A stretch of DNA of 64,000 nt, taken from Malacoraja senta (taxonomy: Eukaryota). Location of the stretch: contig CM075994.1 of the NCBI GenBank assembly GCA_038087875.1, forward strand, positions 682,001 through 746,000. The letters are read 5' to 3'. The first letter of the stretch is position 1, and every line of letters starts with the position of its first letter. Below, one piece after another: positions 1 to 64,000 of this stretch. The translations under genes were made by a program, and so were the position numbers. A model generated the notes under the pieces. That model saw nothing but the letters and a program-made list of their open reading frames with translations, was not told where the DNA came from and did not search any database.

Positions 1-26
1 CAATTTACAATTTACTGAAGCACTTA

Positions 27-496
27 AGGGCTTGTCCCACTTACGCGACCTTGGCTCGCAAATTACGCAACCTCGTGGTCCCTTGAGGCGTACGGGCATC
101 GTATGGCCGCGCGGGGCCGGTCCCACTTAGAAGCGCGGAGGCGTATGGAGTTGCGCGGGGCCGGTCCCGACATCGCGCGGGGCTCCGACATTCTTGCAGT
201 GACCGAAATCTTCGCGCGCCAACGGCCTGTCGGCCCGCGTTCGCACGCAGGCGCATTGCTGTCGTACGCAGCTCTTAACGTCATACGCAGCGTCTTGACA
301 GCATACGCCTAGCACGTGGCGTTGCGTGATGACGTCACCTCCCGACGCTGTGCGACGCCCAAATTCAGTCGGCCCGCCTCCTGCCCAGCTGATTTGTAAA
401 CATGACGTAAAGACGTCACGCGCGAACTTCGTGCGACCTCCGCTTTCGGTTGGTCACGCCAAACGCACGCAATCGCATGCAAGTGGGACAGGCCCT
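27..496. mobile_element. Non-autonomous PIF/Harbinger-type MITE (470 bp, CpG-rich)
   Basis: Terminal inverted repeats AGGGCTTGTCCCACTT (27-42) and AAGTGGGACAGGCCCT (481-496, 1 mismatch). A 3-bp TTA duplication flanks it (24-26, 497-499). It interrupts a SINE segment. Confidence 0.8.
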
Positions 497-1799
497 TTAA
501 CCTACAAATCTGGACGTCTTTGGAGTGTGGGCAGGCGAGCCGACCTGGGACTGGCTGTAACGCCCAGGTCACAAAGCATGGGGGGGGATCGTCCCCCACC
601 TCTCAAAACATGGGGGGACAGCCCCCCCCCCCAGGATTTCCGCCCATGATTGGCTCATCAAGTCTACTCCGCCATTCAATCATGGCTGATCCTTCTGCCA
701 CAGATTCACCACCCTGTTGTGTTTCTTCATCTCATTACTGTCCTTGTTCTTCACACCAACGCTGTTTGTTGTTGAATCTTCTGCCTTCCACTCCCACCTT
801 ATCATAAATGTTCCTTTATGACCTCCATTTCACTTCTGCCATTGGGACTAGGTACAGGAATCTGAAAAGTGTAACGTCCAAGTTCAGGAACAGCTTCTTC
901 CCAACAGCCATCAAGCCATTGAACACTACCAGCTATTTACTTTTTTACATATCTTTAATTTCATTATACCGCTGTCCACATCTCTCGTTTCTCTTTCCCG
1001 TGATTCTCAGTCTGAAGAAGGGTCTCGACCAGAAATGTCACCTATTCCTTTTCTCCAGAGATGCTGCCTGACCTGCTGAGTACTCCAGCTTTTTGTGTCT
1101 ATCTTTGGTTTAAACCAGCATCCGCAGTTCCTTCCTAACAATTCGATGAATTCCTTTCCCAGACACAGTCTCAAGTAATTCGAGAATTTCATAATAGTTT
1201 TCTCAATTTCTAATTTCGAGCACTTTTAGTCTTCTTTCCACCAACATGGATTTTCTCTTCATTCGTTCTTGCAGAATGAAGTGATGGTATCTCAGCATAT
1301 AACACAGTTGAGTTGTCGTTGATGAAGTCTGCAAGCAAATCCGATAAAGCAAGTCACAAACAGATCTGATGGACATAACCAGCAACGATGTGAACTTCAA
1401 CAGAGTAAAATGACCCAAGGCATTTCACTGGAGCATTATTGAGCAAAGTTTGACAATTGTTCTTAAGGAGACTTACTGTATTAAGATCAACACTAAATGC
1501 TGGAGTAACTCAGCCGGACAGGCAGCATCTCTGGAGAGATGAGATGGGTGACGTTTCGGGTCGAGACCCTTCTTCCACACTTACAGTATTAAGATTGAAA
1601 GTCAATGACTGGTCAAAGATGGGGAGATTTCAGGAAGAAACTCCCAACCCAGCAAACTGATGATACTGCCTCAAAGAGTGGATTAATGAATATATGATGC
1701 CCCTGGAGCTAAGAACAGGAGGAACACATACATTGCACAGTTCAAGGCCAGAAGAGGTGAGAAAGGAAGAGACCAGAAGAGATGTGCAAGCATGATTCC

Positions 1800-2215
1800 A
1801 GAGGCTCTGTGCAAGAATGGACAGAGACAGCTGGACTTTTTGAGGAGGCTCCACTCCTTCAACATCTGCATTGAGATGCAGCAGATGTTCTGCCAATCTG
1901 TGGTGGCCAGTGCCATGTTCTTCGCTGCCGTGTGATGGGGCAGCAGGGCAAAGGCCACAGACGCCAACAGGATCAACAAACTCATCAGGAAGGCTGGCTC
2001 CATCTTGGGGGTGGAGTTGGATTCATGGGAGGTGGTCTTGGAGGGGAGGATGCTCCTCAAACTGTGATGTATCCTGGACAATACAGCTCACCCCCTGCAT
2101 GACAAACTGGTCAACCTGAGGAGCACCTTCAGTAACAGACAGGTTCCACCAAGATGCACCACAAAATGCCACAGGAGATCCTTCTTCCCTGTGGTTATCA
2201 AACTGTACACCCCCT
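1800..2215 (+). mobile_element. Degraded 3' fragment of a Rex1/Babar-like LINE ORF
   Basis: Translates to RLDFLRRLHSFNIC...QSVVASAMFFAAV*WG...ANRINKLIRKAGSILG, typical of the C-terminal region after RT in Rex1-type elements. Contains stops. Confidence 0.65.
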
Positions 2216-2617
2216 CCCCCTTCTGTTGTGGGGTAGACTGACTCCCCCTTCTGTCGTGGGGTAGAAGGATGGAGTAAAACCGGTGCGCGCAAAGTGTAAC
2301 TAAATGATGATTTAATTTTTTTCTTCTACAATTATGACGAAGGTTAAGATAGCTGTACATCACAATGTGGAAGCTGCAGTATGACAAAGGTACGGATAGC
2401 TGCACAGCACATCAACCTTTAGGCATTCATTGATGCACATCAATGTTCCTGATAGGTATTGATGTTCATTGAATTTGATGTACCCCAATGTTTTAGGATG
2501 GGTATTACTTGAAGCACACTACAAGGTTCGTGATATTGAAAATTAAATAAAGGATTAAATGGCATGTAGGTTTACTTGTATTGCATTTGTCCATTAATGT
2601 TTTGAGAACATATTAGA

Positions 2618-3480
2618 TACATAGATACATAGAAACATAATCAATAGGTGCATGAGTAGGCCATTCGGCCATTCAATGTGATCATGACTGATCATCAAAA
2701 ATCAGTACCCTGTTCCTGCTTTCTCCCCATAATCCATGATTCCACTAGCCCAGTGAATCATCCTGCACTGCCTTCTGAGGCAGAGAATTCCACAAATTCA
2801 CAACTCTCTGTGTGAAAAAGTTTTTCTCATCTCAGTTCTAAATGGCCTACCCCTTATTCATAAACTGTGGCCCCTGGTTCTGGACTCCCCCAACATCGGG
2901 AACATATTTCCTGCCTCAAGCATGTCAAATCCTTCTAAACTCCAGTGTATACAAGCCTAGCCGCTCCATTCTTTCAACATATGACAGTCCCGCCATCCTG
3001 GGAATTAACCTTGTAACCTACGATGCACTCCCTCAATAGCAAGAATACTCCAGGTGTGGTCTCACTAGGGCCCTGTACAACTGTCGAAGGACCACTTTGC
3101 TCCTATACACAACTCCTCTTCTTATGAAGGCCAACATGCCATTAGCTTTTCTCATGCCTGCTGTGCCTGCATGCTTACTTTCAGTGACTGATGAACAACG
3201 ACACCCAGATCTCGTTGTAATTCCCCTTTTCCCAATTTGACACCATTCAGATAATCATCTGCTTTCCTGTTCTTGCCACCAAAGTGGATAACCTCACATT
3301 TATCCACATTATACTGCATCTGCCATGCATCTGCCCACTCACCCAACCTGTCCAAGTCACCCTGCATCCTCATAGCATCCTCTTCACAGTTCACACTGCC
3401 ACCCAGCTTTGTGTCACCTGCAAATTTGTTAAAGTTACTCTTCATCCCTTCATCTAAATCATTGATGTATATTGTAAATA
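2618..3480 (-). mobile_element. CR1-like LINE 3' fragment with internal deletions
   Basis: ORF 3152-3445 (KFAGDTKLGG...WADAWQMQYNVDKCEVIHFG) is CR1 RT. The short tandem tail lies at 2618-2640. Confidence 0.85.
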
Positions 3481-3531
3481 TACAATATACAGTCGTTCAG
3501 TAACTGGGACTGTGTTGCTCTCCTGATGCAC

Positions 3532-3697
3532 AAGTAAATAAAGTGTGTCTGGAAAATGAATGGAAGTTGTCAAAGTGAATAAAGTGTGTCTGTAAAATGT
3601 ATGGAAGTTGTCAAAGTGAATAAAGTGTGTCTGGAAAATGAATGGAAGTTGTCAAAGTGAATAAAGTGTGTCTGGAAAATGAATGGAAGTTGTCAAA
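3532..3697. repeat. Minisatellite, 41-bp unit x4
   Basis: AAAGTGTGTCTGGAAAATGAATGGAAGTTGTCAAAGTGAAT recurs at 3540, 3581, 3622 and 3663. Confidence 0.95.
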
Positions 3698-3827
3698 GAG
3701 TCCAGTTGATCGGCGATGACAACATCACAAAGGGGTTGAAAATCATGAAGGGTATAGACAACTTAAATAGAGGAAAATTGTTTTGTTGGATGTTTCAAGC
3801 ATTTAGGGACTTGCAATGAAGATGATG

Positions 3828-4105
3828 GGTGGCACAAAGGCTACTGCCTTGCTGCACCAGAGACCCCGGTTTGTTACCGACTACGGGTGCTGTCTTTAAG
3901 GAGTTTGTACGTTCTCCCCGTGACCTGCATGGGTATTTGCCCAGTGCTCCAATTGCTTCCCACACTCCAAAGATGTACAGGTTTGTAGGTTAATTGGCTT
4001 GGTATAAATGTAAATTGTCCCTAGTGTGTGTAGGATAGTGTTAATGTGCGGAGATCACTGGTCGGCGCGGACTCGGTGGGCCGAAGGGCCTGTTTCTGCG
4101 CTGTT
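3828..4105 (+). mobile_element. tRNA-derived V-SINE (HE1-like), representative copy
   Basis: tRNA-like head, V-domain GGAGTTTGTACGTTCTCCCCGTGACC, and CR1-like tail GGGCCGAAGGGCCTGTTTC. Further copies lie near 7990, 10457, 11600(-), 23072, 24263, 24617, 28322, 29932, 30449, 37250, 39870(-), 45472, 53780 and 58202. Confidence 0.85.
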
Positions 4106-4451
4106 TCGTGGTTAGTCTTGCCCCTCCCCCCAACCATGTTTCTTTCATGCCTATGTTATCCCAGTTCCATGGACTAATCCATGACCTGACTTCAGGTTTC
4201 TTGCATTAAATTACTTCAGTTTATTCTATCATATCTTCATCTTATCCTGTCTTGCCCCTGCCTATCTCACCTGTTAAACCTGTTCAGTTTAACACTTCTA
4301 CAGATGCACCAAGGAAAGCATTTGATCAGGATGCATCACAGCTTGGTTTGGGAACACCTACATCCAAGACCGCAAGAAATTGCAGTGAATTGTGGACGCG
4401 GGCGGCCCAGGCCATCACACAAACCAGCCTCCCTTCCATTGACTCCATTTG

Positions 4452-5040
4452 TCTGCAGTTGTATAGGGCCCTAGTGAGACTACACTGGAGTATTGTGTGC
4501 AGTTGTGGTCCCCTAATTTGAGGAAGGACATTCTTGCTATTGAGCGTGCAGCGTAGGTTTACAAGGTTAATTCCCGGGATGGCAGGACTGTCATATACTG
4601 AGAGAATGGAGTGGCTGGGCTTGTATAGTCTGGAGTTTAGAAGGATGAGAGAAGATCTTATGGAAACATATAAGATTATTAAGGGTTTGGACACGCTAGA
4701 GGCAGGAAACATGTTCCCGATGTTGGGGGAGTCCAGAACCAGTGGCCACATTTAACAATAAGGGGTAAGCCATTTAGAACGTAGATGAGGAAACACTTTT
4801 TAACATAGAGAATTGTGAGTCGGTGGAATTCTCTGCCTCAGAGGGCGGTGGAGGCTGGTTCTCTGGATACTTTCAAGAGAGAGTTAGATAGAGCTCTTAA
4901 AGATAGCGGAGTCAGGGGATATGGGGAGAAGGCAGGAACGGGGCACTGATTGGGGATGATCAGCCATGATCACATTGAATGGCGGTGCTGGCTCGAAGGG
5001 CCAAATGGCCTACTCCTGCACCTATTGTCTATTGTCTATT
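4452..5040 (+). mobile_element. CR1-like LINE 3' fragment
   Basis: Translates to LYRALVRLHW...VQRRFTRLIPGMAGLSY...LGLYSLEFRR. The 3' UTR ends in (CTATTGT)n. Confidence 0.85.
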
Positions 5041-5599
5041 TTCATTTACACCTCACGCTGCCTCGGCAAAGGCAGCAGCATAATCAAGGATGAGTCGCAC
5101 CCATGCCACTCCCTCTTCTCCCCTCCCCCATCGGGCAAAAGGCATTGAAATGTGAAAACGCACACCTCCAGATTCAGGGACAGTTTCTTCCCAGCTGTGA
5201 TCAGGCAACTGGATAATCCTACTTCTCCGGCCAGACTGATTGTCCTGCTGATTAAATTTTATATTGTACGGCTCATTGTCACCTTCCCCTCAGCTAACAA
5301 TGATCCATTCTACATATTCCTTGAACTTCGTCCCCTTTGATCTTTTGTTTTCACACCTTACTCTTCCCTCTCCCCTGACTCTCAACCTGAAGAAAGGTCT
5401 CAACCCGAAAACGTCACCCATTCCTTCTATCCAGAGATGCTGCCTGTCCCGCTGAGTTACTCCAGCAATTTGTGCCTATCCCCTAGCTCTTGATTTCCCT
5501 ACTCTGGCTGCATGTTACTGTCTAATACAACCAACAGTTTTGTAAAAGGTAGAAAACCAGTTGCTTTGGCCTGGTGCTATTGTTACTTTCAATGTAAAA

Positions 5600-7326
5600 A
5601 GAACAGAGGGATCTAGGAATAACTGTGCATAGTTCCCTGAAGGTGGAATCTCATGTAGATAGGGTGGTAAAGAAAGCTTTTGGTGTGCTGGCCTTTATAA
5701 ATCAGAGCATTGAATATAGAAGTTGGGATGTAATGTTAAAATTGTACAAGGCATTGGTGAGGCCAATTCTGGAGTATGGAGTACAATTTTGGTCGCCTAA
5801 TTATAGGAAGGATGTCAACAAAATAGAGAGAGTACAGAGGAGATTTACTAGAATGTTGCCTGGGTTTCAGCAACTAAGTTACAGAGAAAGGTTGAACAAG
5901 TTAGGTCTTTATTCTTTGGAGCGCAGAAGGTTAAGAGGGGACTTGATAGAGGTCTTTAAAATTATGAGCAGGTTAGACAGAGTTGACGTGGGTTTTTCCA
6001 TTGAGAGTAGGCAAGATTCAAACAAGGGGACATGACTTGAGAAGTAAGGGACAGAGGTTTAGGGGTAACATTAGGGGGAACTCAAGGGAGGAGGAGCCAT
6101 GTTGGGGAATGGCTGCTAAGCAGCAGCCGTCCGTTTAATTCACTTTTTAAAATAGTTTCAGTGTGTCCAGTGTCTCGTCCGTTGGAGTAATCTACTTTTT
6201 ATATGTAGGGTGAATGGGGGTAACTATATTCTAGGTCCCTACCTGGTCGGTGAGGCAGCTTTTTCTCCGGGCTGCCCCGTCGACCCGTCTTCGTGGCCTA
6301 CCAGCGGGCTTGGAGCGCCGTTTCCTGATGGGGACCGCCCAGCACCTCGGCTTCGGTGGCGGCACAGTGCTAGAGCGCTATCGCGGAGCGGAGCGGGCGA
6401 TGCCTTACCTGGGTCGCCGCGCTGGATCGACGCGCTGGAGCTCCGGTGAGCTGTGATCGCCGAGCTCAACACCTCCGGGCTGCGGGTCTGCGGAGAGGAG
6501 TGGGCGGCGCCGACTGCAACATCGGGACGCTGGGAGCTCCAAACCGGCGCGGCCTTGTCGGCTTCGGAAGCCGTGGCTTCCGGTAAGGAATGCGGCCGTT
6601 CCAGGTGGCCCAGCCGCTGAAAGGACTCTCCCGACGCCGGGGCAACAGCACCCGGTGAGAACGGCCAGGAACATCGGGCCTCCGTAGAGGCAATAGCGGA
6701 GGCCTCAATAGGCCTGACTTTGGGGAGAACTGGGGTTGGGGACTGGACATTGTGCCTTCCCCCACAGTGGTAACCATTGTGGGGGGATTATTTTTGTGTG
6801 TACTGTCTATGTTCGTCTGTGTCCAAAATGGCGGTCGGAAGGGAGAGTGGACGCTGGCGCGGTTTAGCTGCCGCTGCTCTCTCTTCACATTGTGTTTCTG
6901 ATTTTTTTGTTTTGTTTTTTTGATCGAATTTCTGTCTTTAATTTGTGTATTGGTGATGTCTTTATAACTTATTTTACTCTGATTATATGTTTCTTTGTTA
7001 AATTTTGTAAGGTGTCCTTGAGACTTTTGTATAGGCGCCCATAAATAAAATTTATTATTATTATTATTAACTTCTTTACTCAGAGAGAGGTAGCTGTGTG
7101 GAATGAGCTTCCAGTGGAAGTGGTGGAGGCTGGTTCGATTTTATCCTTTAAAAATAGATTGGATGGGTATATGGACGGGAAAGGAATGGAGGGTTATGGT
7201 CTGAGTGCAGGTAGATGGGACTAGGGGGAAGTATTTATTTTAAAAAAAAAAAAATGTCCGGCATGCACTTGAAGGGCCGAGATGGCCTGTTTCCGTGCTG
7301 TAATGGTTATATGGTTATATGGTTAT
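5600..7326 (+). mobile_element. CR1-like LINE 3' fragment split by an insertion at 6083-7068
   Basis: ORF 5625-6035 contains LYKALVRPILEYGVQFWSP. The sequence resumes at 7069 (AACTTCTTTACTCAGAG) and ends in an (ATGGTTAT)n tail. Confidence 0.85.
6083..7068 (+). mobile_element. GC-rich non-autonomous retroelement with (TTA)n tail
   Basis: Interrupts the CR1 fragment with a short AACT duplication and ends AATAAATAAAATTTATTATTATTATT. No recognisable coding ORF. Confidence 0.6.
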
Positions 7327-9164
7327 AAAATCATGAGAGGAATAGATCGGGTAGACGCACAAATTCAATAGGTGAATCGAGGACCAGAGGACACAAGTTT
7401 ACGGTGAAGGGAAAAAGATTTAATAGGAATCTGAGGGGTAACGTTTTCACACAAAGGGTGGCGGGTGTATGGAACAAGCTGCCAGAGGAGGTAGTTGAGG
7501 CTGGGACTATCCCAACGTTTAAGAAACATTTAGACAGGTACATGGATAGGTCAGGTTTGGAGAGATATGGGCCAAACGCAGGCAGGTGGGACTAGTGTAG
7601 CTGGGACATGTTGGCCAGTTTAGTTTAGTTTAGTTTAGTTTATTATTATCACATGTTCCGGGCACGTTGGACTGAAGGGCTTGTTTCCATACTGTATCAC
7701 TCTATGACTGTAGGTCTCTATGTCTTCACCACTTCCCAAATTGAATTAAAAGAAACCATGCAAATACTTGAATTGTAAACAGAAAGTAGATTTAACCACA
7801 AGAACAGGAAATGTGAGAAAAAGCCCCGGGGCCATTGTATGTAATGGGTGAGGTGGAGAGATATCTCTGTGATAAAGTTTGGGAGTGGTTTAGGTTTATT
7901 ATTGGCATGTGCACTGTGATACAGGGTGAAGATTTTGTTTTGCGTGCTATCCAAACAGATGAGGTAATGCACAACGTTTAATAAACAGGGTGGTGGCAGG
8001 ATGGCGCAGTGGTAGAGTTGCTGCCTCACAGCGCCAGAGACTAGGGTTCCATCCTGACTATGGGCGCTGTCTGTACGGCAATTGTACGTTCTTCCCGTGA
8101 CCTGCATGGGTTTTCTCTGGGATCTCCGGTTTCCTCCCACACTCCAAAGACGTTCACATTTGTAGGCCAATTGGCTGGGTAAAAATAATCAGTTTTCCCT
8201 AGTGTGTGTGTGTACGGGGTGATTGCTGGGCCATGTGGACTCGATGGGCCGAAGGGCCTGTTTCCGCTCTGTGTCTCTAAACTAAACTAAAAACATGTGG
8301 AGCAGATACTATCGCAACCTTTAAGAAACATTTAGACAGGTACATGGATAGGACAAGTTTGGAGGGAAAAGGGGCAAACCCACGCTGGTGGGACTGGTGT
8401 AGATGGGACATGTTGGCCGATGTGGGCAAGTTGGGCCGAAGGGCCTCTTTCTATGCTGTATCACTCTATGACTCTGCTGTATATGAATATAATCAAGCCA
8501 CACTCCAGTACAATAGGTAAAGCAAAGGGGAAAGATACAGAGTGCAGAATATAGTTCTCAGCATCGTAGCGTAACTGTTCCAGAGACACAGTCCAATGTC
8601 CGCAATGGGGTAGAGGTGAATCAAACAGTACCCCAGCTTATGGAAGGACCATTCAGAAGCCTGATAACAGAGGGGAAGAAGCTGTTCCTGAGTCTGGTGG
8701 TGCGCGCTTTCAAGCTTCTGTACCTCATAGGTCTTTGAATTATCTTTAATCGGACGTTATCAGACTTTAACGTTATATGTTGCATTAAAAGTAGTATGGA
8801 ACAAGCTGGCAGAGGAGGTAGTTCAGGCAGGAACTATCCCAACATTTAATAAACATTGAGACAGGTACATGGATAGGAAAGATTTGGAGGGATATGAAGC
8901 CAATGCAGGCAGGTGGCACTAGTGTAGATGGGACATGAGGGTGATTTAATTTAGTTTAGTTTAGTTTATTATTGTCACATATACCGGGCAAGTTGGGCCG
9001 AAGGGCTTGTTTCCATGCTGTATCACTCTATGACTATGACTATTTCACCCGGAGAGTTGTGAATCTGTCGAATTCTCTGCCACAGAAGGCTGTGGAGGCC
9101 AATTCACTGATGTTTTCAAGAGAGAGTTACATTTATGTCTTCGGGCTAACGGAATCAAGGGATA

Positions 9165-10028
9165 TTATTATTATTATTATTATTAATTATTTTATTGAAC
9201 ATGTTAAAAAAAATATACAAACACAAATAAACTTATAAGCAATAAAACAGAAAATAAAACACAAAGGAAAACAAACAAATAAGTAACTCAAATAATACAA
9301 ATAATATCGTTCATGTTCAAAAGGGGTAAGAAGAAGTTCGAAAACTTTTCTGGTCCTACCCCCTCTTATTTTCTATACATTTTCATGGAAAAACAAAATA
9401 ATGGGAACAAATGGACCCAAAATCTGTTGAACAGTCCACAAACAAAAAATAACCAAACAGAAAAGAAAATCACTGGTCCAGCTCATAACCATTCAATCTT
9501 TTGTTTCTGAAGAGTGTTTTTAGTTTGAATAGAGTCTTACATTTTTTCAGCTCATCATGGCAGTTATTCCAGAGACTAACACCCTTTGCTGTAACACAAT
9601 GGAGTTTTGCATTAGTTCTTATTGCCGGTTTTTCGAATATATAGGTTCCTCTCAGGTTGTGTTTGCTTTCTCTCCGTTGGAACAACCCCTGGATATTGCA
9701 AGGCAATTGCTGATTTGCTGCTTTGAACATAATTTGGATAGTTTTATAATCTGTCAGATCTTGAAATTTTAATGTTTTTAGTCTGATAAATAATGGTTTT
9801 GTTGATTGTCTGTAGGTGGTTTTATGTATAATTCATATTGCTCTTTTTTGGAGGATGAAGATTGGATGTGTATTTGTTTTGTATGTGTTTCCCCATACCT
9901 CCACACAGTAGATCATGTATGGGAGTATGAGGGAGCAGTACAACATATACAGGGAGGCTTGATTTAGTAGGTCTCTGGCTTTATTCAGTATTGCAATTGA
10001 TTTGGATATTTTGGCTTTAATATAATTT
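9165..10028 (-). mobile_element. L2-group (Crack/Daphne-like) LINE 3' fragment
   Basis: ORFs 9833-10084 (KISKSIAILNKAR...LYCSLILPYMIYCVEVWGNTY) and 9470-9730 (HNLRG...GVSLWNN), with an (AAT)n tail. Inserted into a CR1 3' UTR. Confidence 0.7.
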
Positions 10029-12075
10029 ATGTGAGAGAAAGCAGGAACAGGATACTGATTTAGCCAATGATCAGCCAATATCATACTGAATGGCGATGCT
10101 GGCTCGAATGGCCGAATGGCCTACTCCTGCACCTATTTTCTCTGTTTCTATAGAGTCATAGAAACTCTACGGACCGTTCAGATACCTTCATCACTTCCTC
10201 AATTGAGTTAAACGAAACCCCACAAATGCGAGAAATGAAAACAGAAAGTAGAGATTATGTCAGAAACTGGAGTGTGAGAAAAAGCCCCGTTGACATTGTA
10301 TGTAATGGGTGGGATGGAGAAAAATCTCTGTGATAAAGTTTGGGACAGGTTTAGGTTTATTATTGTCATGTGTGCTGTGATACAGGGTGAAGCTTTTGTT
10401 TTGTGTGCTGTCCAAACTGATCAGATATTACACCATGCACAACATTGAAGAAACACGGCGGTGGCATGGTGGCGCAGCGGTAGAGTTGCTGCCTCACAGC
10501 GCCAGAGACCAGGGTTCGATCCCGACTATGGGTGCTGTCTGTACGGAGTTTGTGCGTTCTCCCCGTGACCTGCATGTGCTTTCTCCGGGTTCTCCGGTTT
10601 CCTCCCGTACTCCAAAGACATACACATTTGTAGGCTATTTGGGCTGGTAAAAATTGTCAATTGTCCCTAGTGTGTGTGTGTGGGGTGATCGCTGGCCGGT
10701 ATGGACGCTATTGGCCGAAGGGCCTGTTTCCGCACTGTGTCTCTAAACTAAACTAAAAACATGTGGAGCAGAAACTATCGCTTTGTTTAAGAAACATTTA
10801 GACAGGTAAATGGATATAATAAGTTTAGAGGGATACGGAACAAGCGCAGGCAGGTGGGACTAGTGTAGATGGGAAATGTTGGTCTGTGTGGGCGTTGGGC
10901 CGAAGGGCCTATTTCTATGCTGCATCACTCTATGACTCTGCTGTACATGAATATAATCGAGCCACACTCCAGTACAATAGGTAGAGCAAACGGGAAAGAT
11001 ACAGTGTGCAGAATATAGTTCTCAGCATCGTAGCGTAACAGTTCCAGAGACACAGTCCAATGTCCGCAATGGGGTAGAGGTGAATCGGACAACACCCTAA
11101 CTTACGGAAGGACCGTTCAGAAGCCTGATAACAGAGGGGAAGAAGCTGTTCCTGAGTCTGGTGGTGCGCGCTTTCAAGCTTCTGTGCCTCAGAGACCTTT
11201 GAATTATATTTTATCGGACTTTAATGTTATATTTTGCATTAAATGTTGTCCCCTTTATCCTTCATCAGTGCACTGTGGACGGTCTAATTGTAATCACGTG
11301 TTGTCTTTTCACTGACTTGACAAGTCTCAACAGAAACGCTCTTCGCTGTACCTCGGCACACGTGACAATAAACAAAACTAAACTAAACTAAACCCCATTC
11401 TTCTGCCTTTTCTAAACCATTCCCTAAACCCCTTTCCTCCGACTGGAGAGCATGCAAACAAAAGCTTTTCACTGTATGTGACAATAATAAACTAAACTAA
11501 ACTAAACTAACCTAAACCAAACTAAACCAAACTAAACCAAACTCCTGCCGGATGGGAGAGGGGAGAAGAAGGAATGACCGAGGTGGGACAAGTTTAGTTT
11601 AGTTTAGAGATACAGCACGGAAATGGGCCCTTCATCCCACCAGGTGCACTCCGACCAGCGATCCCCACACATTAACACTATCCTACACCCACTAGGGACA
11701 ATTGTGTTTACATTTACCAAGCCAATTAACCTGTATGTCTTTGGCGTGTGGGAGGAAACTGAAGATCTTGATGAAACCCATGCAGGTCACGGGGAGAACG
11801 TACAAACTCCGTACAGACAGCACCCGTAGTCGGGATCGAACCCGGGTCGCTGGTGCTGCATTAACTGTGAGGCAGCAACTCTACCGCTGCGCCACCGTGA
11901 CCGCCCATAAGTCTTCGATGATGTTGGCTGCTTTCCCGAGGCAGCGTGAAGTGTAGATGGAGTCGATGGTGGGGGAGTCTGGTCTGTGTGATGGACTAGG
12001 CTACATCCACAACTCTCTGCAATTTCTTGGGCGGAGCTGTTCCCAAACCAAGCTGTGATGCATCCCAAATGTACG

Positions 12076-12480
12076 CAGGGCCGGATTTACGTATCAGCTT
12101 GACAAGCTTAAGCTTAGGGCCTCGAGATCTAGGGGGGCCTCGCAGAGCCGGAATTCCACTAGGCTTCATAGGCTGAAGCCTAGGGCCTTGAAATCTAGGC
12201 GGCCTCCGCCCAAGGCAGGACACCTGCCGTTCAACTCTGGGCGGGCCCCCCTCTCCATCTCTATCTCTCTCTGTCTGTCAATCTCCGTCTCCGCCCGCCA
12301 TCCGTATCCATGTCCGGGTCTCCATTCTCCACTCGTTCCTCATCCGCCGGCACGGCAGGCCGCCTTGCACATGCGCACTGCTACGGCAAGCACATCCTCC
12401 CCCCTGCACATGCGCACAACCACGGCCAGCACATCATCGGCCGCCCTGCGCATGCGCACTGCCACGGCATCTAGTCGGCG
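12076..12480 (+). mobile_element. Probable hAT-like DNA transposon left end(s) with GC-rich subterminal repeats
   Basis: Two tandem CAGGGCCGG/CAGAGCCGG starts (12076, 12143), each followed by TAGGGCC...TCTAGG. No matching right end found. Confidence 0.4.
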
Positions 12481-13368
12481 CTGGGCACTTTCTCCCTCGC
12501 TTTGAAATGTGGGAGATCTGGACGCCATTGCTGTCCGGTCGCCACCTCGCCGCGACCGCTGAAAACCAACGCAGAATCACTCCCTGACCCTGGATCTGGA
12601 GTAACTCCCTGGAGTAACTCTTGCTTCTGGTTTCCTGGTCCTCCATAAATATTCTAAATGGAATTTAAACTGGAGGTGGTGAGGCTGAATAATAACAGCA
12701 TATTGTATTTTATCTGTTTATTTATTGTGTATATATATATGGTCTATAGTATATAAACACACTGGACTTTTATCTCCTGTTCTGTATTATGTTTACATAT
12801 TCTGTTGTGCTGCAGCAAGCAAGAATTTCATTGTCCTATCTGGGACACATGACAATAAAACTCTATTGACTCTTGACTTGGACTTAAGCAAAAAAGGGTT
12901 CTAGTGGAAAAAAGAGGTACCTTAAATTTAGTTGCGTCTGGTTGGGTAGCTATGGTAGGGTGAAGACTATTCCATGCTTTAACTGTGCGGGGGAACTCCA
13001 TGGAGCAGCCAGCAACTCTGGATAGAAGAAATTGGGTGACGTTTCGGGTAGAGACCCTTCTTTAGACTCCCTCTGGTTTTAGTGTTTTTAGTTTAATTTA
13101 AAGATACAGTGTGGAAACAGGCCCTTCGGCCCACCGAGTCCACGCCGACCACCGATCACTCATACACTTGTTCTATCCCACAAATTAGCAGAGTAAGTCA
13201 AGAGTCAAGAGTGTTTTATTCTTTCTCGTCCCAGTTAGAACAATGAAATCCTTACTTGCAGCAGCACAACAGAATATGTAAACATAGTACTCTGTAAACA
13301 ATGTTATAAACGAGAAAACAAAACGGTGTATATTTATATATGAATATATAACTATATAAATATATATA

Positions 13369-13415
<47 letters not shown>

Positions 13416-13444
13416 TGCGTGCGTGTGTGCGTGTGTGTGTGTGT
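13369..13444. repeat. (TG)n/(TGCG)n microsatellite
   Basis: Visible directly. Confidence 0.95.
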
Positions 13445-14996
13445 TTGTGTATGTATAATATATATACCCACACACACACACACACAATTTCCCTCCTGGG
13501 ATTAATAAAGTTCTATCGTATAGTATTGTGTGTGTAGGAAGGAACTGCAGATGCTGGTTTAAACTGAAGATAGGCACAAAAAGCTGGAGTAACTCAACAG
13601 GTCAGACAGAATTTCTGGACAAAAGGAAAATATTTTGTTTTGGGTTGGGTCTGAAATAGGTTCTTGCACACCTTTGGAATGTGGAAGGAAACAAAGTCAT
13701 GTGGTCAAAGGGAAAAGGAGCAAACTCTATACAGACAGCACCCATATTCAGGATCAATTCCGGGTCTCTGGCACTTTTAGGCAGCAACTTTATGGCCAAT
13801 GTACTGCCCCATAGTCTTGAACGTAATTAAAACATACAGTAGCTGTAAAGGGGGACAGAGCGTCACTTAGAAATTTAAAAGTGAAAATGGATATTTTCAT
13901 TTTTTTAGTAACCAAAGTTATCGACGTATAATTTTGTGTGTGTTGGAAAACAAAATATAGTGGCTGGTAGACTTGCTGCCTCACACGCCAGAGATCTGTG
14001 GTCGATCCTGTTCTCGGGCACTGTCTGTGTTGAATTTGCACATTCTCCCTGCAAGCATGTGGGTTTCCTCCCACATCCCAAAGACGCATTGGCTTCGTAG
14101 GTTAACTTGTCTCTGTAAAATTGCCCCTAATGTGTAGGGAGTGGGTGAGGAAAGTGGGATAACAGAACTTGTGTGAATGGGTAGACAAAAATGCTGGAGA
14201 AACTCAGCGGGTGAGGCAGCATCTATGGAGCGAAGGAAATAGGCGACGTTTTGGGTCGAGACTCTTCTTCAGACTGATGTGAGGGTGGGGGGGACGGGAA
14301 GAAGAAAGGAAGAGGCAGAGGCAGTGGGCTGAGGGAGAGCTGGGAAGGGGAGGAGAAAGCAGGGATTACATGAAATTGAAGAAGGAGGGAGGAGGCAGGC
14401 AGCTGATTCATGCTTTGTTGTTACGGATGGAATGTGAAGCAGAGAATCTCAGCTGGACGGGGAAAACAAAACTAACTGAGTGGGTGGAGTTCAGCAGAAA
14501 CAGAGAGATGACAGTCACTCAGGCCAAGGGAGGTTCAGTGGGGGGGATGCGGTGGGGGACAAGGAAACCTGTCGTTTGGAAGTTCATAAGGGATAGGGGC
14601 AGAATTAGGATATGCGACCCATTAAGTCTACTCCGCCATTCAATCACAGCTGATCTATCTCTCTCTCCTAGCCCCATTCTTTCAAGGTTCCAGATTTCAA
14701 GGTTAGTTTATTGTCACAAGTACCAATTAAGGTCCAGTGAAATTCGTTTTACTATACAGCCATACTAAAAAAAAAACAAGACACACAGCTATATAAAAGT
14801 TAACATAAACATCCACCACAGCGGATTCCCCACATTCCTCACTGTGATGGAAGGCAATAAAGTCCAAACTTCTACCTCCTTATTCTCCCACTCAGGGCAC
14901 TCGAACCATCCGAAGCTGGCGGTTGAAGCTCCCGTGTCGGGGCGGTCGAAGTTCCTGCGGGTTGGAGATCCCGAAATCGGTCTCAAGCGAGTTCCA

Positions 14997-16325
14997 AGGT
15001 ACCCGGATGTGGCGTCGAAGGAGCGGAAGCTCCTTCACATAAACGAAGATGTGGAAGCCAAATAACCGAATGGAAACAAAGCCGAAAAGCCAAATAACCA
15101 AAATCGTATGAAGCCCAAAAGCCAAATAACCGAAAGCATACGAAGCCCAAAAGCCAACAAACCAACAGGGTGGGATGACTAAAGCCAACTCAACGAAAGG
15201 CCGCAATGCCGAAACGCCAACTCACCCAAAGGCCCCAACGCTTAGAAGGCAACTCACCGAAAGGGCGCAATGCTGAAAGGCCAAATAACAGACATGATGC
15301 CGCCGGGGGGCTGGACTTGTCAGCGATTGGTCCAGACCCCTGCGCTCCTTCAGCCGCTTACACTTGGTGCTCGGGTTCAGAGTGCCCAGTCACCCTCTAG
15401 CCCCGGGTGGTCTTTAAAAAAAAAGAAAATTTAATTTTATTTATTAGAAGTACATTACATTACAACCAATTACACTAGTACTCATCACATATATCTTATT
15501 ACAATTAATGTACTCCGTTTAATTTCTACACTAATAAAGGGAAAGGATAAGATTGAGAGAAAGAAGAAAGTAAAGGAAAAAAGTGAAGGTGTAAAAAACG
15601 TGACAACAAAAAAAACAAAAACAAAAGACAAAGACCCTATAAGAAAGAAATTAAACACAAAAGGAAAGAGTTAAGAAATAGACCCTAAAAAAGAAGAAAA
15701 AGGAGAAAGAGGGAAAAGAGAAAAACAAATATTTTTTTGTAAGCATCACGCAAATGGGACATACCAACTCTCCAGCTTTCATCCCCCCTTACCTGACCTC
15801 AGTTTTTTTTTTTTAAAGTACTTTTGCACCCTATACTTGTAATAATTCTATAAATGCAGACCACGTCAGGTGGAAGTGATCTGGTTTACCTGCCAGGAGG
15901 AGTCTTATCTCTTCTAGGTGTAATGTTTCGAACATATTTGAAATCCACATGTTTATAGTTGGTGCCCCGGGTGTTCTTGTGTGGGGAAAGTGAACCCCAC
16001 CCTCCCATCTCCTCCGGCCAGTGAATTGATGGTGCGGGGGTCTGGACCAATCGCTGACATGTCCCGCTCCCCTGGCGACGTCATGTCCATTATCTGGCAT
16101 TTCGGCTTTGCGACCTTTTGGCGAGTTGGCTTCTAGGCATTGGGGCCTCTTGGTGAGTTGGCGTTTCGGAATTGCGGCTTTCAGTGAGTTGGCCCTCTCG
16201 GTTATTTGGCTTTTCGGCTTCGTACGCTTTCGGTTATTTGGCTTTCCGGCTTTGTTTCCGTTCGGTTATAGGGCTTCTACTTTTTCGCTTCGGCTTCTCG
16301 GTCTTCCACGCCACGTCCGCACACG
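14997..16325. mobile_element. Foldback element with ~350-bp internally repetitive TIRs (Mutator/MULE-like MITE)
   Basis: 15003-15345 is the imperfect reverse complement of 16032-16319 (AAGCCAAATAACCGAAA repeats; GTCAGCGATTGGTCCAGACCCC). An 8-bp duplication GAGTTCCA lies at 14989-14996 and 16326-16333. Confidence 0.75.
15415..15963 (-). mobile_element. L1-like LINE 3' fragment nested in the foldback element
   Basis: Minus strand reads PTINMWISNMFETLHLEEIRLLLAGKPDHFHLTWSAFIELL, resembling fish L1 ORF2 C-termini, followed by a T-rich 3' UTR. A 15-bp duplication GCCCCGGGTG(G/T)TCTT lies at 15400-15414 and 15964-15978. Confidence 0.7.
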
Positions 16326-17465
16326 GAGTTCCACGATGTTAAAGTCTTTAGGCTCTCGTGGTTGGAGCTCTGAGGTCGGTCTCTAGAACGCGAGCTCAAC
16401 GCTGTTAAACTCCGTAGGCTCCCGTGGCTGGAGCTCCAGATGTTGGTCCTCAATAAAGCTCGCCAACTCCTCGATGTTAGACAGCAGTGTGGACGGAGAT
16501 ACGATATGGAAAAAAATTGCATCTCTGTCGAGGTAAAAGATGAAACAAGGTTTCCCCCAACCTGCCCCCCAACATTATATAAACGAAAGAACACTAAGAC
16601 ATACAATTAACACATACTATCAAACTACAAAGAAGGAAGGGGCAGACAGACTGTTGGCGCGGTAGCCATTGCTGGCCCCAACTGGTGGCCCAGCGAGTAC
16701 AGGCCCAGTGCCGATAAACGCTCGTCATATGTAAACCCACTCATTCCGGATTGCCGGTAGGCACGGATTCGGTGGGCCGAAGGGCCTGTTTCCATGCTGT
16801 ATCTCCAACCGTGATAAAAGGCAGATTTGTTCAAGGCCAGAGGGGGAGGGACACAGGGAGGAGGCAGGCTGCCGAGTCATGCTTTGTTGTTACGGATGGA
16901 ATCTGATGCAGAGAATCTCAGCAGGACGGGGAAAACAAAACTAACTGTGTGGGTGTAGTTCAGCAGAGACAGAGAGATGACAGTCACACAGGCCAAGGGA
17001 GGTTCCGTGCTGAGATGGAGGGGGGGGGAGGGGGGGGGACAAGCAAACCTGTCGTATGTAAGTTCATAAGGGATAGGAGCAGAATTAGGCCATTCAATCC
17101 ATCAAGTCTTATCTGCCATTCAATCACAGCTGATCTATCTCTCCCTCCTAGCCCCATTCTCCTGCCTTCTCCCCATAAACTCTCACACCCAGAGTAAACA
17201 AGAATCTATTTATCTCTGCCGTAAAAATATCCACTGACTTGGCCTCCACAGCCTTCTGTGGCAAAGAATTCCACAGATTCTCCACCGTCTGACAGAGGAA
17301 ATTCTTCTTCATCTCCTTCCTAAAGGAATGTCCTTCAATTCTGAGCCTGTGCCCACTGGTCCTAGACTCTCCCACCAGCGGAAACATCCTCTCCACATCC
17401 ACTCTATCCAGGCGTTTCACTATTTGGTGGGTGTCAATGAGGTCCCCCCCCCTCATTCTTCTAAA

Positions 17466-18232
17466 CTCAAATGGCGTCAAGTTGGGAAAAGGTGAAGTAC
17501 AACGGGATCTGGGGGCCCTTGTACATCAGTCTATGACAGTAAGCATGCAGGTACTGCAGGCAGTGAACAAAGCGAATGGCATGTTGGTCTTTATAACAAG
17601 AGGAATCGAATATAGGAGCAAAGAGGTCCTTCTGCAGATGTACAGAGCCTTAGTGAGACCATACCTGGAGTATTGTGTGCAGTTTTGTCCCCTAATTTGT
17701 GGAAGGACTTTCTTGCTATTGAGGGAGTGTAGCATAGGTTTAAAAGGTTAATTCCCGGGATGGCAGGACTGTCATATGCTGAGAGAATGGAGCAGCTGGG
17801 CTTGTACACTCTGGAGTTTAGAAGGATGAGTGGGGATCTCATTGAAACATATAAGATTGTTAAGGGTTTGGTCATGCTAGAGGCAGGAAACATGTTCCCG
17901 ATGTTGGGGGAGTCCAGAACCAGGAGCACAGTTTAAGAATAAGAGGTAAGCCATTTAGAACGGAGACGAGGAAACACTTTTTCTCACAGAGAGTGGTGAG
18001 TCTGTGGAATTCTCTGCCTCAGAGGGCAGTGGAGGCAGGTTCTCTGGATGCTTTCAAGAGAGAGCTAGAGAGGGCTCTTAAAAATAGCGGAGTCAGGGGA
18101 TATGGGGAGAAGGCAGAGTCAGGGGAGATTGGGGTACTGATTCGGGATGATCTGCCATGATCACATTGAATGGCGGTGCTGGCTCGAAGGGCCGAATGGC
18201 CTACTCCTGCACCTATTGTCTATTGTCTATTG
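17466..18232 (+). mobile_element. CR1-like LINE 3' fragment
   Basis: Translates to GEVQRDLG...ANGML.FITRGIEYRSKEVLLQMYRALVRPYLEYC and ends in a (CTATTGT)n tail. It abuts an opposite-strand CR1 piece at about 17060-17465. Confidence 0.85.
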
Positions 18233-20305
18233 TCAAGATTTCAAGGTTCAAGATTTCAAGGTCAGTTTATTGTGACGTACCAATGAAGGTACAGTGAAAT
18301 TCGATTTACAATACAGCCACAGTAAAAAAGCAACAAGACACACAGCTATATATAAGTTAACGTAAACATCCACCACAGTGGATTCCCCACATTCATCACT
18401 GTGATGGAAGGCAATAAATTCCAAACTCCTTCCTCCTTAATCTCCCACTGTCGGGGCACTCGAACCATCCAAAGCTGGTGGTTGAAGCTCCCGTGTTGGT
18501 GTGATCGAAGCTCCCACGTCGGGGCGGTCGAATCTCCTGCGGCTTGGAGCTCCAGAAGTCGGCCTCGAGCCAGGGATCGCAAGCATCACGATGTTAAGTC
18601 CTGGAGCTCCTGAAGTCGGTCCTCAGCAAAGGCTGCCAACTCCTCGATGTTAGGCCGCAGTGCGGACGGAGATACGATACGGAAAAAAATAGCATCTCCG
18701 TCGAGGTAAGAGATTAAACAAGGTTTCCCCTCAACCCCTCCACCCTCCAACATCATGTAAACTAAAGAACACTAAAATATACAATTGACACATACTATCA
18801 AACAACAAAGAAGGAAGGGCAGACAGACTGTTGGCGCGGCAGTCATTGTTGGCGCCACCGTGTGGACCAGCGGGTAAAGGCCCAGTGCCGATAAACACTC
18901 ATCATAGGTAAACCCACTCATCCCGGAATGGCGGTAGGCATGGACTGGGTGGGCTAAAGGGCCTGTTTCCATGCTGTATCTCCAACCGTGATAGAAGGCA
19001 GATCTGTTCAATGCCAGAGGGGGAGGGACAGAGGGAGGAAGGAGGCAGGCTGCTGAGTCATGCTTTGTTGTTACGGATGGAATCTGATGCAGAGAATCTC
19101 AGCAGGACGGGGAAAACAAAACTAACTGTGTGGGTGTAGTTCAGCAGAGACAAAGAGATGACAGTCTCACAGCCCAAGGGAGGTTCCATGCGTAGTTTCG
19201 GTAAGTTTCAATGATGTCCCCCCTCATTCTTCCAAACGCAAGATTTCAAGATTCAAGATTTCAAGGTCAGTTTCTTGTCACATGTACCAAATAAGGTCCA
19301 GTGAAATTCGATTTACCATACAGCTACACTAAAAAAAAACAAGACACACAGCTATATAAAAGTTAACATAAACATCCACCACAGTGGATTCCCCACTTTC
19401 CTCACTGTGATGGAAGGCAATAAAATCCAAACTTCTTCCTCTTTATTCTCCCACTGTCAGGGCACTTGAACCATCCAAAGCTGGTGGTTGAAGCTCCCGC
19501 GTCGGGGCGATCAAAGCTCCCGCATCGGGGCGGTCGAGGCTCCTGCGGCTTGGAGCTCCGGAAGTCGGCCTCGAGCCAGGGAACGCAAGCTCCGAGCTTA
19601 AAGTCTGTTGGCTCCTGTGATTGGAGCTCCGAGGTCGATCCCTGGCTAAGGGATTGCAAGCGTCAAGATGTTAAGACCTGCAGGCTCCCGCAGCTGGAGC
19701 TCCCAAAGTCGGTCCTCAGCAAAGGCCGCCAACTCCTTGATGTTAGGCCGCAGTGCGGATGGAAATTCGATACGAAACACCAACACACAGGCCAAGGGAG
19801 GTTCCGTGCCGAGATGAGGTGGGGGATAAGGAAACCTGTCGTGTGTAAGTTCATAATGGATAGGAGCAGAATTAGGCCATTCGGCCCATCAGGTCTACTC
19901 TGCCATGAATCATGGCTGATCTACCTCCCTCCTGACCCCATTCTCCTCCCTTCTCCACTTAACTCCTGACACCTGCACTAATTAAGAATCTATCTATCTC
20001 CGCCTTAAAAGTATCCACTTACTTGTTCTCCACAGCCGTCTGTGGCAAAGAATTCCACAGATTCACCACCCTCTGACCAAATAAATGTTGATCCTGTGCC
20101 CTCTGGTCCTGGACTCTTCCACCAGTGGAAACATCCTCTCCACGTCCACTCTATCCAGGCCTTTCACTATTCGGTAAGTTTCAATGTGGTCCACCCCTTA
20201 TTCTTCTAAACTCCAGGTTGGTTTTGAAGGCATAAAACGAAACTAGACGTCACTGGTTCACCTCTAGGCACTTGACTGAGATCCAATTTCAGGGTGTGGA
20301 AATAA

Positions 20306-20312
20306 TATAAAA
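20306..20312 (+). promoter_or_regulatory. TATA box of the secreted-protein gene
   Basis: TATAAAA in unique sequence about 115 bp upstream of the ATG at 20422. Confidence 0.65.
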
Positions 20313-20421
20313 AGCCCCAGCCATAGTACGGAAACTGCAGAAGACTTGGCTACAAGAAGACGGTGGCTAAGCCCATAAGCACTGAAGAGACCTGAAATTG
20401 AACGATCGCATCTTTCTCATC

Positions 20422-38718
<18,297 letters not shown>

Positions 38719-40189
38719 TCTTTAAGGTAACGTATACCTGGTCCAGAATCATGTCATAACAAGCATTTTGTACTAAATTTACATTTTAGCTGGAAAAGGT
38801 TTACAGAGAAGATTTACGAGGATGCTGCCAAGACTCGACGGCCTAAGCTATAGGGGGAGGTTGGGCAGGCAAGGACTTTACTCCTTGGAACGCAGCAGGA
38901 TGAGGGATGATCTTATAGATGTGTACAAAATCATGAAAGCAATATATCTTGTAAACGCACAGTCTCCTGCCCAGAGTAGGGGAATCGAGAACCAGGGGAC
39001 ATAGGTTAAGATGAGGGGGGAAGGATTTAATATGAATCTGAAGGGTAATTTCTTCACGCAAAGGGTGGTGGGTGTGTGGAATGTGCTGCCAGAGGAGGTA
39101 TTAGAGTCAAGTACTATTGCAACGTTTAAGAAGCATTTAAGAAGCAGTTTCTTCCCAGCTGTTATCAGGCAACTGAACCATCCTACCACACCAGAGAGCA
39201 GTCCTGAACTACTATCTAACTCTCTGATGACCCTCAGACTATCCTTGATTGGACTTTGCTGGCTGTACCTTGCACAAAACTTTATTCCCTTATCATGTAT
39301 CTGTATACTGTAAATAGATCAATTGTAATATCTTTCTGCTGACTGGTTAGCACGCAACAAAGACTTTTCACTGTACCTCGGTACACGTGACAATAAACTA
39401 AACTAAAACTAAACTAAGCTAAACTAAACCAGACACGTACAAGGATAGGGCGTAGGTTTAAAGTGAGAGGGACTGTAAGCGATTTAAGGCAGCAACTCTA
39501 CCACTGCGCCACCGTGCCGTCCCAAGCACAACAGGTGTTGCATCTCCTGCGGTTGCAGGGGAAGGTACCTGGGGAGGAGGTGGTTTGGATGGGAAGGAAT
39601 GACTTAACCAGGGAGGTGCATATACATCAGGGTGTATCATGGTAATAATATATATTTTAATTATCTTTGAACAGGCTGCTTGCAGGTCCATTCTCAAAGC
39701 TGTAACTCCTTCCTCTTCAGCACGAGGCTGCTTTGTGATCATCCAATTCCCGCAGAAAACAACCTCTTGATAAAACAGCATCGCATCGTTCCACCTGCCT
39801 GAAATTCGCTTCTTTGCAAATCCATCTACGGCCCACAGAAATTCACTTGTTTCGAAATTAGTTCAGTTTAGTTAAGCGATACAGCTCGGAAACAGCCCTT
39901 CGGCCCATCGAGTCCACACCGACCAGCGATCTCCGCACATTAACACAATCCTACACACACTTGGGATAATTTATAATTTACAGAAGCAAATCAACCTACA
40001 AACCTGTACGTCTTTGGAGTGTGGGAAGAAACCGGAGCACTCGGACAAAACCCAAGCAGGTCACGGGGAGTACGGACAATCTCCGTACAGACAGCACCCG
40101 TAGTCGGGATCGAACTCGGGTCTCTGGCGCTGTGATGCAGCAACTCTACCGCTGTGCCACTGTGCCGCCCGTTAAATATGAGCAATGAA

Positions 40190-40925
40190 TGTGAGGGGTG
40201 GGGAAGGGGACGGGGAAGGGGATTGGGGGGAGGTGGGGGGGGGGGGTTGGGTTGGGGGCAGGGGATGGAGGGGTGTGGGTGGGGGCAGAGGGTGGAGGGG
40301 TGGGTGTAGAGTCAATGTCTACATTTAGCCTTCCCTCACCACACCGTTCTGTGCTGCCCCCTCTCCCTCTCTGTATAGTTGGGACGGGGAGGAGGTAGAA
40401 CGACCTAACTGTAACTCCATCACCCACACCCTCCCTTTCCCTCCCTCCAACTCACTCCACATCCCTCCACCACTCTCTCACCCCTCCCCCAAACTCCCAC
40501 CACTCTCCCCTCCTCCCCCTACCTCTCCTCCACTTAATTCCATCTCCCTCCCTTTACCTCCCCAGATCGCTCAGATCCCTCTACCCATCCCTCCCCCTCC
40601 CAACGCTCCTCCTCCCCTCCTTCCACCACCTGCCCTCCCTCTAACTTCATTCCTCCCCATTAACCGTCTAACACCCACTCTCCCTCTAAATTCCATGTCC
40701 CTCCTTTTCCCTCCACCCCTCCTTCTACCTCTCCCCCCCTCCCCTCACACCCCCCCAACATCCTCCCGGACCCTCTCTCCCCCGCCCCTCCCATCCTCCT
40801 CACCCTCTACCTCTCCCTTCCCCTTCCTCGAACGCTCCACATCCCTCCCTCCCTTTTCTAGCACACCCAACCACCTCCCTCCCTCCCCCTCCCCTCGTCC
40901 AGCACACTCAACCCCCTCCTGACGC
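40190..40925. repeat. Low-complexity G-rich tract followed by a long C/T-rich tract
   Basis: G-runs at 40190-40305 and C-runs at about 40420-40925. Confidence 0.9.
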
Positions 40926-41653
40926 TCCAGCCCCCCGCAGTGCCGCCATCCCTCCAGTTTAACCCCGTGGCTCGACTTTAATGCGTGGAAATTGCCGATT
41001 CCTCTAATAACAATTTGTTAAATTCGATGTTTCTGCATCTTGTTTCCTGACACGTTTGTGTTTGTAAACTCTTTATTTTTTTCACTCACCCTGTTTGACA
41101 AAACCCGCTGCCTTCCAATCAGAAATGACAATAAAATTTGATTTTCCACGACGGTGCTTTCATTCGATTCCAAATTGTGAAAGACAAATTTAGTTTAGTT
41201 TAGTGATACAGCATGGAAATAGGCCCTTCGGCCCAGCGTGTCCGCGCCCGACCAGCGATCACCTGATGGGCAACCTTTCCACACAGAGGGTGGCGGGTAT
41301 ATGGAATGAGCTGTCAGAGGAGATTTTTGAGGCATGTACTATAACAGCATTTAAAAGACAGTTGGACAGGTATGTGGATTGGAGTAGGGGATATCGTTCA
41401 AATGGGACTAGTGCAGAGGGACATGGGATAGATGGGCCAAAAAAAGTTTCTTTGTAGTCGGACTCTATGTCTCTTTCAAAATATGGCGTGAGAAATCTCA
41501 GGAAATACTGCAAGAGAGAGAGTGTTTTTCTTGTCATATGTCCCAGGCAGAATAATGAAATTCTTACTTGCAGCAGCACAACAGAATATATAAACATACT
41601 CTAGTATTCGGTACACAATATAATGAATGAGAAAAAAAGTTCAATGTGTGTGA

Positions 41654-41839
<186 letters not shown>

Positions 41840-42471
41840 TTCTGTAAAAATGTCATCGCTTTTTGGCGAAGATACAAAAACGCACACGCATATATTATAC
41901 ATATATTTATATTTAACTTTTATATATATATAAGTATATATATTTATAGATGCATATACATACATACATCTATACCATATCATATATCATATACTTATTA
42001 AAAGTCTGATCTTGTAAGTGTATATGTGTGTGTTTATGTGGCTGTCTTTACATCTTCGCAAAAACACTATGCGGTAACGATAACATTTTTACATATTCTG
42101 ATTGACATATTTCCCGTCGAGGCCAGAAACACATTATCTGAACATTTTATGCTTTAGTTCTCGACTTAATCTCGACTCATTACTGATGAAAAGTCTAAAA
42201 AAGACAAAAGACTTTGAAATGAAAACCACCAGCTTTAACTGAAGACGTCACAATGGCTCTGCTCGCAGTGATAAGCCTCAGTGAATATTTCATCCTATAT
42301 TTGACATGTTATATGCGATTAAAGCTTTAAAAATGCCAAATTTCACTGGATTTTTACATATTCTGATTCACATTTTCCCCTCTATGCACAGACCACTTTC
42401 ACTCAACATTTTATGCTTTATTTCTCGACTTTTAATGATTAAAGTAAAAAAAGAAAATCTAAATTATACGT

Positions 42472-43130
42472 TGAAGTACAGCAGGCAGTGAAGAAAGCGA
42501 ATGGCATGTTGGCCTTCCTAACAAGAGGAGTCGAGTATAGGAGCAAAGAGGTCCTTCTGCAGTTGTACAGGGCACTAGTGAGACCACACCTGGAGTATTG
42601 TGAGCGGTTTTGGTCCCCTAATTTGAGGAAGGACATTCTTGCTATTGAGGGAGTGCAGCGTAGGTTTACATGGTTAATTCCCGGGATGGCGGGACTGTCA
42701 TATGCTGAGAGAATGGTGCGGCTGGGCTTGTATACTCTGGAATTTAGGATGAGAGGGGATCTTATTGAAACATATAAGATTATTAAGGGTTTGGACATGC
42801 TAGAGGCAGGACACATGTCCTCGATGTTGGGGGAGTCCAGAACCAGGGGCCACAGTTTAAGAATGAGGGGTAAGCCATTTAGAACGGAGATGAGAAAACA
42901 CCTTTTCACACAGAGAGTTGTGATTCTGTGGAATTCTCTGCCTCAGAGGGCGGTGGAGGCTGGTTCTCTGGATACTGTCAAGAGGGAGCTAGACCGGGCT
43001 CTTAAACATAGCGGAGTCAGGGGATATGGTGAGAAGGCAGGAACGGGGTACTGATTGTGGATGATCAGCCATGATCACATTGAATGGCGGTGCTAGCTCG
43101 AAGGGCCGAATGGCCCACTCCTGCGTCTAT
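42472..43130 (+). mobile_element. CR1-like 3' fragment at the start of duplication unit 1
   Basis: ORF 42488-43054. Its paralogue lies at 54274-54870 with the same 3' flank. Confidence 0.9.
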
Positions 43131-43279
43131 TCTCCATAGATTCCATTCCGTGCCCCGTTGTGAAACAGTGAATTTAGTGACTGCAGTTTATGTTATTTAC
43201 ACCGTGCAGACGAGATTTCTCCCCGCTTCGAATGGACCTAATGAGAAGTTTGTGATCAACCAGATTAAAGGACAAATGG

Positions 43280-43750
43280 ATCAATGGTTCAATGGTTCAA
43301 TGATTCAATGATTCAATGGTCCAATGGCTCAATGGTCCAATCGTTCAATGGCTCAATCGTTCAATGGCTCAATGGCTCAATCATTCAATGGTTCAATGGT
43401 TCCAATGGTTCAATGATTCAGTGATTCAAAGGTTCTATTCAAAGGCTCAATAGTTCTATAGTTCAATGGCTCAATAGCTCACTGATTTAACGATTCAACG
43501 ATTCAATGGCTCAATGGCTCAATCGTTCAATGGCTCAACGGTTCAATGGCTCATGGTCTGAGTGCAGGTAGATGGGACTAGGTGAGAGTAAGTGTTCGGC
43601 ACGGACTAGAAGGGCCGAGATGGCCTGTTTCCGTGCTGTAATTGTCATTATGGTTATATGGTTCAATGGCTCACTGGTTCAACGATTCAATGGTTCAATA
43701 GCTAAATGGTTGAATGATTCAATGGTTCAATGATTCAATGCTTCAATGAT
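43280..43750. repeat. 8-bp satellite (TCAATGGT/TCAATGAT/TCAATGGC)n, unit 1
   Basis: Visible directly. Contains a CR1 tail piece at about 43553-43640. Confidence 0.9.
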
Positions 43751-44531
43751 GATCCAATTCATGTTTTATTTTAATCTGGAACAATAAAAGAGTCTATCTG
43801 TCACCCTAGTAGAAGCACACAGTAGGGATAATTCCGTTTTGTTTGTTGTCACGTGTACGGGGGTACAGTTAAAACGTTTTGTTGCGTGCTAACCAGTCAG
43901 CGGAAAGACAATACATGATTACAATCGAGCCGTCCACATTGTACAGATACACGATAAGGGAATAACGTTTCGTGCAAGGTTAATCCTGCAAATTCCGGTA
44001 AAAAATAGTCCGACGGTTACCAATGAGGTAGATAGTAGTTTAGCACTGCTCACTGGTTGTGGTAGGATGCTTCAGTTTCTTGATAACAGTTGGGAAGAAA
44101 CTATCCCTGAAACTTGAGGTGTGTGTATTCATATTTCTATACATTTTGCACGATGGGAGAGGGGAGAAAAGGGGAGAGAGGAGAACTCCCTATAATCTAA
44201 TGGGCAATTTGGAGAGTCCAATTAACCTGCAAAATTTTAAGGTGTGGAAGGAAATGCAGCACCGAGAGGAAACCCACGCGGCAACATAGAGATTAGATGA
44301 TCTTTCCATCGTGTTTGGCACGGTCATTGTGGCACGGACATTGTGTTCCAGTGCTAAGTTCCAAGTTCTAAGTGCAGGACATAGGGTTAATTATCACAAC
44401 GTTTAAGAAACATTTATACACGTACATGGATCGGACAGGTTTGGAGGGATATGGACCAAATGCAGGCAGGTGGGACTAGTGTAGACGGAGCATGGTGGCC
44501 ATTGTGAGCAAGTTTGGCTGAAGGGTACCCC

Positions 44532-47500
44532 TCAGGTTCCTCGTACATCTTTCCCCCTCACCTTAACACCTATGCACAGAGCAGCGAAGGGGGACGTGAG
44601 CAGGGCGTACAACTGCGCTCTGAACCTGCTCTGGGTGAGGGCGTACACACAGGTGTTTGTGCAGGAACCGAGGCACTTCAGCAGCATCGCGACTTGCACG
44701 GCCGCGTACAGCGAGCGGGGACCGCGGAACGTCACCGTCTCGCTCACCCCCACCCAGGCGTGGATCACCGTGATGGGAACGGCCAGCGCCACGAAGCTCC
44801 CGGAGACGGCGAACAGCAGGGCGACCGAAGCCCTCCGGCTCCTGACCTCGGGGTCATCGCCCCCGCCCCCCTGGCAAGAGCCCTTCAAGGCCAGTCGGGC
44901 CCTGCTGGCCCCTAGAATGTGTCTGGCGGTCAGCGAATTCAGCAGCAGCAGGGCGGGGATGGGGAGGAAGGTGTTGAGGAGGTTGGAGGTCCAGCGATGG
45001 GCGGACCACAGCGGGGATTCCAGGTGACCCGGCACAGAGCAGCATCCGTAGGCCACACGGTGAACGGTGAAACAGGGCCGGTAGCGGAGAGGCAAGGGCG
45101 CGTTCGTCAACACACTGACCATTCCTACCGCCGCTAGCACCATGGCCGCCGTTCTCGCGGTGCAATAAGTGCGCCTCAGCTTCCGGCAACAGATAGCCAC
45201 GAAACGGTCACACGTGAAGGACACGGTGAACCAGGTATTGAGCTGGAAACTGAAGCCTTGCAGGTAGGCACTGAGCCGGCACACGGGCGTGTAGCGGAGC
45301 GGAGACCCGGGGAAGTGGTACCTGAAAGGACAAGCAACGCCGGGGTGACTCAGCGGGTCAGGCAGCGGCTCTGGAAAGAAAAATAGATATACAAAACGCT
45401 GGATGTAACTCAGCGGGTCAGGCAGCAAATGGAGGAAAGATAAACACAAAACGCTGGAGTAACGCAGCGGGTCGGCACGGTGGCGCAGCGGTAGAGTTGC
45501 TGCCAGAGACCCGGGTTCGATTCTGACTACGGGTGCAGTGTGCCCGGAGATTGGCCGTTCTCCCCGTGACATCGTGGGTATTCTCCGGGTGCCCAAGGTT
45601 TCCTCTAACTTTTGCAAGCAGACCAGGGGGGATTTTACAAAAAGGCAATGAACCTACAAACCTGCACGTTTTCGGAGTGTGGGAGCAATCCGGAGCACCT
45701 GGATAAAACCCACGCAGTCACAGGCAGAATGTTCATACTACACACAGACACACGAAGGTCAGAGTCGAACCCAGGTCTTTAGTGCTTTGCGGGGAACAGG
45801 AGCGGGGAAGCGTGGGAAGAGAGAGGGGGTGATGTGGGGTAGAATGGAATGGTCTTTGGGGGAGGTTGGTGAAAGGTTACCTAAAATCGGAGTATTCAAT
45901 GTTCATACCGTTGGGTTGTAAGATGCTGTCCCTCCAGTTTGCGTGTGGCCTCACTCTGGCAGTGAAGGAAGCCCAGGATAAAAAAAGGTCAGTGTGGTAA
46001 CGGGAAGGGAATGGTTAAAAACCGGGAGATCCAGCAGGTCTTGGCGGACCGAGCGCAAGCGTTCGGTGAAATTTTCGCCCAGTCTACACATTGTCTTGCC
46101 GATGTCCAGGAGGCCACATCGGGAACTGGGATATTTCCCGGTGGCCAAACACTTTAACTCCTCCTCCCATTCGCACACCTACCCATTCTGTCAGGGGCCT
46201 CCTCCTTTGTCAGAGTGAGGCCCAGCGCAAACAGGAGCAACAGCACCTCGTGTTTCGCTTGGGCAGCTTACACCGCAGCTTGACTTCTCTAACTCCAAGT
46301 GACCCTTGCTTTTCCTCTCTCTCCATTCCATCCTAATTCCCCGACCAGTCTGACTGTCCCTTTGATTAAATATTTATCTCTCTTTGCTCCGTTGTCCACT
46401 TCCCCGAGCTAACAATGGTCCGTTCTACTTTTCCCTTGATCAGAATACCACTTCACCCCCCACCCCCTTCCCAAATCTTTGCACATCCCCAAACCTTTCC
46501 ATTCGTCACTTTAATTTAATGTATCTTGGTTTTTTTTATGACTGTTAGCAGAATACTTTCCCTCCTGGGATTAGTAAAGTTCTATCGTATTGTACGGTAA
46601 CAGCGTCCCATTTGATGTCTCGTTTTCACAACTTTACTTTTCATATCTCTGCGTGTCCCCCTCCACTGTCTCTGTCTGAAGAAGGCTCTCGACCCGAAAC
46701 GTCACCCATTCTTTCTATCCGCAGATGCTGCCTGTCCCACCGCGTTACTCCAGCGTTTTGTGTCTATCTTCGGCGTAAATCAGCATCTGCAGTTCCTTCC
46801 TACACATGCAGTAGATGAGGTTGGAGCAGGTATCCAGTACGTACCTGACTATCTGGCTGACTATGACGTTGAAGACCAAAACCATGAGATCACCCATCGC
46901 CATGGCCATCATGTAGCAGGTGATGTCTTTGGAGAGACCGCACTTTCCTCGAAACAGGATCACCAAGGACATCAAGTTGGCTGTAAGGAAACACACAACG
47001 GCGAGAAGCAAGAGGGAAATGGGATAGAGGCGTAGGGGACTGCATCTGTAGGGAACGGCAATAAATGTAACCAGAATTTCAGCAGTCCTGAACTACTTTC
47101 TACCTCATTGGTGACACTCGGACCACGTGTGACCGGACTTTGATGGCTTTACCTTGCACTGAACGTCATTCCCTTATCATGTATCTGTACACTGGAAATG
47201 GCTCGATTGTAATCGCGATTTCCGCTGACTGGTTAGCACGCAACAAAAGCTTTTTACTGTACCTCGGTACACGTGATAATGAACTAAATTCAACTGAACT
47301 GAATACGATCCAAGCCATTTGGGTATTTCTTAAACGGAGATTGACAGGTTCTTGATCAATAAGGTTGTTAAAGGATAGGGGGGGAAAGGCAGGAGAATGG
47401 GGGTGGTCAGGGGAAGATAGATCAGCCATGACTGAATGTTACAGGAGACTTGACGGGCTCTTCACATTCACTCCATCCAGGCCATACACAAGATACGAGG

Positions 47501-48287
47501 TCAGGACTGAACCCATGTCTTTTGCGATGTGAGGCAACAACTCTCACTCTGCGCCACGGTGCTAACCTAATTTTAGACAATAAGAGTGAAAACAGCCCAT
47601 TCGGCCCGTCGGACCAGCGACTACCTGCCCAATGTTAGAAGCAATCCGTCTTCCCTTAGCATTGAAGCCAAGAGCACAAAAGTGAACAATCTCATCGTTG
47701 CCCTGACTCTGACCACTGACTGGCACAATGGATGCAGAGAAATCAACTGCAGCCAAAATCAATGAAGAGACATAGAAAGATTCAACCTCCGGTATTCCAG
47801 AGAAAACAATGCAAGTCTGTTCGACTTCTCCTTGTAGCTGATTCCCGCTAAAGCAGGTATCATTCTGGTAAGAGGCACAAAAATGCTGGATTAACTCAGT
47901 GGGTCGGACACCATCTCTGGAGAGAAGGAATAAGTGACATTTCGGGTCGAGACCTTTATTTCAGACCAGTAAGGAGAAAAGAAAACGAGAGATATAGTCG
48001 GTGATAGAGAGAGATAAAGAGCAAATGAATGAAAGCTATGCATAAAGTAACGATGATCAATGAAATGGAGAGCCCATGATGGCCCATTGTTGGATGAGGG
48101 CTAGGTGATAACGAGTTATACAGACAGTGAAATTCAATAAGACGACAGTGTAACTAGTACGACAACTAGGGTGGGGGAAGGGACGGAGAGAAAACCACCG
48201 CTACATTAAATGAAATGACTTACCAGGCACACCAATGACTGCAATAATCGGGTAGAAGATCTCGATGTGAAGTGCGTACGTTCCCAT
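44532..48287 (-). CDS. Class A GPCR, GPR139/GPR142-like family, copy 1 (3 exons, 329 aa, intact)
   Basis: complement(join(44532-45321,46845-46980,48224-48287)) reads MGTYALHIEIFYPIIAVIGVP|ANLMSLVILFRGKCGLSKDITCYMMAMAMGDLMVLVFNVIVSQIV|RYHFPGSPLRYTPVCRL...TVSFTCDRFVAIC...SCTNTCVY. Introns are GT-AG (phase 1 and 2). TM1 Asn, TM2 Asp, the TM3 Cys and DRF are present. Confidence 0.88.
45326..46840 (-). mobile_element. Degraded Penelope-like element forming GPCR intron 2, with nested + strand Penelope piece (~46130-46805) and V-SINE
   Basis: Minus strand reads SNLIYC (46806-46826), then after the nested insert continues SRCGLLDIGKTMCRLGENFTERLRSVR (GIY-YIG). It ends in the GCTGCCTGACCCGCTGAGT tail next to the acceptor. 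Confidence 0.75.
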
Positions 48288-48338
48288 TCTCTGGTGAAAG
48301 GAGGCGCTCTATGAATGGGGTGCTTTGGAAAAGGAAGG

Positions 48339-48345
48339 ATTTATA
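48339..48345 (-). promoter_or_regulatory. TATA box of GPCR copy 1 (paralogue at 60389-60395)
   Basis: TATAAAT on the minus strand about 55 bp upstream of the ATG, conserved in both copies. Confidence 0.6.
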
Positions 48346-48479
48346 CGTGAGCAGATGGTCTCTTGCGACACCCATGTCCTTAGCCAGAGCAAATATTCAA
48401 CGCAAGGGTTCGCAAACCAGCACTAATGAGACCTAATGATCCTCAGAGATAACATTGCACTCACAACCACAGTCATTAC

Positions 48480-51400
48480 ATCAGATTCAGATTCAGATTC
48501 AGATTCAACTTTATTGAATCCACCCACTCACAACAAGGGCAGAGTCCCCCTAGTCCTCACCTTTCACCCCACCAGCCGTCACATACAACAAGTGATCCGT
48601 CAGTTTCGCCACCTCCAACGTGACGCCACCACTCACCACATCTTCCCATCTCCCCCCATGTCTGCCTTCCGCAAAGACCGCTCCCTCCGTAATTCCCTTG
48701 TCAATTCTTCCCTTCCCTCCCATACCACCCCCTCCCCTGGTACTTTCCCTTGCAACCGCAAGAGATGCAACACTTGTCCCTTCACCTCCCCCCTCTACTC
48801 CATTCAAGGACCCAAGCAGTCGTTCCAGGTGCGACAGAGGTTCATCTGCATCTCCTCCAACCTCATCTATTGCATTCGCTGCTCTAGATGCCAGCTGATC
48901 TACATCGGTGAGACCAAGCGGAGGCTTGGCGATCGTTTCGCCGAACACCTCCGGTCGTTCCGCAATAAGCAACCTGAACTCTCGGTGGCTCAGCACTTCA
49001 ACTCCCCCTCCCATTCCGTATCTGACCTCTCTGTCCTGGGTCTCCTCCATGGCCACAGCGAGCAACACCGTAAATTGCAGGAAATGCACCTCATATTCCG
49101 CTTGGGCAGTCTACATCCTGGGGGTTGAACATTGAATTCTCCCAATTCTGCTAGCCCTTGCTGTTCCCTCCCCTTCATCAGCCATCTGGTTGTCTCCTCC
49201 CCTCCCCCAGCCCTCGGGCTCCTCCTCCGCCTTTTTCCTTTTTTTCTTTCTTCTCCCCACCCCCTATCAGTCTGAAGAAGGGTTTCGGCCCGAAACGTTA
49301 CCTATTTCCTTCGCTCCATAGATGCTGCTGCACCCGCTGCGTTTCTCCAGCATTTTTGTGTACCTTCGATTTTCCAGCATCTGCAGTTCCTTCTTTATCA
49401 ACTTTATTGTCATTGTGCAGTGTACGGTACAGAGACTACGAAATGCAGTTAGCATCTCCCTAGAAGAGCGACATAAATATGAGCAGTAAATAAATAAATC
49501 TTATAAATCCTGGTGGGAGGAGTGTGGCGGGGGGGGGGGGGTGATTGGCAGTCACCGAGGTACAGTGTTGAGTAGTGTAACCGCCGCAGGGAAGAAGCTG
49601 TTCCTGGACCTGCTGGTCCGGCAACGGAGAGACCTGAAGCGCCTCCCGGATGCTAGGATGGTAAACAGTCTGTGGTTGGGGTGAGAGCAGTCCTTGGCGA
49701 TGCTGAGCGCCCTTCGCAGACAACGCTTGCTTTGGACAGACTCAATGGTGGGGAGTGCGGAACCGGTGATGCGTTGGACAATTCTCACCACCCTCTGCAG
49801 TGCTTTCCGGTCGGAGACAGTGCAGTTGCCATACCATACTGTGATGCAGTTGGTAAGGATGCTCTCGATGGTGCAGCGGTAGAAGTTCACCAGAATCTGA
49901 GGAGACAGATGGACCTTCTTTAGTCTCCTCAGGAAGAAGAAACGCTGGTGAGCCTCCTTGACCAGAATTGAGGTATTGTTTGTCCAAGAGAGGTCATCGG
50001 AGATGTTGACCCCCAGGAACGTGAAGCTGGAAACACGTTCCACCTCCATCCCGTTAATGTGGATGGGGGTGTACGTGCCGCCCCTAGACTTCCTGAAGTC
50101 TACAATGAGCTCCTTGGTCTTCTTGGAGTTAAGGGCCAGGTTGTTGTCACTGCACCATGCTGCTAGGAGCTGGACCTCCTCCCTATAGGCCGACTCATCG
50201 TGGTTGCTGATGAGGCCAATCACCGTTGTATCATCTGCATACTTGAATATGGTGTTAGTACCATGTACAGGTGTGCAGTCGTAGGTGAAGAGGGAGTAGA
50301 GGAGGGGGCTCAGCACACATCCCTGTGGAACGCCGGTGTTCAGGGTGAGGGTTGAAGAGGTGTGCTTGTCTAACCTAACAGACTGGGGTCTGTTGGTTAG
50401 AAAGTCCAGTATCCAGTTGCAGAGGGAGGCGTCGATGCCCAGGTCACAGAGTTTGGTGATCAGTTTAGAGGGTATGATGGTGTTGAATGCTGAGCTGTAA
50501 TCGATGAACAACGTTCTTACGTAAGGGTCTCTGTTGTCGAGGTGGGAGAGGGTGGTAGTGCCGTTGAGATGGCATCCTCCGTACTCCTGTTCTTCCGGTA
50601 GGCAAACTGATAGGGATCCAATGTGGGGGGTAGGCAGCCTTTGAGGTGTGCCAGGACCAGCCTCTCGAAGCACTTGGCGATGATGGGAGTAAGTGCAACT
50701 GGGCGGAAGTCGTTGAGGCTCGCCGCAGTGGAGTGTTTTGGCACCGGCACGATGGAGGTGGATTTAAGGCACGTGGGCACAACTGCTTGGGCAAGTGACA
50801 GGTTGAAGATGTCAGTCCAGACGTCTGCCAGCTGCGCAGCACAGGCCCTGAGGACGCGCCCGGGAATACCATCGGGGCCAGCAGCCTTACGTGCATTAGT
50901 CCTACTCAGTGCCACGTACACGTCGTAGGGGGTGAGTGAGAGGGGCTGGTGATCGGCAGGGAGCACCGCCTTGATGGCCAACTGCCGATTGTCTCTATCG
51001 AAGCGGCCACAGATGTGGTTAAGCTCCTCAAGGAAGGAGGCGTTGCTGGATGTGGGGGTGGTGTTGGTGGGTCTAAAGTCTGTGATGGCCTGGATGCCTT
51101 GCCACATGCGTCGGGGGTCGGAGTTGTTGTTGAAGTGCTCCTCAATCCCGAGCTTATGGCAGTGCTTGGCCTTCTTTATGCCCTTCTTCAGGTTATCCCT
51201 GGACAGCGCTGACCTCGCTGTTCATCCATGGCTTCTGATTCGGCAATATGGTCACCCGTTTGAGGGAGGTGACACTGTTGATGGTGGAGTTTATAAAGTC
51301 CAGAACAGAGGATGTATTGGAGTCAATGTCCGTGTGGGAGTCAAGGGTGGCCTGGGCTGCAAACGCCTTCCAGTCAGTGTTTCCAAAACACTGCTGAAGT

Positions 51401-52265
51401 GTGGAGTCCGCATCCTCTGACCAGACTTTAACTGTCCTCACAGTGGGTTTAACCCGTCTGATGAGTGGGGAGTACTTTGGGAGCAGGAACAATGAGAGGT
51501 GATCAGACTGTCCCAGGTGGGGGAGGGGGGCGGCTTTGTAAGCTTCAGCCATGTTGGTGTAGACTTTGTCCAGTGTCTTGTCTTCTCTAGTGGCGAAGGA
51601 GACATGTTGGTGGAATTTGGGGAGTACAGTCTTCAGGTTGGAGTGATTGAAGTCACCCCCAACAATGAAGGCTGCCTCGGGGTTGTGAGTCTGTTGTTTG
51701 CTAATGGCAGTATGCAGTTCTTTCTTTGCAAGCTTGGCATTAGCATCAGGAGGAATATAGGCTGCAGTCACAACAGTGGAGGTAAACTCTCTGGGCAGAT
51801 AGAACGGTCTGCATCTAACCAAGAGGAACTCTAGGTTAGCTGAGCAGTGACTCTCGATGATGGTGGTGTCCGTGCACCATGCTCCAGACCCCCACTTCTG
51901 GTCTTACCAGAGTTTATTGTCCTGTCCGCTCGGAGTAAATGCCGCCCCGATAGCTGGATGGCGCTGTCAGGAACGTCGGTGTTGAGCCAAGTTTCAGTGA
52001 GGATCAAGATGCTGCAGTCTTTGATCCAGTTGTGGGAGGTGATCCTTAGCCGGAGTTGGTCCATTTTGTTTGCCAGTGAGCGCACGTTGGCGAGGAAAAG
52101 GCTAGGAATCGCTAGCCTGTGTGGGTCTAGCTCTAACCTGGCCTTTAACCCACCTCTGCGTCCCCGGCGGTGCTTCCGTTCACGTCGCCGTCTGTTGGTG
52201 CTTCCGGTCGGCCGAGCTGGCTTGGTGGACGCTGGCGTTCTGCCGCCCCGCGACTCCGCTGGCGT
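48480..52265 (-). mobile_element. Rex1/Babar-like LINE (EN+RT, frameshifted), unit 1
   Basis: Motifs [51 protein letters not shown] and KYADDT. The (TGAATC)n tail at 48480-48506 is split from the body by the Penelope insertion. Confidence 0.93.
48517..49397 (+). mobile_element. Penelope-like element, 5'-truncated (GIY-YIG endonuclease), unit-1-specific
   Basis: ORF reads RVPLVLTFHP...PCNRKRCNTC...SNLIYCIRCSRCQLIYIGETKRRLGDRFAEH. A 12-bp TSD TCAACTTTATTG lies at 48505-48516 and 49398-49409. The empty site is at 60549-60560. Confidence 0.92.
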
Positions 52266-52267
52266 TG

Positions 52268-52580
52268 TACTAGTTTACTAGTTTAGTTTAGTTAGTGTAA
52301 TCACTAGTTTAGTTTAGTTAGTGTGCTTTAGTTAATTTAATTTAGTTAGTTTGCTTTTGTTAGTTTACTTTAGTGTATTAGTTTGCTTTAATTAGTTATG
52401 TTATCATTAATCGAGTTTAGTTTAGTTTTGTTCCATTTCATTATGTTTCGTTTAATTCAATTTAGCCAAGTTAGTTTAGTTTAATTTAGTTTAGTTTAAT
52501 TTAGGTTAGTTTAATTTAGGTTAGTTTAGTCTATTCTAGTCGAGTTTAGTTTTGTTTTGATTCGTTTATTTTAGGTTAGT
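52268..52580. repeat. Degenerate (TTAGT)n low-complexity array (paralogue 63450-63747)
   Basis: Visible directly. Confidence 0.9.
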
Positions 52581-52761
52581 TGAGTGATAAAGCTCGGAAA
52601 CTTGATCTGAAACTTGATCTGAAAAGGCACATCATCACATTCAGGCACAGTTTCTTCCCAGCTGCTATCATGCAATTGATACACCCTAGCATAACCAGAG
52701 AGCAGTCCTGAACTACTATCTACCCTTTTGGTGACCCTTGGTCTATTCTCTATCAGATTTC

Positions 52762-53520
52762 GATGTCCGGAAGTGGCGGCGCTGCCCAAGCAGCTGCGGC
52801 TGACCTGCAGTCCGTTTGTCTTTTCATTTTTTTTGTTTCTTTTGTCCTGTTGTTTAGTTAATTTCGTTTATTTTAGTTGTGTATGTGTGGGGGAATGGGA
52901 GAAATTGTCTTTAGTCTCCTCCATCCGGGGGGGGTGCGACCTTTTCTTGTCGTATCCCCCGTCTCCGTCTCCGTCTGTGCTGAGGCCTAATCGCGGAGCT
53001 GGCGACCTCCAACAGGGACCGACATCGAGGCTCCGGAGGCAGAGCCAGGACTTACCAACGCAAGGCTGGCTGACTTCGGGGCTGTGGTGGCGGCGACCCG
53101 ACTTCGGAGCCTCGGAGGCTCGGCCGCGGGCCCAGTGGACGACAACGTCGGGAGCTCGCAGGTCCCAGGTTTGCTCCCGCAACATCAGCTTCGTCCGCTG
53201 GACTGGTGGGTGGCAGCTTCGGCAGCTTCGACCTCCCCGGGCCACGGAGTTTGAACCAGCCCGTTCGCGGAGCTCGGTTGCAGCCGCTGGGAGGCCCAAC
53301 ACCGGAAGCCTGGATCGCCTCAAAGTAGAGGGAGACGAGGAGGGAAATGACAAGGACTTAAAGATGTTTGCCTTCCATCACAATGAGGAGGTGCCTGGTA
53401 GACTCACTGTGGTGGGTGTTAAACTATGTTAACTGTGTATTTTGTTATTTTATTCTATGTTATGACTGCAAGGTATACAATTTCGCTCAGACTGAAATGT
53501 CTAAATGACAATAAAGGATA
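52762..53520 (+). mobile_element. GC-rich non-autonomous retroelement
   Basis: Head GGAAGTGGCGGCGCTGCC...GCTGCGGCT. The 3' part TGCCTTCCATCACA...GTGGTGG.TGTT is shared with inverted copies at about 14700-14990, 18240-18860 and 19240-19780, and it ends in ACAATAAA. Confidence 0.55.
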
Positions 53521-55035
53521 CTTAAATTGCTTCAACTTAAGACGGTTAAGACGGACTGAGCGGAGGTGTTCAACAAAACGATCGCCGAGCCTGCGCTTGG
53601 TCTCGCCGATGTGCGGAGGTTCACACCCGGGACAGCGGATACAGTAGATGAGGTTGTAGGAGATGCAAGTGAAACCTCTGCCTCACCTGAAAAGACTGTC
53701 GGGGTGAGGAGGTGCAAATGCAGATGAGGCAGAGGTTGACTGGCATCTCCTCCAACATCATCTACTGGGCCGAGGTTAGATTCCGACTATGGGTGCTGTC
53801 TGTAAGTTCTCCCCTAGACCTGCGTCAGAGATGTTCGGTTTACTCCCCCACTCCAAAGACGTACAGGTAGGTAGGTTAATTGGCTTGGTATGAATGTAAA
53901 TTGTCCCTAGTGTGTGCGGTATCGTGTTAACGTGCGGGGATCGTTGGTCGGCACGGACTCGGTGGGCCGAAGGGCCTGTTCCGCGCTGCATCTCTAAACT
54001 AAACTAAACTAAACGCAGCTAAAACTAAAAGTTAGTGACGCCAAATGTATTAATGGCAAGTCTGTATGTATTGGATGTATAATGGTAATAACAGCGAGCA
54101 TGTAAAATGGTCTGCCTATCGTTTTCTGAAACCTCAAGGAGCGGAGTTCAAAGGTAGGGAACATGAAAAGGTTGACAACAGGTACTAACTTGCACCTTGT
54201 TTTAATGTATTGATGAATTGTACACCTTCAATAGCTTTTGGGATATCCACATGACTCAGTGTGTTCTCTAGTCATAACAAGAGGAGTCGAGTATAGGAGC
54301 AAAGAGGTCCTTCTGCAGTGGTACAGGGCACTAGTGAGACGACACCTGGAGTATTGTGAGCAGTTTTGGTCCCCTTATTTGAAGAAGGAAATTCTTGCTA
54401 TTGAGGGAGTGCAGCGTAGGTATACAAGGTTAATTCCCCGGATGGCGGGACTGTCATATGCTGAGAGAATGGTGCGGCTGGGCTTATATACTCTCGAATT
54501 TAGATGAGAGGGGATCTTATTTAAACATATAAGATTATTAAGGGTTTGGACATGCTAGAGGCAGGACACGTGTTGGGGGCGTCCAGAACCAGGGGCCACA
54601 GTTTAAGACTGAGGGGTAAGCCATTTAGAACGGAGATGAGAAAACACCTTTTCACACAGAGAGCTGTGATTCTGTGGAATTCTCTGCCTGTGGAGGCTGG
54701 TTCTCTGGATACTGTCAAGAGAAAGCTAGATCGGGCTCTTAAAGATAGCGGAGTCAGGGGATATGGTGAGAAGGCAGGAACGGAGTACTGATTGGGGATG
54801 ATCAGCCATGGTCACGTTGATTGGCGGTGCTAGCTCGACGGGCCGAATGGCCCAACCCTGCGTCTATTCTCCATAGAAACATTGAAATAATATTCCATTT
54901 CGTGCCCCGTTTGTGAAACAGTGAATTCAGTGACTGCAATTTATGTTATTTACTCCGTGCAGCCGAGATTTCTCCCGGCTTCGAATGGACCCAATGAGAA
55001 CAAAGTTTGTGATCAACCAGATGAAAAAACAAATG

Positions 55036-56490
55036 TCTCAATGGTTCATTGGTTCAATGGCTCTATGGTTCAATGATTCAATGGCTCAATGATTCAATGG
55101 CTCAATGGCTCAATGGTTCAATGATTCAATGATTCAATGATTCAATGGCTCAATGGCTCAATGATTCAATGATTCCAAATTCCTCAATGATTCAATGGCT
55201 CAATGGTTCAATGATTCAATTATTTAATGGTTCAATGGTTCAATGTTTCAATGATTCAATGATTCAATGGCTCAATGGCTCAAATGATTCAATGATTCCA
55301 AACTTCTCAATGATTCAATGGCTCAATGGTTCAATGATTCAATGGTTCAATTATTTAATGGTTCAATGGTTCAATGGTTCAATAATTCAATGATTCAATG
55401 ATTCAATGAATCAATCGTTCAATGGCTCAATGGTTCAATGATTCAATGATTCAATGATTCAATGAATCAATCGTTCAATGGCTCAATGGCTCAACGGTTC
55501 AACGGTTCAATGATTCAATGATTCAATGAATCAATCGTTCAGTGGCTCAATGGCTCAATGGCTCAACGGTTCAATGATTCAATGATTCAATGATTCAATG
55601 AATCAATCGTTCAATGTCTCAATGGCTCAATGGCTCAACGGTTCAATGATTCAATGATTCAATGATTTAATGATTCAATGGCTCAATGGTTCAATGGTTC
55701 AATGGCTCAATGGTTCAATGTTTCAATGATTCAAAATTTCTCAATGATTCAATGATTCAACGATTCCATGATTCAATGGTTCAATGGTTCGATGTTTTGA
55801 TGGCTCAATGATACAATTGTTCAATGATTCGATGGTCCAATGATTCGATGATTCAATGGTTCAATGGTTCAATGGCTCAATGGCTCAATGGCTCAACGGT
55901 TCAATGGTTCAATGATTCAATGGTTCAATGATTCATTGGCTCAATGATTCAATGGTTCTGTGGTTCAATGACTCAATTAATGTTATTTACTCCGTGCAGA
56001 CGAGATTTCTCCCCGCTTCGAATGGACCCAATGAGAACAGAGTTTGTGATCAACCAGATTAAAGGACAAATGGCTCAATGATTCAATGGTTCAATGGCTC
56101 AATCGTTCAATGGTTCAATGATTCAATGGCTCAATCGTTCAATGATCCAATGATTCCTTGTTTCAATGGTTCAATGGCTTATGGTCTCAGTGCAGGTAGA
56201 TGGGACTAGGTGAGAGTAAGTGTTCGGCATGGACTACAAGGGCCGAGATGGCCTGTTTCCGTGCTGTAATTGTTATATGGTTATATGGTTATAATGGTTT
56301 AATGGTTGAACGATTCAATGGTTCAATGGCTTATTGGTTCAATGGCTCAATAATCCAATGTCAATGATTCAATGATTCAAAGGCTCAATAGTTCAATGGT
56401 TCAATGGCTGAATGGTTGAATGATTCAATGGTTCAATGATTAAATGATTCAATGGTTGAATGATTCAATGGTTCAATGATTCAATGATGA
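55036..56490. repeat. 8-bp TCAATG(G/A)(T/C) satellite, expanded in unit 2
   Basis: About 1.45 kb versus about 0.47 kb in unit 1. Includes a re-duplicated flank at about 55980-56070. Confidence 0.9.
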
Positions 56491-57266
56491 TCCAATTCAT
56501 GTTTTTTTTAAATCTGGAACAATAAAAGTGTCTATCTCTCTCCCTAGTAGAAGCATACAGTAGGAATAGTTTCGTTTTGTTTGTTGTCACGTTACCGGAG
56601 GTACAGTTAAAACATTTTGTTGCGGGCTAACCAGTCAGCGGAAAGACAATACATGATTACAATGGAGCCGTCCACATTGTACAGATAAACTATAAGGGAA
56701 TAACGTTTCGTGCAAGGTTAATCCAGTAAATTCCGTTAAAAAATAGTCCGACGGCCACCAATGAGGTAGATAGTACTTTAGCACTGCTCACTGGTTGTGG
56801 TAGGATGCTTCAGTTTCTTGATAAGTTGGGAAGGAACTATCCCTGAAACTTGAGGTGTGTGTTTTCATATTTCTTTACATTTTGCTCGATGGTAGAGGGG
56901 AGAAAAGGGGAGAGGGAGAACTCCCTATTCTCTAATTGGCAATTTGGAGAGTCCAATTATCCTACAAAATGTTTAGGGCGTGGAAGGAAATGCAGCACCG
57001 AGAGGAACCCACGCGGCAACATAGAGATTAGATGATCTTGCCATCGTGTTTGGCACGGTCATTGTGGCACGGACATTGTGTTCCAGTATTAAGTTCCAAG
57101 TTCTAAGTGCAGGACATAGGGTTAATTATCACAACGTTTAAGAAACATTTATACACGAACATGGATCGGACAGGTTTGGAGGGAAATGGAACAAATGCAG
57201 GCAGGTGGGACTAGTGTAGACGGAGCATGGTGGCCATTGTGAGCAAGTTTGGCTGAAGGGTACCCC

Positions 57267-60200
57267 TCAGGTTCCTCGTACATCTTTCCCCCTCACCTTA
57301 ACAGCTATGCACAGAGCAGCGAAGGGGGACGTGAGCAGGGCGTTCAACAGCGCTCTGAACCTGCTCTGGGTGAGGGCGTACACACGGGTGTTTGTGCAGG
57401 AACCGAGGCACTTCAGCAACATCGCGACTTGCACGGCCGCGTACAGCGAGCGGGGGCCGAGGAACATCACCGTCGCGCGCACCCTGACCCAGGCGTGGAT
57501 CACCGTGATGGGAACGGCCAGCGCCACGAAGCTCCCGGAGACGGCGAACAGCAGGGCGACCGAAGCCCTCCGGCTCCTGACCTCGGGGTCGTCGCCCCCG
57601 CCCCCCTGGCAAGAGCCCTTCAAGGCCAGTCGGGCCCTGCTGGCCCCTAGAATGTGTCTGGCGGTCAGCGAATTCAGCAGCAGCAGGACGGGGATGGGGA
57701 GGAAGGTGTTGAGGACGTTGGAGGCCCAGCGATGGGCGGACCACAGTGGGGATTCCAGGTGACCCGGCACAGGGCAGCAACCGTAGGCCACACGGTGAAC
57801 GGTGAAACAGGGCCGGTAGCGGAGAGGCAAGGGCGCGTTCGTCAACACACTGACCATTCCTACCGCCGCTAGCACCATGGCCGCGGTTCTCTCGGTGCAA
57901 TAAGTGCGCCTCAGCTTCCGGCAACAGATAGCCACGAAACGGTCACACGTGAAGGACACGGTGAACCAGGTATTGAGCTGGAAACTGAAGCCTTGCAGGT
58001 AGGCACTGAGCCGGCTCACGGGCGTGTAGCGGAGCGGAGACCCGGGGAAGTGGTACCTGAAAGGCCAAGAAACGCCGGGGTGACTCAGCGGGTCAGGCAG
58101 CGGCCCTGGAAAGAACAATAGATACAAAACGCTGGAGTAACTCAGCGGGTCAGGCAGCAAATGGAGGAAAGATAAACACAAAACGCTGGGGTAACGCAGC
58201 GGGTCGGCACGGTGGCGCAGCGGTAGAGTTGCTGCCAGAGACCCGGGTTCGATTCTGACTACGGGTGCAGTCTGCCCGGAGATTGGCCGTTCTCCCCGTG
58301 ACATCGTGGGTATTCTCCGGGTGCCCAAGGTTTCCTCTAACTTTTGCAATCAGACCAGTGGAGTGTGGGAGCATCACGGAGCATCCGGATAAAACCCACG
58401 CAGTCACATGCAGAATGTTCATACTACACACAGACACACCATAGTCACAGTCGAACCCAGGTCTTTAGTGCTGTGCGGGGAACAGGAGCGGGGAGGCGTG
58501 GGAAGAGAGAGGGGTGGTGTGGGGTAGAATGGAATGGGCTTTGGGGGAGGTTGGTGAAAGGTTACCTAAAATCGGAGTATTCAATGTGCATACCGTTGGG
58601 TTGTAAGATGCTGTTCCTCCAGTTTGCGTGTGGCCTCACTCTGGCAGTGAAGGAGGCCCAGGATTTAAAAAAAAAGGCCAGTGCGGTAACGGGAAGGGAA
58701 TGGTTAAAAACCGGGAGATCCGGCAGGTCTTGGCGGACCGAGCGCAAGTGTTCGGCGAAATTTTCGCACAGTCGACATACACATTGTCTTGCCGATGTCC
58801 AGGATGCCACATCGGGAAGTGGGATATCTCCCGGTGGCCAAACACTTTTACTCCTCCTCCCATTCGCACACCTACCCATTCTGTCAGGGGCCTCCTCCAT
58901 TGTCAGAGTGAGGCCCAGCGCAAACAGGAGCAACAGCACCTCGTGTTTCGCTTGGGCAGCTTACACCCCAGCTTGACTTCTCTAACTCCAAGTGACCCTT
59001 GCTTTTCCTCCCTCTCCATCCCATCCTAATTCCCTGACCAGTCTGACTGTCCCTTTGATTAAATATTTATCTCTCTTTGCTTCGTTGTCCACTTCCCCGA
59101 GCTAACAATGGTCCATTCTACTTTTCCCTTGATCAGAATACCACTTCACCCCCACCCCCCTTCCCAAATCTTTGGACATCCCCAAACCTTTCCATTCGTC
59201 ACTTTAATTTAATGAAATGTTTCATGTTTTCTTATGACTGTTAGCAGAATACTTTCCCTCCTGGGATTAGTAAAGTACTATCGTAATGTATGGTATCAGC
59301 GTCCCATGTGATGTCTCGTTTTCACACCTTTCCTTTTCATATCTCTGCGTGTCCCCCTCCACTGTCTCTCAGTCTGAAGAAGGCTCTCGACCCGAAACCT
59401 CACCCATTCTTCCTATCGCAGATGCTGCCTGTCCCGCCGCGGGTGGTCAGGGGAAGATAGATCAGCCATGACTGAATGTTACAGTAGACTTGACGGGCTC
59501 TTCACATTCACTCCATCCAGGCCATACACAACACCCGAGGTCAGGACTGAACCCAGGTCTTTTGCGATGTGAGGCAGCAACTCTCCCTCTGCGCCACGGT
59601 GCTACACCTAATTTTAGACAATAAGAGTGAAAACCGGCCATTCGGCCGGTCGGGTCTGCGCAGACCAGCGACTACCTGCCCAATGTTAGAAGCAATCCGT
59701 CTTCCCTTAGCATTGAAACCAAGAGCACAAAAGTGAATAAACTCATCGTTGCCCTGACTCTGACCACTGACTGGCACAATGGATGCAGAGAAAGCAACTG
59801 CAGCCAAAAACAATGAAGAGACATAGAAGGATTCAACCTCCGGTATTCCAGAGAAAACAATCCAAGTCTGTCCGACTTCTCCTTGTAGCTGATTCCCGCT
59901 AAAGCAGGCATCATTCTGGTAAGAGGCACAAAAATGCTGGATTAACTCAGTGGGTCAGACAGCATCTCTGGAGAGAAGGAATAAGTGACATTTCGGGTCG
60001 AGACCTTTATTTCAGACCAGTAAGGAGAAAAGAAAACGAGAGATATAGTCGGTGATAGAGAGAGATAAAGATCAAATGAATGAAAGCTATTCATAAAGTA
60101 ACGATGATCAAGGAAATGGAGAGCCTATGATGGCCCATTGTTGGATGAGGGCTAGGTGATAACGGGTTATACAGACAGTAAAACTCAATAAGACGACAGT

Positions 60201-60337
60201 GAAACTAGTACGACAACTAGGGTGGGGGAGGGACGGTGAGAAAACCACCGCTACATTAAATGAAATGACTTACCAGGCACACCAATGACTGCAATAATCG
60301 GGTAGAAGATCTCGATGTGAAGTGCGTACGTTCCCAT
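57267..60337 (-). pseudogene. GPR139/GPR142-like GPCR copy 2, probable pseudogene
   Basis: Exon 1 (60274-60337) and exon 3 (57267-58056) are present and open. Exon 2 is removed by a ~657-bp deletion at 59440/59441, so an exon1-exon3 splice is out of frame. The TM3 Cys is changed to Ser (TPVC to TPVS). Confidence 0.8.
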
Positions 60338-60529
60338 CCTCTGGTGAAAGGAGGCGCTCTATGAATGGGGTGCTTTGGAAACGGAAGGATTTATACGTGA
60401 GCAGATGGTCTCTTGCGACACCCATGTCATTGGCCAGAGCAAATATTCAACACAAGGGTTCGCAAACCAGCACTAATGAGACCTAATGATCCTCAGAGAT
60501 AACATTGCACTCACAACCACAGTCATTAC

Positions 60530-63448
60530 ATCAGATTCAGATTCAGATTCAACTTTATTGTCATTGTGCAGTGTACAGTACAGAGACAACGAAATGCAGT
60601 TAGCATCTCCCTAGAAGAGCGACATAAATATGAGCAGTAAATAAATAAATCTAATAAATCCTGGTGGGAGGAGTGTCCGGGGGGGTGATTGGCAGTCACC
60701 GAGGTACAGTGTTGAGTAGTGAAACAGCCGCAGGGAAGAAGCTGTTCCTGGACCTGCTGGTCCGGCGACGGAGAGACCTGTAGCGCCTCCCGGATGGTAG
60801 GAGGGTAAACAGTCTGTGGTTGGGGTGAGAGCAGTCCTTGGCGATGCTGAGTGCCCTTCGCAGACAACGCTTGCTTTGGACAGACTCAATGGTGGGGAGC
60901 GAGCAACCGGTGATGCGTTGGGCAATTTTCACCACCCTCTGCAGTGCTTTCCGGTCGGAGACAGAGCAGTAGCAATACCATGCTGTGATACAGTTAGTAA
61001 GGATACTCTCGATGGTGCAGCGGTAGAAGTTAACCAGAATCTGAGGAGACAGATGGACCTTCTTTAGTCTCCTCAGGAAGAAGAAACGCTGGTGAGCCAT
61101 CTTGACCAGAGTTGAGGTATTGTTGGTCCAAGAGAGGTCATCGGAGATGTTGACCCCCAGGAACCTGAAGCTGAAACACGTTCCACCTCCGTCCCGTTAA
61201 TGTGGATGGGGGTGTGCGTGCCGCCCCTAGACTTGCTGAAGTCTACAATGAGCTCCTTGGTCTTCTTGGAGTTAAGGGCCAGGTTGTTGTCAGTGCACCA
61301 TGCTGCTAGGAGCTGGACCTCCTCCCTATAGGCCGACTCATCGTTGTTGCTGATGAGGCCAATCACCGTTGTATCATCTGCATACTTGATGATGGTGTTA
61401 GTACCATGTACAGGTGTGCAGTCGTAGGTGAAGAGGGAGTAGAGGAGGGGGCTCAGCACATAGCCCTGTGGAACGCCGGTGTTCAGCGTGAGGGTTGAAG
61501 AGGTGTGCTTGTCTAACCTAACAGACTGGGGTCTGTTGGTTAGAAAGTCCAGTATCCAGTTGCAGAGGGAGGGGTCGATGCCCAGGTCACCGAGTTTGGT
61601 GATCAGTTTAGAGGGTATGATGGTGTTGAATGCTGAGCTGTAATCGATGAACAGCATTCTTACGTAAGTGTCTCTGTTGTCGACGTGGGAGAGGGCGGAG
61701 TGAAGTGCCGTTGAGATGGCATCCTCCGTACTCCTGTTCTTGCGGTAGGCAAACTGATAGGGATCCAATGTGGGGGGTAGGCAGCCTTTGAGGTGTGCCA
61801 GCACCAGCCTCTCGAAGTACTTGGCGATGATGGGAGTAAGTGCAACTGGGCGGAAGTCGTTGAGGCTTGCCGCAGTCGAGTGTTTTGGCACCGGCACGCT
61901 GGAGGTGGATTTACGGCACGTGGGGACAACTGCTTGGGCAAGTGACAGGTTGAAGATGTCAGTCCAGACGTCTGTCAGCTGCGCAGCACAGGCCCTGAGG
62001 ACGCGCCCGGGGATGCCGTCGGGGCCAGCAGCCTTACGTGCATTAGTCCTACTCAGTGCCACGTACACGTCGTAGGGGGTGAGTGAGAGGGGCTGGTGAT
62101 CGGCAGGGAGCACCGCCTTGATGGCCAACTGCCGATTGTCCCTATGGAAGCGGCCATAGAAGTGGTTAAGCTCCTCAAGGAAGGAGGCGTTGCTGGATGT
62201 GGGGGTGGTGTTGGTGGGTCTAAAGTCCATGATGGCCTGGATGCCTTGCCACATGCGTCGGGGGTCGGAGTTGTTGTTGAAGTGCTCCTCAATCCTGAGC
62301 TTATGGCAGTGCTTGGCCTTCTTTATGCCCTTCTTCAGGTTCGCCCTGGATGAACTATAGGCTCGGGCATCGCCTGATCTGAAAGCGGTGTCCCGTGCTT
62401 TCAGCAGTAGCCTGACCTCGCTGTTCATCCATGGCTTCTGATTCGGGAATATGGTCACCCGTTTGAGGGAGGTGACACTGTTGATGGTGGAGATTATAAA
62501 GTCCAGAACAGTCAAGGGTGGCCTGGGCTGCAAACGCCTTCCAGTCAGTGTTTCCAAAACACTGCTGAAGTGTGATGTACGCATCCACTGACCAGACTTT
62601 AACTGTCCTCACAGTGCGTTTAACCCGTCTGATGAGTGGGGAACACTTTGGGAGCAGGAACAATGAGAGGTGATCAGACTGTCCAAGGTGGGGGAGTGGG
62701 ACTGCTTTGTAAGCTACAGCCATGTTGGTGTAGACTTTGTCCAGTGTCTTGTCTTCTCTAGTGGCGAAGGAGACATGTTGGTGGAATTTGGGGAGTACAG
62801 TCTTCAGGTTGGAGTGATTGAAGTCACCCGCAACAACGAAGGCTGCCTCGGGGTTGTGAGTCTGTTGTTTGCTAATGGCAGTATGCAGATCTTTCATTGC
62901 AAGCTTGGCATTAGCATCAGGAGGAATATAGGCTGCAGTCACAACAGTGGAGGTAAACTCTCTGGGCAGATAGAACGGTCTGCAACTAACCAAGAGGAAC
63001 TCTAGGTTAGCTGAGCAGTGACTCTCGATGATGGTGGTGTCCGTGCACCATGCTTTGTTTACATAAATGCACAGACCTCCACCTCTGGTCTTTCCGGAGT
63101 CTGTTGTCCTGTCCGCTCGGAGTAAATGCCGGCCCGTTAGCTGGATGGCGCTGTCAGGAACGTCGGTGTTGAGCCAAGTTTCAGTGACGATCAAGATGCT
63201 GCAGTCTTTGATCCAGTTGTGGGAGGTGATCCTTAGCCGGAGTTCGTCCATTTTGCTTGCAAGTGAACGCACGTTGGCGAGGAAAAGGCTAGGAATCGCT
63301 AGCCTGTGTGGGACTAGCTCTAACCTGGCCTTTAACCCACCTCTGCGTCCCCGGCGGTGCTTCCGTTCACGTCGCCGTCTGTTGGTGCTTCCGGTCGGCC
63401 GAGCTGGTGCGCGCTGGTGTTCTGCCGCCCCGCGACTCCGCTGGCGTT
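60530..63448 (-). mobile_element. Rex1/Babar-like LINE (EN+RT, frameshifted), unit 2
   Basis: ORFs 62355-63272 (EN), 61073-62584 (RT) and 60696-61100, with a (TGAATC)n tail. Same insertion site as in unit 1. Confidence 0.93.
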
Positions 63449-64000
63449 CTACTAGTTTACTAGTTTAGTTTAGTTAGTGTAATCACTAGTTTAGTTTAGT
63501 AAGTGTGCTTTAGTTAATTTAATTTAGTTAGTTTGCTTTAGTTAGTTTACTTTAGTGTATTAGTTTGCTTTAATTAGTTATGTTATCATTAATCTAGTTT
63601 AGTTTTGTTTTGTTCCATTTCATTATGTTCCGTTCAATTTCATTTAGCCAAGTTAGTTTAGTTTAATTTAGTTTAGTTTAATTTAGTTTAGTTTAGTCTA
63701 TTCTAGTCGAGTATAGTTTAGTTTTGATTCGTTTATTTTAGGTTAGTTGAGTGGTACAGCTCGGAAACTTGATCTGAAACTTGATCTGAAAAGCCACATC
63801 ATCACATTCAGGCACAGTTTCTTCCCAGCTGTTATCAGGCAATTGATACACCCTAGCATAACCAGAGAGCAGTCCTGAACTACTATCTACCCTTTTGGTG
63901 ACCCTTGGTCTATCCTCTATCAGATTTCGATGTCCGGAAGTGGCGGCGCTGCCCAAGCAGCTGCGGCTGACCTGCAGTCCGTTTGTCTTTTCTTTTTGTC

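Follow-up and report, generated by a model that had tools for sequence, protein, structure and literature searches.

A Penelope-like retroelement as the probable source of a second intron in a GPR139-like receptor gene of skates

Transposons can create introns by entering AG/GT proto-splice sites, where the target duplication puts the same word at both ends of the insert and permits its exact removal (Yenerall and Zhou 2012, PMC3443670). The model figure of that paper describes the kind of case found here in a skate receptor gene, and the 35 events of its table come from rice, Drosophila, Oikopleura and maize, with no vertebrate among them; in the skate intron, the branch point and the pyrimidine tract appear to come from the element as well. 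Introners of the Florenciella type take both splice sites from the insertion site, as in the skate intron (PMC9860276), and about 5% of the classified introner families are non-LTR retrotransposons (Gozashti et al. 2022, PMC9860276; 2025, PMC12130899). However, introners are families which make many introns, and the skate Penelope accounts for one event; the skate intron works like an introner, and one event falls short of demonstrating an introner family. The word Penelope has 0 occurrences in the main texts of these two papers, and in 12 of the 14 supplements of the 2025 paper it is present only as a bird genus; the 2025 survey lists Leucoraja, Amblyraja and Rhincodon with 0 introner families (PMC12130899).

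Among vertebrates, introns 3 and 5 of notothenioid slc26a2 (PMC12357937) were gained from a mobile element, have their splice sites within repeats and received a later nested insertion, and the skate intron resembles them in these respects. In contrast to the skate case, with its retroelement, 8-nt repeat and cartilaginous fish host, the slc26a2 source, found in a teleost, is an inverted-repeat element that is unclassified and has direct repeats of 4 nt. Teleosts have high intron turnover, unlike cartilaginous fishes, for which low turnover was reported in the elephant shark (PMC3964593). Fish GPCR and serpin genes have also gained introns (PMC3151243, PMC2746811), which are, as here, new ones in vertebrate genes otherwise poor in introns; according to the abstracts, how these arose is obscure or unknown, whereas the source sequence in the skate is still readable. 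Penelope/Poseidon-type elements (PMC11167929, PMC3846280) share with the skate elements the GIY-YIG end, two 3' end points, 8-15-bp duplications and head-to-head inverted builds; we found no description of intron creation there, and the skate intron itself is without an RT domain. In the literature searched (subscription journals being outside its scope), we found no Penelope-made intron and no transposon-made intron of a cartilaginous fish. The insertion mechanism is already known; within that literature, the Penelope source appears new.

The window analysed here is a stretch of 64,000 nt of Malacoraja senta DNA, and its minus strand carries a GPR139-like GPCR gene with three exons (48287-48224, 46980-46845 and 45321-44532). 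The predicted receptor has a 7tm_1 domain, and its best matches in sharks and rays are annotated as 'probable GPR139', an automatic label that need not imply orthology to true GPR139. The features of the gene, and a tandem copy in the same window, are as follows.

48224..48287, minus strand: exon 1 of the GPR139-like GPCR (MGTYALH...GVP), from the N-terminus match to proteins P0001 and P0002; the family-wide first intron comes next
46845..46980, minus strand: exon 2, TM1-TM2 region, last bases ...GTC AG, read from the sequence
46841..46848, minus strand: first copy of TCAGGTAC, exon-2 end and donor +1 to +4, read from the sequence
45322..46844, minus strand: second intron, probably gained, 1,523 nt, phase 2, GT-AG, read from the sequence
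45318..45325, minus strand: second copy of TCAGGTAC, acceptor TCAG and exon-3 start, read from the sequence
44532..45321, minus strand: exon 3, remainder of the 7TM receptor, from the Pfam 7tm_1 match
57267..60327, minus strand: tandem copy with the same acceptor, exon 2 and donor deleted, breakpoint near 59441

The second intron (gene strand, 46844-45322) starts with GTACGT, ends with TTTCAG, and interrupts the receptor gene between GATAGTCAG, the end of exon 2 at 46845, and G/TACCAC, with which exon 3 opens at 45321. An earlier note on this DNA had claimed that removal of the element and one repeat copy restores the frame, and the joined exons 2 and 3 do read IV-R-YH in a three-exon frame of 329 aa. 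This joined frame parallels the annotated Rhinoraja and Leucoraja proteins through SQIVRYHFPGS (exon 3 identity 88% and 90%, respectively), and retention of the intron stops the frame 34 codons into the insert. The same note had reported one 8-mer bracketing the intron. On the plus strand, GTACCTGA indeed sits at 45318-45325 and 46841-46848, with a third occurrence at 58053, the acceptor of the tandem copy. Read on the gene strand, this direct repeat holds AG/GT at both junctions, and given AG/GT at both, the four further matches have a chance of about 1% (0.25 x 0.65 x 0.6 x 0.08, with general splice-consensus frequencies). The view that the repeat supplies both splice sites holds for the GT and AG cores and fails for donor +5G/+6T: the repeat's share of the donor is +1 to +4 only, and the next two bases come from a 9-nt filler. 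At the acceptor, TCAG may be target sequence and microhomology at once, because the Penelope tail itself continues as TTCGG or TTCAG, which the acceptor resembles.

From base +14 through -5, the intron is filled by Penelope and other repeat sequence, and its parts are listed below together with a young insertion of the same family in the window.

46832..46840, minus strand: 9-nt filler GTACTGGAT, intron +5 to +13, giving donor +5G/+6T; nothing upstream of +14 aligns with family copies
46806..46831, minus strand: putative founding sense Penelope, 5' end, GIY-YIG codons SNLIYC, from a sequence match
46136..46805, plus strand: nested antisense Penelope 3' part with GIY-YIG end, 3' UTR and long tail ...CCTACAC, of a subfamily differing from that of the sense piece
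45795..46134, minus strand: sense Penelope continuation (SRCGLLDIGK..., 3' UTR), best outside copies 74-80% identical
45470..45792: two SINE-like pieces of high copy number, nested and oppositely oriented
45326..45473, minus strand: three tandem Penelope short-tail units, the last one ending at -5, from a sequence match
48505..49410, plus strand: young Penelope insertion (element 48517-49398), flanked by the 12-bp duplication TCAACTTTATTG; the tandem copy has the empty site, at 60549-60560

The sense 5' piece at +14 to +39 is only 26 nt long and is identical to the young Penelope at 22 of 24 nt (pairwise E 2.6e-5), so that the GIY-YIG fragment SNLIYC reported earlier is real, though short. After the antisense Penelope (+40 to about +709), the sense piece picks up at the next codons from about +711 (SRCGLLDIGK..RLRSVR; tblastn E 5.6e-9), colinear with the SNLIYC piece. 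Both the resumption after a nested insertion and the multiple nesting had been recognised before; the nested material consists of the antisense Penelope and the two high-copy pieces, which are SINE-like. The element had also been placed just inside the donor, which is right for the sense piece from +14 once 9 nt of other sequence are allowed to intervene; these nine bases (+5 to +13), when aligned against the Penelope family copies, gave no match. On the 3' side, the element reaches -5, and the tail, said to run up to the acceptor and to provide its pyrimidine tract, does so through its last unit; beyond this description, the tail is tripled and the last unit, which is decayed, carries CTGAC at -40 and TCAC at -27, presumably branch-point-like motifs, in addition to the pyrimidine tract. 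The intron pieces match the young element of the window, and that element matches Pfam GIY-YIG with E 1.8e-4 and 22.2 bits, just below the 22.6 cut-off. No RT domain is left in the intron, and all Penelope copies read are 5'-truncated. The sense and antisense parts overlap by CTGG(G)AT at their junction; their origin in one fold-back event was set aside, as their 3' UTRs are not alignable beyond 54 nt.

Whether related genes share the intron is seen from the paralogues. A genome search with exon 2 gave at least 150 scored matches, namely 17 near-identical ones, whose open frames are short, and 133 others that are more distant and mostly have frames near 300 aa. All 17 exon-2/exon-3 pairs of the tandem subfamily have the intron, and because these introns are 95-97% identical to each other, they are best regarded as copies of one event that was followed by tandem duplication. 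In the other paralogue loci read, the sister subfamily included, the site is without an insert in 57 of 57: 54 translate across it, one has internal stops in a match that spans it, and the remaining two carry 1-nt deletions and no insert. Thus, the same intron, which in distant paralogues would have spoken for an ancestral origin, is absent from them, and all of the at least 113 listed matches of P0042 cross the site in one stretch. Two loci (L124 and L125), where the match began near the junction, were considered as second intron carriers and rejected, since they have 1-nt frameshifts without an insert. AG is found at the first intron's acceptor position in 53 of the 54 parsed paralogues, and the earlier suggestion that related receptors have the first intron only agrees with this, as they share just that acceptor. 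At the insertion site, the sister subfamily reads CTC AGC TAT (10/16) or CTC AAC TAT (6/16) and the focal gene GTC AGG TAC, so that the sister genes hold a single TCAGCTAT or TCAACTAT, with 6 or 5 of the 8 letters of the repeat. In a quick tree of 52 selected rows with SH-aLRT support only, the focal genes are joined by Rhinoraja and Leucoraja, then by sawfish and then by sharks; the sister subfamily groups with the focal clade at SH-aLRT 100, and the skate stem has a length of 0.34. Because genes of the same genome in the sister subfamily are unbroken, the intron gain post-dates the split of the focal and sister subfamilies. In this genome, the GPR139-like family as a whole numbers well over 100 genes (at least 150, at least 113 and at least 140 scored matches, some of which may be haplotypes). 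A literature search for 'GPR139' together with 'elasmobranch' returned no paper, and the receptor repertoire is apparently little studied.

The intron is also found in other organisms, and contigs from eight of the ten listed (coded B, C, D, F, G, H, I and J) were compared. The acceptor junction, from exon 3 into the intron, is crossed by contigs of 8/8 organisms and the donor junction, from exon 2 into the intron, by contigs of 4/4, each at about 95% identity; among the matches listed for these contigs, there was no exon 2-exon 3 joint. Acceptor position -4 is T in this genome and in B, F and H, and G in C, D, G, I and J, which leaves five of the eight with a 7-nt repeat. Organism F has a derived Ala-to-Ser change (45269) in common with the G-bearing group and Leucoraja, yet its -4 stays T, and because of this, T at -4 with the full 8-mer would be the simplest ancestral state, by parsimony from this one shared change. 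Organism H has A as the first base of exon 3, with the codon still Arg. The split codon gives R in 5/5 skate proteins and K or M in 14/23 close shark proteins (9 of the 23 placed in the tree, the others assigned by similarity), and K or M excludes G at donor -1 in those sharks. Sawfish P0075 keeps IVRY across the site, which is compatible with one repeat copy; the empty site itself is seen in a paralogue, the sawfish and shark evidence being from proteins. Further orthologues were sought in metagenomes (just 4 loci, 22-23% identity), by a short-protein search (one match, 125 aa, 51%) and with the sawfish query, for which there was no stingray orthologue among the best 120 matches.

The Penelope family of this genome provides a control for the proposed insertion. 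The duplicated word of the young copy in the window flanks it twice and occurs once in the tandem copy. Of 154 Penelope tails in unrelated loci, 77 end at a short point and 54 at a long point, and these two end points fit the two initiation sites of PMC11167929. The short ends lie at reference positions 36-48, and the tail of the intron stops in the same range. The loci read have one tail per 2.1 kb, and from the 77 short ends in 324 kb of such repeat-rich sequence, the chance of a short tail end on the sense strand within 3 nt of -5 is about 8e-4. A tail followed by TTCAGGT is found at 37 genomic places, 30 of which were examined, and an upstream repeat of 8-15 bp is present in 8/30; since these loci were picked for the tail and CAG/GT pattern, they show the recurrence of the build, not its frequency. 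Seven of the eight duplications have 10-15 nt and one, adjoining an inverted tail, has 8 nt, against a control in which 25/870 mismatched pairs had a repeat of at least 10 nt. AG/GT is present on both sides in 5/8 of the duplicated loci, none of which is recognisably in a coding exon, as judged by open-frame length alone. One locus (L163) combines a 10-bp repeat with AG/GT, a 5'-cut sense piece and a short tail, which is the build of the proposed founding event. Among 35 tail copies scored, the continuation is TTCGG in 19 and TTCAG in 6. Five other loci (L167, L177, L178, L184 and L185) are short Penelope inserts of 150-1,360 nt in which an inverted long tail and then a sense short tail stand between the two copies of the duplication, and the two ends of each insert use the two different initiation points. 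In the flanks of four paralogues (L020, L023, L024 and L028), a Penelope tail ending TTCAG/GT precedes the main exon by about 230 nt and is possibly a cryptic acceptor inside intron 1.

Taken as a whole chain, the reading that the intron arose from a Penelope insertion into a coding exon and is likely spliced out exactly is given a probability of roughly 0.72, on sequence evidence. In an ancestor of skates, a 5'-truncated Penelope would have inserted in the sense direction into the exon sequence GTC AGG TAC, and target-primed insertion from the short 3' end of the element would have duplicated TCAGGTAC. The upstream repeat copy would then give the donor core AG/GTAC, the filler +5G/+6T, the downstream copy AG, and the element tail the branch-point-like CTGAC/TCAC with the pyrimidine tract; with donor, acceptor and tail signals in place, the former mRNA would be recovered by splicing straight away. 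Exact splicing is likely, as predicted from the conserved junctions and exons. The antisense Penelope, the two SINE-like pieces and the tail duplications would be later additions, and tandem expansion would then have raised the gene to 17 or more copies in this genome, of which 7 are intact. The traceable intron gain of the earlier note is thus supported by the absence from paralogues and by the duplications and 3' ends of the family; the splicing and the orthologous empty site are the inferred links of the chain.

An older intron, gained in some other way once the sister subfamily had split off and maybe before the skates, and later filled with Penelope and SINE sequence, is an unlikely source. 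It would have the 8-mer as a proto-splice-site coincidence, and it draws on the density of the tails, on bases +5 to +13 that are not element-derived, on nested insertions that prove later filling, and on a DNA comparison confined to paralogues and skate-like contigs. However, it requires three coincidences, namely four matching bases (about 1%, on general splice-site frequencies), a tail end at -5 (about 8e-4) and a colinear sense piece from +14; in addition, no unique old intron sequence is left, and shark residues vary freely at the split codon.

Less probable again is double-strand-break repair, in which Penelope cDNA would be captured as filler and a short direct repeat left, with no endonuclease of the element involved. 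The 3' end of the intron is the standard short end of the Penelope family, and 8 bp is within the range of the family here and of the 8-10 bp of rotifer Penelopes (PMC3846280), both of which argue for insertion by the element's own route. Repair would better suit the target, which is GC-balanced and not AT-rich, against the AT-rich target preference of the anole Penelope element (PMC11167929), and also the possible TCAG microhomology with the tail and the 9-nt filler at the 5' junction.

Of the 17 copies, 7 are intact; 6 have stops or frameshifts, 3 have CGG for the acceptor with AG lost, and one is without a detected exon 1. pN/pS is 0.53 among the 7 intact copies and 0.73 over 13 copies of this genome, and the intron distance (0.032) is below the synonymous distance (0.060) among copies, so that selection within this genome appears weak. 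If the insert were poorly spliced and the subfamily consisted of element-disrupted pseudogenes, these 10/17 broken or incomplete copies, the pN/pS values, the long skate stem and the read-through stop would be as expected. Across organisms, in contrast, junctions and exons are kept at about 95% identity with synonymous changes in excess: the exon differences listed among the other organisms amount to at least 13 synonymous and at least 13 replacement changes against 238:686 sites (p 0.007; lineages mixed), and among the matches listed, exon 2 shows a single difference and the neighbouring 120 nt of intron 1 show 17. Moreover, the annotated Leucoraja and Rhinoraja proteins, which are gene models, cross the join without a stop, and we consider the pseudogene explanation highly improbable. 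An ancestral family intron lost in every other branch is nearly refuted by the paralogue sequences, since unbroken genes occur in at least five separate paralogue lineages of this genome, on either side of the tree, and repeated exact losses would be needed; no observation speaks for it.

An intron born from a Penelope element would be useful in several respects. Vertebrates seldom gain introns, and the sequence from which a new one came has nearly always been lost. Here, one can still read the class of the source, its two ends, the target duplication, a control insertion that matches and the nesting that followed. The gain would fall in a low-turnover lineage that a large survey scored without introners, the locus offers a direct test of a retroelement tail as an instant 3' splice site, and the intron is a rare shared character for skates. 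We can also imagine, as a speculation that is more doubtful than probable, that the skate Penelope family is a latent intron maker with this gene as one fixed product, in which case more Penelope-born introns would be expected in sharks and rays and the family would be the first vertebrate retroelement source of an introner-like kind. Its short 3' end would bring a branch point and pyrimidine tract beside (C)AG, and a sense insertion with AG/GT in the 8-15-bp duplication would be born splice-ready.

The tandem array (G000:C18:726535-983334 and C1041) has at least 19 exon-3 copies, 17 of them with exon 2, which are 93-100% identical, lie in both orientations and have a GC3 of 0.81. Its pattern fits the birth and death of receptors after a working gene was inherited, and the expansion may be lineage-specific, the other organisms having mostly one contig. 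In the window copy at 57267-60327, a deletion joins intron 1 to intron 2 near 59441. The three copies with a CGG acceptor are at G000:C18:952661, 964519 and 981057, and CGG is also the commonest form of the Penelope tail there. Finally, one tandem copy carries a 4,744-nt LTR retroelement exactly at the donor of the new intron (G000:C18:964660-969403; L047/L048), with 204-nt repeats that are 98.5% alike, TG...CA ends and matches to protease, RT, RNase H and integrase; GGTAC is duplicated around it, and the same AG/GT word has thereby been doubled a second time.
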